From positions 32,001-96,000 of the forward strand of contig JAXMNT010000013.1 of NCBI GenBank assembly GCA_034670305.1: 64,000 bases of DNA, given 5' to 3'. The notes under the pieces were generated by a model that was not told the DNA's origin, did not search any database, and was given only the letters and a program-made list of their open reading frames with translations. Made by a program: the position numbers and the translations under genes. Of the stretch, positions 1 to 64,000 are shown piece after piece (within the stretch, counting starts at the first letter, position 1; each line of letters starts with the position of its first letter). Origin of the DNA: Deltaproteobacteria bacterium. Lineage in GTDB: Bacteria > Myxococcota_A > Polyangia > Polyangiales > Houyiibacteriaceae.

Positions 1-153
1 GTCGGGGTCACCACCATGGTGGTCGGCATGGGCATGGCGCAGAACCTCAACCTCGCCATCCCGGTCGACGTGTTGAAGGAGCAGATCAAAGAGGAGTACC
101 CCGACCGCCGGTCCGCGGGCGGCGGTCCCATCGATGGGCTCGGCACATGGTGA
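1..153 (+). CDS. 3' end of a trypsin-like (HtrA/DegP-type) serine protease, partial
   Basis: Frame 1 reads VGVTTMVVGMGMAQNLNLAIPVDVLKEQI...W-stop, like the VVGI...NLNFAIP tail of S1C proteases. Confidence 0.55.
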   Translation, partial: VGVTTMVVGMGMAQNLNLAIPVDVLKEQIKEEYPDRRSAGGGPIDGLGTW

Positions 154-166
154 AGCGGAGGCGCGC

Positions 167-1627
167 GTGAACAAACGCCAGCGGCTCATGCTCGTGCTGC
201 TCCCGGCGCTCCTCGGCGGACTGGGCTTCTTCGCGTACCTGCGCCTCGACGGGGCGACCGTGCCCGATCTGAGCGCCGTCGCCGCGGCTGCCGAAGTCGC
301 CGAACGCGAGGCGGACGGCGAAGGCGGCGAAGCGACCGACACGACCGAGGTCGCCGGTACCGACACGCCGGTGCCCCCTGGGGTCGACGGCGGCCCGCCC
401 GTGGATGCCGGCGCCCCGGTGGAACTCACCCAGCTTCGCGTCGTGGGTCTCGGCGCCGATTCGCTCGCCCCCGGCATCCTCGCCAACGGCGGCCGCGAAG
501 GCGGCCCGGAGAGTCGGTTCACCGCCGCGGGTCTCTCGGCAACCTTTCGCGCTTCAGACGACGCCTCAGCGGTGGAACGCGCGCTGGCGCTCGGTGGCGA
601 TGCCGAAGATGGCGCCCACCTCATCGTCTTGCCGCTCCCCACCTTCGTCGCGTCGTACGAACGGCTCAAGGCGCTCGACCCGCGCATCGTCGGTGTCGCC
701 GCCTGGTCCAGCGGACGGGACGCGTTCTACGGTCCGTCCCGGGACAGCCTGGCCGAACGAAGGCGCGGGAACGTGCGCCTGTGCGGACCACGCAGCGGCC
801 CCGCCACCTTCCTCTCCCTCTACCTGCTCGAACTCTCCGGAACCGGACTCGACGCCATCACAGTGGCTGAGAACAACTGCGTGAGCGAGTACCTCTCGGT
901 GGACCGCGGGGGCAGCACCGAAGGCAACGCGTCGAGGCTGGTCGCGACCACCGCGGATGCGTCCACGCTGATTCCGTGGGTCTTCGTCGCACCGGAAGCG
1001 ATGGTCGAAGGCGAGGCGGAGCGTGGTGTCTTGGCCCGCTGGATGAAGGTCTGGTTCGAAGGGGTCTCCACGCTGCGCTCGGACGTACCCGGCGGCGCCC
1101 GCACGATCGCAGGCGAGACCAGCGCGGACCCGGTCTCGTTGCTTCAAAGGCTCGGACAGGTCGAGATCGCGGACCTCGCGCAGAACGCGGCGGCGTTCGG
1201 ACTCTCCGGGAGGGACTCGGTGACGATCGGCAGCCTGTTCGGCGAGACCTGGCGGGTCTGGCGCACCACCGGCGTGCTCGCGACGCCAGCGCCGGAGTCC
1301 GTGCCGCTCGACACCCGGGTGGTCGCAGCGGCGGTCCGCGCGAGCTCGGCGCGTCCGGAAGCGCCCAGTCGAAGTGCGCCCTCGTTCGACACCCACGTCC
1401 TGCTCAGCCATCGGCTCAGCGCCGAGGAGCGGGCCGACGTCGTGCATCGGATCGGCTGGCTCGCGGGTCTCTTCCCCCGGTCGGGGATCGAACTGCGCTC
1501 GAGCCAGAACGAAGGCCGCCGCAACGCGATCGTGCAAGAAGCCCGAGCCCGGTTCGGGCTGTCGGAAGAACGGGTTCGAGCGCGACGCGGGCGGCAGGAC
1601 ACGCTCGTCGTCTACGCCGTTCAGTAA
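167..1627 (+). CDS. Membrane-anchored ABC-type (NMT1/SsuA-like) substrate-binding protein with degenerate OmpA-like tail
   Basis: GTG at 167 after GGAGG; N-terminal TM helix; GILANGG and WSSGRDA segments resemble myxobacterial SBP/OmpA proteins. Confidence 0.55.
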   Translation: MNKRQRLMLVLLPALLGGLGFFAYLRLDGATVPDLSAVAAAAEVAEREADGEGGEATDTTEVAGTDTPVPPGVDGGPPVDAGAPVELTQLRVVGLGADSLAPGILANGGREGGPESRFTAAGLSATFRASDDASAVERALALGGDAEDGAHLIVLPLPTFVASYERLKALDPRIVGVAAWSSGRDAFYGPSRDSLAERRRGNVRLCGPRSGPATFLSLYLLELSGTGLDAITVAENNCVSEYLSVDRGGSTEGNASRLVATTADASTLIPWVFVAPEAMVEGEAERGVLARWMKVWFEGVSTLRSDVPGGARTIAGETSADPVSLLQRLGQVEIADLAQNAAAFGLSGRDSVTIGSLFGETWRVWRTTGVLATPAPESVPLDTRVVAAAVRASSARPEAPSRSAPSFDTHVLLSHRLSAEERADVVHRIGWLAGLFPRSGIELRSSQNEGRRNAIVQEARARFGLSEERVRARRGRQDTLVVYAVQ

Positions 1628-1724
1628 GTCCCGGGCGACGGAACACGAACAGCCGCTCCACAAGGCATGTGGGCGGCTGCTTGGCGAGGACCTCGGGCGA
1701 CGACGCCCGGAGGTCGAGGAAGTA

Positions 1725-2018
1725 CTATTTGGCTCGGAAGACGATCATGCCGTGGCTGAGATCGTAGGGGCTCAAGGCCACCGTCACGCGATCGCCGAGA
1801 ATGACGCGGATGCGGAACTTGCGCATGCGGCCGCAGAGCTGGGCCCGCACCTTGGCACCGTTGTCCGTCTCGATCTCGAACTGTCCGCCAGCGAAGACGT
1901 TGATCACCGTGCCATCAAGTTTGATGTGGTCATCACGCTTCTCCATCTGGGTGAAATCGCGGCGTTTTTTCTTCTTGCCGCCGCCCCGCCTGGGGGGCCT
2001 TCGCTTCCTGGTCGCCAA
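1725..2018 (-). CDS. infA: Translation initiation factor IF-1 (stand-alone paralog; alternative start ATG 1946)
   Basis: GTVINVFAGGQFEIETDNG...GRMRKFRIRVILGDRVTVALSPYDLSHGMIVFR is the IF-1 signature; TTG at 2018 preceded by AGAGGA. Confidence 0.93.
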   Translation of the reverse strand: MATRKRRPPRRGGGKKKKRRDFTQMEKRDDHIKLDGTVINVFAGGQFEIETDNGAKVRAQLCGRMRKFRIRVILGDRVTVALSPYDLSHGMIVFRAK

Positions 2019-2182
2019 AATTCCTCTATTCGTTTCTGGGGGTGTGGAGTCGACTTCAAAAGCTGAAGCCGCGGGCACCCTAATGCCGGACGGGTGCACT
2101 TGCCACCGCCCGGGACGGGAGATAGCAGATCATCGAACCGGCGCTAATCGCCGGCCCCGATGTGTTCCTGGGATATTCGACG

Positions 2183-2346
2183 CGGCGAAGCCGAGCGAAG
2201 CGAGCAAGCCGTGTCACCGGGACGGGGTTTGGGGGCTGTGCCCCCAAGAATATCGTCTCTCGCGAGGGAGGCTCTGCTTCAGAGCCGTTTCCCAGGGCCC
2301 CAAGAAAGCCGAAGGCGTCTGGGCCCGCAGGAACCCCGCGAGAGAC
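2183..2346. other. Structured intergenic element (REP-like hairpin plus three-way junction)
   Basis: Inverted repeats TTGGGGGC/GCCCCCAA (2229-2247), GTCTCTCGCG/CGCGAGAGAC (2255-2346), GGCTCTG/CAGAGCC (2270-2286), GGGCCC..GGGCCC (2295-2326). Confidence 0.6.
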
Positions 2347-2370
2347 CAGCAATATTGGGGCGGTCGACCC

Positions 2371-5300
2371 CTATGGGCAGAGGGTGCCTGCCCCGGTGTT
2401 GGCGTCGCCCCAGCCCTGCTCGAGCACGCCGCTCGGGCTCGCGCCCCAAGCGGTGAGCGCGGCGCAGGGGTCGAGGACGAAGGCATCCGTCCCGAAGTTG
2501 GCCCGCTCGTCGAAGGTGCCCGAGCCGGTCGGGTTGCCGTAGAGCAGCGGGTGGACGGGCGTGAATGCGTCGTACATCTCCCACTGGTCGACGACTTCGC
2601 TGGTCGTCCCATTGTCCACGATGACGTATACGATCGGGTTCACCCCTCGGTAGTCGACGGCGAACCCGAAGGTGGCGCTCATGTTGGTGTACGGGGTGAT
2701 GTAGATGATGTTCTGCCACATGCCGCCGCTCGTGTTGATCGAGATGCTGGGCGGGACGTTGTCGGCGCTGTAGGGGTTGAGGTCCCCGTCCCAGATCGCG
2801 ACGCCGCCGCCCTGGTTCACGGTGCCCCCGAGGCGGGTGAGCTCGTAGTACCAGAACTCGCCGTAGAGCCCTTGGTTGGCGCGGATGCCCATCTTGTCGA
2901 CGGCCACCCACTGCGCGCTGCGCGCGTCGCCGCTGAGCACGATGCCGGCCCCGCGGTTCGGGTCGGTGAGATCGAGCTCGACCGGATCGAACTGCGGAAG
3001 CGTGCCGGTCACGGTGACGAGCACGATCGCCTGTCGGCGTCCGCCGTCCGAATCGGTGATGGTCGCCCGAAGCGGATGCAGACCGAGCTGGGTGGGGGTC
3101 ACGGTGAACGATCCCCCTGAGCCGGAGACCCGCTCGTTGTACACGGTCGCCATGTCCTCCCACTGAATCATGGAGGTCAGCGTTCCGTCCTCGGCGTCGG
3201 AGGCGGTCGCGGTGACGGTCACCGGAGAGCCGAGCGCGATGGACTGGTCGGAGCTCACACTCAGCGTCGGCCGCGTGTTCAGCGTGCCCATGCCGGTGTC
3301 GCCGAAGCCCAGCACGAGGTTGTCGGCCACCTCCTCCAGCGGGTCCGAAGCGCTCGGATCGTCGGCCCGCAGGATCGCCTCCGGGTCGTAGTAGAACGGC
3401 CGGTTGGTCGTGTCGTTGCCGAAGTTGATCGACGCCTCCGGACCGACCTTGCGGCGGGCGCCCGTCAACATCACGTGCAGCGGCGCCGTCATCATGTTCA
3501 TCGTCACGCTGGCTTCCACGATGGGCGTTCCGTAGTTGTCGACGATCATATGCACGATCGGGTTCGCGCCGCGGTAGTCGACGACGAACCCGTAGGTGTC
3601 GGTGGAGTAGCGATCGAAGCCGCCGAGGTACCCGCCGTTGTAGAAGTAGGACCCCCCGGTGTCGGTGGAGAAACCGTCTCCGTCTTGGCCCGGGAACGAG
3701 TGGAAGGCGATCGTGGTTCCGCCAACGCCGATGTTCATCAACCCGAGCGGCGTGTTCACACACCCTTCGGGCGCTTCGGTTGCGTCGCAGTCGTGCGGAC
3801 GGATGGTGCCTTCGAAGTAGTAGACCTCGGTCCCACCGCTCGCGACGGAGCAGTCGGAGCGCACGCCCGATGCGTTCAAAGAGTTCCACTCGATCGATTG
3901 GCCGTCCGCGCTGACGACGAGGTCCGTGTCCGGGCTCTTGTCGGTGCGGCTGAGCTCGCAATGGAAGGTGCCCGGGGCGGTGGTGACCACCATGTCCATC
4001 GCGATGTCCGTGAACCCATTGGCGTCCGTGACCCGCTGCCGGACCGTGTACGTGCCCGCGTCGGTGTACGTGTGCGCGGTCGCCGCCGCGAACCCGCCGC
4101 CCTCGCCGAAGTCGTAGTGCGTCTGCGTGATCGCCGCGTCTCCCGCGGTGGCCATGCTCGACACCGTGACCATGACTGGCGTCGTGCCACTCGTCGGTGT
4201 GACCGTGAACGCCGCCGTCGGTCCGATGACGCAGGTGTTGCCCACGCAGCCGTCGGTGGCGCAGTCGCCCGCACCCACGCACATGTCGCCGCGTGCACAG
4301 CCGGGGCAGCTGCTGCCGCAGTCGGTGTCGGTCTCGGTCCCGTTCATGATCCCGTCGGAACACGAGGGGCCCTGGCAGACCATGCCGGTGCAGACGCCGC
4401 TGTCGCAGTCCGCGCCGATGCCGCACGCGTCGCCGGGCATACACGCGGAGCAGCTGCCGCCACAGTCGTTGTCGGTCTCGTCGCCGTTGAGCACTCCGTC
4501 GGTGCAGCTCGGCGCCGCGCACGTCATGCCCATGCACACGCCGCTCGTGCAGTCGGTCCCGCCGACACACATGTCGCCCACGCCGCAGTCGGCACAGGTG
4601 CCACCACCGCAATCGTCGTCGGTCTCGTCGCCGTTCGTCACACCGTCCGAACACGTCGGGGTCTGGCAGATCATGCCGCTGCAGACGCTGCTCGCGCAGT
4701 CGGCCGCCCCGCCACAGGCGCCACCGTCCGCGCATCCCATGCAGCCGCCGCCGCAGTCGACGCCGGTCTCGGCGCCGTTCATGACGCCATCGGTGCAGCT
4801 CGCGGAGCACATCATCGCGGTGCACGCTCCGGTGACGCAGTCGCTGCCGCGCTCACATCCGGCGCCGAGCGAACACGCATCGCAACCGCCGCCGCAATCG
4901 GTGTCGGTCTCACTTCCGTTGCGGACTCCGTCGTCACAGGCGGGCGACGCACAGAACCCGCCGGTGCACACGGCCGAGATGCAGTCCATGCCGTCGCCGC
5001 AGCGCTGCCCGACCCCACACACACCACAGCTGCCGCCACAGTCGACGTCGGTCTCGTCGCCGTTCCGCACGCCGTCGCCGCAGCCGGCCGCCACACACAT
5101 GCCGTCGATGCTGCACACCGAGGTGCTGCAGTCGCCACCCACCGCGCAGCCCTCGCCGAGCCCGCACGTGCCGCAGCGCGTGCCGCCACAGTCCACGTCC
5201 GTCTCGCCACCGTTCTGGGCTCCGTCGCTGCAGGTTGCGGCCACACAGAATCCGCCGCTGCAGACCGACTCGACGCAGTCGGTGCCGCCGCCACAGCGCT

Positions 5301-6837
5301 GACCCACCGCGCAGGCGCCGCAGCTGCCGCCGCAATCGACATCGGACTCGTCGCCGTTGCGCACGCCGTCCGTACACGCGGCCATCGCGCAGACGAGACC
5401 CACGCACGTCCCGGTCGAACAATCGCCACCCAGCACACACATGTCGCCGAGTCCGCACGGGTCGCATCGGCCGCCGCCGCAGTCCACGTCGGTCTCCGCG
5501 CCGTTGCGTTCCCCATCAGCGCACGACGGGCTCGCGCAGAACCCATCGGTGCAGACCGTGGTCACGCAATCCATGCCTTCGCCGCAGCGTTGGCCCACCG
5601 AACAATCGGCGCAGCTGCCGCCGCAGTCCACGTCGGTCTCGTCTCCGTTGCGCACGCGGTCCCCGCAGCCCGAGGCCACGCAGACGTCCGCGGCACACAC
5701 GCCACTGCGGCAGTCGGCACCGACATCGCAGCCCTCGGCGTCGTCGCAGGGGTCGCAGCGACCACCGCAGTCCACGTCGGTCTCTCCCCCGTTCTGCACC
5801 GCGTCGGTGCAAGTCGCCGTTTGACAGACCACGTCGCACACCCCGCTCGCGCAGTCCGCGGCCACGCCGCACGCGCGATCGACCGGACAGACGCTGCAGC
5901 TGCCGCCACAGTCGACATCGGACTCGTCGCCGTTCTGACGCCCATCGGCACAACTCGCGCTCACACAGACCGCGAGGCTGCAGACCCCACTGCCGCAGTC
6001 GGTCGGTGCGTCGCAGTTGGATCCATCCGAGCACACGGGACACGACCCACCGCAATCGATGTCGCTCTCGTCCCCGTTGCGGATGCTGTCGGAACAGGAG
6101 GGCGCGGCGCAGACGCTGCCTTCACAGATCCGACTCTCGCAATCGTCGGGGACCTCGCACGCCAGGCCCACACCGCACGCGCCGCAGTCGGGCCCACCGC
6201 AATCGGTCGCGGTCTCGTCGCCGTTCTGGGTTCCGTCGCCGCAGGAGGCGAGCACGCAAATGCTGTCCTGACACACGCCGCTCGCGCAATCGGTGCCGCC
6301 CATGCACATCGCGTCGACCGAACAACCATCGCAGGGGCCACCACAGTCGACGTCCGATTCGGTCCCGTTCTGGACACCGTCCGCGCAGGACGCGGTGGCG
6401 CAGGTGCCCGCATCGCAGACGCCGCTCGCGCAGTCGGTGCGGCTGTCACAGGACAGGCCGTCGGCGCAAGCGCCGCAGTCCGGACCGCCGCAGTCGACAT
6501 CGGTCTCCGAACCACTGCGCGTTCCATCGGCGCAGCCCGCGCCGCCGCAGCGACCGTCCACACAGAGCCCGCTCATGCAGTCCGGCCCCATCGCGCACTC
6601 CTGCCCCTCGACACACGCCAGACAGCTCCCCCCGCAGTCCAGGTCGGTCTCGTCGCCGTTCCGGATTCCGTCGTCGCACTCGGCCGGGACACACGTCCCA
6701 TCCGTGCACCGCTCGCCGGTCGCGCAGTCCGTCGCGACGACGCACTCGGGCCCCGACGCGTCGTCGTCGCCACATGCGAGCACGAACACCAGACCAAGAG
6801 ACAAGAAAACACGTGAAGACGCGGCTGTAGTGCGCAA
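2371..6837 (-). CDS. Giant Cys-rich surface lipoprotein (~1488 aa): 17 CxDGxxNGxETDxDCGG repeats, PKD, two SPRY-like domains, Ig-like domain
   Basis: TTG at 6837 after GGAGG; lipobox VLAC; repeats counted in translation; PKD motif YDFGEG..HTYTDAGTYTV; duplicated YY.E...FG.VDYRG.NPIV blocks. Confidence 0.85.
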   Translation of the reverse strand: MRTTAASSRVFLSLGLVFVLACGDDDASGPECVVATDCATGERCTDGTCVPAECDDGIRNGDETDLDCGGSCLACVEGQECAMGPDCMSGLCVDGRCGGAGCADGTRSGSETDVDCGGPDCGACADGLSCDSRTDCASGVCDAGTCATASCADGVQNGTESDVDCGGPCDGCSVDAMCMGGTDCASGVCQDSICVLASCGDGTQNGDETATDCGGPDCGACGVGLACEVPDDCESRICEGSVCAAPSCSDSIRNGDESDIDCGGSCPVCSDGSNCDAPTDCGSGVCSLAVCVSASCADGRQNGDESDVDCGGSCSVCPVDRACGVAADCASGVCDVVCQTATCTDAVQNGGETDVDCGGRCDPCDDAEGCDVGADCRSGVCAADVCVASGCGDRVRNGDETDVDCGGSCADCSVGQRCGEGMDCVTTVCTDGFCASPSCADGERNGAETDVDCGGGRCDPCGLGDMCVLGGDCSTGTCVGLVCAMAACTDGVRNGDESDVDCGGSCGACAVGQRCGGGTDCVESVCSGGFCVAATCSDGAQNGGETDVDCGGTRCGTCGLGEGCAVGGDCSTSVCSIDGMCVAAGCGDGVRNGDETDVDCGGSCGVCGVGQRCGDGMDCISAVCTGGFCASPACDDGVRNGSETDTDCGGGCDACSLGAGCERGSDCVTGACTAMMCSASCTDGVMNGAETGVDCGGGCMGCADGGACGGAADCASSVCSGMICQTPTCSDGVTNGDETDDDCGGGTCADCGVGDMCVGGTDCTSGVCMGMTCAAPSCTDGVLNGDETDNDCGGSCSACMPGDACGIGADCDSGVCTGMVCQGPSCSDGIMNGTETDTDCGSSCPGCARGDMCVGAGDCATDGCVGNTCVIGPTAAFTVTPTSGTTPVMVTVSSMATAGDAAITQTHYDFGEGGGFAAATAHTYTDAGTYTVRQRVTDANGFTDIAMDMVVTTAPGTFHCELSRTDKSPDTDLVVSADGQSIEWNSLNASGVRSDCSVASGGTEVYYFEGTIRPHDCDATEAPEGCVNTPLGLMNIGVGGTTIAFHSFPGQDGDGFSTDTGGSYFYNGGYLGGFDRYSTDTYGFVVDYRGANPIVHMIVDNYGTPIVEASVTMNMMTAPLHVMLTGARRKVGPEASINFGNDTTNRPFYYDPEAILRADDPSASDPLEEVADNLVLGFGDTGMGTLNTRPTLSVSSDQSIALGSPVTVTATASDAEDGTLTSMIQWEDMATVYNERVSGSGGSFTVTPTQLGLHPLRATITDSDGGRRQAIVLVTVTGTLPQFDPVELDLTDPNRGAGIVLSGDARSAQWVAVDKMGIRANQGLYGEFWYYELTRLGGTVNQGGGVAIWDGDLNPYSADNVPPSISINTSGGMWQNIIYITPYTNMSATFGFAVDYRGVNPIVYVIVDNGTTSEVVDQWEMYDAFTPVHPLLYGNPTGSGTFDERANFGTDAFVLDPCAALTAWGASPSGVLEQGWGDANTGAGTLCP

Positions 6838-6987
6838 GAAAACCCCTCCGATAGGCTCGGAGTATACGCAGAAATCGCACGCTTGCCCCTGTTCATGCCC
6901 GCAGCGCGCCAGGCTCGCCTCGCGACCTCTCGCGAGGTTTCTGGGAAACACGTTGACGCGTCGGGCGGAAACGCCCAGCGTTTGGGC

Positions 6988-7980
6988 ATGCTCGACATCG
7001 CCCGCCTGCAGCGGATTCGGTTGAGTTCGCGCCCAACCATTCAGCGGGCCGTGGCGATGGGGTGGTTGTGGCCGACCTACAACCTCCCCGGTCGGCGCGT
7101 GAAGATTCGATTCGAGGACTTCGATCGCGTGCCGGACGAGCCGGTCATCTACGCGATGAACCACACGGACCGGTTCAACTACTGGCCGTTTCAGTATCGT
7201 TTGTTCCGGAAGCACGACCGCTACACCGCGACCTGGGTGAAGGGGAAGTACTACGAGAGCCAGGGGGTCGGGAAGTTCATGGAACTGACCAACAACCTCC
7301 CGACCGTCTCGCGCGGGTACCTGATCGCCAAGGACTTCACCCGGACGATCGGGCGGCGACCGTCGGACGAGGAGTACACCGCGATGCGCGACGCCATCGA
7401 CGCGGCGTCTCGCGGGCAACAGGCCACCGATTCGATTCTCCCGCGCGCGCTGCACACCACGCCACGGGACATGCTCGGGCGGGCGTTCGATCCGGCCCGC
7501 GAATCGTGGGCAGAAGCCATCAACGAACTGTTCGCCGTAATGATGCGGCGGTTCGTCGAGCTGCACGACGAGGTCTTCGAAAACGGGCTCGATCTGTTGA
7601 TCTTCCCGCAAGGCACCCGATCGATTCGGCTCAGTGCCGGGCGCATCGGCATCGCGCAGATCGCGATGAAGTACCGAAAAACCATCGTGCCGATTGGCTG
7701 CAACGGCTCTGAAGTCCTCTACCCAGGCGGCAACCCGCTCGCCCGGGGCGGCGAAGTGACCTACCGGTTTGGCCACCCGATCCGCCCCGCGGACTACGCC
7801 GATGTGCAGGTGGATGGGTTCACCCCCTTCCACCCACCGGACGAACACACCCACCGTCCACAGTTTCAGGCGCTCGTCGATCGTGTGATGACCGCCATCG
7901 ACGGATTGCTCGACCCGCGCTATCGCTTTGGGGACGACCCGTCCGCAGACGGTGTGTCCGGCACCGACCGATTCCTATGA
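6988..7980 (+). CDS. Lysophospholipid/1-acylglycerol-3-phosphate acyltransferase (PlsC family)
   Basis: NHTDRFN and IFPQGTRS motifs. Confidence 0.85.
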   Translation: MLDIARLQRIRLSSRPTIQRAVAMGWLWPTYNLPGRRVKIRFEDFDRVPDEPVIYAMNHTDRFNYWPFQYRLFRKHDRYTATWVKGKYYESQGVGKFMELTNNLPTVSRGYLIAKDFTRTIGRRPSDEEYTAMRDAIDAASRGQQATDSILPRALHTTPRDMLGRAFDPARESWAEAINELFAVMMRRFVELHDEVFENGLDLLIFPQGTRSIRLSAGRIGIAQIAMKYRKTIVPIGCNGSEVLYPGGNPLARGGEVTYRFGHPIRPADYADVQVDGFTPFHPPDEHTHRPQFQALVDRVMTAIDGLLDPRYRFGDDPSADGVSGTDRFL

Positions 7981-8810
7981 ACATCTCCGACCCCAACCGC
8001 GAATCGCGTCCCGACGCGCTGACCACGAGCGCACCGCCCGTACCGGCGTCGTACCCCGCCAAGCTCTACGCCGCGGTGCACCGAGGCAACGACGGCGACC
8101 GCCGCTACTACCGACTGGCGTGCGCTGGGGCCCGCGACGTCCTCGAACTCGGCTGCGGGTTCGGCCGCATCGCACGCGCGCTGAGTGACGACGGACTGAA
8201 GGTGACCGGTGTCGACAGCGACCCCGACATGGTCGCGCTTGCACGCAAGGCGGTGCCGACCGGCCGATTCGAAGTCGCCGACATGCGCACCTTCTCGACC
8301 GAGGCGCGCTTCGACCGAGTGGTCATTCCGTACAACGGCATCTACTGCCTGCTCTCCCGCGAAGACGTGGTCCGAACCCTCCGTCTGGCCCGGCAGCACC
8401 TCGCGCCCGACGGGCTCGTCGTCTTCGACGGGTACAACGCAGAGGCGTTCCACCACGCGGGCGATGGCGATGGCGCGTGGGACGAGTCGTCGTACGTCAA
8501 GACGGTGAGTGCGCTCGGAGAGAGCTGGCGCGTCTACGAACGCAGCCGCTGGGACCGTGCGCAGCAGCGCATCGACGCGGTCTACACCCACGTGCCGGAC
8601 GGCCACCAGGCACGGAGCTTGGCGCCGGTGCCGGGCACCATCGAGGCCTGCATCCCGCAACGCTACTTGCTGGCGTCTCAAGTCGAAGGGCTCCTGGCCG
8701 ACGCAGACCTCGAGCTTCTCGCACTTCAGGGAGACTTCGACCAGAGCGCATGGGACGATGACTCGGCCGCGCTGGTCGTGGTCGCCCGAGCGGGTGGCGC
8801 GACCGCCTGA
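7977..8810 (+). CDS. Class I SAM-dependent methyltransferase
   Basis: VLELGCGFGR motif I, VTGVDSD, ADMR; ATGA overlap with upstream gene. Confidence 0.9.
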   Translation: MNISDPNRESRPDALTTSAPPVPASYPAKLYAAVHRGNDGDRRYYRLACAGARDVLELGCGFGRIARALSDDGLKVTGVDSDPDMVALARKAVPTGRFEVADMRTFSTEARFDRVVIPYNGIYCLLSREDVVRTLRLARQHLAPDGLVVFDGYNAEAFHHAGDGDGAWDESSYVKTVSALGESWRVYERSRWDRAQQRIDAVYTHVPDGHQARSLAPVPGTIEACIPQRYLLASQVEGLLADADLELLALQGDFDQSAWDDDSAALVVVARAGGATA

Positions 8811-8836
8811 ACGACCGTCGGGGGACGAGGGGAATC

Positions 8837-10129
8837 ATGCAGCATGTCGTAGCGATCGTCGGGGGAGCGGTTGCGGGATCCGAGGCCGCGGTGCTCTGCG
8901 CGGAACGCGGGATCTCCGCCGTCGTCTTCGAACAGGGCGACCGGCCCTACGGGAAGATCGAAGATGGTCTGCCGCGCTGGCACGACAAACTCCGCACCAA
9001 GGAGTACGCGAAGATCGACGAGAACCTCTCGCATCCGCTCGTGCGTTTCGTGCCGCGAACCCGGATCGGCACCGATCTCAGTTTCGAAGAACTGCGCAGC
9101 GCTGGCTTCAGCGCGCTGATCTTCGCGAGCGGCGCTTGGCGGGACCGGCCGCTCCCGATCGAGAACGAAGCGGACCTCGTCGGCCGCGGGCTGCTCTATC
9201 AGAACCCGCTCGTCGGCTGGTTCAACCACAGCCACGAAACCGGCGCGGAGCAGTGGGTCTTGCCCGAAGGCGCGCTCGTGGTCGGCGGCGGGCTGGCCTC
9301 GATCGACGTGGTGAAGATCCTCTCGCTCGAGACCCACGCGCGCGCGCTGCGGGCCAAGGGCATCGAGGTGGATGTGGTCGACCTCGAGCACAAAGGCATC
9401 CCACGCTTCTGCAGTGAAGCGGGCGTGGAGGTCGCGGACCTCGGCGTCGAGAAGCCGACGCTTCACTACCGCCGCACCATGGACGCGATGCCGCTCGCTT
9501 CCGCGCCGGAGGGGGCCACCGAAGCGCAGCAGGCCAAAGTGCGCGGGGCTCGGGTGAAGATCATGCAGCGGGTGATGGAGCGCTACTGCGTGGACTTCGC
9601 GCCCCTGAGCACTCCGGTGGGCGCGGTCGTGGAAGGCGGCCATCTGACCGGCCTGCAGATGGCCCGCACCGAGGTCGTCGACGGCCGGGTGAAGGTCACC
9701 GACGAGGTGGCGACCATCCGCACGCCGCTGGTCGTGGGTTCGATCGGGTCGGTCCCGGTCCCGATCCCAGGCATCCCGATGAAGGGGGAGCTGTACGACT
9801 ACGCGGACTGGAACACCGGGGAGATCCGTGGCCTGGAAGGCGTCTTCGGACTCGGCAACGTGCTCACCGGCAAAGGCAACATCAAGGACAGCCGCGCCAA
9901 CGCGCGGGAGATCACCCAGCTGCTCTTGTCGGGCCATCTGCGAGAAGCGGCGGCGCTCATGGACGAAGTGCACGCTGCGGCCCGGGCGGTGGCCGAGCCG
10001 GCGATCGACGCGGCGGCCGAGCGTGCCGCGGATGCCCCCGCGATCGATGCGCTGGTCGAAGCACGGTGGAAGGCGATCGGCTACCTCGGCAGCTACACCG
10101 CGTGGATGGAAACCCACCGCCCCGAGTAG
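8837..10129 (+). CDS. FAD-dependent oxidoreductase (ferredoxin-NADP+/adrenodoxin reductase-like)
   Basis: VAIVGGAVAG, PYGKIEDGLPRWH, VVGGGLASIDV dinucleotide-binding motifs. Confidence 0.8.
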   Translation: MQHVVAIVGGAVAGSEAAVLCAERGISAVVFEQGDRPYGKIEDGLPRWHDKLRTKEYAKIDENLSHPLVRFVPRTRIGTDLSFEELRSAGFSALIFASGAWRDRPLPIENEADLVGRGLLYQNPLVGWFNHSHETGAEQWVLPEGALVVGGGLASIDVVKILSLETHARALRAKGIEVDVVDLEHKGIPRFCSEAGVEVADLGVEKPTLHYRRTMDAMPLASAPEGATEAQQAKVRGARVKIMQRVMERYCVDFAPLSTPVGAVVEGGHLTGLQMARTEVVDGRVKVTDEVATIRTPLVVGSIGSVPVPIPGIPMKGELYDYADWNTGEIRGLEGVFGLGNVLTGKGNIKDSRANAREITQLLLSGHLREAAALMDEVHAAARAVAEPAIDAAAERAADAPAIDALVEARWKAIGYLGSYTAWMETHRPE

Positions 10130-10187
10130 GAGCTTGGCCCGTGGTCGCGGGACCGGAACCCATCGCGGGACCGGAACCCATCGGAAC

Positions 10188-10592
10188 CTATGGGGCGGGT
10201 GTGACGGCGCGGCTCTCGAGTGGTTCGCGGCCGGGTTCTTCGCAGATGCAGGCGACGAACCACGTGGTTCGGTCGGACTGGACCCGGTCGGAGTTGGGAC
10301 CGATGCGGGCGGTCGAGTAGCCCGCTTCGGTGCAGGTCGCTTCGCAGTGCTTCGCGCGGGCCCGGTCACCCGCACCGACCGCTGCGAAAGTCACGCAGCT
10401 TCCGACGACGATCAGAAGAAACGAGAGCATCAGGAGTGCGCGGGGCAGGCTGCCGTGCACTCCCCGCATCAGCTCGCCGAGCACGCGGAACTGCGCGGAC
10501 TTGCGGACACCGCCATGGCCGAACAGCACGCCCGCAAAAAGGGGCGCGCCGAGGAAGAGCAAGACGGCCCCCGCGATCATCAACGGGGTCAC
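10188..10592 (-). CDS. Hypothetical 2-TM protein with small Cys-rich extracytoplasmic domain
   Basis: Two hydrophobic helices, CEATC...CIC; fills the gap between genes. Confidence 0.65.
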   Translation of the reverse strand: MTPLMIAGAVLLFLGAPLFAGVLFGHGGVRKSAQFRVLGELMRGVHGSLPRALLMLSFLLIVVGSCVTFAAVGAGDRARAKHCEATCTEAGYSTARIGPNSDRVQSDRTTWFVACICEEPGREPLESRAVTPAP

Positions 10593-10634
10593 AGATTCAC
10601 CATCGAAACGCTACGGGCGAGCGCAGCCAAGACG

Positions 10635-11894
10635 TCAGCCGCTGTCGCCGCCGAAGATGCGGTGCTCCAGGGTGTCGGCGTACTGACATGCCTGGAAGAT
10701 GAGGGCCGCGACGTCCATGTCCCGTACGCGCGAAAGCGGGAGGAATCCCTGCGTCACGATCTTGGGCATCTCTTTTTCGCTCTCGACCAAGGTCGCCCGG
10801 GCGTAGCGGTTGGCGGGAATGCCACTGAGCAACATCTGGCTGTTCACCACGCTGCTCAACTCACCCACGTCACACTCCACGCCGAGCACGAGTTCGCCTT
10901 CACAGAACGGCTCGGATGCATCGACGAGGAAGACGCGGGCGCGGTGCCAGCGTTTCTCACCGAGCGGAACGTCGAGGTCGACGCCGCCGTCGTCCTTCTT
11001 CGCGAGCTGCTTCGCACGGAGGATCGACACGACGCCCTCGAGCCGTTTGGGCAGGTCGCCCATGCGTCCGGCCGCCGCAGCGGAGGCCAACGGCGAATGC
11101 CGGATCTCGAGCGGCGCGGGCACCGGAGTGTCCGTCAACAGGTAACGGCGCAGCAGATCGTCGAGGTCCGTGTCGGACTCGTCTTTCGGCGTCAGGAAGT
11201 CCACCGCCCGATCGATCGTCACCGGTCGACCCCACCCGACCACGAGCGGTCCGCCACCGAGCGCGGCGCGCCAAGTACGCGAGCACGAGCCGGTGTAACA
11301 AGCCGCGAACACTACGAGCTTGAGCCCCGCGTGGACCTTGTCCGAGTCGATGTCGGCCGGCTGAACCGCGCCGCCATCGCTGCACTCGATCGCGCCGTCG
11401 TCGTGTCCGTGCGCGAGCCAGAACACACCGGCCGGCACGAGTCCCTCCACGCCCTCTGCGGTTCCGTAGACGGCGCCCGTGAAGTCGTCGTGCACCGCTT
11501 CTTCGTCGACCACGCAGGTGTAGCCCACCTTGCGGAGCTCCTCGACGTCGTCGTTGATGTGCTCGCGTGCTTCCCCGAAGAGGCGCCGGTCGTTCGGCGA
11601 GTGGATCTTCAGCCCGAACAGGAAGTGGAAGACCTTGCCGTCTCCGATGCCGGTTCCGCTCGGCGCGAGCACGGTGCGTTTGTCCGGGTTGTCCGAGCGC
11701 GCTCCATCGGACCACGCTTTCGCGCCCGACTTCTTCTTCTCTTCCCAGCCTTCGGGTTTCTTGAGTTCTTTTTTCTCCGGCTTGGCTTCCGCCTTGGCCT
11801 CGGCCGGCTTGGCTGCCTCGGCAGGCTTGTCGCCGTCCGTGGCTGCGCCATCCTTGCCAAAACCGCCCTTGCCTTCTTTGCTCCAGCTACTCAT
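10635..11894 (-). CDS. Putative caspase/CHAT-like protease fused to C-terminal YbjN/CesT-like domain
   Basis: ATG 11894 after GAGG; charged N-terminal tail; VFWLAHG and LVVFAAC His/Cys dyad motifs; C-terminus resembles the neighbouring protein. Confidence 0.6.
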   Translation of the reverse strand: MSSWSKEGKGGFGKDGAATDGDKPAEAAKPAEAKAEAKPEKKELKKPEGWEEKKKSGAKAWSDGARSDNPDKRTVLAPSGTGIGDGKVFHFLFGLKIHSPNDRRLFGEAREHINDDVEELRKVGYTCVVDEEAVHDDFTGAVYGTAEGVEGLVPAGVFWLAHGHDDGAIECSDGGAVQPADIDSDKVHAGLKLVVFAACYTGSCSRTWRAALGGGPLVVGWGRPVTIDRAVDFLTPKDESDTDLDDLLRRYLLTDTPVPAPLEIRHSPLASAAAAGRMGDLPKRLEGVVSILRAKQLAKKDDGGVDLDVPLGEKRWHRARVFLVDASEPFCEGELVLGVECDVGELSSVVNSQMLLSGIPANRYARATLVESEKEMPKIVTQGFLPLSRVRDMDVAALIFQACQYADTLEHRIFGGDSG

Positions 11895-11990
11895 CGCGGA
11901 TCCTCGCTTGTCGGTGGGGCGCGGAGCATATCGCACGCGTGGTGCCGTGGGAACGAAGCGTTTCGCAGGTCTGGCTGGGGACTGTTAACG

Positions 11991-12016
11991 AAAAAAGCGC
12001 CGACCGAAGTCGACGC
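11991..12016 (-). terminator. Rho-independent terminator after the YbjN-like gene
   Basis: Minus strand GCGTCGAC-TTCG-GTCGGCGC followed by TTTTTT. Confidence 0.85.
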
Positions 12017-12039
12017 TGTTTTCGATTGGTGATCGTCTC

Positions 12040-12426
12040 TCAGAACTGGTCGGACGCGGCGAACTCTTGCTCGAGCTTGTCCGCGGTGCTCGCCACGACG
12101 TGAAGCGGAAGCTCGAACTCTTCCATATCCATCGTCGCCATCTGCACGCTGTAGCGCACGATGTAGATGTCCCGGTCGAGGCAGAGTGCACCAACGGCGA
12201 ACTGGAAGTTCTTCCGGAGGGCGACCTCGGGGTTCATCTGGTTGAGCTTGCAACAGGCGGAAGCGAAGTCACACCACTCACGGTTGAGTGCCTCGAACTT
12301 CGAGATGATGACCGCTTGCAGCCGCTTGTTCTGGTACTCGAAGACCAGCTTGAAGCTGTTATCCTTATCTTCCGCGAGCTTGTACTTGGAGCGCGCGTAT
12401 TCTTGAACTTCGGGCCAAGTCGGCAT
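12040..12426 (-). CDS. YbjN/T3SS-chaperone (CesT)-like small protein
   Basis: ATG 12426 after GAGAGG; 128 aa; ALRKN...GALCL...ADKLEQEF pattern. Confidence 0.7.
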   Translation of the reverse strand: MPTWPEVQEYARSKYKLAEDKDNSFKLVFEYQNKRLQAVIISKFEALNREWCDFASACCKLNQMNPEVALRKNFQFAVGALCLDRDIYIVRYSVQMATMDMEEFELPLHVVASTADKLEQEFAASDQF

Positions 12427-12580
12427 CGATGAACCCCTCTGCTGGTGGTTGAAGAAGCGGGACGATACCTGCGATCGACAGCGAGGCAAACCCCCTTCTT
12501 GCGACCGTGACGCCCCTCACGCCCCACAGGGCTCTTTTTGAGCGGTTCCGGCCAGGGATTGGGCCTGGACCTGGGGGCTT

Positions 12581-14161
12581 TTAGGACACCCGCCACCGCG
12601 CGCTGAGCAGCAGGTCGTCCCCATCCGGCATGGCGATCACGTGGGCGTCCTCGCACCCGATCAGCTCGAGCCCGCGCTCCAAGTACCCACAGATGCGGTC
12701 GGCGATGGCGGTCGGGAAAATCTGCCCCTCCCGGATGCGAAGCACGGCGGCGGTCTCGGTGATCTCGTCCACGAACCACTCCCCGACGTCGTAGTAGAGG
12801 CGGTAGATCTCGGCGGCCGTCGCGAGGAAGGGCGCCACCCCCTCACGCAATCCTTGCCGCCGGAACACATCGTACGGCCCTCCGTCGCCGAACGCGTAGT
12901 CCGCGCTCGCCGCACCGATGCGCACCGCCAAGGGCACTTCCTCCGGTTCCGCGAAGAGCTGCTGCGCCGCTTCGGTGAGCGCAAGCATCACCTCGCCGTC
13001 GTACCAGCTGGAGACGAGCACCGGTTTCGCCAGTGCAGCCTGAACGCGCTCGTTCGCGATCTCCACCACGCGAGCGAACCCCTCTTCGCCGTAGCAGGCC
13101 TGGATGTATTCGATGGTCGCTTTGATGGCGGCCCCTTTGACGTGCCACGTCCGCCCACGCCCGCCCTCGCGTGCGGTGCCAAGCGTGTCTTTCGCGTCGT
13201 CAAGCGCACGCGACCGTTCCAGTGCCTTCTCGATCATGCCGCGCCGCGCACGCCGCTCCCGTTCAAAGAACGACGCGGTGTAGTCGCCGACGTGAATGCG
13301 GCCCTCGTCCGCGGCGAGCGCATCCACGACCGCGCCGAGCCGATCGGCGACGAGACCCGCGGTCGGTGGGCGGGCCTCCGGTCGTTTCGCGAGGAGTTCG
13401 AAGAGGAGCTGGACCACATCCGGTGGCACGTCCTCTCGCTCGTCCATGATGTCCGCCGGGGGTTCGTGGAGGATGCGGCGCGCGCCCTCCGTCCCGTCCG
13501 ACCCATGGTAGAGGCGCCTGCCGGCGAGGCACTCCCAGAGGATGACCCCGAGCGCGAACAGGTCCGCCCGCCGGTCGGGTGGTTCGAAGCGCAGTTGTTC
13601 GGGCGCCATGTAGCCGACCTTGCCCTTGAGCATTCCGGTCGATGTCTCGCTGCGTCCCTCCATCGGATTGAGTGGCTTCGCGATTCCGAAATCGGCGATG
13701 CGTACGACGCCCGAGTAGTCGACGAGGATGTTCTGCGGCGACACGTCTCGGTGGACGACCAGCAGGCCACCTTGATCGTGGATCGCGTGGAGCCCAGCCG
13801 CGATTTGGCGCAGCGACTCCAGGCAGATCTGTACAGGCACCTCTTCGTCGAGCCGTTTGACCGCCGACACCAGTTCGGCGAGCGAGCATCCTTCGACGTA
13901 CTCCATCGCCAGGAAGGGCCCGTCTTCGTCCTCTCCGTTCTCGATCACCCGCAGCACGTTCGGATGTTCGACGTGCCCCGCGAGGGTCGCCTCCGCGCCG
14001 AGGGTCTGGCGCGCGCGTGCGTCCTCCCGCAGGTGCGGATGCAGCCGCTTGACCGCAAAGAGCGCCCCCGAGTCGTCGCCGCGCCGGACGGCGACGTAGA
14101 CGCGCCCCATGCCCCCACTGTTGATCTCGCAGAGGTGACGGTAGCCCCGAGCCTTGCCCAT
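12581..14161 (-). CDS. Hanks-type Ser/Thr protein kinase with C-terminal DUF2378/V4R-like domain
   Basis: SGGMGRV, AVK, HRDVSPQN, DFG, APE; C-terminal VKG..I...LVSSWYD segment. Confidence 0.9.
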   Translation of the reverse strand: MGKARGYRHLCEINSGGMGRVYVAVRRGDDSGALFAVKRLHPHLREDARARQTLGAEATLAGHVEHPNVLRVIENGEDEDGPFLAMEYVEGCSLAELVSAVKRLDEEVPVQICLESLRQIAAGLHAIHDQGGLLVVHRDVSPQNILVDYSGVVRIADFGIAKPLNPMEGRSETSTGMLKGKVGYMAPEQLRFEPPDRRADLFALGVILWECLAGRRLYHGSDGTEGARRILHEPPADIMDEREDVPPDVVQLLFELLAKRPEARPPTAGLVADRLGAVVDALAADEGRIHVGDYTASFFERERRARRGMIEKALERSRALDDAKDTLGTAREGGRGRTWHVKGAAIKATIEYIQACYGEEGFARVVEIANERVQAALAKPVLVSSWYDGEVMLALTEAAQQLFAEPEEVPLAVRIGAASADYAFGDGGPYDVFRRQGLREGVAPFLATAAEIYRLYYDVGEWFVDEITETAAVLRIREGQIFPTAIADRICGYLERGLELIGCEDAHVIAMPDGDDLLLSARWRVS

Positions 14162-14245
14162 TCAGGCTACTGTATCGCGCGGCGCATCCAAATGCGCGCG
14201 CGACCTGGATGAGTGGGACTTGGGCATGGCATCGCGGTTAAGAAG

Positions 14246-15910
14246 ATGGACATAGCGACAACCGGCGCAGAGGTGCACGAAGCCGTGTGCCGGGGCGCAC
14301 TTCGTGGGCTGGGCCGCGCGATCGCATCGCTGCAGCAAGACGGGTCCGAACTGGCGTCGGCATGGAGCGCGGCGATCGCGGGCGCGAGGGCGCTGGTCGA
14401 CGCCGAGGCCAAGCACCTGCCCGCCGACCTCGAGGCGCTGCGCGCGTTCGTCGGCGCACCCGTCGAAGTCCGGCGCGTGGCGTCGACTGCGTGCGTCCAC
14501 CTGGAGCGGGCGGCGCTCGTCGGATGGGACGCTGCGGAGTTGCGCGCGATCGCCGCCCTGCACCGCGAGCTGCTGGCCGCCGACAAGACACCAGACGGCC
14601 ACATCGAGCGGTCGGTGTCCCGGGTCGAGGCTTGGATCCAGTTGCTCGAAGGCGACGTCGCAGGGCTGGAGGCGATCGGCAAACGCATCTACGCCGAGGG
14701 CGCGTCGGCTCAGGATGCGTCGCTGGTCATCGACGCCACCCTCCTGCGCGCGATGGCGGCGCTCACCAAACGCGACGCCGACGACGCCAAGGCCCTTGCC
14801 CGCCGAGCCTCTCGCATGGCGCGCACCGAAGGCCTTCGGCCCGAGCGGTATCTGGCCAGCATCGTGCTGGCACGGGTTCGGCGCCGGGGCGCGCGCCCCC
14901 ACCTGGCCACCCGGATCCTCAGCGCCATCATTCCCATCGCACCGCCTCGCTGGCAGGGCTGGTTGCGCTGGGAGCGGCTGCTGGCGGGATGGCGGCCAGG
15001 CGTCTCGTCGTCGGCGTCCGAAGTGCGCGAGGCGTTGGCGCTCGCGCCGGACACGCCCTCGTCTCGGGCGGCGCGGGGACTCGTCGAATGGCTCGCCGCC
15101 GCGTCGGAAGGAAACGCTGCGGACGTCGCCGCCGCACGCGCCGGCGTGGCCAAGGAGACCGCGCAGTTCGACGACATGGCCCAAGAGCAGGTCGCGCTCG
15201 CGGCCTGCCTCGACCCATCGCTCGATGCGGATGGCTGCCCCGACGTGGTGGTGCCCTGGGTCGTCGGGGACGACGACGACACCCCGGCGGGCCTGCACGG
15301 CATCGTCGGCAACCCCGACGGTCCCGCCGACTCGACGATCGCATGCGTCGTCTGCCGACCCGACCGCAAGCCGAGGCGCATCCTGCGCATCGCGGTTCCG
15401 CTCATCGAGACGGAGACCGAGATCATTCGATTGCAACGCACGCGCCTGAGGCGCGGCCGCGTCGACACCGCGGTGGCCGCGCTCGCGCTCGCGGGCCCGG
15501 AGGGCTTGCCGGATCCAGAGCTCTTCGAGCGCGCGTACGAGTTCGAGTTCGTGCCCGCGCTGCACGCGGGCATCCTGGACGTCCTGGTGCACCGCATGCG
15601 GGCGCGCCTGGACACCGCCGCGACCGTGCACCGCAAGTCCGGCCGGCTGCGGCTCGAACCGCACGGCACCCTGGTGCTGCCCGATCCTCGGTGCGTGGAA
15701 CACGTGGAGGACCGGCTCCTGCGGGTGATCGCACGCCACGGCGGCGTGACGACGCGGCAAGCCGCCCAAGAACTCGACGTCTCGGTGCGCACCGCGCAGC
15801 TGGCGCTGCGGCGGCTTCTGGCTTCTGGAGACTGCGTGCTCAACCGCGATGGTCGCCGCGTGCAGTACATCGTCGAAGACACCACCTTCACCGAACCGAC
15901 GCGGTTCTGA
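14246..15910 (+). CDS. Helical protein with C-terminal winged-helix/HTH; putative transcription regulator
   Basis: C-terminal VLVHRMRARL and TTRQAAQELDVSVRTAQLALRRL HTH-like segments; divergent from the kinase; start uncertain. Confidence 0.6.
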   Translation: MDIATTGAEVHEAVCRGALRGLGRAIASLQQDGSELASAWSAAIAGARALVDAEAKHLPADLEALRAFVGAPVEVRRVASTACVHLERAALVGWDAAELRAIAALHRELLAADKTPDGHIERSVSRVEAWIQLLEGDVAGLEAIGKRIYAEGASAQDASLVIDATLLRAMAALTKRDADDAKALARRASRMARTEGLRPERYLASIVLARVRRRGARPHLATRILSAIIPIAPPRWQGWLRWERLLAGWRPGVSSSASEVREALALAPDTPSSRAARGLVEWLAAASEGNAADVAAARAGVAKETAQFDDMAQEQVALAACLDPSLDADGCPDVVVPWVVGDDDDTPAGLHGIVGNPDGPADSTIACVVCRPDRKPRRILRIAVPLIETETEIIRLQRTRLRRGRVDTAVAALALAGPEGLPDPELFERAYEFEFVPALHAGILDVLVHRMRARLDTAATVHRKSGRLRLEPHGTLVLPDPRCVEHVEDRLLRVIARHGGVTTRQAAQELDVSVRTAQLALRRLLASGDCVLNRDGRRVQYIVEDTTFTEPTRF

Positions 15911-15925
15911 GGTCTGGGGGATGGC

Positions 15926-17761
15926 GTGCTGAAGCGGTTGAAGGACCTGGCCGGGGCGGTGGGGAGCGCCGCCATCGGCACCGCAGGCGACTTCGTGCGC
16001 GGCGTCTCCCGGGAGACCTACCGACAAGCCATTGCGAGCGAGCTCGCGCTCTTGCCTCGGCTCGCGACCGAGACCCTGCCCTGGCTCGTGCGTTCCACCC
16101 TCCGCGGCACCGTGCTCGACGCCGTCGTGCGCCACGCCGCCAAGACCCCCCATGCGCACGCGCTCCGCCAGGAGGACGCGCGCTGGACCTGGGCCGAACT
16201 CGACGCGTGCACTTCGCGTGTGGCGTGGACGCTCGAACGGCACGGGGTTCGGCGCGGCGATGTGGTCGCTCTGCTCGGCCCCAACGCGCCGGAGTACATC
16301 GGTTGGGTGCTCGGCTGCACCCGGATCGGCGCCACGTGCGCCCTGTTGAACACGCATCTCGAAGCCGGCCCGCTGGCGCACGCCATCCGAGCGTCCGCCG
16401 CACGGCTGACCATCGCGCACGACCGGTTCTCCAGCCGGGTGGAGGCGCTCGGTTTGGAGACGCCGACGCTCGTCTACGGCCGCGCCGAAGCGCCCTGGGC
16501 CGACGCACCGAGCGCGCCCTACCCGCCCGCCGTCGTCGACGCGGAAGCGGACTACGTCTACATCTTCACCTCCGGCACCACCGGCTTTCCCAAGCCATGC
16601 CGCATCTCGCACGGCCGAGCGCTCATGGCCGGCGCGGGGTTCGCGGCTCTGATGTTCCGCTACCAGCCGGGCGACGTGCTCTACAACGTGCTGCCGCTCT
16701 ACCACGCAAGCGGCTTGATGCTCGGCGCGGGCTCCGCGCTTCTGACGGGGACCGCGATGGCGATCCGCGACGGCTTCAGCGCGCGCAGCTTCTGGAGCGA
16801 TGTGCGCCGCTACGACGCGAGCGCCATCGTCTACATCGGTGAGCTCTGCCGGTACCTCGTCAACAACGACCCCCAGCCGGACGAACGATCGCACCGGGTG
16901 CGGGTCGCGGTGGGCAACGGGCTGCGATCCGATGTGTGGCCGACCTTCGAAGCGCGGTTCGGCATCCCGGAGATCCGCGAGTTCTACGGCGCGACCGAGG
17001 CGCCCGGCGCCATCATGAACCTCACCGGGCGGGTGGGATCGGTCGGGCGGGTGCCGGTGCGGCGGAGCGGCCAGATGGTGCTCGTCCGGTACGACGTGGA
17101 CCGCGACGAACACCTTCGCGATCCGAGCGGCCATTGCATCGAGTGCGAAGCGGACGAAGTCGGCGAGTTGCTCGTGCGGCTCGCCGCCCAGCCTCTGACG
17201 GCGGCAGGCGAGTACCGCGGCTACACCGACGCGGGCGCCACCCAGTCGAAAATCTTGGAGCACGTGTTCGCGCCCGGCGACAAGTACTTCCGGACCGGGG
17301 ATCTCCTGCGACGCGACGAAGACGACTACTTCTACTTCGTCGACCGGATCGGAGACACGTTCCGCTGGAAGGGCGAGAACGTCTCGACCGCAGAGGTCGC
17401 AGACACCGTGGCCCGCGTCCCCGGCGTCGCGGAGGCGACCATCGTCGGGGTCGAGGTTCCGGGCATGGACGGACGCGCCGGCCTCGCCGCGCTCGTGCTC
17501 GAACCGGATGCGGCGTTCGACGGAGGCGCCTTCTTCGCCGCGATCCAGGAACTGCCCGCGTATGCGCAGCCGGTGTTCGTCCGCTTGATCGGCGCGCTGG
17601 AGACGACCGGCACCTACAAGATCCAGAAGGGGCGCATCCGAAAAGACGGATGCGACCCGAGCGCCATCGAAGACAGCCTCTACGTGAGAACCGGTGACAC
17701 GTACGTCACGCTGGACACGGCGATGTACGCCCGGCTGCGCGCGGGCGAACTGCGGCTCTGA
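15926..17761 (+). CDS. Long-chain acyl-CoA synthetase (FATP/FadD6-like)
   Basis: YIFTSGTTGFPK, EFYGATE, YFRTGD, DRIGDTFRWKGENVST. Confidence 0.93.
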   Translation: MLKRLKDLAGAVGSAAIGTAGDFVRGVSRETYRQAIASELALLPRLATETLPWLVRSTLRGTVLDAVVRHAAKTPHAHALRQEDARWTWAELDACTSRVAWTLERHGVRRGDVVALLGPNAPEYIGWVLGCTRIGATCALLNTHLEAGPLAHAIRASAARLTIAHDRFSSRVEALGLETPTLVYGRAEAPWADAPSAPYPPAVVDAEADYVYIFTSGTTGFPKPCRISHGRALMAGAGFAALMFRYQPGDVLYNVLPLYHASGLMLGAGSALLTGTAMAIRDGFSARSFWSDVRRYDASAIVYIGELCRYLVNNDPQPDERSHRVRVAVGNGLRSDVWPTFEARFGIPEIREFYGATEAPGAIMNLTGRVGSVGRVPVRRSGQMVLVRYDVDRDEHLRDPSGHCIECEADEVGELLVRLAAQPLTAAGEYRGYTDAGATQSKILEHVFAPGDKYFRTGDLLRRDEDDYFYFVDRIGDTFRWKGENVSTAEVADTVARVPGVAEATIVGVEVPGMDGRAGLAALVLEPDAAFDGGAFFAAIQELPAYAQPVFVRLIGALETTGTYKIQKGRIRKDGCDPSAIEDSLYVRTGDTYVTLDTAMYARLRAGELRL

Positions 17762-17767
17762 TTCGGG

Positions 17768-18208
17768 TTACCCCTTGGGCGCGCCAAGGGACCGTTTGTC
17801 GGGCGGCGGTATCGAGTAGGTCACGCTCGCGCGGGCCACCGGCCCGTCGACATCTGGGTGGTGCATGAGGACGTCTCCGACCGCGAGGCGTTTGCCGAGC
17901 TTGAGCATGCGGGCGGTGGCGGTGACCGCGCCGGCCGGCGGGCGCCGGAGGAAGTCGATGTTGAGGTTCGTCGTGACGGTCAATGCGACCGGCCCGATGA
18001 GGCTCAGGATCAGAAAGTAGAAAGCGGTGTCGGCCATCGTCATCAACACCGGTCCGCTGATGGTTCCGCCGGGCCGCAAATGGTTGCCGTCCGGGTCGTC
18101 GCCGAGTTCGATGGTGAGTTCACCATCGCCGAGGCGCACGACACCGGCGAACCCATGCGCCTGCGGAAACACCCGCTTCACGAACGCCTCGATGTCTTCG
18201 GCGGTCAT
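17768..18208 (-). CDS. PaaI-family hotdog thioesterase
   Basis: HLRPGGTISGPVLMTMADTA, TTNLNIDFLR. Confidence 0.9.
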   Translation of the reverse strand: MTAEDIEAFVKRVFPQAHGFAGVVRLGDGELTIELGDDPDGNHLRPGGTISGPVLMTMADTAFYFLILSLIGPVALTVTTNLNIDFLRRPPAGAVTATARMLKLGKRLAVGDVLMHHPDVDGPVARASVTYSIPPPDKRSLGAPKG

Positions 18209-18225
18209 CACGTGTTGCCACGCCG

Positions 18226-20112
18226 TCAATGCCCGCCTCCGCCGGTCGACACCCCCGCCAACCCACTCACCGTCTCGTAGATGGCGAGGCCCGCGCCAGT
18301 GAGCGATTCGCCTGCGACGATGCCCGCGGCCAAGACGATCAAGAAGCGTTTGGTCCACTTGGAGGTCGCCTTGCCGAGACCGACCGCGATGAGTCCGCCG
18401 AGGCACATGCTGACCGCGTAGTTGGCCGGGATGCAGAACGCGAGGCCGATGGCGCTCGGGCTCGGAATCCACTTCGCCACGTGTTTGGGCACGACCTTCT
18501 CGACGATCGCGAGCACGACGCCGACCGCCGCACCGATCGCCATCGCGGTGCCTGCCATGGTCGGCATGTGTTCGATGCCGTCCCGGAAGAGCTCCGCGAC
18601 CGCCTTCCACTGCGCCACGGCGGGCGCGGCCCACTCGTCGGTCAACAGCTGCGTCGACGGATCGGGGATCATCACCAAGTACACCGCGCAGCCGACCGTC
18701 GCGCCGCCCATGACACCGAACATCTGCGCAATGGCTTGGAGCCGTGGCGCCGCGCCGATGAGCGCGCCGGTCTTCATGTCGTGGAGCAAGTCCGCGGTCT
18801 GGCTGGCGGCGCCGCCGGTGACGTTCGCCGCCATGAGGTTGGTGGTCACGCTGCCCGGCGCGATGAGTCCGAACGTCAGCTGCGTCACCTTGCCCATGGC
18901 GCCGACGGGCGTGATGCCGGTCTCGCCCGCCACGCGCCCGGCCACGATCGCGAGCAAGAACGTGAGGAGCACCGCCATCGCGCCGACCCAGATCGGAATG
19001 CCGAAGATGACGAACTGCGACACCGTGCCGAACACCAAGGTCACGAGCAGCGCCGCCACGAACAACTTCCGCGGCACGTCGCCGGCGCGCGACGGGTCCG
19101 AGTCTTCGTCCGTCCCTTCTTCACCCGCGGCGCTCTTCGCGCCCCGCAGGGCCGCGAGCACCGAGCGCCAGGAGAACGCGAACGAGGTCAGGGAGGAACT
19201 CACCATCATCGCGACGCCGGGCCACAACATCCACGGGACCAGCTGCCGGAACCAGCTCCCGTCAGGGTCTTCGAGCACCATCCAGCCGTTGTCGAGCACG
19301 ACCGGGCCCAGCATGCCCCAAGAGGCGATCGCGCCGATCACCATCGAGAGCCCCGCGCGCGGTCCGATGATCGCGCCCACCGCGACCATGAGCGGCGAGG
19401 GGTCGAGCGCGAACGTCAGGTTCTTGAGACTGTAGCCCGCGAGCCCCGACGCACTCCCGGGCGCGGCGGCGATCGAACCGGCGAAGCCGAGTTTGCCGAT
19501 CTCGCCGAACTTGATCGCGAGCTTCGCCCCGGCCCCGAGCGCTCCGCCCACGAGCAGCATGCGCAGCCGGCTCATCGCCTCGGTGCCCTTCGCGTACATC
19601 TGCTTGATCGTCTCGCCCGCCGCGATGCCGTTGGGGAACGGCAGCCGGTCGACGATCAGCATCTGTCGACGCAGGCCCACAGCGACGACGATGCCGATGA
19701 GGCTGACTGCGAACGTCCACAGCGCGAGCACCGGCCACGCGAGTTCTTCGCCGGTCAACATCGCGAGCGCCGGAATCGGTGCGACCAGACCCGCCGAAGA
19801 GATGTTGGCTCCGGCGGAGGCCGCCGTCTGGTTGATGTTGTTCTCGAGCATGCCGAGCGGGCGCGCGCCGGCTTTCTCGAGGCTCTTGAACAGCCCGAAG
19901 CCGATGAGCATCGCGGGGATCGACATGTTGAACCCCCAGCCGATCTTCAAACCCGTGTAGACATTGCAGATCGAGAGCGCGCCACCCAGCACCATACCGG
20001 TGAGGACCGCGCGCACGGTGAGCTGCGGGGCGGTGAGATCCGGGATCGGAAACTCGACCTCGGCTTCGTCGTCGCTGGAATCAGAGTCGGGAGTTTTGCT
20101 GGGTTCGCTCAT
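18226..20112 (-). CDS. OPT-family oligopeptide transporter
   Basis: QLTVRAV, YTGLKIG, ENNINQT, LPFPNGIA, DLLHDMKTG; many TM helices. Confidence 0.93.
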   Translation of the reverse strand: MSEPSKTPDSDSSDDEAEVEFPIPDLTAPQLTVRAVLTGMVLGGALSICNVYTGLKIGWGFNMSIPAMLIGFGLFKSLEKAGARPLGMLENNINQTAASAGANISSAGLVAPIPALAMLTGEELAWPVLALWTFAVSLIGIVVAVGLRRQMLIVDRLPFPNGIAAGETIKQMYAKGTEAMSRLRMLLVGGALGAGAKLAIKFGEIGKLGFAGSIAAAPGSASGLAGYSLKNLTFALDPSPLMVAVGAIIGPRAGLSMVIGAIASWGMLGPVVLDNGWMVLEDPDGSWFRQLVPWMLWPGVAMMVSSSLTSFAFSWRSVLAALRGAKSAAGEEGTDEDSDPSRAGDVPRKLFVAALLVTLVFGTVSQFVIFGIPIWVGAMAVLLTFLLAIVAGRVAGETGITPVGAMGKVTQLTFGLIAPGSVTTNLMAANVTGGAASQTADLLHDMKTGALIGAAPRLQAIAQMFGVMGGATVGCAVYLVMIPDPSTQLLTDEWAAPAVAQWKAVAELFRDGIEHMPTMAGTAMAIGAAVGVVLAIVEKVVPKHVAKWIPSPSAIGLAFCIPANYAVSMCLGGLIAVGLGKATSKWTKRFLIVLAAGIVAGESLTGAGLAIYETVSGLAGVSTGGGGH

Positions 20113-20183
20113 CGCGCGGGCACGGAACCATGCCCGCCCCCGAGCGGCAAGTCACCGACGGCAGTTCGGTTCGACGGTCCGGC

Positions 20184-20825
20184 TCAGGGCGCGGCACGCA
20201 GACGCAGGGTCGTCGAATCCGCGTGCTCGATCTCGAACACCTCGGCCGGCTGCGCTCCAGGGTAACGCAGCGTCAGCGTGGTTCCGCGGATCGACCACGT
20301 GCCTTCTGCGGTGCCATGCCCGTCGTTGGGCGCGAGCACGTTGGTCTGGAAGGTGGCGTCCGAATCCTCGGTGCCGTCGTGGAACGTGAGCGCACGCCGG
20401 AACCGGGAGGGACCGAGGTCGCGGTCGGTGCGCACGAACGTGAGGCCGTCGCGCACGCTCTGGTCGTGTTGCCAGGCGCCGAGGATCACGACGTCGGCCG
20501 AGCAGGTGGGCGCCGGCGGGTTGGCCGGCCCGACGCAGTAGGTGTCCATCATGCATTCGGTCGCGCACGCACCGCCGCTCCAGCTACAGCCCGACTGGGC
20601 CAGGCAAGACTCGCAGTTCGTTTGCGAATCGCACCCACCAGCGTTCTCGGCAACGGCCGGTTCGGCGGCCGGCTCGGTGACCTCGGGTTCGGTGACCGGC
20701 GCGCTGGTGTTCGTCTGGGGTGAACCACAACCGACGACCAGGAAACAGAGGGTCGCGAGACTGCGTTTCGCAGAGACAGCACCGGCTTTCGAGAAACCAG
20801 CGCGGAGTTTCAGAGTGTTGCTCAT
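20184..20825 (-). CDS. Hypothetical lipoprotein with PSI-like Cys motif and lipocalin-like C-terminus
   Basis: Lipobox [20 protein letters not shown]...GTWSI; start uncertain. Confidence 0.6.
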
Positions 20826-21021
20826 GGGGGTTCGACCTCGGGGAAGCGGCACCCTTGGGAGGTGTCCCGCGTTTCGTGCAGGCGGCACCTGCGACGGTCT
20901 TGCGACGACCGCACGGGAGGGGTGCCGCGATTCGCGGGGAGCATGCCACAACGGACCGGACCCGCGCGGGTGACTGGACGGGGTTGACCCCGCGGCGCTC
21001 CGTGCGCACCAGTCCCGAATC

Positions 21022-21123
21022 ATGGTCCGCTCCTCGTCGCTCTCGATCACCGCCGCCACATGCACATGGGTGCACGTGGACGGCGAACCCGTGCTCGCGC
21101 CGCGACGTCACGCCCTCCCCTGA
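21022..21123 (+). CDS. Putative leader peptide (uORF, 33 aa) of the EF-Tu paralog
   Basis: [33 protein letters not shown]-stop; stop codon lies inside the first leader hairpin. Confidence 0.45.
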
Positions 21124-21231
21124 TCCGTCCACCGGACGGGAGGGTCCCGGACCCACCCAACGCCCCGCGAACACGCGTTCGTGGGGCGTCTTCGCATGGT
21201 GCGGAGCCGTCCGTCGATCGCGCGTTCGTGG
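21113..21231 (+). promoter_or_regulatory. Attenuator-like leader with alternative hairpins
   Basis: CCCTC..CCGTCC-ACC-GGACGG-GAGGG (21113-21144); 13-bp stem ACGCCCCGCGAAC/GTTCGTGGGGCGT (21160-21189); second CCGTCC at 21207. Confidence 0.55.
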
Positions 21232-21265
21232 CCGAACCGCTCGTCTCATCGAGTGGAGAAGAACC

Positions 21266-22456
21266 ATGAACCAGTTGAAGAAAGACAAGACCCAGAAGCG
21301 CCACGTCAACGTGGGCACCATCGGACACGTCGACCACGGCAAGACCACCCTGACCGCCGCCTTGAGCGCGGTGATGGGTCATCGCCATGGCACGAAGGTT
21401 CACGCCTTCGGTGACATCGACCGTGCGCCCGAAGAGAAGCGGCGCGGCATCACGATCGTCGCGTCCCACGTTCGGTACGAGAGCGGCTCACGCATGTACG
21501 CCCACATCGACTGTCCGGGCCACGCCGACTTCATCAAGAACATGATCGTCGGTGCGTCCCAGATGGACGGCGCGATCTTGCTCGTCGACGGTTCGCAAGG
21601 ACCCCAGGAGCAGACCCGCGAGCACGTGCTCTTGGCGCGACAGCTCGGTGTCGAACACCTGGTGGTCTTCGTGAACAAGGCGGACATCGCCGACCCCGAG
21701 TTCCTCGAACTGGTGGAGCTCGAGATCCACGACCTGCTCGGCGCCCACGGCTACGATGGCGCGCCCATCCTCGTCGGCTCCGCGCTCGCTGCTTTGCAAG
21801 CGTGCGAGCGTGGGGCATTCGACGACGACGCGACGGCGTGCATCGACCACCTGGTCGAGACGCTCGACACGTTCATCCCCGACCCCGACCGGGACCGGGA
21901 AGGCCCCTTCCTCATGCCGATCGAGGGGGTGCACTCGATCAAGGGCCTCGGCACGGTCATCACTGGCTGCGTCGAGCGCGGGCTCTTGCGGGTCGGCGAC
22001 TCCGTCGAGCTCGTCGGCGGTACCGACGCGTCCCCGGTCGTCATCAAGGGCATCCAGGCGTTCCACGCCGACGTGCCTGCGGCGGAGGCCGGACTGAACG
22101 TCGGCATCTTGCTGCGCGGCGTCGACAAAGACGCCGTGCAGCGCGGTCAGGTCGCGGTGACGCCGGGTTCGGTCCGGCCTCATTCGGCTGCGGAGGCGGA
22201 GATCTTCTTGCTCGACGCCGCCGATGGCGGACGGCACACCCCGGTGCGCAGCGGCTACATGCCGCAGCTCTGGTTCGGTGCCACCGACGTCACGGCCAGT
22301 CTGGACCTCGGCGAAGGCGTGCTGCTCGACCCGGGCGCCCGCGGCACGGTGGAGCTCGTACTCCAGCGTGCGGTCGCGATGGAAGCGGGCATGCGCTTCG
22401 CCATTCGAGAAGGCAGCCGCACCGTCGGCGCCGGCATCGTTCAACGGGTCTGGTAG
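21266..22456 (+). CDS. tuf: Divergent elongation factor Tu paralog (Tuf3-like), 396 aa
   Basis: ATG after [46 protein letters not shown]. Confidence 0.95.
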
Positions 22457-22518
22457 TTGGAGAGAGGAAGGCCGGGTGGAGCCACGCGCTCCGCCCGGCC
22501 TTCGCTCCGTCCGGCGCC

Positions 22519-22658
22519 GCTTCTGCTTCTGCTTCTGCTTCTGCTTCTGCTTCTGCTTCTGCTTCTGCTTCTGCTTCTGCTCCTGCTTCTGCTTCTGCTT
22601 CTGCTTCTGCTTCTGCTTCGGTATCCGCATCCGTTTCGCAGTCCGCTTCCAGTTCCAT
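22519..22658. repeat. Hexamer tandem repeat (GCTTCT) x~17 with degenerate tail
   Basis: Directly visible. Confidence 0.95.
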
Positions 22659-22694
22659 CTGGCGCGGACCGGACACGCGCGGCACATTCCCGGC

Positions 22695-23279
22695 ATGGGT
22701 GACTTGCAGGCTGTTCTCACCGCGATCGATGCACGCAATGCGGCCGACCCCCGAAGCGAGGTCGTGGACGGAGTGTCGCATCCGAAGGAGCTGCTCTACG
22801 GGCGGCGCATGAGTGCCCGCCTCGCGGACTTCGAGCCCGATGCATCCGAGCCGCTCCAGATCGCGGCGCGCGCCCAGCACGTGGAGCGTTGGACCGTGCC
22901 GCGGACCGACTTCCCAGAGGGCCGGGCCGGCTATCTGAAGTGGCGGCACCACCTCTACGGGGTGCACGCGGACATCGCGTGCGCGGTGATGCAAGCGCAC
23001 GGCTACGGCGGTCCGGACACCGACCGGGTCCAGACGTTGCTCCGGAAGAAGGGGCGCGCGCAGGACGCCGAGGTCCAGTCCCTCGAAGACGTCATCTGTC
23101 TCGTATTTCTCGAGTTCGAGTTCGCGCCCTTCGCTGCGAAACACCCCGAAGAGAAGGTCGTTGACATCCTTCGAAAGACGTGGCCGAAGATGAGCGCCCG
23201 CGGACACGAGGCGGCACTGGCGATCGACCTTGGTGAACTCGCACCGCTCGTTCAGACCGCCCTCGCATCCGCCGACTAG
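22695..23279 (+). CDS. DUF4202-family (HD-like) protein
   Basis: IDARNAADP, ELLYGRRM, AARAQHVERW, GYLKWR, QSLEDVICLVFL, KTWPKMS. Confidence 0.85.
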   Translation: MGDLQAVLTAIDARNAADPRSEVVDGVSHPKELLYGRRMSARLADFEPDASEPLQIAARAQHVERWTVPRTDFPEGRAGYLKWRHHLYGVHADIACAVMQAHGYGGPDTDRVQTLLRKKGRAQDAEVQSLEDVICLVFLEFEFAPFAAKHPEEKVVDILRKTWPKMSARGHEAALAIDLGELAPLVQTALASAD

Positions 23280-25207
23280 AGCGCGGGACAGTCGGTCGCC
23301 GACGAAGGCACGGTCGGGGTGCCGGTCGCCTGCAAGGTCTCGAGGAAGCAGCGGTACTGGGCTTTCGGGAGGTCGTTCTGGAACGCGACCTCGTGGCCAT
23401 CTTCGATTCCGTCTTCGAGGTGCTGGGTCACCACGCGGGTGACGGTGTCTTGGTTGCCGGCCGCCGGCAGCGACACCCGGTCGCCGAGGGAGTATGGGAG
23501 CACCGAATCCAGAGATCGAAACGCGTCGAGCCGCGCTTCGGCCGCGTCGAGCGATTCTCCGCCGAGGTCGAGGCCGAGCGAGACGCTGGTCGCGTTGGCC
23601 ATTGGCGGGAGAATGTAGGTGTCGACGATTCCTTGCAGCATCAGCACGTGCACGCCGTTGTCTCGAATCGCGTCGCCGAACACCGGCGGGTCCGCGGATT
23701 CCCCCGCCCATTGAAGCAACATCAAGGACGGGTCGTGTTCGTGCAGTTGGTGGCGGCCACTGATGCGCAGCAAGAGCTCCGCGATGGGCCGCACCGCGAG
23801 CGGGCTCTCCTTGTGCACGACGTTCGCGATCCAACTGCCGCCCGCACCGCTCAAGATCGCACCACGGAACTTCGGCTCCACCGCGAGCGCGAGCGGGGCG
23901 ATGGTGGCCCCCATCGAATGACCCATCAGCGTGAGGTTCGTGGTGTCGAACCGCGCCGCTTCTGCGCCGGACCCCTCGCACCCCGTCGCGTCGAGGACCA
24001 CATCGTCGAGCAGGTGCGCGGCGAGCACCAACTCGAGCGCGGACTGACGGATGTTGTCGAGCATCGCGGGCGGGTTGGTGAAGTTGAAGATGAGAAGCTG
24101 CTCGTCGGAACCGGCCGGGTTGCGGATGCCGCCGTGCGGTCCGTCGATGCTCGCGCCGGCCCAGCCGACGTCGGCGAACTCCCGCGCGGGACCGCTGCCC
24201 GCTTCCACTGGAACACCGGTCTCGTCGCGTACGCCACGGTCGATGAGCGGGCGATCGCCTCCGCCGCCGGTGCGGCTGAAGAGCACGACGGGGTACCCGC
24301 CGCCGGGCATGGCGGTTCGGGGGATCGTCACGAAGAAACGGGCCTGCTCTTCGCCCACGCGTTGCGGCACATCGTCGACGAACGCGATGCGGCCGCCCTC
24401 GGTGCTGAACGGTGGCTCGCCCGCTTGGTAGGTCGGCATCGCGACCGCACTCTCGTACACGCAGAAGTTCGAGTGGGTCTCGAGCAACTCGAACGACGCC
24501 ACCACAGGCCGCGGTTCTTCGAGCACCGCCGCCGCGAGCGCCCGCATGGGCGCGACCGGATCCTGGGTGCGAAACACCGTGAGCCCCGCGATGTCCGCGA
24601 TGCCGCGCGCTTCGAGCGTGGACAAGGCCGTCTCGAACATCGCACGCGCGTGTCCGGGCAGGCGCCCCGTGTCGCGCACGCTCGGGTGCACCGCCAAGGC
24701 ATGACCCTCGGCATCGAGGATGGAAGTGCGCAACACCGCCGCGTAGACCGCGTTCGGCGCGAGCGGACGTCCTTGGAGCGGCAGGATCGAGAGCAGGTTG
24801 TCTGCGCCGAACGGCCCGCCGTCCTCTCGGAACCGAACCTCGATCGGATGCGACGGGTCGGGCGCATCGATGCGGACCAACAAGACCGGCGCGTCTTCGG
24901 TCGACTCGTCGTAGGACTGCTCGACGTCCGGATGCAGGGGCGCGTCCGTGGTGAAGAAGATCGAAGAGGTCGTGCCGGCGCCGGTGGGCGCTTCGAGCAG
25001 GCCGAAGAGCGAGGTCATGAACCCTGCGCCGGTGGTCGGGAAGCCCACGACGGCGTGCGCGTCCCGGGCTTCGCTCGGGAGCGGGGCGGCGAAGAAGTCT
25101 TCGCCGACGAGATCGAACTCCATCCGAACCTGCGTGCCGGTCACGTCGTCACCGCACGAGACACCGAGCGCGGCGAGGATCAGAAGCACGGTGATCCTCG
25201 CGCGCAT
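23276..25207 (-). CDS. Secreted alpha/beta-hydrolase lipoprotein (lipase-like)
   Basis: Lipobox GVSC; GHSMG nucleophile elbow; DGPHGG; C-terminal GHEV. Confidence 0.8.
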   Translation of the reverse strand: MRARITVLLILAALGVSCGDDVTGTQVRMEFDLVGEDFFAAPLPSEARDAHAVVGFPTTGAGFMTSLFGLLEAPTGAGTTSSIFFTTDAPLHPDVEQSYDESTEDAPVLLVRIDAPDPSHPIEVRFREDGGPFGADNLLSILPLQGRPLAPNAVYAAVLRTSILDAEGHALAVHPSVRDTGRLPGHARAMFETALSTLEARGIADIAGLTVFRTQDPVAPMRALAAAVLEEPRPVVASFELLETHSNFCVYESAVAMPTYQAGEPPFSTEGGRIAFVDDVPQRVGEEQARFFVTIPRTAMPGGGYPVVLFSRTGGGGDRPLIDRGVRDETGVPVEAGSGPAREFADVGWAGASIDGPHGGIRNPAGSDEQLLIFNFTNPPAMLDNIRQSALELVLAAHLLDDVVLDATGCEGSGAEAARFDTTNLTLMGHSMGATIAPLALAVEPKFRGAILSGAGGSWIANVVHKESPLAVRPIAELLLRISGRHQLHEHDPSLMLLQWAGESADPPVFGDAIRDNGVHVLMLQGIVDTYILPPMANATSVSLGLDLGGESLDAAEARLDAFRSLDSVLPYSLGDRVSLPAAGNQDTVTRVVTQHLEDGIEDGHEVAFQNDLPKAQYRCFLETLQATGTPTVPSSATDCPAL

Positions 25208-25223
25208 GCGACGAGCGTGCACC

Positions 25224-25883
25224 CTACGAAGCCGCCCACGCAACCGACGCGCCCGCCCAGACGAACATCGCGAACGCGCGGTACAGAAGTCGCCGAACCG
25301 CCCGGCGTCCATCGAGCTTCAGGGGACCCTGCGCCAGGCCCACGGCTCGACCGGTTCGGTAGGGGCCGTCGGCTTGTTCTGGGATCGACACCCCACGCAG
25401 CGTAAGGGGGTCCCCGACCGCGCATCCGGTCGGCAACTCCGAGAGCGGAAAGGATCGGTCGTGGGTCGCGAGGACGAGCGCCCCCTCGCGCTCCACGATG
25501 TAGCCGGTGCTCCACCCGGAGAGGCGATGGGCCAGTAGCACGTGGACCAGCGCCCCCACCGCCGCCGCGATGGCGCCGACCCAGATCACGCCGCGGGCGC
25601 CGTGCCAGTCAAAGAACCAAGCCACGGGGAACGCCGCCCAAAAGAACCACACCGGACGGTACGTCAGCGCGACCAGACCGGACGCGGCGGTCACCAACCG
25701 GTAGAGCAGGAACAGCGCGACGAGCGCGAGCGGCGAGGCCACATAGCCGAGGCGCGCGACGATGAGCCAGGCGGCGGCGCCGATGGGCCAGAGTCCGAGG
25801 AAGTCGATCGCGAGAAGCAGCCGCCCGAGCTCGGTCTTGAGTTCCCGTCCCACGTCCACAGGGTGCCCAGCTGCACGCGACAT
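25224..25883 (-). CDS. Hypothetical membrane protein
   Basis: Several TM helices; GPYR motif common in myxobacterial membrane proteins; start uncertain. Confidence 0.6.
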   Translation of the reverse strand: MSRAAGHPVDVGRELKTELGRLLLAIDFLGLWPIGAAAWLIVARLGYVASPLALVALFLLYRLVTAASGLVALTYRPVWFFWAAFPVAWFFDWHGARGVIWVGAIAAAVGALVHVLLAHRLSGWSTGYIVEREGALVLATHDRSFPLSELPTGCAVGDPLTLRGVSIPEQADGPYRTGRAVGLAQGPLKLDGRRAVRRLLYRAFAMFVWAGASVAWAAS

Positions 25884-25953
25884 GGCCACAGAGAAGCGCG
25901 GCGAGGGAATGGTGGGGTCTCGGTGGGGCGTACATTGGGTCGATGAGGTCCCG

Positions 25954-26544
25954 ATGAACCGAGTGGTCGACGTGGTCTTCGGGCTGGGCGGCAGCGCCGC
26001 GTTCGCACCGGCCCAGGCGGTGATCGCGGCGCTCCTCGTGTTGGAGGACGGCGGGCCGGTGCTCTTCACCCAAGAGCGGGTGGGCCAGGGCCGGGTGCCC
26101 TTTCGGATCTACAAACTCCGCACCATGCGCGACGGGCAGGTCACGCGTGTGGGGCGCTGGCTCCGCAGCACTGGCATCGACGAGACGCTCCAGTTCTGGA
26201 ACGTGCTCCGAGGAGAGATGAGCTTCGTCGGCCCGCGGCCCCTCACCGAACCCGACATCGTGCGACTCGGCTACGACGTCGCCGGCAAGGATCAACGCTT
26301 CTCGGTGAAACCGGGAATCACTGGCCTGGCGCAGGTGGTTGGAGGTCGCAGTGCCCGCCACACCCGAGCCCTCGACGCGCTGTACGCGAGGCGCGCCTCC
26401 CTCCGACTCGACGTCGAGCTCGTGGCCATCTCCTTCGCGATGAACCTATTCGGCAAGAAGCGCGTGCGGGGATGGTTGTTCGAGCGAAGCGCTCGACCCG
26501 CACCTTCTGTTGCAACCGGGGCCGCTGCGGCCTCCACGAGATGA
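25954..26544 (+). CDS. Small monotopic phosphoglycosyl transferase (Bac_transf sugar transferase)
   Basis: FTQERVG, FRIYKLRTM, IDETLQFWNVLRGEMSFVGPRP, KPGITGLAQV. Confidence 0.93.
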   Translation: MNRVVDVVFGLGGSAAFAPAQAVIAALLVLEDGGPVLFTQERVGQGRVPFRIYKLRTMRDGQVTRVGRWLRSTGIDETLQFWNVLRGEMSFVGPRPLTEPDIVRLGYDVAGKDQRFSVKPGITGLAQVVGGRSARHTRALDALYARRASLRLDVELVAISFAMNLFGKKRVRGWLFERSARPAPSVATGAAAASTR

Positions 26545-28100
26545 CGATGATCGACTTCGACGCCCCATTCCGGGATCCGATCCGTACCCGCACCCTGCCC
26601 GCCGCGATGCGGGTACCCCCCGAGCTGCCCGCACTGCGCGGCGCACCTGTGCCTCGGAGCGCGTGGCTGATCAACCCGTTCTATCCCAAGGACCCCCACG
26701 CCAGTTTCGGCAAACATGTTCTGACGCCGACCCTCGCGTTGACGAGCGTCGCGGCCGCGACACCGGCGGACTGGGCCGTGCGGTATTGGGACGAGAACCT
26801 GCTGCTCGGGCAGCTCGAAGGCGAGACCCCGGCCGTGGTCGGGATCACCGTGCACCTCACGTTCGCGCGGCGTGCGTTCGAGCTCGCCGACCACTTCCGC
26901 GCGGCCGGCAGCAAGGTCGTGCTCGGTGGACTGCACGTGCTCTCGTGTCCGGACGAGTGTGCGCCGCACGCGGACGCGCTGGTGGTGGGCGAAGGCGTCG
27001 CGGTCTGGCCCACCGTGCTCGCCGACATGGAGGCGGGCGTGCTGAAGCCTCGATACCACGCGGACTTCGACGGCGCGTACCGCGAAGACCCCGCACCGCG
27101 GCGCGACCTCCTTCCGCGGAGGAGCTTTCTGACCACGACGAGCCTCAACGCGACCCGCGGTTGCCACAACCGGTGCGGGTTCTGCTACCTCGCCACCGAC
27201 GGATTGCGCATGCCCTACCGCATGCGCGACCCGCAGCAGATCGCGGCGGAGATCGAAGCGGACGGACAGCCCTACGTCGTCTTCACGGACAACAACCTCG
27301 GGTCGTCCAAGCGCTACCTCCATGCACTCTGCAAAGCGATCGAACCGCTCGACATCATCTGGAGCGCCGCGGTCACGATCGACGTGACCGATGATCCCGC
27401 GCTCGTGCTCGCCATGGCGCGGAGCGGATGCAGTGGGGTGTTCATCGGGTTCGAGTCGTTGACGGATGAGAACCTCGAAGACGCGCGCAAGAAGACGCCG
27501 CGGGTGGACGACTACGCGCGGCGCATCGCGCTCTTGCACGACCACGGCATCCAAGTGAACGGCAGCTTCGTGCTCGGCTTCGACCACGACCGCAAAGACG
27601 CGTTCGCCCGGCTCGCGGACTTCGTCGAGTCGCAGCGCATGGAGTGCGCGACCTACCACATCCTGACGCCCTACCCGGGCACGCCGCTCTTCCGCGAGAT
27701 GGCATCCGAAGGGCGGCTTCTCCACCGAGACTGGGAGAAGTACGACACCGCCCACGTCGTCTTTCGACCGAAACACATGACAGCCGAAGAGCTCGCCCGC
27801 GGGTACGCCTGGCTCTACCAGCGCACGTTCAGCAACGCCTCGATCTGGGCCCGCCGCCCGGACGACCTGCGCGCGCTCCCGCCCTACCTCGCGATGGCCT
27901 ACCTCTACAAACGCTCCAACCCGCTGTGGCAGATGCTCATCCAAAAGCGGCTCACCCAGTGGGCCTGGCGCCCGCTCGTAGAACTCACCCGCCTCCGCCA
28001 CCTCCGCTTCCGCCGCACCCTGCCGGACGCCCACGCGCCAGAAGCCGGCGCCAAGGCCGTGGCCAAGACCTCCCGCCTCCCAATCTACGCAAGCGTGTAG
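26541..28100 (+). CDS. B12-binding-domain radical SAM protein
   Basis: VVLGGLH, VGEG, TRGCHNRCGFC, IGFES, TPYPGTP; ATGA overlap. Confidence 0.93.
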   Translation: MTMIDFDAPFRDPIRTRTLPAAMRVPPELPALRGAPVPRSAWLINPFYPKDPHASFGKHVLTPTLALTSVAAATPADWAVRYWDENLLLGQLEGETPAVVGITVHLTFARRAFELADHFRAAGSKVVLGGLHVLSCPDECAPHADALVVGEGVAVWPTVLADMEAGVLKPRYHADFDGAYREDPAPRRDLLPRRSFLTTTSLNATRGCHNRCGFCYLATDGLRMPYRMRDPQQIAAEIEADGQPYVVFTDNNLGSSKRYLHALCKAIEPLDIIWSAAVTIDVTDDPALVLAMARSGCSGVFIGFESLTDENLEDARKKTPRVDDYARRIALLHDHGIQVNGSFVLGFDHDRKDAFARLADFVESQRMECATYHILTPYPGTPLFREMASEGRLLHRDWEKYDTAHVVFRPKHMTAEELARGYAWLYQRTFSNASIWARRPDDLRALPPYLAMAYLYKRSNPLWQMLIQKRLTQWAWRPLVELTRLRHLRFRRTLPDAHAPEAGAKAVAKTSRLPIYASV

Positions 28101-28248
28101 CGGCGGAAGCGGAATCGGAAGCGGAAGCAGGATTCGGATTCGGATTCGGATTCGGATTCGGATTCGGCTTCGGATTCGGCTTCGGCTTCGGCTCTGGCGT
28201 CGGTTTCGGATCCGCGGGCAAGGGCAGGGGCAAGGGCAAGGGCAAGGG
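28101..28248. repeat. Period-6 quasi-palindromic repeat tract (GGAAGC/GGAATC, GGATTC/GGCTTC, GGCAAG units)
   Basis: Directly visible. Confidence 0.9.
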
Positions 28249-28332
28249 ACCGTATGAATTCTGCTGGCTCTTCTTCGGCCCTCCCTACCATCTGGTAGAC
28301 AAACGGCGACCGTGCGGTAGGGTGCTCCGCAC

Positions 28333-29031
28333 ATGGACGTACGGACCACGATCCTCGACGAAGCCACCCGCCTCTTCGCCGCCCACGGCTTCGACGGCAC
28401 CTCCATCCAATCGATCGCAGACGCGGTGGGGGTGCGGAAGCCCAGCCTGCTCTACCACTTCCCATCCAAGGTCGATCTCCGCGAGTCGGTCCTGGAACGG
28501 CTCCTCTCGCACTGGAACGAGAGGTTGCCGGAGCTGCTGCTGGCCGCCGCCACCCCAACAGCGCCGGGCGCCCAGACGCCGCGCGACGGCCGGTTTGATC
28601 GCGTGCTCGACGCGCTGACCTCCTTCTTCCTCGAAGACCCCAACCGGGCACGGCTGCTCGTGCGCGAAGCGCTCGACCGACCGGACGAACTGCGAACGCT
28701 CTTGGTGAAGTACGTCAAACCTTGGATCGGCGTGGTCGCGGACCAACTCGCCACCGCGCGGGCCCAAGGGTTCGTACACGAAGACACGGACGTCGAAGCC
28801 TACGCATTGCACGTGACCCACATGGTCGTCGGCGGCGTCGCGGTGTTCGACACCCTCGGCGCGGTTCTGCCTGGCCGCGCCAGCGAACGCAGCGAGCGAC
28901 TCCGCGCGGAGCTGGTTCGGCTCGCGAAAGCCGGGCTCTTCCGCCGCGGCCAAACGGAGCGCCCCCCACCCCCATCCAAAGACGCTGCGGCCCGCACGCG
29001 CCACACGACTGCCGAGCCCAGCTCGAAGTGA
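28333..29031 (+). CDS. TetR/AcrR-family regulator
   Basis: ILDEATRLFAAHGFDGTSIQSIADAVGVRKPSLLYHFPSK. Confidence 0.95.
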   Translation: MDVRTTILDEATRLFAAHGFDGTSIQSIADAVGVRKPSLLYHFPSKVDLRESVLERLLSHWNERLPELLLAAATPTAPGAQTPRDGRFDRVLDALTSFFLEDPNRARLLVREALDRPDELRTLLVKYVKPWIGVVADQLATARAQGFVHEDTDVEAYALHVTHMVVGGVAVFDTLGAVLPGRASERSERLRAELVRLAKAGLFRRGQTERPPPPSKDAAARTRHTTAEPSSK

Positions 29032-29038
29032 GGACCCG

Positions 29039-30964
29039 ATGAGTACCAACTACTACAAAGACAACGAAGACCTCCGCTGGTACGTCGAACACGGCGTGGA
29101 GTGGGGTCCGCTGGTCGAGTTGACCGAACGTCGTTTCGTCGACCCGGACGGTCCCCAGTCCGTGGCCGAAGCGCTCGAGTCCTACCGAGACATCTTGGGC
29201 ATGGTCGGCGAGTTCGTCGCACAGCAGATCGCGCCGCACGTCGCAGCCATCGACGAGAAGAAGGTGCACTTGGTCGACGGAGAGGTCGTCGCACCTCCCG
29301 AGATGGACCGCATCTTCCAACAGATCGCCGAGCTCGGTCTTCACGGCCTGAGCGTGCCGCGCGAACTCGGGGGCATGAACGTGCCGCTGCTCGTCTACTT
29401 CATGAACAGCGAGGTCATGGGGCGCGCGGACGTGTCCGTCATGGCGCACCACGGGTTCCACGGCGGCATGGCGATGGCGGCGCTTGTCTTCTCGCTGCGC
29501 GAAGGCACCACCACGATCGATCCCGAGACCGGCCGGGTCACCGAGACCAAGTTCGCAGACGCCATCGCCGAGATCATCGAAGGCAAGGCGTGGGGCTGCA
29601 TGGACATCACCGAACCCGACGCCGGGTCCGACATGGCCGCGCTCCGGAGCCGCGGCGTGCAAGACGAAGACGGCCAGTGGTTCGTGACCGGCGAGAAGAT
29701 CTTCATCACCTCGGGACACGGCAAGTACCACTTCGTGATCGCGCGCACGGAAGACGTCGCCGACCCCAGCGATCCGATGTCGGGCCTGAAAGGCCTGAGC
29801 TTCTTCCTGGTGCCCACGTACGAAGACCTTCCGGACGGTTCGCGCCGCCGCATCGTCGAGATCACCCGGCTCGAAGAGAAGCTCGGACACAACGGGAGCG
29901 CGACCGCCGCGCTGCTCTTCGAACGCGCGCCGGCGGTGCTGCTCGGAGAACGCGGTCAGGGGTTCCAGCAGATGTTGATGCTGATGAACAACGCGCGCAT
30001 CGGCGTCGGCTTCGAATGCCTCGGCCTGTGCGAAGCCGCTTGGCGGAAGGCCCGCGACTACGCCGCCGAGCGCCGCTCGATGGGCAAGACGATCGACCGG
30101 CACGAACTCATCGCGGACATGCTCGACGAGATGGAAGCCGACATCGTCGCGATCCGTGCGATGGCGGTGGAGGCGGCCTACCACGAAGAGCTGTCGCAAA
30201 AGCTGCAGCTCGCGCTCGATCACTATGGGCATCTGAGCGAGAGCGAACGCGAAGAGGCCAAGCGCGAGATTCGGTGGCGGAAGAAGAAGGTGCGACGCAT
30301 CACACCGCTGCTCAAAGGCTTCGCGTCGGAGAAGGCCGTGGAGATGGCCCGGCGTTGCGTGCAGATCCACGGCGGCAACGGCTACATGAAAGAGTTCGGC
30401 GCCGAAAAGCTGCTGCGCGACGCGATGGTCATGCCCATCTACGAGGGCACGACGCAGATCCAGGGTCTGATGGCGATGAAGGACACGCTCACCGGCATCC
30501 TGAAGAACCCTCGGCGGTTCGCGCAGAAGAGCGCGCAGGCCCGATGGCGGAGTGTGCGATCGCGGGACCCACTCGAGCGGCGGGTCGCGAAGCTTCAGTC
30601 GCTCGCCTTCGGAGTACAGCGCGCGCTCTTGCTGCGCACCGCCGGCGACAAAGCGCGCGGGCTCGCAGGGCAGCCGATCTCGGAATGGCCGGACCGCTTC
30701 CTCAAGAACTGGGATCCGAAACGCGACTTCGCGTTCGCCATGCTCCACTCGACGCGGCTCGCGGAGCTGCTCACCTACGTGCTCACCTCCGAGCTCTTGC
30801 TCGAGCAGTCGACGAAACATCCGGAGCGGCGCGCGTTGCTCGAGCGGCACCTGGAACGGGCGGAGCTTCGTTGCCACGCGCTCGAGTTCGAGATCACCTC
30901 GAGCGGCGACCGGCTCCTCGAGAAACTCGAGTCGTCCAGCGCTGGGGCTGAAGCCGCCGAGTAG
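29039..30964 (+). CDS. Acyl-CoA dehydrogenase
   Basis: ITEPDAGSD, GEKIFITSG, EEKLG, QIHGGNGY, PIYEGTTQIQ. Confidence 0.95.
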   Translation: MSTNYYKDNEDLRWYVEHGVEWGPLVELTERRFVDPDGPQSVAEALESYRDILGMVGEFVAQQIAPHVAAIDEKKVHLVDGEVVAPPEMDRIFQQIAELGLHGLSVPRELGGMNVPLLVYFMNSEVMGRADVSVMAHHGFHGGMAMAALVFSLREGTTTIDPETGRVTETKFADAIAEIIEGKAWGCMDITEPDAGSDMAALRSRGVQDEDGQWFVTGEKIFITSGHGKYHFVIARTEDVADPSDPMSGLKGLSFFLVPTYEDLPDGSRRRIVEITRLEEKLGHNGSATAALLFERAPAVLLGERGQGFQQMLMLMNNARIGVGFECLGLCEAAWRKARDYAAERRSMGKTIDRHELIADMLDEMEADIVAIRAMAVEAAYHEELSQKLQLALDHYGHLSESEREEAKREIRWRKKKVRRITPLLKGFASEKAVEMARRCVQIHGGNGYMKEFGAEKLLRDAMVMPIYEGTTQIQGLMAMKDTLTGILKNPRRFAQKSAQARWRSVRSRDPLERRVAKLQSLAFGVQRALLLRTAGDKARGLAGQPISEWPDRFLKNWDPKRDFAFAMLHSTRLAELLTYVLTSELLLEQSTKHPERRALLERHLERAELRCHALEFEITSSGDRLLEKLESSSAGAEAAE

Positions 30965-30970
30965 AAACAC

Positions 30971-30999
30971 AAGAGCCCCCGCCATGGGCGGAGGCTCTT
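30971..30999. terminator. Hairpin between convergent genes (probable terminator)
   Basis: AAGAGCC-CCCGCC..GGCGG-A-GGCTCTT inverted repeat. Confidence 0.6.
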
Positions 31000-31018
31000 G
31001 GAAGTGCGCAAGCGGGTG

Positions 31019-31690
31019 CTACTCGAAGACGTCGAGTTCCGCGACCGAAGCTTCGGCGGCCACACTCGGCACATCGACGAGTCGGAGCTGCTGAAGCATC
31101 GTGTTCAGATGGGCTTCTCCCCGGGTGGACCACACCTGGTAGACGCACTGCTGTCCACGAATCGCGATCGTCGCGGCGGCCACGCCTTCTTCTTCGCCCG
31201 CGAGATCCGCGGCGCTGCCATCGGCGAACGCCGGGCGGATCTCTTCGATCATCTCGTCGATGCCCATGGAGGTGCCAGCGATGCCAAACGTCGAGGGCTC
31301 CCCGTCCACGTCGAACTCGAACACCCAGCCACCATCGAGCGCGCTGCCGCGCACGGAGGATCCCTCCGTCGCATCGGGCGCGAGCGGCGCGCACCAGTCG
31401 CGGTTCTCCGCCCCACTCCACGTAGAGAGGAGGGTTCCCGGCACGCGGTTGGCCGCGAGCCGTGCGCCACTCCAGGGAGCGGCCGGAAGGTCCGCCAGTT
31501 CACTGGCGCTGAAGGCGGGCAACTCGGCATCGGGTGCTTCCCGCAGCGCCGGCGCCGGCGTCATCTCGAGTGCGGCCACCGATCCGCCGGTCGAGGTCTC
31601 CACTGCCGCGACGTCGCTCGTCGTGGCACCGGTCGAACATCCCACCATCGCGAACACGATCGCGAGCCCGTACATCTTCGTCTGTTTCAT
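31019..31690 (-). CDS. Hypothetical lipoprotein
   Basis: Lipobox MVGC; CVYQVWS..GEAHL C-terminus. Confidence 0.7.
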   Translation of the reverse strand: MKQTKMYGLAIVFAMVGCSTGATTSDVAAVETSTGGSVAALEMTPAPALREAPDAELPAFSASELADLPAAPWSGARLAANRVPGTLLSTWSGAENRDWCAPLAPDATEGSSVRGSALDGGWVFEFDVDGEPSTFGIAGTSMGIDEMIEEIRPAFADGSAADLAGEEEGVAAATIAIRGQQCVYQVWSTRGEAHLNTMLQQLRLVDVPSVAAEASVAELDVFE

Positions 31691-31864
31691 CTCTTCACCC
31701 TCCGGAACGCGCAGCTGTGCGCTGCGCCAAACACGCTGTGTGCCCAGGAGGACTCGCCCGTCCGCCCAGATCCCCCAGGTAGCCCGGCCGCGATCGCGCG
31801 GTCAAAAAAGTGCGCGGTTCCCAGGCCGCTTGCCGAGCACCGGTCCACGCGACATCACAGCGGG

Positions 31865-32851
31865 GTGAAGATTCAAAAGGCACTGGTCACCGGAGCGAGT
31901 GGATTCATCGGCGGACGGCTGCGCGATGCCCTGCTCGCGGACGGTGTCGACGTGGTGGCGATCCGCCGCGGCGGCTCTCCTGCGAGCTCCAAGGGGCGCT
32001 CGGTCGAGGCCGCCTACGACGACGTGGACTCGCTCCGCGCGGTCGTGTCGCAGGAACGCCCCGACGTCGTCTTTCATGTGGCCGGCGTCACGAAGGGCGT
32101 GACCTTCGAGGACTTTCGGAACGGCAACGTCACACCCACCGCAAACCTGCTCGCCGCGCTGAAAGCCGAGCACCCGAAGCTCCGGCGATTCGTGCAGGTG
32201 AGTTCACAGACCTCCTACGGGCCGTCCACGCCTTCGCGTCCCACCATCGAAGACGACCCGCGCCGCCCGGTCGAGTTCTACGGACGGAGCAAACTCGAAG
32301 CAGAGATCCTCGTGGAACGCTCCGGGCTACCGTTCACCATCGTGCGCCCTTCGGGCGTCTACGGTCCGGGCGACGTCGACTTCCTGGAGCTCTTTCGAGC
32401 GGCGTCGATGCGCACCAACCTCTTCTTCGGCAACGAAGCGAAGTGGGGCAGTTTCATCTACGTCGACGACTGCGTGCGCGGCACGCTGATGGCCGCGACC
32501 CACGACGCCACGCTCAATCGAGGCTACTTTCTCACCGACGATGTGCCGACCACCTGGGGTGCGTTTCAGCAACTCATCGTCGACGCGATGCCCCACCGGG
32601 TCTTCACGGTGCGGCTTCCCGAAGCGTTCGTCTCGCTGGCCGCGATGGGCGGCGAGTTCCTCTCGAGCCGCGATGGCAAAGCGCGGCTGATGAACCGGCA
32701 GAAGGCGATCATGAGCGCGCAGGATGCGTGGACGTGCAGCGGCGCGCGGGCGCGGGCGGAGTTCGGGTTCGAAGCCGAGGTGACGCAACGCGAGGGGATC
32801 GCGCGCACCGACCGGTGGTACCGGGAGCAGAACTGGTACCGGTTGCGATAG
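31865..32851 (+). CDS. NAD-dependent epimerase/dehydratase (extended SDR)
   Basis: VTGASGFIG, YGRSK, VRPSGVYGP. Confidence 0.92.
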   Translation: MKIQKALVTGASGFIGGRLRDALLADGVDVVAIRRGGSPASSKGRSVEAAYDDVDSLRAVVSQERPDVVFHVAGVTKGVTFEDFRNGNVTPTANLLAALKAEHPKLRRFVQVSSQTSYGPSTPSRPTIEDDPRRPVEFYGRSKLEAEILVERSGLPFTIVRPSGVYGPGDVDFLELFRAASMRTNLFFGNEAKWGSFIYVDDCVRGTLMAATHDATLNRGYFLTDDVPTTWGAFQQLIVDAMPHRVFTVRLPEAFVSLAAMGGEFLSSRDGKARLMNRQKAIMSAQDAWTCSGARARAEFGFEAEVTQREGIARTDRWYREQNWYRLR

Positions 32852-32870
32852 ACGCCGGGGGCGGCGCTCG

Positions 32871-32930
32871 CTGAAGCCGAAGCCGAATCCGAAGCCGAAG
32901 CCGCTTCCGCTTCCGCTTCTGCTGCTGCCG
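32871..32930. repeat. Period-6 quasi-palindrome (GAAGCC)n then (GCTTCC)n
   Basis: Directly visible between convergent genes. Confidence 0.85.
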
Positions 32931-32936
32931 GGGTGC

Positions 32937-34175
32937 TCAGTCGGGGAGGAGTCGGTGGTAGGCGGAGGGGTACGAGCTGAAGCGGGCGAGGTAGACGAGG
33001 TGTGGGCCGTTGAGATCGCAGCGGTAGCCGCGGGCGACGCGCGTCGGCACCCTGGCGCCCACGTCGAGGAGCATGACCACCTTCTCGGCGTAGTAGCCCT
33101 CTTCCACCATGAAGGTGACTTCGCTGGTCCAGCACACGCGACCGTTCGACACCCGCGGGTCGAGCCCGGACTCCTCGGACAGGGCGCGGCGTTCGCCGGT
33201 GCCTAGGTCGTAGCTCCAGACGATGCCCTCGCGAGACGGCGCGGTGGAACCGGTCGATTGCTGCCACACCACGAGCTCGCCGTCGATGGCCGGCGCGAGG
33301 TGCCAGCCCTCGTCGAGCCCTTCGCTCAGGCGAACCACTTCGCCCGTCTCGAGGTGGAGCGCGTCCACGTGTCGACCGAAGATCGAATCCTCGGCGGTGG
33401 AACGTTCATACACCACCCAGTCTCCGGAGAGGTCTGGCTCGGCGACGCGGAGACCGAACTCCGTGAGCTGCTCGAAACCACCGGCAGCAGTCCACTGCCA
33501 CAGCTCGGCGTGGGACCGCGGCGCGCCTACGTGGAACACGACGCGATCTCCCTCGACCACCGGCGACGAGGCGAACGCGAGGCCGCCCGACTCGAACTCG
33601 TCGCCCGACGCCAGCTCATGGACCACGACCACCCCATCGCCTTCGCGGGTCCACGCGACCCAACCACCGTCGATCGAACCGCCCACCTCGCGGGATGGGT
33701 CGTCGCTCGAGGCGATCGGTTCGGCATGGGGGGTCAATACGTTGGCTTCCGCGGGCGTCGCACGGTCCACGAGCACCACGTCCCCGCTGCCGCTCAGACC
33801 GTGTGCGTCGATCACCGCGAGACCGTCCGACGAGACCCGAACCCGCAGGTCCTGGGTGGCGAGCGTACCGAGGCGCACGACGCAGCCTTCGTCGACCGCT
33901 CCGTCGCAGTCGTCGTCGCGGCCATTGCAGACTTCCTCGACCACGGGCGACTCGCATCGAAGCGCGTCTTCGCCCGCACACACCCAGCGGCCCTCGCACA
34001 GGTCGCCGCCTGGAGCACAAGCTTCGCCGAGTGTGCCCGGAAGATCCTCGAGACCGCCGCACGCGTTGCGGTCGTCGACGACCTCGTCGATCGGCGCCGG
34101 TTCCCAGACGAGACGCGTCCGGGTGCAGCCGGCGGCAAGCGCGCAGACACCGATCAGCAAGAGGGCCCGGCTCAT
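32937..34175 (-). CDS. Lipoprotein with CNGxDDDCDG metal-binding motif and beta-propeller (TolB-like) repeats
   Basis: Lipobox AAGC; EVCNGRDDDCDG; P.I.G..VVW repeats. Confidence 0.75.
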   Translation of the reverse strand: MSRALLLIGVCALAAGCTRTRLVWEPAPIDEVVDDRNACGGLEDLPGTLGEACAPGGDLCEGRWVCAGEDALRCESPVVEEVCNGRDDDCDGAVDEGCVVRLGTLATQDLRVRVSSDGLAVIDAHGLSGSGDVVLVDRATPAEANVLTPHAEPIASSDDPSREVGGSIDGGWVAWTREGDGVVVVHELASGDEFESGGLAFASSPVVEGDRVVFHVGAPRSHAELWQWTAAGGFEQLTEFGLRVAEPDLSGDWVVYERSTAEDSIFGRHVDALHLETGEVVRLSEGLDEGWHLAPAIDGELVVWQQSTGSTAPSREGIVWSYDLGTGERRALSEESGLDPRVSNGRVCWTSEVTFMVEEGYYAEKVVMLLDVGARVPTRVARGYRCDLNGPHLVYLARFSSYPSAYHRLLPD

Positions 34176-35344
34176 GGTGCGACGCCTTCCGGAAAGAAGT
34201 CGCCAGCGGCGAGGTCGCTGAGATCCATCGTGTAGAGATCCCATTGGTCGTTGCGGTCGTCCGCCCAGACCAGCTGATCGGCTTCCATTCGGCCGCTCGT
34301 ACTCCGCCGCGGGTAGTCGGTGACCTGCAGACGCTCGAGCGTTCGGGTGTCGATCAAGACGAGCTCACTGCGTCCTTCGCGGTCGTGCTCGACCACCGCC
34401 CAGCGTCCCTGCAGGTCCGTGGGTTCGTCGCACGGGAACGCGTTCGAGAGTTCGGTCCTGGAACCGGTCTCGATGTCGTACATCACCGCCGCGCACGGTT
34501 TCGGTTCGGTCCATGCCACCCAGGGTTCCCGCACTTCGTTCAAGAGCGCCCGCCCGCGGTCGAGTACGAAGTTGCTGGACTTCGCCATCTCGTCCGGCTG
34601 GGTGGTCACGCGGCGGATGCCCTCCCCGTCCGTGGTGAACAGCTCGTGGAAGTGCAGCAGATGCACCGTGTGGTGTCCGTGGCGGTCGTCGAGCCACACG
34701 ACCTGGTTCCCCTCGACTTCCGGTGCCCGCTGGATGCTGTAGTGCGCCCCGTGAAGCGTGACCGCGCCGGTCCGCAGGTCCATCGAGTACACCTCGTAGT
34801 CCTCGTCGGTCCCGGCCGCGAGCTCGTACCAGGCCACGGTGTGCCCTCCGATGCGACCCCCGTACATCGAGTTCTCGCGCTCCAACCGGTGGGTGACTTC
34901 ACCGGTCTGAGCCGACATCACGACGTAGCCGTCGCCCGTGAGCACCAGCGCACGCTCGCCGGACAGCCGCACCGCCAACGCGTCTTCGGCGAGCACACGT
35001 TCTTCGGTGCCCGGACTGGACGCGGTCGGCAGATCTCGAATCAGGATCTGCCCAGGCGCGCGCGGGAAGAGCGGGTCCGCCCGGAGCCACGCGACCCGGC
35101 CTGCCTCGAGCCGGGGCGCACGATCGTCGAGCAGACTCGTCGTCAGCCGAATCGGGCAGCCCTCGTCGCGTTTGCCGTCGAGATCGTCGTCGATGCCGTT
35201 GCAGCGCTCCGGCACAGCACCCGGCGCGTCGGGCCGGGGGGCATCGGTTCCTGGACCCCCGTCGGCCGCTTCGAAGTGGTGCGACCCGCAGTCACAGCCA
35301 GCCACGCAGGCAAGCCACAGCACAGCGCACGCGCGGACGCTCAC
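34172..35344 (-). CDS. Paralogous lipoprotein with CNGIDDD motif and beta-propeller repeats
   Basis: VAGCDC; ERCNGIDDDLDG; VVWLDDR, LVWADDRN; start approximate. Confidence 0.75.
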   Translation of the reverse strand: MSVRACAVLWLACVAGCDCGSHHFEAADGGPGTDAPRPDAPGAVPERCNGIDDDLDGKRDEGCPIRLTTSLLDDRAPRLEAGRVAWLRADPLFPRAPGQILIRDLPTASSPGTEERVLAEDALAVRLSGERALVLTGDGYVVMSAQTGEVTHRLERENSMYGGRIGGHTVAWYELAAGTDEDYEVYSMDLRTGAVTLHGAHYSIQRAPEVEGNQVVWLDDRHGHHTVHLLHFHELFTTDGEGIRRVTTQPDEMAKSSNFVLDRGRALLNEVREPWVAWTEPKPCAAVMYDIETGSRTELSNAFPCDEPTDLQGRWAVVEHDREGRSELVLIDTRTLERLQVTDYPRRSTSGRMEADQLVWADDRNDQWDLYTMDLSDLAAGDFFPEGVAP

Positions 35345-35486
35345 GAGCGAGGGCGTGCCAATGCGAGTCAACGAGTTCACCAGGCCGCGGCTGAGCACGT
35401 CGCGTGCCAGCTCGCAGCCGGGATGCCCGCTCGAGGATCCGGGGGCGCCGTGGGCAAACTTCGTTTCAGCCTGTACAATCAGGGGT

Positions 35487-36668
35487 ATGGATCGCTTTCT
35501 TGTGTGTCTTTGCGTGTGCGCCGTGGCGGGCTGCAGTGCCCTCATCGACCCCGATGGAAATCAACTCGGCGGAGGCGGTGGCGTCGACGCCGGACCTGGG
35601 ACCGACACGGGACCCCGGCCGGACAGTGGCGGGCCCATGGACGCGGGCATCGACGTCGGTCCGAACATCTGCGTGATCGGCGAACGGTCGTGCGACGATC
35701 TCGATGTGCTCGTGGAGTGCCTCGGCGACCGCTACATGCGCACCGGTTGCCGTGCGACGGGCGAGGTCTGTGTCGAGAGTGGCGGCACCGCGTTCTGTGG
35801 TCCGGATGGTACCGAGTGCGCGCCCGGCGACAGCCGATGCACCGACACGACGACCTTGGAGCGCTGCACCGTGGAGGGGCGCTGGGAATCGATGGACTGC
35901 GAAGAAGCCTGCATCGTGGACGGCGCGGGCGCGCGTTGCGGCGCCAGCCCAGGATGTCCGCCCGGCACCCCGCCGTTCTGTGAAGGGACCGAAGTCGTCG
36001 AGTGCGTCGAAGGAGTCTTCGAGCGCACCAACTGCGCCGACTTTGGCCAAACCTGTGCAAGCCCCGGGGGTGCGGCGATGTGCGTCGGACCGGATTGTTC
36101 GCCCGCAGACGACCGCTGCGAGGGCAACACCGCCATCCGGTGCGACGAGGGCTCGATCACCCGAGAGAGCTGCGGCGACAACGTGTGTGTGCATGCCGAC
36201 GGTCCCCCGACTTGCCGCGCCGACCCCTGCGCGGGGCTCGACTCGATCCGCTCGGGCGACACCGAGAACATCGATCTCTGCGCGGAGTCCGCTGGAAACC
36301 ACTACGAGGTCATGAACGACTGCCGGAGCACCTCCACCGGCAACGACGTGATCCTGCGGCTCGAGATCGAGAGCGAAGGCGACTACACGATCCGAGTCGA
36401 AGACGACGACGGCGGCGCGAGCATCGACACCGTGGTCTACCTCCGCAGTGGCAGTTGCATGGGCCGCCAGATCGCATGCAGCGACGACGACGACTGCCGG
36501 TTCCGCGAGAGCGGGTGCATCGGCGAACTCCAGTACCGGCGCTCTGTCATCACGGAACGACTGGAACCGGGCGTCTACTACATCGTGGTCGACCACTACT
36601 TCCGCGACGGCTGGACCTGCGGCGACGTCGAGGTCCAAGTCTCCCGCTCCTTCTTCCCCGGCGGCTGA
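35487..36668 (+). CDS. Cys-rich lipoprotein with C-terminal PPC-like beta-sandwich
   Basis: Lipobox VAGC; Cys-rich repeats; DTVVYLR..C..QIACSDD..LEPGVYYIVVD. Confidence 0.75.
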   Translation: MDRFLVCLCVCAVAGCSALIDPDGNQLGGGGGVDAGPGTDTGPRPDSGGPMDAGIDVGPNICVIGERSCDDLDVLVECLGDRYMRTGCRATGEVCVESGGTAFCGPDGTECAPGDSRCTDTTTLERCTVEGRWESMDCEEACIVDGAGARCGASPGCPPGTPPFCEGTEVVECVEGVFERTNCADFGQTCASPGGAAMCVGPDCSPADDRCEGNTAIRCDEGSITRESCGDNVCVHADGPPTCRADPCAGLDSIRSGDTENIDLCAESAGNHYEVMNDCRSTSTGNDVILRLEIESEGDYTIRVEDDDGGASIDTVVYLRSGSCMGRQIACSDDDDCRFRESGCIGELQYRRSVITERLEPGVYYIVVDHYFRDGWTCGDVEVQVSRSFFPGG

Positions 36669-36709
36669 GCCAGTCTCGCGAAGTGAGCCAGGCCCGTAGC
36701 GCCAAGAAA

Positions 36710-38092
36710 TCAGAGCCGGAAGTGGAGGCTCTTGGGTCGAGTCAGCTGCTCGTAGCCGAACGGTGAGAGCGTGCAGCCGCGCCCCGAGTCCTTCACGCCG
36801 ACCCATGCGAGATCCGGATCGAGTGCGTCGCATCGGTTCATGAAGACGGTGCCGGTCTCGAGGGCGGTCGCGATCTTGCGGGCCCGATCCACGCTTTGGG
36901 TCCAAATGGACGCGGTCAGCCCGTACGGGCTGTCGTTCATGCGGCGCACGGCCTCCGCTTCGCTGCTGCACGACGCGATGCCGACCACCGGACCGAAGGT
37001 CTCTTCCCGCATGACCAGCATGTCGTCGGTGACGTCGACCAACACCTGCGGCGCGAGGTAGGGCAGCCCACGATCCGCGCCCGCAAAACCTTCGGCGATG
37101 AGCGGGGTCGCGCCGGCCGTGATCGCGCGTTTGATCTGGTTCTGAATCGCGTGTGCGTTTCGTTTGCGCACGACCGGCCCCAGGGTTGTCTCCGCTTCGC
37201 GCGGATCTCCAAGCACGTACTGGCGGGTGAGGGCCGCGAACTTCTCCACGAATGGTTCGTACACGTCCGAGTTCACGTAGATGCGCTCCACGGCACAACA
37301 GCTCTGTCCAGAGTTGAAGAAACTCCCGTCGACGAGGTTCTCCACCGCCAGATCGAGATCTGCGTCCGGCGCGACGTACGCCGGATCCTTGCCGCCGAGT
37401 TCCAGCCCGACCCCCACGAAGCTCGACTCGAGCGCGGTTCGAGCCACCGTGCGCCCGCCCGCCACCGAACCGGTGAACGCGATGAACTTCACGCGGCGAT
37501 CCGACACGAGCGTCGCCGTGCGTTCGTGCGTCGCGTGCACGACCTGGAACACACCAGGCGGCAACTCTGCCTCGGCCGCCGCCTCCGCGAACCGCTCCGC
37601 CACCAGCGGGGTCTGATCGCTGTGTTTGAGCACCACCGAGCAACCCGCCATCAGCGCCGGCACCACCGTGTTGACCGCCGTGAGCCACGGGTAGTTCCAG
37701 GGCGCGAGCACGAGCACGGGACCCACCGGCTCCCGAAGCACCTCGCGCACGAAGCCCTTCTTCTCGGGTGGAATCCACGAACGGAGCGCGGGTTCTGCGA
37801 GCGCGATCATGCGCCGGCCGCGATCTTCGAAGCCAGTGATCTCGCCTTCGGTGTAGCGGCGCGGCCGACCCATCTGCAGGGTCAGCTCGTCCGCCAAGAC
37901 GCTCTTTTTCGCCACGACCGCATCGATGAAGGCGGTGACGAACTTCGCGCGACGCTCGAGCGGGATGGCCCGCCACGCCTCGAAGCCCAGGACGGACGCA
38001 TCCAGGATCCGGTCGACCTCCGGGATCGTCGCGCAGGGATGCTCCGCGACCACGCTGCCATCGATGGGGGACACACACACCAGGTTCGGCAT
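36710..38092 (-). CDS. Aldehyde dehydrogenase
   Basis: PWNYP, FTGS, LELGGKDP, GQSCC, EETFGP. Confidence 0.95.
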   Translation of the reverse strand: MPNLVCVSPIDGSVVAEHPCATIPEVDRILDASVLGFEAWRAIPLERRAKFVTAFIDAVVAKKSVLADELTLQMGRPRRYTEGEITGFEDRGRRMIALAEPALRSWIPPEKKGFVREVLREPVGPVLVLAPWNYPWLTAVNTVVPALMAGCSVVLKHSDQTPLVAERFAEAAAEAELPPGVFQVVHATHERTATLVSDRRVKFIAFTGSVAGGRTVARTALESSFVGVGLELGGKDPAYVAPDADLDLAVENLVDGSFFNSGQSCCAVERIYVNSDVYEPFVEKFAALTRQYVLGDPREAETTLGPVVRKRNAHAIQNQIKRAITAGATPLIAEGFAGADRGLPYLAPQVLVDVTDDMLVMREETFGPVVGIASCSSEAEAVRRMNDSPYGLTASIWTQSVDRARKIATALETGTVFMNRCDALDPDLAWVGVKDSGRGCTLSPFGYEQLTRPKSLHFRL

Positions 38093-38151
38093 GCGGCGGA
38101 GCGTACCCCCCGACGGCGCGGCGTCGAGCCGGAACGACTCGTCGCCTGGGG

Positions 38152-39776
<1,625 letters not shown>

Positions 39777-39780
<4 letters not shown>

Positions 39781-40151
39781 GTGCGCGCCGCAGCCACGAG
39801 TTTCTCGATCTTCTCGAGCAGTCGATTCAAGTCGACGGGTTTGGTGTCGTAGTCGTCGCACCCGGCGTCGAGCGCCTTCTCGCGGTCCCCGCGCATCGCG
39901 TGGGCGGTGAGCGCGATGATGGGGATCCGAGCGGTGGCTTCATCTGCCTTGAGGCGACGGCTCGCCTCCCATCCGTCGAGCCTTGGGAGGCTCATGTCCA
40001 TGAGCACCAGATCGGGCGCTTCGGACTGGGCTTTCTCGATGCCCTCCTGGCCGTCTACGGCCAGCACCACTTCGAACCCGCGTCGAGCCAGCCGTCGCGA
40101 CAGCATGTCGCGGTTCAACTCGTTGTCTTCGACGAGCAAGATCTTGGTCAT
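39777..40151 (-). CDS. Single-domain response regulator (DivK-like)
   Basis: ILLVEDN, LMDMSLP, ALTAHAM, YDTKP. Confidence 0.95.
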
Positions 40152-40483
40152 GCCCGTCCCCACAAGCGCAGGGCACTCGGGTTCGGGTGCCGAGGCTCGA
40201 CGGCGACAAGGCTGGCGGGGGTCAGATTCACGATGGGGCTACGGCGGACAGGCACGCGTGACGCGTGGAGCAAGTTCGGGCGGGTCGAACCGGGCTCCGA
40301 TGGTAGATTCCTGGGCGTGATCCTACCGCATTTGCAGCTGGGCTCCATAGCAGACAGTCCACGGATGCCGATCGCTGCGGATCGTGCGTGGGTCAGGCGG
40401 GGTCGCCGAGGGTGGTTTCGGTCGGAAGCGTCGCGGGCGCGGCTGGGCTCCGCCGGTGCGGCCAGATCGTCAGGGCACGACCG

Positions 40484-42907
40484 ATGAGAAATCCGCTCGC
40501 GCCCCGCACCATGATGGGCCGGCTTGCGATCGTCACTGCCCTGTTCTTGTCCATCGCGGTGGGTCTCTTGCTCTGGCAGGACCAACAACGCCTGCAGAGC
40601 CGCATCGAAGAGGGGGAAATGGCCCGCATCCGCGCGATCGCCACGACCCTCGCGCTCCAGATCGATGGCACCGCCCACCAGCGCGTGGTCGCGCGGGTCA
40701 CGGACCGGGACGCGTTCACCCGATGGGCGGGTGCGCCAAGCGAGCTCCAGTCCATTCACGAGCAGCTGTCTCTCGCGGCCGACGAGAACGGCATCACGAC
40801 ACCGCTGCAGACGTTGATCCTGCGTGAGCGGGAAGAGCGCCGGGTGCGTTCGGCGCCCGAGCTCTATTTTCCGGAGGCGATGAGCGTCATCGCGACCAGC
40901 TCCGACGTCCCGTACTACCGGCACAGCGAAGACTACGTGCCGGAGATGGCCATCGCCCTGGCCGGCCGATCGGTGGGCAAACACCCGTACGCCGATGCGC
41001 ATGGCACTTGGATCAGCGCGTTTGCGCCCATCCGCGACAACGACGGCCAAGTGGTCGCGCTCCTGCAGGTGGACACGCCACTCGACCGGCTGCTCGAAGA
41101 GAGCAACCGGCACACCACCCAGCAGGCGCTGTTCGCGTTGCTGCTGCTGGTGGTCCTCGTGTGCGCGATGATCCTCGCGTCGCACCGGCTCACGCGCGCG
41201 CTGACCTTGCTCGCGCAGGCCGCCAAGCGGTTCGGACACGGCGACTTCAAGACGAAGATCACCGCGCACGGCGCGACCTCGGAGATCGAGGAACTGGCAG
41301 GTGCGCTCGAGAGCGCGCGCCAGGAGATCTCGGAACAGGTCGACGCGCAGCAGTTGACCGAAGCCCAGCTCGCGCAAGCCCTGGCGAAGGCGAAGGCGGC
41401 CACCGAGGTGAAGTCTCAGTTCCTCGCGAACATGAGCCACGAGCTGCGCACGCCGATGAACGCGATCCTCGGCTACAGCGAGATGCTGATGGAGGACGCC
41501 GAAGAACTCGGCGAGGGCTCGGATGCCAGCGAGTTCGTCCCCGACCTCGCCAAGATCCGCAGCGCGGGCCAGCACCTCTTGGCCCTCATCAACGACATCC
41601 TGGACCTCTCCAAAGTCGAAGCGGGCAAGATCGAACTCTACCTCGAGGAGTTCAACGTCCGGGAGATGCTGGAGGAGATCGGCGCCACGCTCACGCCGCT
41701 CATCGAACGGCAGAACAACGCGCTCGTCATCCGCGTCGCGAAGGGCGTGCACTTGATGTACGGGGACGTCACCCGCACCCGGCAGATCCTCTACAACCTG
41801 CTCAGCAACGCAGCGAAGTTCACCGAACGCGGGACCATCAGCGTGCACGTGCGCGAAGGCGCGGATGGGCTGGTGTTCGAGGTGAAAGACACTGGCATCG
41901 GCATGAACGACGAGCAGCGCAGCCGGCTGTTCACCCCCTTCATGCAGGCCGACGCCTCGACGACTCGCAAGTTCGGAGGCACCGGCCTCGGGCTTGCCCT
42001 CTGCAAGGAGTTCGCCGAGCTGCTCGGAGGGTCCGTGAATGTCGACAGCCGGCCTGGCGAAGGTTCCACGTTCACCGTCCGGCTTCCGCACCGCATGCGC
42101 CGTTCGAGTGTGCCGAGCGCCCCACCCGCCGCGCCCACCCAGCCGTCGACCAAAGCCCGCGGTCGGGTCCTCGTGATCGACGACGACCCTGCGGTACGGG
42201 AACTCATGGCGCGGTCGTTGACGAAGGAGGGCTACGCGGTGGGCGTGGCCGCCAGTGGCCCCGAGGGGCTCGAAGCCGCCGAAGCCCACCCGCCGGATGT
42301 CGTGGTGCTCGATGTGCTGTTGCCCGAACAAGACGGCTGGGAAGTCCTGGCCACCCTCAAGGCACACCCCATCTTGCGCGACGTGCCGGTGGTGCTCGTC
42401 ACGATGGTCGACGACCGCAGCAAAGGGCTGGCCCTCGGAGCCGCGGACTTCCTCAGCAAACCGGTGGAGTGGGAGCGGCTGCGTGAGGTCCTCGACCGGT
42501 GCGTCGGCGAACACGGCGACGTGCTCGTCGTCGACGACGACGCGGCGGTCCGAGACATGCTCCAGCGCACCCTCGAGCGGGAGGGGCACGCGGTGCGCCT
42601 CGCGTGCGATGGGCGCGAGGCCCTCGAGGCCCTAGAGGCAGAAGACACCGACCTCCCGACGGTCGTGATTCTCGATCTGATGATGCCCGAAGTGGACGGG
42701 TTCGAAGTCCTCGCCCGCATGCGCACCGATCCACGCTTGCGGCGGGTGCCGGTCGTGGTGTTCACCGCGATGGAACTCGCCCGCGAAGAACGAGAGCGGC
42801 TCGACAACGGGGTGACCCGGGTCATTCGAAAAGGCGGGCGGGGCCGGTCGGACCTCGTGGACGAAGTGCGCGGCTTGGTGGGCGAGACGTTCGCGGACGC
42901 CGAGTAA
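40484..42907 (+). CDS. Hybrid sensor histidine kinase (TM-sensor-HAMP-HisKA-HATPase-REC-REC)
   Basis: FLANMSHELRTPMN, NLLSNAAKFT, DTGIGM, GGTGLGL; two receiver domains. Confidence 0.95.
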   Translation: MRNPLAPRTMMGRLAIVTALFLSIAVGLLLWQDQQRLQSRIEEGEMARIRAIATTLALQIDGTAHQRVVARVTDRDAFTRWAGAPSELQSIHEQLSLAADENGITTPLQTLILREREERRVRSAPELYFPEAMSVIATSSDVPYYRHSEDYVPEMAIALAGRSVGKHPYADAHGTWISAFAPIRDNDGQVVALLQVDTPLDRLLEESNRHTTQQALFALLLLVVLVCAMILASHRLTRALTLLAQAAKRFGHGDFKTKITAHGATSEIEELAGALESARQEISEQVDAQQLTEAQLAQALAKAKAATEVKSQFLANMSHELRTPMNAILGYSEMLMEDAEELGEGSDASEFVPDLAKIRSAGQHLLALINDILDLSKVEAGKIELYLEEFNVREMLEEIGATLTPLIERQNNALVIRVAKGVHLMYGDVTRTRQILYNLLSNAAKFTERGTISVHVREGADGLVFEVKDTGIGMNDEQRSRLFTPFMQADASTTRKFGGTGLGLALCKEFAELLGGSVNVDSRPGEGSTFTVRLPHRMRRSSVPSAPPAAPTQPSTKARGRVLVIDDDPAVRELMARSLTKEGYAVGVAASGPEGLEAAEAHPPDVVVLDVLLPEQDGWEVLATLKAHPILRDVPVVLVTMVDDRSKGLALGAADFLSKPVEWERLREVLDRCVGEHGDVLVVDDDAAVRDMLQRTLEREGHAVRLACDGREALEALEAEDTDLPTVVILDLMMPEVDGFEVLARMRTDPRLRRVPVVVFTAMELAREERERLDNGVTRVIRKGGRGRSDLVDEVRGLVGETFADAE

Positions 42908-43072
42908 CACCGGTTCCTCGTCGGCCTCGGCCGCGACCCGAAATGTGACCGAAAAACCCTGCTGGCACGAAATGCGTCCATGTGGGAAGTGACCTTCCGC
43001 GCCTTCGGCCACGCTCGCGGCGATGCACCCATCTGCTATGGTCGCGCGCCTTTTCATCCTCGTCGATTCACC

Positions 43073-43567
43073 ATGCTCCGCAAACTCGTCACCGCCCTGA
43101 CCCTGTCCGCCGTATGGGTTCTGTGGTCCTGGCACTTCGAGCCGCTCATCGTCGGGTTCGGCGTGGCCGCGGTGATCTTGACGGTGTTCACTGCTGCACG
43201 GTTGGAGGTGTTGGACGCGGAAGGCGAACCCTTCGAGCTCAACCTGCGACTCCTGGTCTTCATCCCGTGGCTCGCCTGGCAGGTCCTCGAGTCCAACCTG
43301 ACGATCGCCCGCATCATCCTGAACCCGAAGATGCCGCTCAGCCCGCACCTCATCCGCGTGCCGGCCAGCCAGCGAACGGTGCTCGGTCAGGTCATCCACG
43401 CGAACACCATCACCATCACGCCGGGCACCATCTCGCTCGACGTGCGGGACGGCGTCATCCTCGTGCACGCGCTCGACCAGCGGTTCGCAGACCAGGACGA
43501 CGGCGGCGCGACCGACAAGATGATCTCGTGGCTCGAAGGCCGCGCCAAGGCGGACCGAACGTCATGA
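43073..43567 (+). CDS. mrpE: Mrp antiporter subunit E
   Basis: HANTITITPGT. Confidence 0.9.
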   Translation: MLRKLVTALTLSAVWVLWSWHFEPLIVGFGVAAVILTVFTAARLEVLDAEGEPFELNLRLLVFIPWLAWQVLESNLTIARIILNPKMPLSPHLIRVPASQRTVLGQVIHANTITITPGTISLDVRDGVILVHALDQRFADQDDGGATDKMISWLEGRAKADRTS

Positions 43568-43866
43568 GTTACGTGTACGCGGCTGCCGCGAGCGCGATCC
43601 TCATCACGATGCTGCTCGCGATGGGCCGCGCGATCGTCGGTCCCACCACCTACGACCGCATCCTCGCGTTGAACGCGTTCGGGACCAAGACGGTGCTGCT
43701 CATCGCGGTGATGGGCTACCTCTTCGGCCGGCCCGAGTGGCTCGACCTCGCGCTCGTCTATGGGCTCTGCAACTTCGTCGGGACCCTGGCCGTGCTGCGT
43801 TTCAGCAAGTACGGCTCCCTCGCCAACGACGTGACCCTCCCCCCGGACGCCGAGGACCACGCGTGA
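43564..43866 (+). CDS. mrpF: Mrp antiporter subunit F
   Basis: GPTTYDRILALN, LDLALVY. Confidence 0.9.
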   Translation: MSYVYAAAASAILITMLLAMGRAIVGPTTYDRILALNAFGTKTVLLIAVMGYLFGRPEWLDLALVYGLCNFVGTLAVLRFSKYGSLANDVTLPPDAEDHA

Positions 43867-44273
43867 CCCTCGAACTCGTCTTGCAGTGCATCGGCGCCGT
43901 GTTCCTGCTCGGTGGCTCGTTCTTCTGCATCGTCGGGGGCATCGGACTCGTACGCCTGCCGACCTTCTACACGCGCTGTCATGCAGCCGGAGTCACCGAC
44001 AGCGCGGGCGCGGCGGGGGTGCTCGTCGGCCTCGCGTTCGTCTCGACCCCGCTGGTCGCCTTCAAGCTTGTGACCGTGCTTGCGTTCGTGTGGCTCACGA
44101 GCGTCGCGTCGACCCACGCGCTCGTCAAAGCCGCCCATGCGCGCGGCGTCCGCGTCATGAACACCCCGCGCCTCGATTGGACGATCCCGCCGCCCGCGCC
44201 GGACGATGGCGAAGTCGATCCGAGCACGCCGCCGAGCGACCTGGGCCCGCACCTCAGCGGTGAAGAAGCGTGA
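43863..44273 (+). CDS. mrpG: Mrp antiporter subunit G
   Basis: GLVRLPTFYTRCHAAG; GTGA overlap. Confidence 0.9.
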   Translation: MTLELVLQCIGAVFLLGGSFFCIVGGIGLVRLPTFYTRCHAAGVTDSAGAAGVLVGLAFVSTPLVAFKLVTVLAFVWLTSVASTHALVKAAHARGVRVMNTPRLDWTIPPPAPDDGEVDPSTPPSDLGPHLSGEEA

Positions 44274-45340
44274 TGGAAGAAGCGATCACCATCGCGCTCT
44301 TCGCGCTCCTGCTCGTCATGGCGATGGTGATCGGCCGCGAACGCAACCTGTTCAGCGCCGCCATGCTCACCGGCATCTTCTCGCTCATCTCCGCAGGGCT
44401 CTTCACCGCGCTCGATGCGGTCGACGTGGCATTCACGGAAGCCGCCGTGGGCGCAGGCATCTCGACTGTGCTCATCCTCGCCACGCTGGCGTTGACCGAC
44501 CACCACGAAGCCCACGACCGCCTCCATCCCTCGAAGGTGAACTGGAAAGCCGTGGGCGTGGTGACGCTGACCGGGGTCGCCTTGCTCTACGGCACCGTGG
44601 ACATGCCAGCGTTCGGCGTCGCGGACGCGCCGATCCACGAAGGCGTCGCAAAACACTACATCGACCATTCCTTCGAAGAGATTGGGATCCCAAACGTCGT
44701 CACCGCCGTACTCGCGAGCTACCGCGGCTACGACACCTTCGGCGAGCTCGGGGTCATCTTCGTCGCAGGACTCGGGGTCGCCCTCTTGCTGGGTGCCGGC
44801 GCACCTTCGATCACGAGCGAACACCCGCACCTGCCGCAAAAATCCCGCGCGCCCTACGTCCGTGAGATGCCCGTGGTGCGCGTCGTGACCAAGGCGCTCC
44901 TCCCGTTCATCTTGCTCTTCGCGCTCTACGTACAAGCCCACGGAGACTTCGGTCCGGGCGGCGGCTTTCAAGCCGGTGTGATCTTCGCGGCGGGGCTCGT
45001 GCTCTACGGACTCGTCTGGGGACCCACCGCGCTCGAGCGCTTCGCGCGACACCGCATCGTAGAACGCGCGACCGCGATCGGACTGCTCCTCTACGGGGGC
45101 GTCGGCGTCGCGACCATGGCGGTGGGCGGCAACTTTCTCGAGTACGGCGTGCTCACACCCGAGCATCCGCAGCACGGACAGCACTACGGCATCTTCCTGG
45201 TCGAGCTCGGCGTCGGCATCACCGTCAGCGCCGTGATGCTCGTCATCTACTACGTGTTCGCCGCGCGCAACGTCTCGCCGACCAGGAGTTCGGCGCCGGT
45301 CACGCTGCCCCCACCGCCCATGTCGGAGGACGCGTCGTGA
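44270..45340 (+). CDS. mrpB: Mrp DUF4040 + MrpB fusion subunit
   Basis: DVAFTEAAVGAG, NVVTAVLASYRGYDTFGE, PGGGFQAG. Confidence 0.88.
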   Translation: MMEEAITIALFALLLVMAMVIGRERNLFSAAMLTGIFSLISAGLFTALDAVDVAFTEAAVGAGISTVLILATLALTDHHEAHDRLHPSKVNWKAVGVVTLTGVALLYGTVDMPAFGVADAPIHEGVAKHYIDHSFEEIGIPNVVTAVLASYRGYDTFGELGVIFVAGLGVALLLGAGAPSITSEHPHLPQKSRAPYVREMPVVRVVTKALLPFILLFALYVQAHGDFGPGGGFQAGVIFAAGLVLYGLVWGPTALERFARHRIVERATAIGLLLYGGVGVATMAVGGNFLEYGVLTPEHPQHGQHYGIFLVELGVGITVSAVMLVIYYVFAARNVSPTRSSAPVTLPPPPMSEDAS

Positions 45341-45762
45341 TCGCGAACCTCTGGCACTACGGCCTGGTCGTGGTCCTCATGATGACGGGGCTCTACATCG
45401 TCATCGCGAAGCGCAACTACGTGAAGAAGATGATGGGGCTCGCCATCTTCCAGACCTCCGTGATCATGCTCTACGTCACGATGGGCAAGGTGACGGGCGG
45501 CACGCCGCCGATCTTCGTGCAGAACGACGACGGCACGCTGACCGAAGGCATCGTGTACTCGAACCCGCTGCCGATGGTGCTCATGCTGACCGCGATCGTG
45601 GTCGGTGTGGCGACCATGGCCGTCGGGCTGGCGCTCGTCGTGCGCATCAAAGAGGCCTACGGCACCGTCGAAGACGATCTCGTCACCGAGCTCAACCGCG
45701 AGGACGAAGCACGGCGCCACCTGTCCGCCGCGGCGCAGCCGATCAAGGAGTCCAAGTCGTGA
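45337..45762 (+). CDS. mrpC: Mrp antiporter subunit C
   Basis: NPLPMVLMLTAIVV. Confidence 0.9.
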   Translation: MIANLWHYGLVVVLMMTGLYIVIAKRNYVKKMMGLAIFQTSVIMLYVTMGKVTGGTPPIFVQNDDGTLTEGIVYSNPLPMVLMLTAIVVGVATMAVGLALVVRIKEAYGTVEDDLVTELNREDEARRHLSAAAQPIKESKS

Positions 45763-47276
45763 CCCTCGATCAGCTGCCGGTCCTCGTCATCTTGATCCCG
45801 CTGCTCACCGCGCCGCTCATCGTCCTCATCCGGACGCCGGCGGTGGTGCGCCTGATGGCCATCGCGGCCGCCGCCGCCAGCGCGTTCTGCGCGGCGATGT
45901 TGGTGGCGCGCGTCGGAGAGCCGATCTCCTACCACATGGGCGGCTGGACCCCGGGCATCGGCATCGAGCTCCGGGCGACCAAAGCGAGTGCCTTCGTGCT
46001 CGCGCTCGTGACCGGCATCGCGACCGTCGCGCTCCTGCTCGGCACCCGCGGCACCCGGCTGGACGTTCGCGGCACCTCGGATCGATCGGACGCCACCGGC
46101 GGACAACGAAGCCGCGAGCACCTCTACTACGCGGCGTTCCTCACCTGTCTGGTCGGCCTCTGCGGCATGGTCATCACCGGCGACGCGTTCAACGTCTTCG
46201 TCTTCCTCGAGATCTCGAGCCTCTCGACCTACGCGCTCGTCGCGATGGGTCCTCGCCGCCGCGCGTTCAGCGCCGCGTTCAACTACCTGGTGCTCGGCAC
46301 GATCGGCGGCACCTTCGTGCTCATCGGCATCGGCCTGCTCTACCAGATGACCGGCACGCTCAACGGCCCGGCGATCTCCGCCCGCATCCAGGAGATCGGA
46401 GACCCGCGCACGCTTCATGTCGCATTCGGATTCTTGTTCGTCGGGTTCGCGATCAAACTCGCGGTGTTCCCGCTCCACCAGTGGCTGCCCAACGCCTACG
46501 CCGAATCGCCTTCGGCGGTGAGCTCGTTCCTCGCGGGCACCGCCACCAAGGTGATCTACTTCCAACTGATCCGGATGTGTCTGGTGGTCTTCGGGGCGGA
46601 CTACGTCTTCGGCACGCTGCACTTCGGGTCCATTCTTGGACCACTGAGTCTGCTGGGCATGTTCGCCGGCTCGCTCGCGGCCATCTACCAGCTGAGCCTC
46701 AAGCGGCTCCTCGCGTACTCGTCGATCGGGCAGGTCGGCTACCTGACGCTCGCACTCTCGCTCGGCACCGAAGACGGGCTCTACGCGGGTCTGCTTCACC
46801 TGGGCGCGCACGGCGTCACCAAGACCGGCTTGTTCCTGCTCGCGAGCGTGATCATCGCGCACGTCGGCACCGACCGGCTCGCGTCGTTGAACGGCCTCGG
46901 CAAACGTATGCCGCTCGTCGCATTCCTGTTCGTCGTCGGCGGCATCGGACTCATCGGGGTCCCGGGCACCGCGGGGTTCGTGAGCAAGTGGGCGCTCCTG
47001 CAAGCCGCGCTGGCTGGCGACCATCTGTTCCTTGCGGGCGCCATCCTCGTCAGCTCGCTGCTCGCGGTGATGTACGTGTGGCGCGTCGTGGAGGTCATGT
47101 ACTTCCGTGAGCCGCCCGAGCGTGCCCCGCTCCGACCCGGCTACGATTGGGGCGCGCTCGCGCCTGCGGGTTTGTTGCTCGGTCTCTCCATCGCGGTCGG
47201 CCTCTACAGCGAACCGATCTGCGTCTACATGCGCAGCGCCGCCGCCCAGCTCTTCGCCGGCGGAGGTGCGCCGTGA
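45759..47276 (+). CDS. mrpD: Mrp antiporter subunit D (1)
   Basis: GDAFNVFVFLEI, PLHQWLPNAY, LKRLLAYSS. Confidence 0.9.
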   Translation: MTLDQLPVLVILIPLLTAPLIVLIRTPAVVRLMAIAAAAASAFCAAMLVARVGEPISYHMGGWTPGIGIELRATKASAFVLALVTGIATVALLLGTRGTRLDVRGTSDRSDATGGQRSREHLYYAAFLTCLVGLCGMVITGDAFNVFVFLEISSLSTYALVAMGPRRRAFSAAFNYLVLGTIGGTFVLIGIGLLYQMTGTLNGPAISARIQEIGDPRTLHVAFGFLFVGFAIKLAVFPLHQWLPNAYAESPSAVSSFLAGTATKVIYFQLIRMCLVVFGADYVFGTLHFGSILGPLSLLGMFAGSLAAIYQLSLKRLLAYSSIGQVGYLTLALSLGTEDGLYAGLLHLGAHGVTKTGLFLLASVIIAHVGTDRLASLNGLGKRMPLVAFLFVVGGIGLIGVPGTAGFVSKWALLQAALAGDHLFLAGAILVSSLLAVMYVWRVVEVMYFREPPERAPLRPGYDWGALAPAGLLLGLSIAVGLYSEPICVYMRSAAAQLFAGGGAP

Positions 47277-48841
47277 GCCCCGAGATGCTCATCGGCGCCG
47301 CGCTCGCCCTTCCGCTTCTGGCGGCGCTCCTCGTCGTGGTTTTCCGGAACCAACCGAACCTGCGCGAGGCCTCGACCGGTGTGATCGGGGTCGCGACGCT
47401 GATGTGCGTCGTCGCGCTCTGGCCACTCGTGACGTCGGGCGCTGCGCCGACGCTGGTGCTGGTCGACGAGCTGCTTCCCGGCGTGCCGCTCGCGTTCGAG
47501 GTGGAACCGCTCGGACTGCTCTACGCGCTCGTCGCCGCCGGCCTGTGGCCCATCACCGGCATGTACGCGGCCGGCTACATGCGCGGGCACCACGAGAAGC
47601 ACCAGACCCGCTTCTTCGTGTGTTTCGCGCTCGCGATCTTCGCCGCGCTCGGCATCGCCTTCGCCGAGAACCTCGGCACCTTCTTCCTCTTCTACGAGGT
47701 GCTCACGCTCAGTACCTACCCGCTCGTCACCCACCACCAGACGGCGGAAGCTCGGCGCGCAGGCCGCGTGTACCTGGGCATCCTGATCGGCACCTCGATC
47801 TGCTTCTTGCTCCTGGCCATCGCGTGGACCGGACACATGGCGGGCACCCTCGAGTTCCGCGCCGGTGGCATCCTACAGGGGCACATCGCCGAGGCGAGCG
47901 TGCCGCTTCTGCTCGCGCTCTTCGCGTACGGCTGCGGCAAAGCCGCGCTGATGCCGCTGCACCGCTGGCTGCCGAACGCGATGGTCGCGCCGACCCCGGT
48001 CAGCGCGCTTCTGCACGCCGTCGCGGTCGTCAAAGCGGGCGTCTTCGGGATCCTCAAGATCGTCGTCTACGTGTTCGGGCTCGACTTGCTGACCTCCACC
48101 GAGGGTTCGGTGTGGCTGATGTGGGTGGCCTCCTTCACGATCGTGATGGGCTCGCTCGTCGCCTTCACGAAAGACAACCTCAAGGCGCGGCTCGCGTACT
48201 CCACCATCGCCCAGCTCGCCTACATCGTGCTCGGCGCCGCGCTCGCGACGCCGGATGGCATCGTCGGGGGCGGGCTGCACATCGCCACCCACGCGGTCGG
48301 CAAGATCACCCTCTTCTTCTGCGCCGGCGCGATCCTGGTCGGCGCGCACAAGAAGAACATCAGCGACATGGACGGCCTCGGACGAACGATGCCGTTCACC
48401 ATGGGCGCGTTCTTGATCGGCAGCCTCTCGATCATCGGGCTTCCGCCGATGGGTGGCAGCTGGAGCAAGTGGTTCCTCGCGCTCGGCGCCGCCGACGAAC
48501 ACGCGATCTTCATCGCGATCCTGATGCTCAGCTCCCTCCTCAACATCGGGTACCTGATTCCGATCCCGGTGCGCGGCTTCTTCTTCGCGCCCAAGCCGAG
48601 CCACGGCCACGAGGACGAGCACGGGGACGACCCACACGACGCCCACCGTGAAGTCGCGGCCGACCCCGTCGGTCCCTCCCAGTGGCGGCCCGCGCGCTGG
48701 CCCACCCTGCGGGAAGCCCCGCTGCTCTGCGTGATTCCGCTCTGCGTCACCGCCGCAGGCTGCGTGGCCCTGTTCTTCTTTGCGCGGCAGTTCGTGGATC
48801 TGCTCCGCCCGATCGTCGGCGCTTTGGGAGGTCCGGGATGA
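47273..48841 (+). CDS. mrpD: Mrp D-family proton-conducting subunit (2)
   Basis: PLHRWLPNAMVAPTPVSALLHAVAVVKAG, LKARLAYST. Confidence 0.88.
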   Translation: MSPEMLIGAALALPLLAALLVVVFRNQPNLREASTGVIGVATLMCVVALWPLVTSGAAPTLVLVDELLPGVPLAFEVEPLGLLYALVAAGLWPITGMYAAGYMRGHHEKHQTRFFVCFALAIFAALGIAFAENLGTFFLFYEVLTLSTYPLVTHHQTAEARRAGRVYLGILIGTSICFLLLAIAWTGHMAGTLEFRAGGILQGHIAEASVPLLLALFAYGCGKAALMPLHRWLPNAMVAPTPVSALLHAVAVVKAGVFGILKIVVYVFGLDLLTSTEGSVWLMWVASFTIVMGSLVAFTKDNLKARLAYSTIAQLAYIVLGAALATPDGIVGGGLHIATHAVGKITLFFCAGAILVGAHKKNISDMDGLGRTMPFTMGAFLIGSLSIIGLPPMGGSWSKWFLALGAADEHAIFIAILMLSSLLNIGYLIPIPVRGFFFAPKPSHGHEDEHGDDPHDAHREVAADPVGPSQWRPARWPTLREAPLLCVIPLCVTAAGCVALFFFARQFVDLLRPIVGALGGPG

Positions 48842-49269
48842 ACTCCGATCGCACACCGCTCCCGCCCTCGTGGTTCGAGAAGAACGTCGGCGGCATCGTC
48901 CGCGGCCTCGTGGTGGTCTGCGTGCTGCTGCTCGTGGCCGACCTGGTGTTTCACTTCGTCGGGCACAAACACGTGCACTTCGACTGGGAAGCCTGGCCGG
49001 GCCTCTACGCCGCGGCCGGATTCGTCAGCTACGTCGGCCTCGTCCTCACCGCCAAGCAGCTCCGCAAGCTGCTCATGCGGCCGGAGGCCTACTACGGCGA
49101 AGCGCCCCTGCGCCCGCTCGGACACCCGGCCGGCCCGGACGCAGATCCGGACGGCGACACCCGTGCCATGGGCGAGGGCGACCAGGACGAGCGCGACCAG
49201 GATGCGGGCGACCAGGATGAACACCACCGCGACGCCGTAGGTGCAGCCGGGACGGAGGAAGAAGAATGA
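48838..49269 (+). CDS. Small 2-TM accessory protein in mrp operon with acidic tail
   Basis: ATGA overlaps on both sides; PGLYAAAGF..LRKLLMRPEAYY. Confidence 0.75.
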   Translation: MNSDRTPLPPSWFEKNVGGIVRGLVVVCVLLLVADLVFHFVGHKHVHFDWEAWPGLYAAAGFVSYVGLVLTAKQLRKLLMRPEAYYGEAPLRPLGHPAGPDADPDGDTRAMGEGDQDERDQDAGDQDEHHRDAVGAAGTEEEE

Positions 49270-51032
49270 ACTTCTTCCTCGATCTGCTCGAGACGATGTT
49301 CCCGGGCGAGCTGATGCTGCTTGGCGCGCTGCTCGTCCCCTTCCTCAAGGGCAAGCTGCGCCTCGGCTACGTGGTGCTGCTGCCGATCTTGAGCCTGCTG
49401 CATCTGCTCACCCTCGACGTCGGCTACGAAGCGGGCGCCACCCTGCTCGGCTACCCGCTCGAGGTGGTCCGGGTCGATGCGCTCAGCCGCATCTTCGGCA
49501 TCGTCTTCCACATCGCCGCCATCCTCTGCTGCATCTATGCGCTGCATGTGAAGGGCTGGGTGGAGCACGTCTCCACGCTTGTCTACGCGGGCGCCGCGAT
49601 CGCCGCGACCTTTGCCGGCGATCTGATCACGCTCTTCATCTTCTGGGAGCTCACCGCGCTCAGCTCCGTCTTCCTCATCTGGCAGCGCGGCGTCGTACAA
49701 CCGAGCCACCGCGAGCGCAGCTACCGCGCGGGCATGCGCTACCTGATCATCTCCGTCGCCTCGGGTGTGCTGCTGCTCGGCGGCGCGCTCCTCCACTACC
49801 AGGACACGGGCTCGCTGCACTTCGGGCTGATGGGCCTCGACGCCTCGCGCGGCGCCATCTTCATCTTCCTCGCGTTCGGCATGAAGGCGGCGTTCCCGCT
49901 GATGCACAACTGGGTGCAGGACGCCTACCCGGAAGCAACCGTCAGCGGCACCGTGGTGCTCGCGTCGTTCACGACGAAACTCGCCATCTACGCGCTGGCC
50001 CGCGGCTTCGCCGGCACCGAGCTGCTCATCCCGATCGGCGCGGCCATGACCGCGTTCCCGATCTTCTTCGCCGTCATCGAGAACGACATGCGGCGGGTGC
50101 TCGCGTACTCGCTGAACAACCAGCTCGGCTTCATGGTGGTCGGCATCGGCATCGGCACCGAGCTCGCCATCAACGGCGCCGCCGCCCACGCGTTCGCCCA
50201 CATCCTCTACAAGGGCCTCCTGCTGATGAGCATGGGCGCGGTGCTCTACCGCACCGGCACCATCAAGGCCTCCGAGCTCGGCGGACTGCACAAGTCGATG
50301 CCGATGACGACCGTGTTCTGCATCATCGGCGCCCTGGCCATCAGCGCGTTCCCCGGCCTCAGTGGCTTCGTGACCAAGTCGATGGTGATCAGCGCCGTCG
50401 GCGAGGCCCACCTGACCATCGTCTTCGGCGTGCTGCTCTTCGCGTCCGCCGGCGTCTGCGACCACTCCGGCATCAAGATCCCGTTCTTCACCTTCTTCGC
50501 GCACGACCAAGGCTGGCGGGTGAAAGAAGCGCCGAAGCACATGCTGATCGCCATGGGCCTCGCCGCCTTCCTCTGCATCGGCATCGGCGTCGCCCCGAGC
50601 TTCCTCTACGCGCTGCTCCCCTACCCCGAGCTCGCCGCCCAGTACCACGCCTACGAAGCCACCCACGTGCTCACGATGCTCGAGCTGCTCCTCTTCGCCG
50701 GCCTCGCGTTCGTCGCGCTGATGAAGATGGGCGTCTACCCACCCGAGCTGCCGGCCCTGAACCTCGACTTCGACTGGTTCTACCGCAAGGGCGCGCCACC
50801 GGTGGTGCGCGAAGTCTACGGCCTCGCCGGCTACGCCCGCGAACGCCTGTGGACCGCGACCCTCGGCGCCCGCGAGGCGGTGCGGGACATCGCCAAAACC
50901 CACCACGAACCGCCGGGCGGACGCATGGGCGAACCGTGGAGCGCGAGCGCGACGACCCTGTGGGCCGCGCTGATTCTGGGGATCATGCTGCTGCTCCAGT
51001 ACGGATGCAGTCCAGCGGCTGGACTGCAATAA
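49266..51032 (+). CDS. mrpD: Mrp D-family subunit (3)
   Basis: FWE, HNWVQDAYPEAT, ENDMRRVLAYS, HILYKGLL. Confidence 0.88.
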   Translation: MNFFLDLLETMFPGELMLLGALLVPFLKGKLRLGYVVLLPILSLLHLLTLDVGYEAGATLLGYPLEVVRVDALSRIFGIVFHIAAILCCIYALHVKGWVEHVSTLVYAGAAIAATFAGDLITLFIFWELTALSSVFLIWQRGVVQPSHRERSYRAGMRYLIISVASGVLLLGGALLHYQDTGSLHFGLMGLDASRGAIFIFLAFGMKAAFPLMHNWVQDAYPEATVSGTVVLASFTTKLAIYALARGFAGTELLIPIGAAMTAFPIFFAVIENDMRRVLAYSLNNQLGFMVVGIGIGTELAINGAAAHAFAHILYKGLLLMSMGAVLYRTGTIKASELGGLHKSMPMTTVFCIIGALAISAFPGLSGFVTKSMVISAVGEAHLTIVFGVLLFASAGVCDHSGIKIPFFTFFAHDQGWRVKEAPKHMLIAMGLAAFLCIGIGVAPSFLYALLPYPELAAQYHAYEATHVLTMLELLLFAGLAFVALMKMGVYPPELPALNLDFDWFYRKGAPPVVREVYGLAGYARERLWTATLGAREAVRDIAKTHHEPPGGRMGEPWSASATTLWAALILGIMLLLQYGCSPAAGLQ

Positions 51033-51084
51033 GCGGCCTGGCGGCCGCGACGGCCGCAGGGCGGCCGAGACGCAGTCGAGCTCA

Positions 51085-51150
51085 AGCGCACGCGGAAGCA
51101 GAAGCCGAAGCGAGGCCGAAGCCGAAGCCGAGGCCGAAGCCGAGGCCCGC
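51085..51150. repeat. Period-6 repeat (GCCGAA/GCCGAG) downstream of the four-helix-bundle gene
   Basis: Directly visible. Confidence 0.8.
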
Positions 51151-51176
51151 GACTGACGCGGGCCTCGCGGCCGACT

Positions 51177-51488
51177 CTACCGACTGAGCCGATACAGCAT
51201 CGCGCAGACCTCATCGCAGCGCTGCACCACCTCCTCGCCAACCTCGGCATACCCAAACAGCCGCACCAACCGAAGCGCCGCCTTCAACTCGCTGGCCTCA
51301 CCATACGCGATGGAGAATCGATCGACGCTCCGCTTGCCCCGCGCGTTCTGCGCTTCCGCGCAGTTCAGACAGACGGACTGCGCCGCCCGCCGCATCTGCT
51401 CACCCAGCGAACGGTCCTTGCGAGAAACAGCCGCCATCACCCCGCGCAACTCGCCAACGAGAACAAAAGAAGTTTCGAGAACAATCAT
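51177..51488 (-). CDS. Four-helix-bundle protein (23S rRNA-IVP/bAvd-like family), 103 aa
   Basis: GGAGG-5nt-ATG; LGEQMRRAAQSVCLNCAEA..F.IAYGEASEL..ML..L signature. Confidence 0.88.
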   Translation of the reverse strand: MIVLETSFVLVGELRGVMAAVSRKDRSLGEQMRRAAQSVCLNCAEAQNARGKRSVDRFSIAYGEASELKAALRLVRLFGYAEVGEEVVQRCDEVCAMLYRLSR

Positions 51489-51524
51489 CAGAGCCTCCAA
51501 CGCGCCACACACCAGAGCGACATT

Positions 51525-51660
51525 GCTCGGCGGCGCACCCCGTGCGCCCCCGGTGGAGAGCGCAGGGCGGGTCAAGGGCGAAGCCAGCCTTCCGAAGGCT
51601 GGGGCCGAAGGCACCCTTGACGCGACCGAGCACTCCGCCACGATGAAATTGCCGCCGAGC
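51525..51660. promoter_or_regulatory. Long fold-back with embedded -35/-10; candidate ssDNA (Frpo-type) promoter
   Basis: GCTCGGCGGC/GCCGCCGAGC base stem; GTCAAGGG/CCCTTGAC; TTGACG-16nt-CACGAT in the distal arm; GAA-loop mini-hairpins at the apex. Confidence 0.6.
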
Positions 51661-51761
51661 CAGAGCCCCACCCAGGCCACTCCAAGTCCGAAGGACGCAG
51701 GAGCCGACTTCCGAAGGAGAGGCTACAAACCGTGCGACTCCGAAGGAGAGCATGGGCTGGG

Positions 51762-51932
51762 AGCTGTTGCTGCCCCTGCCGCTGCCGCTGTCTCTGCCGC
51801 TGTCTCTGCCGCTGTCTCTGCCGCTGTCTCTGCAGCTGTCTCTGCCGCTGTCTCTGCGGCTGTCTCTGCCGGTGTCCCTGTCACTGCCGCTGCCGCTGCG
51901 ACTGCCACTGCGACTGCCACTGTCGCTGCCAC
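51762..51932. repeat. 12/6-periodic repeat (GCTGTCTCTGCC)n
   Basis: Directly visible. Confidence 0.92.
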
Positions 51933-52189
51933 TCTCAGGAGGGCTCGCCCCGCCCGCCTACATCCCATGCGGAAACGACGGGTCGCCCACCACCAGCGAT
52001 ATGTACGCCGCCAAGTCGTCGCAGGAACCGAGTCGTGGTCGCCCGGACTCGATGTGGCGGGCCACGCGACGCAACCACGCTTCGCTGTTCTCCGGGATTC
52101 CGAACAGGGTCTGCTTCACGGTTGGCCCTGCCCGTGTAGATTCTCGACCACGCGGAAGTCTATCCCGGGAAGCCAGCCGCAGAAGAACC

Positions 52190-52340
52190 CGCGGCAGAAA
52201 CGGCGACAACTTCAGCGGCAGAAACAGAAACAGAAACAGCCGCAGTGGCAGCGACAGTGTCAGAAGCAGTGGCAGAAGCAGTGGCAGAAGCAGTGGCAGC
52301 CACAGCCGCAGAAACAGCTGCTGCACCCAGCGACAGCTAC
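52190..52340. repeat. Period-6/12 repeat (GGCAGAAGCAGT/GAAACA), inverted relative to the 51762 tract
   Basis: Directly visible. Confidence 0.88.
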
Positions 52341-52891
52341 AACTCATCCTCTCCTTCGAATGCCTCCGGCTCCGGCTCCGGCACTTCCGGTTCCACCGCC
52401 GTCTCGAGCAGCGCCTTCACCTCGCCGAAGCGTTCGTTGGGCACCGTGATCGCGAGGTTGTACTGTACGATTTGCCAGCGGCCGTCCTGCCACCGGAGCA
52501 CGCCGCTGCCGCGCGCCGGACCGAGGCCCTCGGTGTCGAGATCTTCGTCGAACCAAGCGAGCGCGCCTTCGACGACGATGTCGCGCCGGGCAGGATGAAA
52601 CGTCCAGGCGCGGCCCCGTTCGAAGTGCGGGTGCGCGTAGGTTTGGAACGCGGTCTTGCTCCAACGCTCCGTCGCGTCGGTGCCGAGGAAGATCGAGTCC
52701 TCGCTCAGGTGGCCGAAGTAGCGGGCTTCGTCCGCGTGGGCGGCGGCGTCGTGCCAGTCGTCGAGGACGCGCGCGATGGCCGCGGACGCGTCGCCGGGTG
52801 GGGGCGCTGCTGCTGCGCCTGGCCCGACGCCCCCAGTGGCGGCACCGCAGGCGGCGAGGAGCGCGAAGACGAGGAGGCGGGGGGAGATCAT
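52337..52891 (-). CDS. SnoaL/NTF2-like lipoprotein
   Basis: Lipobox LAAC; LDDWHDAAA, FLGTDATERW, AWFDE, RGSGVL. Confidence 0.88.
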   Translation of the reverse strand: MISPRLLVFALLAACGAATGGVGPGAAAAPPPGDASAAIARVLDDWHDAAAHADEARYFGHLSEDSIFLGTDATERWSKTAFQTYAHPHFERGRAWTFHPARRDIVVEGALAWFDEDLDTEGLGPARGSGVLRWQDGRWQIVQYNLAITVPNERFGEVKALLETAVEPEVPEPEPEAFEGEDEL

Positions 52892-52954
52892 GGAGCCGGG
52901 CTACGATCGGCTGGGGTGGGCCGCTACCCGATTCGAACGAGCCCGATGCGAGAG

Positions 52955-53232
52955 AGTCAGCGGCAGAAGCGACGGCCACAGAATCAGCGACAGCGGACAG
53001 AACCCGCAGCAGAGTCAGGATCAGCGGCAGCGACAGCAGCAGAATCAGCGGCAGCGACAGCCACAGAATCAGCGGCACGACAGCCACAGAATCAGCGGCA
53101 GCGGCAGTCACAGAATCAGCGGCAGTCACAGAATCAGCGGCAGTCACAGAATCAGCGGCAGCGACAGAGTCAGCGGCAGCGGCAGTCACAGAATCAGCTG
53201 CAGAGGCCAGCTGCAGAGGCCAGCGGCAGGCG
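52955..53232. repeat. Degenerate 18/6-periodic repeat with about ten AGA(A/G)TCAG cores
   Basis: GTCACAGAATCAGCGGCA units visible. Confidence 0.9.
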
Positions 53233-53233
53233 G

Positions 53234-54436
53234 CTAGATCAAGATCACGTTGCAGGGGAACTCCGCTTCGAGCGTCACGCCCGGCGTGTTCTGCAGCCGT
53301 TCGCAGGATTCTCCGCGGAGCTCGATGTGGCTCTCGTCGACGGGGACCCAGCCGTTCTCCTCGTCGCACGGCGGGACCTCGTCACCGTTGAGGCGGACTT
53401 CGCCTTCGCAGGCTTCGTCGGGGTTCACGCGGCCCATCAACTCGACGACGCAGGAGAGTTCCCCGCCGATGATGTCGCCGAGCGCCGCGCGCAATCCGTC
53501 GTCGTCGCCGGCGACCCAGAACTCGGCGTCGGGATCCCCGCCGCGTCGCCCGAGGCCGGCGTTGGCGACGTCTTGCAGATGCTCCGAGCTGATCGTGCCT
53601 TCGCCCACGCTGATGATGAACGTGCGGATGCCGGCCAGGTACGCGCGGCCCACCGCGGCGATGGCTTCTTCTTGACCCTCCTGCGGGTTCGCTTGTTCGC
53701 AGGTGTCCGGCTCTCCGTCGGTCGCCAGGATGAAGATGGTCGGGTCTTCGCTCGGATCCGGAATCGATCCGATCCAGTCCAGAATGAAGTCGACCGAGTC
53801 GCCGGTGGGTGTCTCGTCGATCGGATCCTCGTCCGAGTAGACCGCATCGATCGCGTCGAAGTTGGAGAGCGCCGGGTCGACCAGGGTCACGAGCGGGCAC
53901 ATGCCCATGGCCGGTCCGCGCGGCTCAGAGGAGCGCGCACTGTAGAGCGCGAGGCCGAACCGAACGGTGTCTTCGAGTTCGCGGACCAAACCCGTGTCGT
54001 CCATCAACGAGTTGCGCAGGCCGCGCCAGCGGTCGGCCGCGCCCGGGAAGTCGGCGGTCATGCTGCCGCTCTGGTCGACGATGAGGATGACGTTCGGGGT
54101 CACCCGGCGGGCTTCGATGCGGACGGACGCACACATGTCGGGCGCGTCGCCGTTCGGGGCATCCACCCGGGGCCGGGCATCGCCTTCGATCGCGACGCAC
54201 TCACCCTCGGCGGTGCACGCTTCGGAATCCGAGCAGCCCGCGTGGGTCACCGGATCGCAGTCCGCCGCGCATCGATCGCTCGAGTTGCAATAGAGCCCGC
54301 CCGGGCACGGACGGTCCGCGCACGCACGCCCACACGCCACGTTGGGCTCCTCGCCTGCGCAGGCGCCCGCGCTCGGGCCGCCGCTGCAGTCACAGGCTGC
54401 AACCAAGATCGCACCGAGCAGTAGAATGGGTCGCAT
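53234..54436 (-). CDS. VWA-domain Cys-rich lipoprotein (CglB-like)
   Basis: Lipobox VAAC; MIDAS DQSGS, TPT, LATDGEP. Confidence 0.85.
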   Translation of the reverse strand: MRPILLLGAILVAACDCSGGPSAGACAGEEPNVACGRACADRPCPGGLYCNSSDRCAADCDPVTHAGCSDSEACTAEGECVAIEGDARPRVDAPNGDAPDMCASVRIEARRVTPNVILIVDQSGSMTADFPGAADRWRGLRNSLMDDTGLVRELEDTVRFGLALYSARSSEPRGPAMGMCPLVTLVDPALSNFDAIDAVYSDEDPIDETPTGDSVDFILDWIGSIPDPSEDPTIFILATDGEPDTCEQANPQEGQEEAIAAVGRAYLAGIRTFIISVGEGTISSEHLQDVANAGLGRRGGDPDAEFWVAGDDDGLRAALGDIIGGELSCVVELMGRVNPDEACEGEVRLNGDEVPPCDEENGWVPVDESHIELRGESCERLQNTPGVTLEAEFPCNVILI

Positions 54437-56821
54437 GTGGCAAGTATAGCGCGTCCGTGGCTGGTACTGTCGGGATCCCCCCCGCACGCCCGCGCTGCCC
54501 CGACCTTGCTTCCTTTCGCCCGTTCTTGTGCTCTGCTGCTCGCCTCCTGGCTGATGGGATCGGCGGCCTCGGCGCAGCCGATCCCGGTCGAGCGCCACCC
54601 CTCGCGGGCCGCTGCGCCAGATGCGGCGCCGGAAGCCCGGAGGAATGCAGAAGATCCGGATGCAGAAGATCCGGATGCAGAACATGCGGCGGATGCGTTT
54701 GGGGCCACCGCCCGGGTCGGATTCGAAGACGAGGACGAGGGGGGCGACGCCTCGTCCCAAGTGACGCGGGCGGAGCTGGACGAGCGCATCCCTCGGTCCA
54801 CGCCCGACGCGCTGCGGTTCGAGCCTGGCGTCGCGGTTCAACAGACGGCCCACGGCCAGGCGAGCGTCTACGTGCGGGGGCTCACCGGACAGCAGGTGGT
54901 GCACGTGTTCGACGGGGTGCGGCTCAACAACGGCATCTACCGACAGGGGCCGAACCAGTACTTCTTTACCGTCGACCAGCGCACGGTGGGGGCGTTCGAG
55001 GTGGTCCGCGGCAGCGCGTCGGTGCGGCATGGATCCGACGCGCTCGGAGGTGCGCTGCTCGCCACGCCCCTCTCCCCGCTCCTCGAAGAAGGGCTGCATG
55101 GAGTCCGCGCGATCCCGCGTCTCGTGCTGCAGTATGGAAGCGCGGACCGGGAGCTCGGCGGCCGCGCGCAACTCGAGCTGCGTCTTGGAGAGCACACCTC
55201 GGTGCTGGTCGGAGGTGGCTACCGAGACGTCGACCAACTCCGCACCGGGGGTGTGGTCGGGCACCGAACGCCGCCGCGCGAAGTCGGGGATCGCGGAGAC
55301 GTGGCGCCCTGGACGCCCCGGTTCGAAGAGGAGCTGCGGCACCCCGACGACCCCTCGAAGTGGCGCACGCAGCTCGGCACCGGGTTCCGCGAGGCGACCT
55401 TCGACATGCGTTTCGTACACCGGTTCGCACCGACGCTCACGCTCACGGCGGCCACCTATGGCTACCGCCAGTTCGACGCGCCCCGGACCGACCAGTGTCC
55501 TCCGCCCGAAGCCCCACTCGACGAGTGTCTGACCGTCGACAAGCAGTTCCGAACATTGACCTACGTCAGCCTGACCGGCGACGCCGGTCCGCTTCGAGAC
55601 CTTCGACTCACCGCCAGCTTTCAACGGCACGACGAGACCCGGGTTCGGGATCGACCACGGTCCCGCGTCGTGTCCCGTGAACGGGATCGGCTCGACACCC
55701 TCGGGATCTCCTTCGACGCGCGGACGCCGGTCGCGCAGCTCGGTCCGGCTGCGGTGCGGGGCCGGTTCGGGTTCGATGCGTACCGGGACCAGCTGACCAT
55801 CAGCAACGCGACGCGCACCTTCACCGACCTCGAGGTCACGACCGAACTCTCGCGCGGGCGTTACCTCGAAGGTTCGCACCACCTGCTCGTCGGGGTCTGG
55901 GCCGAACTCGAGGTCCAGCCAGCGTCCTGGGTCACCCTCCGGAGTGGCGCCCGCGTGGCCGGCGTGAGCGTGGGCGCGCCGCCGGATCCGGCGTCGGGCA
56001 GCCCGTCCGTCGACCGCAACTTTGGTGCGGTCGTCGGGCGTGGATCGCTGACGTTTCGGCCGCACGACGCGCTGCGGCTCCATGTCAACGTCGACCAAGG
56101 GTTTCGCGCACCCAACCTGGACGACCTGACGTCCAGGCAACAGGTGGGTCCCGGCTTTCAACTGGACAACCCGGGGCTCGAACCCGAGCGCACGCTGACG
56201 ACCGAAGTCGGTGTGCGGGTGCTGCACCCGGTGGTGCGGTTCGACGTGTGGGCGTTCGCCACGACCATCGACCGAGGCATCCAGCGCGCGATTCGGGAAG
56301 GCGCGGTGTGTCCGCCGGAGACGCCTGGATGCGCGAGTTCGCGGACCACCTTCCAGCTCGTGAACGCCACCGAGCGCTCCGTGCTGCTCGGCATGGAGGG
56401 CGGTCTCACGTTGGCGCTGCCGCGGGATGTTCGGGTGCGGGCCACCGCGAGCTACGCCTACGGCCAGGGGCCGGACCTCAACGGTGGCCCCGAACGGCGT
56501 CCGCTCTCTCGCGTGCCTCCCCTTCAGGGAACACTCCAGCTGCGCTGGCGTCACCGCGCGACCGGACTCAGCCTTGGAGGCGCGCTGCGATGGTCCGACG
56601 CGCAGGGGCGCCTGGCCGTCGCCGACGCGAGCGACCCCCGCATTCCACTCGGCGGCACGCCGGGCTATGCGGTCATCGACCTGCGCGCGGGCTGGCGGTT
56701 CCGCAACGACCTCGCTCTGAGCCTCGTCTTCGAGAACGTCGCGGACGCCGCCTACCGCATCCACGGAAGCAGCATCAATGGTCCTGGCCGCGGGGTGATG
56801 CTCTGGCTGCGCGCGGGCTGA
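54437..56821 (+). CDS. TonB-dependent receptor
   Basis: Plug motif VYVRGL..DGVRLN..EVVRGSASV.HGSDALGG; GFRAPN, LEPE, ENVAD; start uncertain. Confidence 0.92.
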   Translation: MASIARPWLVLSGSPPHARAAPTLLPFARSCALLLASWLMGSAASAQPIPVERHPSRAAAPDAAPEARRNAEDPDAEDPDAEHAADAFGATARVGFEDEDEGGDASSQVTRAELDERIPRSTPDALRFEPGVAVQQTAHGQASVYVRGLTGQQVVHVFDGVRLNNGIYRQGPNQYFFTVDQRTVGAFEVVRGSASVRHGSDALGGALLATPLSPLLEEGLHGVRAIPRLVLQYGSADRELGGRAQLELRLGEHTSVLVGGGYRDVDQLRTGGVVGHRTPPREVGDRGDVAPWTPRFEEELRHPDDPSKWRTQLGTGFREATFDMRFVHRFAPTLTLTAATYGYRQFDAPRTDQCPPPEAPLDECLTVDKQFRTLTYVSLTGDAGPLRDLRLTASFQRHDETRVRDRPRSRVVSRERDRLDTLGISFDARTPVAQLGPAAVRGRFGFDAYRDQLTISNATRTFTDLEVTTELSRGRYLEGSHHLLVGVWAELEVQPASWVTLRSGARVAGVSVGAPPDPASGSPSVDRNFGAVVGRGSLTFRPHDALRLHVNVDQGFRAPNLDDLTSRQQVGPGFQLDNPGLEPERTLTTEVGVRVLHPVVRFDVWAFATTIDRGIQRAIREGAVCPPETPGCASSRTTFQLVNATERSVLLGMEGGLTLALPRDVRVRATASYAYGQGPDLNGGPERRPLSRVPPLQGTLQLRWRHRATGLSLGGALRWSDAQGRLAVADASDPRIPLGGTPGYAVIDLRAGWRFRNDLALSLVFENVADAAYRIHGSSINGPGRGVMLWLRAG

Positions 56822-56959
56822 GGGGTCTCCTCGAGGTGGGTCACGTGGGCGCTCGGCTCTCCAACCAGCGGAAGCTGCGTGGAACCTACGCCGAGACTTG
56901 CAGCCATCCACTTCCGTCATGGGGTTGCCCGGCGGCGCATGTGGGGCAACAACCTCGAG

Positions 56960-57817
56960 GTGAGTACGTTCGACGAACTGGTGGGGCGGCTGCCTCGGCC
57001 CGAGGAGGTGGACGCGGCGGTGCACCCGCGGGTGCTGACCTTGCCGGCGGACGACGGGGATGCGTTCGACTTCGCGTTCGTCGCGTGGCGTGATCCGGGC
57101 GGCGCCAAAGCGCTGCACGAAGCGCTCGGCCCAATCGTGGAAGCGACACTCCTCGCCGAACTCTCCAACCCGGAACCGGGCCCGGAGCGATTGAACGCGC
57201 TGCACTTCGTCTCGGTCGAACCCATCGACGAACTGCAACGGGCACTGCAGGCGTTCGGGTTCGTGCGGAGCGAGCCGTCGAGCGAACTGGCCGCATGCAT
57301 CCGCGGCGAAGCCTCCGCCTGTGGGCTGGCGGTGCCGGACGCGTTCGGGAGTGTCTGGACTGCGACCGTGGGTGGTGTCGATGCGTCCGCCATCACCGAG
57401 GAGTTGGCCAAGTTCGAGTGGCCGGCGTTCGGGGTGCAACCGGGCGCGCTGGCGCGGCTGCTCGGCACGACGATCGACGCGCCGCCGACGCCGCTCGGGC
57501 TCGACCAGGTGGAAGCAAAACTCGTCGACCGCACGCCCGGTGTGGTTCGGTGGATCGAGCCCCGGGCGTTCCTCGCGCTCTGCGACTTCGTCGCGGTGGT
57601 GTTGGCGCGGGCGTTCGAGAAGACCGTGCAATGGGCGCCAAGCGACACCGACGAAGACGGGTTCGTCTCTCCGCCGCTCGTGCGGATGAAGGGAACCGAG
57701 GGTTGGGTGCACCTGCCGCTCGGCCTGCACGTGCTGCGCTGGTGCGTGATGCCGCTCTTGCCGGGCGAAGAGGTCCCTCCGCTGAGCCACTGGGCCGAAG
57801 ATCAAAGCCGGGTCTAG
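56960..57817 (+). CDS. Hypothetical protein
   Basis: Long ORF with coding-like composition; start uncertain. Confidence 0.65.
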   Translation: MSTFDELVGRLPRPEEVDAAVHPRVLTLPADDGDAFDFAFVAWRDPGGAKALHEALGPIVEATLLAELSNPEPGPERLNALHFVSVEPIDELQRALQAFGFVRSEPSSELAACIRGEASACGLAVPDAFGSVWTATVGGVDASAITEELAKFEWPAFGVQPGALARLLGTTIDAPPTPLGLDQVEAKLVDRTPGVVRWIEPRAFLALCDFVAVVLARAFEKTVQWAPSDTDEDGFVSPPLVRMKGTEGWVHLPLGLHVLRWCVMPLLPGEEVPPLSHWAEDQSRV

Positions 57818-57868
57818 GAGTCTGCGGGTCGGGATCGCTTGGGGTCGCAAGCGCGCTATGCTCCCGCT

Positions 57869-58090
57869 GTGTCGTACGACTTCGTTCCCGATGTGCGCGA
57901 TGGATTGACGCGGGCCGAGCGGGTGATCCTCTGGCAGCTCCACGAACTGCAGAAGGAACTGGGGGGTGAGGAGGGGTTTGCCGAAGCGCGGCACGTGCCC
58001 ACCGCCATGCTCTACGGCCGCGTCGTCGAACACGTGAACCTCTCGGTGCAAGCGTTTCAGCGCATCCTCCAGCGACTGACCGGGCATTGA
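57869..58090 (+). CDS. Small protein resembling the GyrA/ParC N-terminal segment
   Basis: VPDVRDGLTRAERVILWQLHEL; stop overlaps next start. Confidence 0.65.
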   Translation: MSYDFVPDVRDGLTRAERVILWQLHELQKELGGEEGFAEARHVPTAMLYGRVVEHVNLSVQAFQRILQRLTGH

Positions 58091-58866
58091 GCGATCGCGC
58101 GACGTGTTGTGCGCAGTGTCGCTGGGTCGGGCACGGCTCGGGGTGCCCGTTCGATCCCGAACATCAGGTGTTCGACGTCGACGACCCCCATCTGCTCGAA
58201 CGGGTCTGGTCGGCGAAGCCCACGGACATGCCCATCTGGTCGGTGGTCGTGCTCTGTGGGGTGATGGCGTTGTTCGGAGCCGTGGCGAGGCATCCGATCG
58301 CGATCGTGGCGATCTACGTCGGGGCGCTCGTGCTGCTGGTGGTGGCGATTCGAGCGCGGCGACGCGGGGTCCTGCGCCCGGCCGCTGCGTTGCCCACACG
58401 AACCGACGACGACCAGCGCCTCACGGGCGTCGCGTCGGGAGACCCGAGCACGATCGGGCCGTTTCTGGGCGCGTTGGCGGGGCTCGTGGTGTTCGAATCC
58501 GAAGCTGGCGTCACCATGGTTCACGGCACGACACCGAACGGGTTTTGCGTCGATGGGCCCGACGGGGCGGCCGTGGCCGTTCCGCCGGGTCCGGTCTGGA
58601 TCGACGGTGGCGAACGGCATCTGCTCTCCCAGGCAGAGATCGCGGACATCCGAAGCTCGCTCGAGCCCACGGCCCGCTTGGGCACAGGTCTGCCGGCGCG
58701 CCGAGGGTTCTGCCGTCTCATCCGGCCAGGCGACACGATCGAGGTCCACGGAACACTCGAACGTGTCCCGACCCAGGATGACAAGGCGTATCGGGAGAAC
58801 GCCGGTGGCGCGCGGGAACCGGTCGAGTCCGTGGTGCGGCTGCGGATCGTGTCGCTCCGGCCCTGA
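58087..58866 (+). CDS. Hypothetical membrane protein
   Basis: N-terminal CxxC..C, two TM, IRPGDTIEVHG..AYRE. Confidence 0.6.
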   Translation: MSDRATCCAQCRWVGHGSGCPFDPEHQVFDVDDPHLLERVWSAKPTDMPIWSVVVLCGVMALFGAVARHPIAIVAIYVGALVLLVVAIRARRRGVLRPAAALPTRTDDDQRLTGVASGDPSTIGPFLGALAGLVVFESEAGVTMVHGTTPNGFCVDGPDGAAVAVPPGPVWIDGGERHLLSQAEIADIRSSLEPTARLGTGLPARRGFCRLIRPGDTIEVHGTLERVPTQDDKAYRENAGGAREPVESVVRLRIVSLRP

Positions 58867-58947
58867 CGAAGGGCCGCTTGCACGCGGGTGGACTGGTTGC
58901 AGACCCTGTGTCTTGTTCGAGTCGGGAGAACGGATAGACTCGCGCGC

Positions 58948-59859
58948 ATGTCTCAGCGCGCCGCTTCCTTGCTGCTTGTCACGTTCCTCCTCGCCTGCGG
59001 CGACTCGTCCGCCGACGTGGACGCTGGCGACGGGGTCGACGCCGCCACGGACACCGGCGGCTCGGTGGATGCGGACGATGGCGTCGACGCGCCGAGACCG
59101 CCTCCGTTCGTGGGACCCACCGGCGGCACAGACGGCTGCGGAGAAGCGGCACCCGAAGCCGGCACGTTCATGATCGACGTGGCCGGCGAGACCCGGGAGT
59201 ACATCCTGGCGTACTCGGGCGACTACGACGCGAGCACCCCCGTCCCGCTCATCTTCGCGTTCCATGGACTCGGCGACTCGGCGACCAACTTCCGGAACCT
59301 GCGGTTCGAGGACGTCTCCGGCGGCATCACCGTGTACCTGAACGGCACGCCGCAGGAGTCGCTGGCCAACGCGCGCGGCTGGGTGCTCGATGTCGCCGGC
59401 AAGGACGTCGACTTGTTCGACGCGGTGCTGGCCGAGATCAGCGCGTCGATGTGTGTCGACCGCGCGCGGGTCTTCTCGACTGGCTTCAGCTACGGCGGCT
59501 TCTTCACCAACGTGCTCGGCTGCGCCCGCGGCGATCTCATCCGCGCGGTGGCGCCGGTCTCCGGCGGCGGCAACGCCAGCGGATGCGTCGGCCAGGCGGC
59601 CGTGGTCGCCATTCACGGCACCTCCGACACGGTCGTGCCTTCCACCGTCGGACGCGGCGGCTTCACCCGCTGGCTCTTCCGCAACGGGTGCAGCGGGGAG
59701 AGCGAGCCGGACGGCGAGCGCTGCCGGCGCAACCTGAACTGCGACGACGGCTACCCGGCGATGTGGTGCGAACACGACGGAGACCATGTGTACCCGCCGT
59801 GGGTCCGCGGCGAGATCTGGCGCTTCTTCGAAGCCCTCCCCGAGAACCCGGGCACCTGA
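58948..59859 (+). CDS. PHB-depolymerase/LpqC-like esterase lipoprotein
   Basis: Lipobox LLAC; FHG, GFSYGG, IHGTSD, DHVYP. Confidence 0.88.
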   Translation: MSQRAASLLLVTFLLACGDSSADVDAGDGVDAATDTGGSVDADDGVDAPRPPPFVGPTGGTDGCGEAAPEAGTFMIDVAGETREYILAYSGDYDASTPVPLIFAFHGLGDSATNFRNLRFEDVSGGITVYLNGTPQESLANARGWVLDVAGKDVDLFDAVLAEISASMCVDRARVFSTGFSYGGFFTNVLGCARGDLIRAVAPVSGGGNASGCVGQAAVVAIHGTSDTVVPSTVGRGGFTRWLFRNGCSGESEPDGERCRRNLNCDDGYPAMWCEHDGDHVYPPWVRGEIWRFFEALPENPGT

Positions 59860-59956
59860 ACGGCGGGGCCAGCGTCCCCATGCCCGGTGAACGCGAACGC
59901 CCGGATCGGCCGTCTGGTCAGACGACCCATCAGATGTCGTCCGATCGGATCTCCGG

Positions 59957-60565
59957 TCAGCCACCGCCGAGTTCGGCTTCTTTGGCCGTCGCGCGCTTGA
60001 ACGCTGGGCGGCTGGTACAGCGCTCCACGTACGCCGCGATCGGACCCTCGTTCGGCTCGATGCCGAACAGCACGCCCCACCGCAAGGTCGATCCCATCAT
60101 CACGTCGGCGGCGGTGAACTGGTCGCCGGCCAAGTATTCGGTCGCATCCACGGCGGCGCGCGCGGTCGCCATCGCATCGGCCAGGCTTCCCCAGGCCAGC
60201 CGACTGCTCGACTCCTTCCAATCGAAGAAGTGTTCGCAGTACGCCGGCTCGAGCACGCCCACCGAGTAGAAGAGCCAACGCAGGTAGGCCGCGCGGTGCG
60301 GACTGTCGAACGCGGGTGCCAGCGTGCCCATCGCGTACTTGTCCGCGAGGTAACAACAGATGGCGGCCCGCTCGCTGATCGGCACCCCGTCATCCACGAC
60401 GACCGGCACTTTTCCAAGTCCGTTGAGCGCCATGTGGGGGTCGGCTTTGTGTTCGGCCTTCTCCATGTCGAGCAGGTGGATCTCATAGGGCCGGCCGAGC
60501 TCTTCGAGCATCCACAGTCCCACGAACGAACGGGTCTTCACCGCATGGTGCAACGTCAATGTCAT
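59957..60565 (-). CDS. Glutathione S-transferase
   Basis: WMLEELG, NGLGKVP, SERAAIC.YLAD, FTAADV. Confidence 0.93.
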   Translation of the reverse strand: MTLTLHHAVKTRSFVGLWMLEELGRPYEIHLLDMEKAEHKADPHMALNGLGKVPVVVDDGVPISERAAICCYLADKYAMGTLAPAFDSPHRAAYLRWLFYSVGVLEPAYCEHFFDWKESSSRLAWGSLADAMATARAAVDATEYLAGDQFTAADVMMGSTLRWGVLFGIEPNEGPIAAYVERCTSRPAFKRATAKEAELGGG

Positions 60566-60596
60566 GCCGCGAACCCTAGCCCACGGGTGTGACACT

Positions 60597-62474
60597 TCAG
60601 GTGCCGGCGCGGTGGATGTATGCGAGCACCGCCGCGAGCACCATCTCACTCGACGTGGCGACCCCGAACAGCTGCAGCGCGTGATCCGGATAGACAATGC
60701 ACGCGGTCCCCGAGATCACACTCAGGATCGCGATCCAGGCGATCCAGCGGAGGAGCACCACCGAGCCCACGAACAGGGCGGCCGCGAGCACGAAGCAATC
60801 GGTCGCGAACACCTGGGCGACGTCTGGTTCGATCTGAAAGAACTCGAGGCCCACGAACACCGACAGCCGGTGCAACAGCATCACCCCCATCATCGCCAGG
60901 AGCATGAACACCGCCTGGCGGTTGAACGTGCTCACCCACAAACGTTTGCGAAGCACGACGGTGCCGCCGATCATGATGAGGGTCGACACAATCGGTATGG
61001 CGAGCATGTGGGTGATCGTCACGTCGTCTTGGTCGAGGACGAAGCTGTAGGCCCCGATCGCGATCCCGACGAGCGACAACCCGAAGAGCGCGAACGCCCG
61101 CGAACCGGACGCCACCCTCGGGTCGTGCTCCCGTGCGAGGCGCTCCAGTTCGGCCTGTCGTTCACGCTGGGACTGGAGCAGTCCTTCGAGTTCTCGAAGG
61201 GTGTCGAGGGCCAGGGTGTTGTCGGGCCACTGGGCGATGGACTGTTCGAGGCCGAACTGGGCCGCGGCGAGGTGCTGGTCGACCTCGCGCCGCGCATCGA
61301 CGTCGAGCGCCTCCTCCGTTTCGAGCAGCCGAGACGCCTGTTCGAAACGCAGGCCCGCTTCGGTCGCCAGCGCGGCCGCGTCGCGGTGCCGCACGAACGC
61401 CTTCACCGCATCCCGGAACGCACCCACGTCCGCAGGGCGCGCGTCCGGGTCGACGTGGCAGGCCTGGTTCGCGAGACGGGCCAGCTCGCCCGGCACCTCT
61501 TCGTCGAACTCGAACGGCTTCGACTGCCGCGCGCTCAACAGGGCCGCGATGGCGGTCTGCGCGTCGTGCCGGGGTCGACCGGTCAGGACCTCATGCAACA
61601 CCGCGCCGAGCAGGTACACGTCGGTGCGCTCGTCGATGCGCCCACCGCCCACCATCTCGGGGGCCATGTAGTTCGGGGTGCCGCAGAGTCGGGTTTCGGT
61701 CTCTCCCACCAAACCTGCGACGCCCCAATCGGCGAGGTACACGTCGCCAAACTTCCCGATGAGCACGTTCTCCGGCTTGATGTCTCGGTGCACGACGCCG
61801 TGCTGGTGCGCGAAGCGCAGCGCCTGGCACACCTGCAAGACGATCTGCAGGTGCCCGAGCAGGCGGTTGTCGGGCTCCCCGTCCCAGCCCTCCCACCCCT
61901 CGTGGGCGGGATCCTGGAGCAGGGCATCCCAGGTGCTCCCCTCGATGCGTTTCATCACCAACGCGGGGCGGCCCGCTTCGTCGAGCCCGATGGAGTGCAC
62001 GGGGACGATGGCCGGATGTTCGAGTCGACCGGTGACGCGACCTTCCACGAGCAGCGCGTCGCGCGCGGACTCGGGGGCACCGTCTTTGGTGGTCTTCACG
62101 GCGACTTCTCGGCCGAGCGAATGCTGCTTCGCGAGGAGCACCCGCCCCATGCCGCCCTCCCCGATCAGTCCTGTCACCTCGAGATCGGCGGAGGCGCCTC
62201 GCGGTGCCGCAGGCGGACTCATCGAGCCGCGCAGGTCGAGCGAGAGACGGGGCAACGGCCGTTGCGTCTGGGTGGCCGCGGGCTCGACGTCGGCCGGGAG
62301 CGTCAGGTCCGCGGAAGCTGCCGGATCGGCCCCTGGCGCGGCCGGCCGGACCACGGACTGCGGCGGTAGGATCGTGGCGCCCGGTGGCAAGAGCGCCGTG
62401 TCCGCGGCCCCGAGCGCGTGGAGCTGGGCCTGCAGACGCTCCACTCCGTCGGGCACATCCTCCATCGACGCCAT
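60597..62474 (-). CDS. Ser/Thr protein kinase with multi-TM C-terminus
   Basis: GEGGMG, AVK, HRDIKPEN, DWG, APE; about 6 C-terminal TM helices. Confidence 0.92.
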   Translation of the reverse strand: MASMEDVPDGVERLQAQLHALGAADTALLPPGATILPPQSVVRPAAPGADPAASADLTLPADVEPAATQTQRPLPRLSLDLRGSMSPPAAPRGASADLEVTGLIGEGGMGRVLLAKQHSLGREVAVKTTKDGAPESARDALLVEGRVTGRLEHPAIVPVHSIGLDEAGRPALVMKRIEGSTWDALLQDPAHEGWEGWDGEPDNRLLGHLQIVLQVCQALRFAHQHGVVHRDIKPENVLIGKFGDVYLADWGVAGLVGETETRLCGTPNYMAPEMVGGGRIDERTDVYLLGAVLHEVLTGRPRHDAQTAIAALLSARQSKPFEFDEEVPGELARLANQACHVDPDARPADVGAFRDAVKAFVRHRDAAALATEAGLRFEQASRLLETEEALDVDARREVDQHLAAAQFGLEQSIAQWPDNTLALDTLRELEGLLQSQRERQAELERLAREHDPRVASGSRAFALFGLSLVGIAIGAYSFVLDQDDVTITHMLAIPIVSTLIMIGGTVVLRKRLWVSTFNRQAVFMLLAMMGVMLLHRLSVFVGLEFFQIEPDVAQVFATDCFVLAAALFVGSVVLLRWIAWIAILSVISGTACIVYPDHALQLFGVATSSEMVLAAVLAYIHRAGT

Positions 62475-62580
62475 GCTCGCCCATCGGGCCCGCGACGTAC
62501 ACCGGATCGACTCCGAGAACGGCCTCGGATCTCTGGAAAACCCCGAGCGATGTCACTCAGCCTTGATACGGTAGCGGCCC

Positions 62581-64000
62581 TTGGATCGCCCCGCGAACAG
62601 TCCGCCGACCGGCCCGCTGCATCAAGTGCAGCGGAGGCTCCAGGCCGAGGAGCTCATTCGATTGCGTCGGCCGGACGAGCAGCGGCGGTACGTGGCGAGT
62701 CAGCGGGCGGGCCGCATCGATCCGAACCCACATCAAATCGACGCGGTGGTGTTCGCACTCCGCCGCATTCCGGAGGGTGGCTGCATTCTCGCGGACGAGG
62801 TCGGACTCGGAAAGACGATCGAAGCCGGGCTGGTGATCGCCCAGATGCTCGCCGAGGGCGCGCGGCGGATCCTGCTCATCACGCCGAAGCCGCTGGTCGG
62901 CCAGTGGCGCGAAGAACTCTACGCGCTCTTCGACATCGTGGTGCGCGAAGGCAAAGCGGAGCGGAACGCGTTCGACGGAGACGGAGTGTTCCTGGTCGGG
63001 CGTGAGTCGGCCGGCACCAAGACCATGTCCGGTCTTCTGGAGCACAGCGCGCCGTTCGACTTGTGCGTGGTGGACGAAGCGCACGAGCTCTTCGCGGGCA
63101 TCTACAAACGGTACGCCGCGGACGGGTCCTACAAAGACGACGCAGGCCACGCGAAGGTGGCGCACCGAGTGCGGGAAGTGCTCGGCGCGACGCCGGTGCT
63201 GCTCTTGACCGCGACGCCTATCCAGAACTCCCTCGCCGAACTCTGGGGACTGATCCAGTACGTCGATCCCTCCGGCACGTTGCTGGGCGACCTCCCGACC
63301 TTTCGAGAGCTCTTCACCGGCCAGGACGACCGCTCCCTCGCGCCGGGTGCGGACCACGAGCTGCGCCGGCGGGTGCAGCGGGTCGTGCAACGCACGCTCC
63401 GCCGGCAAGCGCAGGAGTTCATGGAGCAGCCGTTCGTGGGCCGGCGCGCGCGCACGTTCGAATACAAGATGACCGAGGAAGAGAAGGTCATCTACGACGA
63501 CGTGACCCGGTACTTGCTCAGCCCGAACCTGCAGGCGTTCCGCGGCACGCACCGCAGCCTTCTGCTGCTCGGGTTTCACCGGCGCATGGCGTCGAGCAAA
63601 GCCGCGCTCGCGCGCAGCCTGAAGAATGTCGAGAACCGGCTTCAGCGCATGCTCACCGCGGCGCAGGCCGGGCGGTTCGACGAGGGGGAAGAGACCGCCC
63701 GCGTGTTCGTCGACGACCTCGATGGCGACGACGAGATCGTGCTCGCGCTCAGCGCCGAGTCGGAGGACGAAGGCAAGGTCGACCCCGAAGCGGTGCGGCT
63801 CGAACTCGAGCGGGTGACCGACCTGCGCGCCCGCACCGAAGCGCTCGCGGTGGACAGCAAAGCCCAGGCGTTGATCCAGGCAGTCCGGGCGGTGCTCGAA
63901 CGGGGCCAGTCGTCCAAAGGCGGTCCGGCGGCGGGGTCGGGCAAACTCGTGCTCTTCACCGAGTCCCTCACCACCCAGGACTACCTGCGGGACCTGCTGG
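62581..64000 (+). CDS. SNF2/RapA-family helicase, partial (runs off window; absent from ORF track)
   Basis: Frame 1 open after TAG at 62572: PHQ, ILADEVGLGKT, VVDEAH, LLLTATP, LVLFTES. Confidence 0.92.
   Translation, partial: MDRPANSPPTGPLHQVQRRLQAEELIRLRRPDEQRRYVASQRAGRIDPNPHQIDAVVFALRRIPEGGCILADEVGLGKTIEAGLVIAQMLAEGARRILLITPKPLVGQWREELYALFDIVVREGKAERNAFDGDGVFLVGRESAGTKTMSGLLEHSAPFDLCVVDEAHELFAGIYKRYAADGSYKDDAGHAKVAHRVREVLGATPVLLLTATPIQNSLAELWGLIQYVDPSGTLLGDLPTFRELFTGQDDRSLAPGADHELRRRVQRVVQRTLRRQAQEFMEQPFVGRRARTFEYKMTEEEKVIYDDVTRYLLSPNLQAFRGTHRSLLLLGFHRRMASSKAALARSLKNVENRLQRMLTAAQAGRFDEGEETARVFVDDLDGDDEIVLALSAESEDEGKVDPEAVRLELERVTDLRARTEALAVDSKAQALIQAVRAVLERGQSSKGGPAAGSGKLVLFTESLTTQDYLRDLL

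Follow-up and report, generated by a model that had tools for sequence, protein, structure and literature searches.

A multicopy chromosomal cassette of Polyangiales joins an Avd/IVS-type gene to a candidate structure-dependent promoter

In the ssoA-type single-strand origins of rolling-circle plasmids and in the minus-strand origin of filamentous phages, host RNA polymerase recognizes promoter-like boxes in a folded strand and makes short primers on an obligatory single-stranded DNA (ssDNA) replication intermediate. The promoters of the phage N4 virion RNA polymerase are short hairpins with 3-nt loops, which are extruded from supercoiled DNA and read by the phage enzyme. 6S RNA, in turn, mimics an open promoter by means of a closing stem, a central bubble and an internal stem, with no sequence-specific -35/-10 boxes.

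The closest described systems are the Frpo/ssi/ssp elements of the plasmids F, ColIb-P9 and pESBL. The accessible parts of three reports described ssDNA stem-loop promoters in which -35 and -10 boxes are reconstituted by folding and which are inactive as duplex, and indicated that such promoters in plasmid leading regions time the expression of anti-defence genes (PMC11541004, PMC12672017, bioRxiv 10.64898/2026.01.09.698686). In those parts of the literature on Frpo and ssDNA promoters, only the leading regions of conjugative plasmids were described as their location.

The DNA analysed here, referred to as the window, is a stretch of 64,000 nt from Deltaproteobacteria bacterium (Polyangiales; Houyiibacteriaceae), assembly GCA_034670305.1, contig JAXMNT010000013.1, positions 32,001-96,000 of the forward strand. 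An earlier note on this DNA described a 103-aa four-helix-bundle (4HB) gene with neither rRNA nor reverse transcriptase nearby, and this description was borne out (Table 1). The protein matched PF05635 with 54.6 bits (E 1.5e-14; cut-off 33.8) and TIGR02436 with 60.4 bits (cut-off 24), and a PDB relative, matched by sequence, was the solved chain 2gsc_A (E 5.6e-4). No Rfam family reached its gathering score across the whole 64-kb window, which therefore holds no rRNA, and the region 50900-52100 gave only chance-level matches to Rfam 15, far under the gathering scores. Three RVT_1 genes were found in the genome, none of them on the contig of the window (C13). The PF05635 family initially came to notice in rRNA intervening sequences (IVS), its solved members (PF05635/TIGR02436) are pentameric four-helix bundles, and it includes Avd, the accessory protein of diversity-generating retroelements. 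Across 12 intact 4HB paralogues, a dN/dS of 0.135 indicates that the gene is under purifying selection and, for that reason, that the protein is functional.

Table 1. Features of the cassette and its flanks (positions in the window; strand left empty where none applies).
Feature	Position	Strand	Remarks
Period-6 array GAAGCC/GAGGCC (+), TTCGGC-type in gene sense	51095..51147		TRF; directly after 3′ hairpin
Terminator-like GC-rich hairpin, 10-bp stem, 5-nt loop, without U-tract	51142..51166	-	10 nt past stop
4HB gene	51177..51488	-	103 aa + stop; PF05635/TIGR02436; ORF 51180-51488, stop 51177-79
Shine-Dalgarno GGAGG	51495..51499	-	6 nt ahead of ATG; invariant in 14/14 aligned copies
P0, proximal strand GCTCGGCGGC	51525..51534	+	Pairs with 51651-51660 (fold)
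P4 mini-hairpin GGCGCAC-CCC-GTGCGCC	51532..51548	+	Template side of junction; 3-nt overlap with P0 (fold)
Proximal (template) arm of main stem P1-P3	51553..51578	+	Ends with GTCAAGGG 51571-78; fold, covariation
Apical region, three mini-hairpins closed C-GAA-G	51579..51613	+	GCGAAGC 51578-84; CCAGCCTT..AAGGCTGG; GCCGAAGGC 51604-12
Distal (non-template) arm	51614..51638	+	CCCTTGAC, -35-like TTGACG 51617-22, 16-nt spacer 51623-38
-10-like CACGAT 51639-44, then unpaired GAAATT 51645-50	51639..51650	+	-12 C paired; -11 A, -7 T
P0, distal strand GCCGCCGAGC	51651..51660	+	Duplex resumes at would-be +1 (fold)
Three mini-palindromes, 3-nt centres	51686..51748		GTCC-GAA-GGAC 51686-96, CTTCC-GAA-GGAG 51708-19, CTCC-GAA-GGAG 51738-48
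Period-12/6 array CTGCCGCTGTCT (+), CAGNNN in gene sense	51770..51930		TRF; upstream of cassette

The earlier note took the locus for a single cassette, which proved not to be the case; the element is multicopy, and a genome may hold over 30 of them. A search of the genome with PF05635 gave 47 matches, 39 of them above the cut-off, and a complete imperfect palindrome of ~140 nt was found upstream of 32 of these 39 genes. The copies fell into three subfamilies. Subfamily A was represented by 14 close copies, and subfamily C, which was found via its protein rather than via the covariance model, carried TTGAGG or TTTACG, with TACGCT or TACGGT after an 18-nt spacer. In all subfamilies the hairpin was fixed in distance and orientation relative to the gene start. 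In two copies, on contigs C28 and C68, the -10 box was separated from the spacer by an insert of 69 nt and the ORFs were nonetheless intact, a point against a promoter in the palindrome. When 151 genomes sampled from the order were searched with the covariance model, 27 were matched, nearly always immediately ahead of a 4HB gene, and among the other-genome matches (n=27) about 20 were followed by a 4HB ORF starting 0-50 nt past the model. The hairpin was also found in other families, ahead of 4HB genes of just ~39% identity. In a phylum-level sample, 4 of 151 genomes were matched, and the sole match outside the order was a weak solo hairpin without a gene.

The hairpin itself had been predicted from the letters of the window copy, and it was confirmed when 51490-51760 was folded as + strand DNA. 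In this form, the region reached -63 kcal/mol (z -3.35), a stability equalled by 0 of 200 shuffles, and the fold contained the base stem P0, the pairing of GTCAAGGG with CCCTTGAC and the apical mini-hairpins, with 51640-50 unpaired. The z-score of the + strand as RNA was -3.81, and z-scores of -1.24 and -1.61 were obtained for the - strand as DNA and as RNA, respectively; for the latter, which is the sense RNA, 14 of 200 shuffles were as stable. P0 covaried among the copies, as in the pair GTGCCCGGCGG/CCGCCGGGCAC of subfamily B, and P4 was replaced in other copies by shorter hairpins with 3-nt loops. The loops of the mini-hairpins read TTC, TGC, TAC or TCC in gene sense, which corresponds to GNA on the + strand. 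The mini-palindromes at 51686..51748 constituted a 5′ module that varied in presence among the copies of subfamily A, the outermost module being found in 7 of 14 aligned copies, and the conserved unit ended near 51755. The motif CCGAAGG occurred five times in 51592-51746, on the + strand each time, and 27 times in the whole window, where 13.3 were expected. As a counterpoint to a promoter in this hairpin, P4 lies on the template side, and a polymerase reading the folded strand would have to open it. An integron attC site was considered by eye and dropped, since neither cassette arrays nor core-site-like ends were seen.

Compensatory changes were found in 19 of the 28 hairpin pairs, and this covariation, together with the recurrence of the structure across the order, indicates that the hairpin is more than a chance fold. 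The lengths of the two arms were nearly fixed, at 20 nt in 42/49 hairpins and, for the proximal (template) arm, at 21 nt in 45/49, and the apex ranged from 18 to 84 nt among relatives. Wobble pairs were strikingly rare in P1-P3, with G.U in 3/1000 cells and A.C in 10/1000, whereas the tRNA stems of the same genome had G.U in 144/1725 (8.3%; Fisher p 1.6e-24 versus the hairpin). G.U was thus nearly absent from P1-P3, and the pairing therefore behaves as pairing at the DNA level. In the first alignment, the wobble counts of the two strands were 13 and 8.

It is conceivable, although unlikely, that the element acts at the RNA level, as an IVS-like selfish cassette without a promoter of its own. 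In such a case, the cassette would be read through from the upstream host gene and the palindrome RNA would be cut by an RNase III-type activity, or would stabilize the 5′ end, freeing a translatable 4HB mRNA that is ended by the 3′ hairpin; the promoter-like boxes would be coincidental or otherwise used. The history of the PF05635 family is in line with this possibility, and so are the minimum free energies obtained with RNA parameters, by which the sense strand was the more stable in 36/52 hairpins; with DNA parameters, the + strand was ahead in 32/52. However, so low a frequency of G.U would be odd for an RNA helix that covaries to this extent, the sense RNA of the window copy folded no better than its shuffles, and the arms do not enclose the gene.

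The promoter-like boxes listed in the earlier note were read directly from the sequence (Table 1), and the note had also named in advance the conservation of their geometry upstream of homologues as the comparison on which its reading would stand or fall. This geometry was scored on 49 distinct hairpins, and it held in all of them. NANNNT at promoter spacing after TTGA was present in 49/49 on the template (+) strand versus 0/49 on the gene-sense strand, the conservation of the boxes being partly built in because the covariance model that gathered the hairpins contains them. The -35-like box on the + strand read TTGAN in 42/49; among all 49, TTGAC occurred in 30, TTGAG in 10 and other one-off variants in 9. 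The spacer measured 16 nt in 42/49, 17 in five, 15 in one and 18 in one. Within the -10 box only -11A and -7T were conserved, both in 49/49 on the + strand, the remaining positions being variable. The mean probabilities of being paired were 0.93 for TTGAC and 0.79 for -12, and that of being unpaired was 0.65 for -11 to -7. The change from double-stranded to single-stranded DNA lies precisely at the step from -12 to -11. The bases -11A and -7T are those that sigma takes up flipped out, as single-stranded DNA, and a T at -12 is needed in duplex promoters; such a T was present in just 7/49. Against a promoter, the DNA minimum-energy fold paired again right after -7 in 30/49, so that the bubble may be of just 5 nt. 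The same geometry was shared by all three subfamilies of this genome and extended to many families within the order.

These boxes could also be taken as an ordinary duplex promoter facing away from the gene. TTGACG-16-CACGAT would then fire rightwards from ~51651 and produce a non-coding or antisense RNA through the GAA-loop hairpins and the hexamer array, towards the end of the host gene, and the palindrome would be a separate matter, e.g., a structure of the sense RNA. Such a promoter is very improbable. It would be consistent with boxes that are formally complete on the + strand in 49/49 and with the location of each subfamily's own array type exactly on the transcribed side, but the -10 is GC-rich, lacks the -12 T in 42/49 and should melt poorly as duplex. 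A strict sigma-70 consensus scan gave 0 sites, the -10 fitting the consensus at only 3/6 positions, which also counts against a promoter that drives the 4HB gene from the hairpin. Moreover, nothing was conserved downstream across families, and this explanation would leave unaccounted for the complementarity of the spacer and the -35 to the second arm, the -10 alone being partnerless, the stop of pairing at -12 and its resumption near +1. Inspection of the upstream region by eye for sigma-54 or ECF-type boxes gave none that was convincing, and no conserved duplex promoter for the 4HB gene was found within the cassette. This last result would also be expected if the cassette were expressed by read-through, but several features would then go unexplained, namely the invariant TTGA(C) in a stem whose neighbours covary freely, the invariant A-NNN-T at the junction and the constant 16 nt from one to the other, on one strand only.

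The explanation preferred here is that the 4HB gene is driven by a Frpo-like structure-dependent promoter, a reading that is judged, from sequence and predicted folds, to be about evenly poised between right and wrong. The cassette is made up of the imperfect palindrome of ~140 nt, a leader of 46 nt that contains the ribosome-binding site, the 103-aa Avd/IVS-type gene and the GC-rich 3′ hairpin. By self-pairing, the template strand (+ in the window) would adopt a three-way structure copying an already opened housekeeping-sigma promoter, in which TTGAC is held in duplex, an arm of ~20 bp sets the 16-nt spacer, the duplex stops at -12, the segment from -11A to -7T has no partner and the duplex begins again around +1. 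RNA polymerase on the folded strand would read towards the 4HB gene from a start ~46 nt ahead of its ATG, and the gene-sense RNA is thereby predicted to begin near 51534 if the hairpin is the promoter. In ordinary duplex, the boxes would face the other way, and poor melting is to be expected of a -10 as rich in GC as CACGAT, CACGCT or CACCCT. Activity would arise on a single-stranded + strand or an extruded palindrome, like that of the Frpo/ssi promoters of conjugative plasmids. Polymerase binding, the start site and the silence of the duplex are in this way predicted features of the structure.

The genomic context of the cassettes bears on how they may be expressed. The copies were chromosomal and dispersed, and they lay 75-900 nt behind a host gene and co-directional with it in 12 of 14 callable cases in this genome (21 examined) and in 19 of 20 in relatives (26 examined). 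In total, 31/34 callable cassettes were co-directional (p 0.003 versus a 70% background), and read-through could therefore express the 4HB gene without any promoter, which favours the RNA-level explanation set out above. The claim that the hairpin drives the gene only from ssDNA is accordingly retained in part: geometry, covariation and DNA-like pairing speak for the hairpin as promoter, but the co-directional host genes leave room for read-through. As for the strand that would have to fold, GC skew in 20-kb windows, a noisy measure, gave a G-rich gene-sense strand in 15/21 copies. By this measure the + strand probably acts as template for leading-strand synthesis and would not be single-stranded as a matter of routine, which weighs against the preferred reading.

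The earlier note had further described the cassette as flanked by period-6 repeats. Arrays were indeed present on both sides, the upstream one with period 12 (Table 1), but period-6 arrays occurred throughout the window and the genome, to whose microsatellite population the flanking arrays belong. Each subfamily nonetheless had its own type upstream of the cassette: CAGNNN in 14/14 copies of A, CCGCTN in 7 of the 8 copies of B shown and GCCGAN in 10/11 copies of C. An array of the downstream type, variable in length, was found after 12 of the 14 copies of subfamily A. The 3′ hairpin was kept, with stem changes, in subfamily-A copies, and B and C had a hairpin of their own in that place. Inverted tandem-repeat arms around the cassette were sought and not found; the flanks were not complementary and were direct in B and C. 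Direct and not inverted flanking arrays also argue against an IVS-like cassette processed as RNA.

Regarding mobility, it had been suggested that the cassette senses its own transfer, an idea that found no support, since the family numbers over 30 copies per genome and gave no match to collections of plasmids (72,556 records, searched by blastn) and phages (50,697 records). At the orthologous mrpD loci of other genera, 0/10 carried the cassette, which indicates that it is lineage-specific at this locus. The locus comparison proposed in the earlier note was informative to this extent, but no clean empty site could be aligned because synteny past mrpD was lost within 1.5 kb.

Alternatively, the hairpin might be a DNA structure for the propagation of the element itself, such as a transposase or recombinase target or an ssi/sso-like priming site, with polymerase-like boxes arising by chance. 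Y1 transposases act on ssDNA hairpins, and 11 Y1-type transposases were found in the genome; DNA-like pairing, the multicopy state and the lineage-specific occurrence at the mrpD locus would also fit a role of this kind. Nevertheless, neither sharp element ends nor target duplications were definable, the ends being blurred because the flanks merge into microsatellites. The dS among copies was 0.46 and the spread is therefore old, and the fixed distance and orientation of the hairpin relative to the gene point to expression. Furthermore, the Y1 transposases are more simply tied to another repeat, 65 nt long, for which at least 90 matches were obtained. Frpo primes DNA synthesis too, according to the accessible parts of two reports (PMC12672017, bioRxiv 10.64898/2026.01.09.698686), a point in favour of a propagation role, for which the overall probability is nonetheless considered small.

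Extending the structure-dependent promoter to all copies, it is tentatively suggested, as something short of probable, that they form a family of structure-gated promoters on chromosomes throughout the order, dozens per genome, which would be pre-melted only when the strand is unwound and would each switch on an Avd-like gene. The unwinding may come from replication gaps, repair, DNA uptake or supercoil-driven extrusion. If this holds, the cassettes would be self-contained, distributed ssDNA sensors, the orphan bulk of the PF05635 "23S IVS protein/Avd" family would for the first time have a clue to its function, namely expression on ssDNA, and a compact natural part of ~140 nt would be available to report ssDNA in GC-rich bacteria. 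In the accessible part of the literature found under PF05635, TIGR02436 and rRNA intervening sequence protein, nothing on multicopy cassettes was found; relative to that literature, an undescribed type of multicopy cassette is documented even should the RNA-level explanation prove correct.

The cassette shares features with several known systems. Like the promoters of N4, it contains hairpins with 3-nt loops, but those promoters are short and read by a phage enzyme. Like 6S RNA, it would offer a closing stem, a bubble and an internal stem to RNA polymerase; however, no Rfam match was obtained here. In contrast to the diversity-generating retroelements that use Avd, no reverse transcriptase is found on the present contig. 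The ORF-bearing IVS of 23S rRNA belong to the same family (PF05635) and are likewise small, selfish-looking multicopy units with hairpins, lying in or behind transcribed host genes. Nevertheless, the present cassette lies outside rRNA (the 64-kb window gave no Rfam match at gathering score), both arms of its palindrome are upstream of the ORF, its flanks are direct repeats and its stem has no wobble pairs to speak of. It also differs from the ssoA-type and phage origins in that a protein gene follows the hairpin at a fixed distance.

The closest parallel is with Frpo/ssi/ssp. The present element differs from these in its chromosomal location, its copy number of over 30 per genome and its restriction to a single order within a GC-rich phylum; it accompanies PF05635 genes and not anti-defence, SSB or PsiB genes, has neither oriT nor a transfer context and is not in a conjugative leading region, and its -10 keeps just -11A and -7T. 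The lack of a plasmid match by blastn argues against close sequence similarity to Frpo/ssi. The likeness is one of architecture: as far as the accessible descriptions of F, ColIb-P9 and pESBL go, in both cases the large stem-loop of one strand rebuilds the -35 and -10, the strand that folds is also the one that would serve as template for the gene downstream, and no activity is expected from the duplex. If this likeness extends to function, the ssDNA promoters of these cassettes would be the first that belong neither to conjugative plasmids nor to ssDNA replicons, and structure-dependent transcription would be a general bacterial device and not a plasmid speciality.

The 103-aa product matched PF05635 (E 1.5e-14) and TIGR02436 (60.4 bits) in profile searches, and its closest solved structure in a sequence search was 2gsc_A. 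The earlier note had described this gene as lying near neither rRNA nor reverse transcriptase, with a + strand hairpin just upstream, and the observation was confirmed and much extended. No Rfam family reached its gathering score in the whole 64-kb window, and the unit was rejected as part of a retroelement, no RVT_1 gene being present on the contig. DNA folding of + strand 51490-51760 reproduced the hairpin, with its base stem (P0), apical mini-hairpins, an unpaired segment and the pairing of GTCAAGGG with CCCTTGAC; fold z-scores were -3.35 for + DNA, -3.81 for + RNA, -1.24 for - DNA and -1.61 for - RNA.

Features of the window and of its own genome (C numbers are contigs of that genome)
Feature	Position	Strand	Remark
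Four-helix-bundle ORF, 103 aa	51180-51488, stop 51177-79	-	PF05635, TIGR02436 matches
Shine-Dalgarno GGAGG	6 nt 5' of ATG	-	read from sequence
Base stem P0	51525-34/51651-60	+	
Unpaired segment of hairpin	51640-50	+	
Conserved unit	~51146 to ~51755		from aligned copies
Dense hexanucleotide arrays	51095-51147, 51770-51930, 52242-52317, 53016-53234, 22519-22619, 28103-28248, 32873-32903		intergenic window DNA
Unique 300-nt segment	51932-52240		between two arrays; without repeats elsewhere in genome
Possible small ORF in unique segment	ends 51958	-	C-terminal ...AAYISLVVGDPSFPHGM
Subfamily A, window type			13 genes over cut-off + one interrupted copy
Subfamily B			8 genes
Subfamily C			11 complete + one without 5' arm
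Fourth PF05635 group	C14:16486, C15:131727, C1:298705		
Solo hairpins without gene	C22:10035-10177, C18:54447-54617		
Subfamily C cassette	C67:13340-13591		5 kb from reverse-transcriptase gene
Reverse-transcriptase gene	C67:18832-19467		one of genome's three
69-nt hairpin-forming insert	C28:6974-7042, C68:36200-36268		subfamily A; full copies only here
~65-nt mini-element	e.g. C11:27644-27719		~90 other places; outside window

The single cassette implied earlier proved to be multicopy. The 271 nt 5' of the window gene gave 35 matches in its own genome, and the core (51150-51760) had 14 close copies (84-91% identity), 12 of them with an intact 103-aa frame, besides ~10 more at 65-70%. PF05635 was matched 47 times in this genome, 39 times above cut-off; when the upstream regions of these genes were read together with covariance-model matches, from which the subfamilies were assigned, a complete hairpin was found in 32 of the 39. 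Six of the remaining genes belonged to a fourth type, whose upstream region differed, or lay at contig ends; in this fourth group the conserved upstream region comprised a terminator-like hairpin directly after the stop codon of the host gene, further hairpins and a CCCTTG-type array, without the TTGAC stem. Among the 12 intact subfamily A copies, a dN/dS of 0.135 and a dS of 0.46 indicated that the proteins are maintained and that the copies are not recent. The GC3 of cassette genes was 0.68-0.75, against 0.85-0.93 in adjoining host genes.

Other elements were observed beside these copies. In the solo hairpin on C22, the 3' hairpin part was fused straight to the cassette terminal hairpin, indicating deletion of the ORF, and that on C18 continued into a GCTTCT array. 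The reverse-transcriptase gene on C67 may belong to a diversity-generating retroelement. A dispersed palindromic mini-element of ~65 nt (core GGGGGCTGTGCCCCC; 94 blastn-short hits, ~90-97% identity) interrupted one four-helix-bundle ORF, and in a second cassette a related piece was found within the hairpin's apical loop. Since the genome holds 11 Y1-type transposase genes (PF01797), this mini-element and the transposases may form a REP/RAYT-like system.

Tandem repeats do flank the window unit, as had been claimed, but they form no cassette-specific border, since the window has many period-6 arrays, and these gave thousands of blastn hits genome-wide. The upstream array was subfamily-specific, with CAGNNN in 14/14 aligned copies of A, CCGCTN in 7/8 of the B copies shown and GCCGAN in 10/11 of C; in B and C, the same motif often occurred downstream as well, on the same strand. 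The arrays may move together with the cassettes, or else the cassettes may favour certain arrays.

Blastn traced the hairpin core to four further genomes within the family and order, and 9 of 11 such loci carried a four-helix-bundle ORF (~39% identical) within 60-130 nt 3' of it. When 151 genomes sampled from the order were searched with a covariance model of 29 sequences, 27 of them, belonging to nine families, gave matches, at most 14 in any one genome; a phylum-wide sample gave 4/151, the one outside the order being a weak solo hairpin. Of the 27 further-genome matches, ~20 were followed, 0-50 nt past the model, by the start of an identifiable four-helix-bundle ORF, one lay at a contig end, and five or six among the weakest were without such an ORF. 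The cassette was present at 0/10 orthologous mrpD loci of other genera. The proposal that it senses its own transfer was not supported, as plasmid and phage collections held nothing similar to it.

Conservation of the hairpin and its -35/-10 geometry upstream of homologues had been named beforehand as the point on which the promoter proposal could fall, and here the proposal stood. In all 49 distinct hairpins whose 5' side was complete, read on the + strand, a TTGAN box lay within stem P3 (TTGAC 30, TTGAG 10, seven other single-base variants), followed by a spacer of 16 nt in 42, 17 in 5, 15 in 1 and 18 in 1, and by a -10-like hexamer with A second and T sixth in 49/49; its first base was C in 32, G in 9, T in 7 and A in 1. 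On the gene-sense strand, such a hexamer occurred 15-18 nt after the other arm's TTGA in 0/49. The hexamer's first base (-12) was the arm's final paired base (P(paired) 0.79) and the -11 A the first unpaired one, with a mean P(unpaired) of 0.65 over -11 to -7; in the window copy, the P0 duplex restarts at the seventh base past the hexamer T, the would-be +1. Subfamily C, collected by protein and not by the model, showed TTGAGG or TTTACG, 18 nt, and TACGCT or TACGGT. The inner -10 bases were mainly G or C and a -12 T was rare, as expected of a box offered pre-melted and poor for a duplex promoter, which also accounts for the absence of any site in a consensus promoter scan.

The best explanation suggested by these sequences, to which we give about an even chance, is that folding of the hairpin creates a promoter on the gene's template strand. 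The folded + strand bound by polymerase would itself be the template, transcription would head for the gene, and the RNA is predicted to start ~46 nt 5' of the ATG; when the DNA is double-stranded, these boxes point away from the gene. Several findings count against this explanation: no physiological ssDNA source is evident; strand energy asymmetry points no single way; the sense strand is the G-rich one in 15/21 copies; P4, a mini-hairpin near the junction, lies on its template side; pairing restarts directly after -7 in 30/49 folds; and in two copies with intact ORFs a 69-nt insert lies between the spacer and the -10-like box. Furthermore, when host genes were called by a crude filter on ORF and GC3, the closest one upstream was co-directional in 12/14 callable own copies (21 examined) and 19/20 callable relatives (26 examined), together 31/34 (p 0.003 against a 70% background, 0.017 against 75%), which gives the appearance of a promoterless cassette fed by read-through.

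This orientation favours the main rival, a hairpin acting at the RNA level within read-through transcripts, which we consider rather unlikely. RNAalifold found 28 consensus pairs, 19 with compensatory double changes, and in the main arm P1-P3 (53 distinct usable sequences, 19 pairs, 1000 cells) only 3 cells were G.U and 10 were A.C in gene sense, the latter being G.T on the opposite strand; G.U made up 144/1725 pairs in the genome's own tRNA stems. Wobbles would be expected in an RNA helix re-paired so many times, but not in a DNA hairpin. Thus, judged from the alignments, the hairpin structure is selected and behaves as DNA pairing. Arm length was near-fixed (20 nt on one side in 42/49, 21 nt on the other in 45/49), and apex length varied from 18 to 84 nt. 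The apical mini-hairpins were symmetric around loops of TTC, TGC, TAC or TCC in gene sense, that is, C-GNA-G on the + strand. C-G-closed GNA loops are unusually stable in DNA; in sense RNA these letters resemble UNCG, and by themselves the loops thus fit either strand.

As for known systems, the cassette gene belongs to PF05635, yet the unit is not an rRNA intervening sequence: no arms enclose the gene, and the arrays on either side of it are direct repeats. The Frpo/ssi single-stranded-DNA promoters (PMC11541004, PMC12672017, bioRxiv 10.64898/2026.01.09.698686) are defined by their place in a plasmid leading region, a context that the cassette does not share; in its proposed working, the cassette hairpin would nonetheless be like these promoters.
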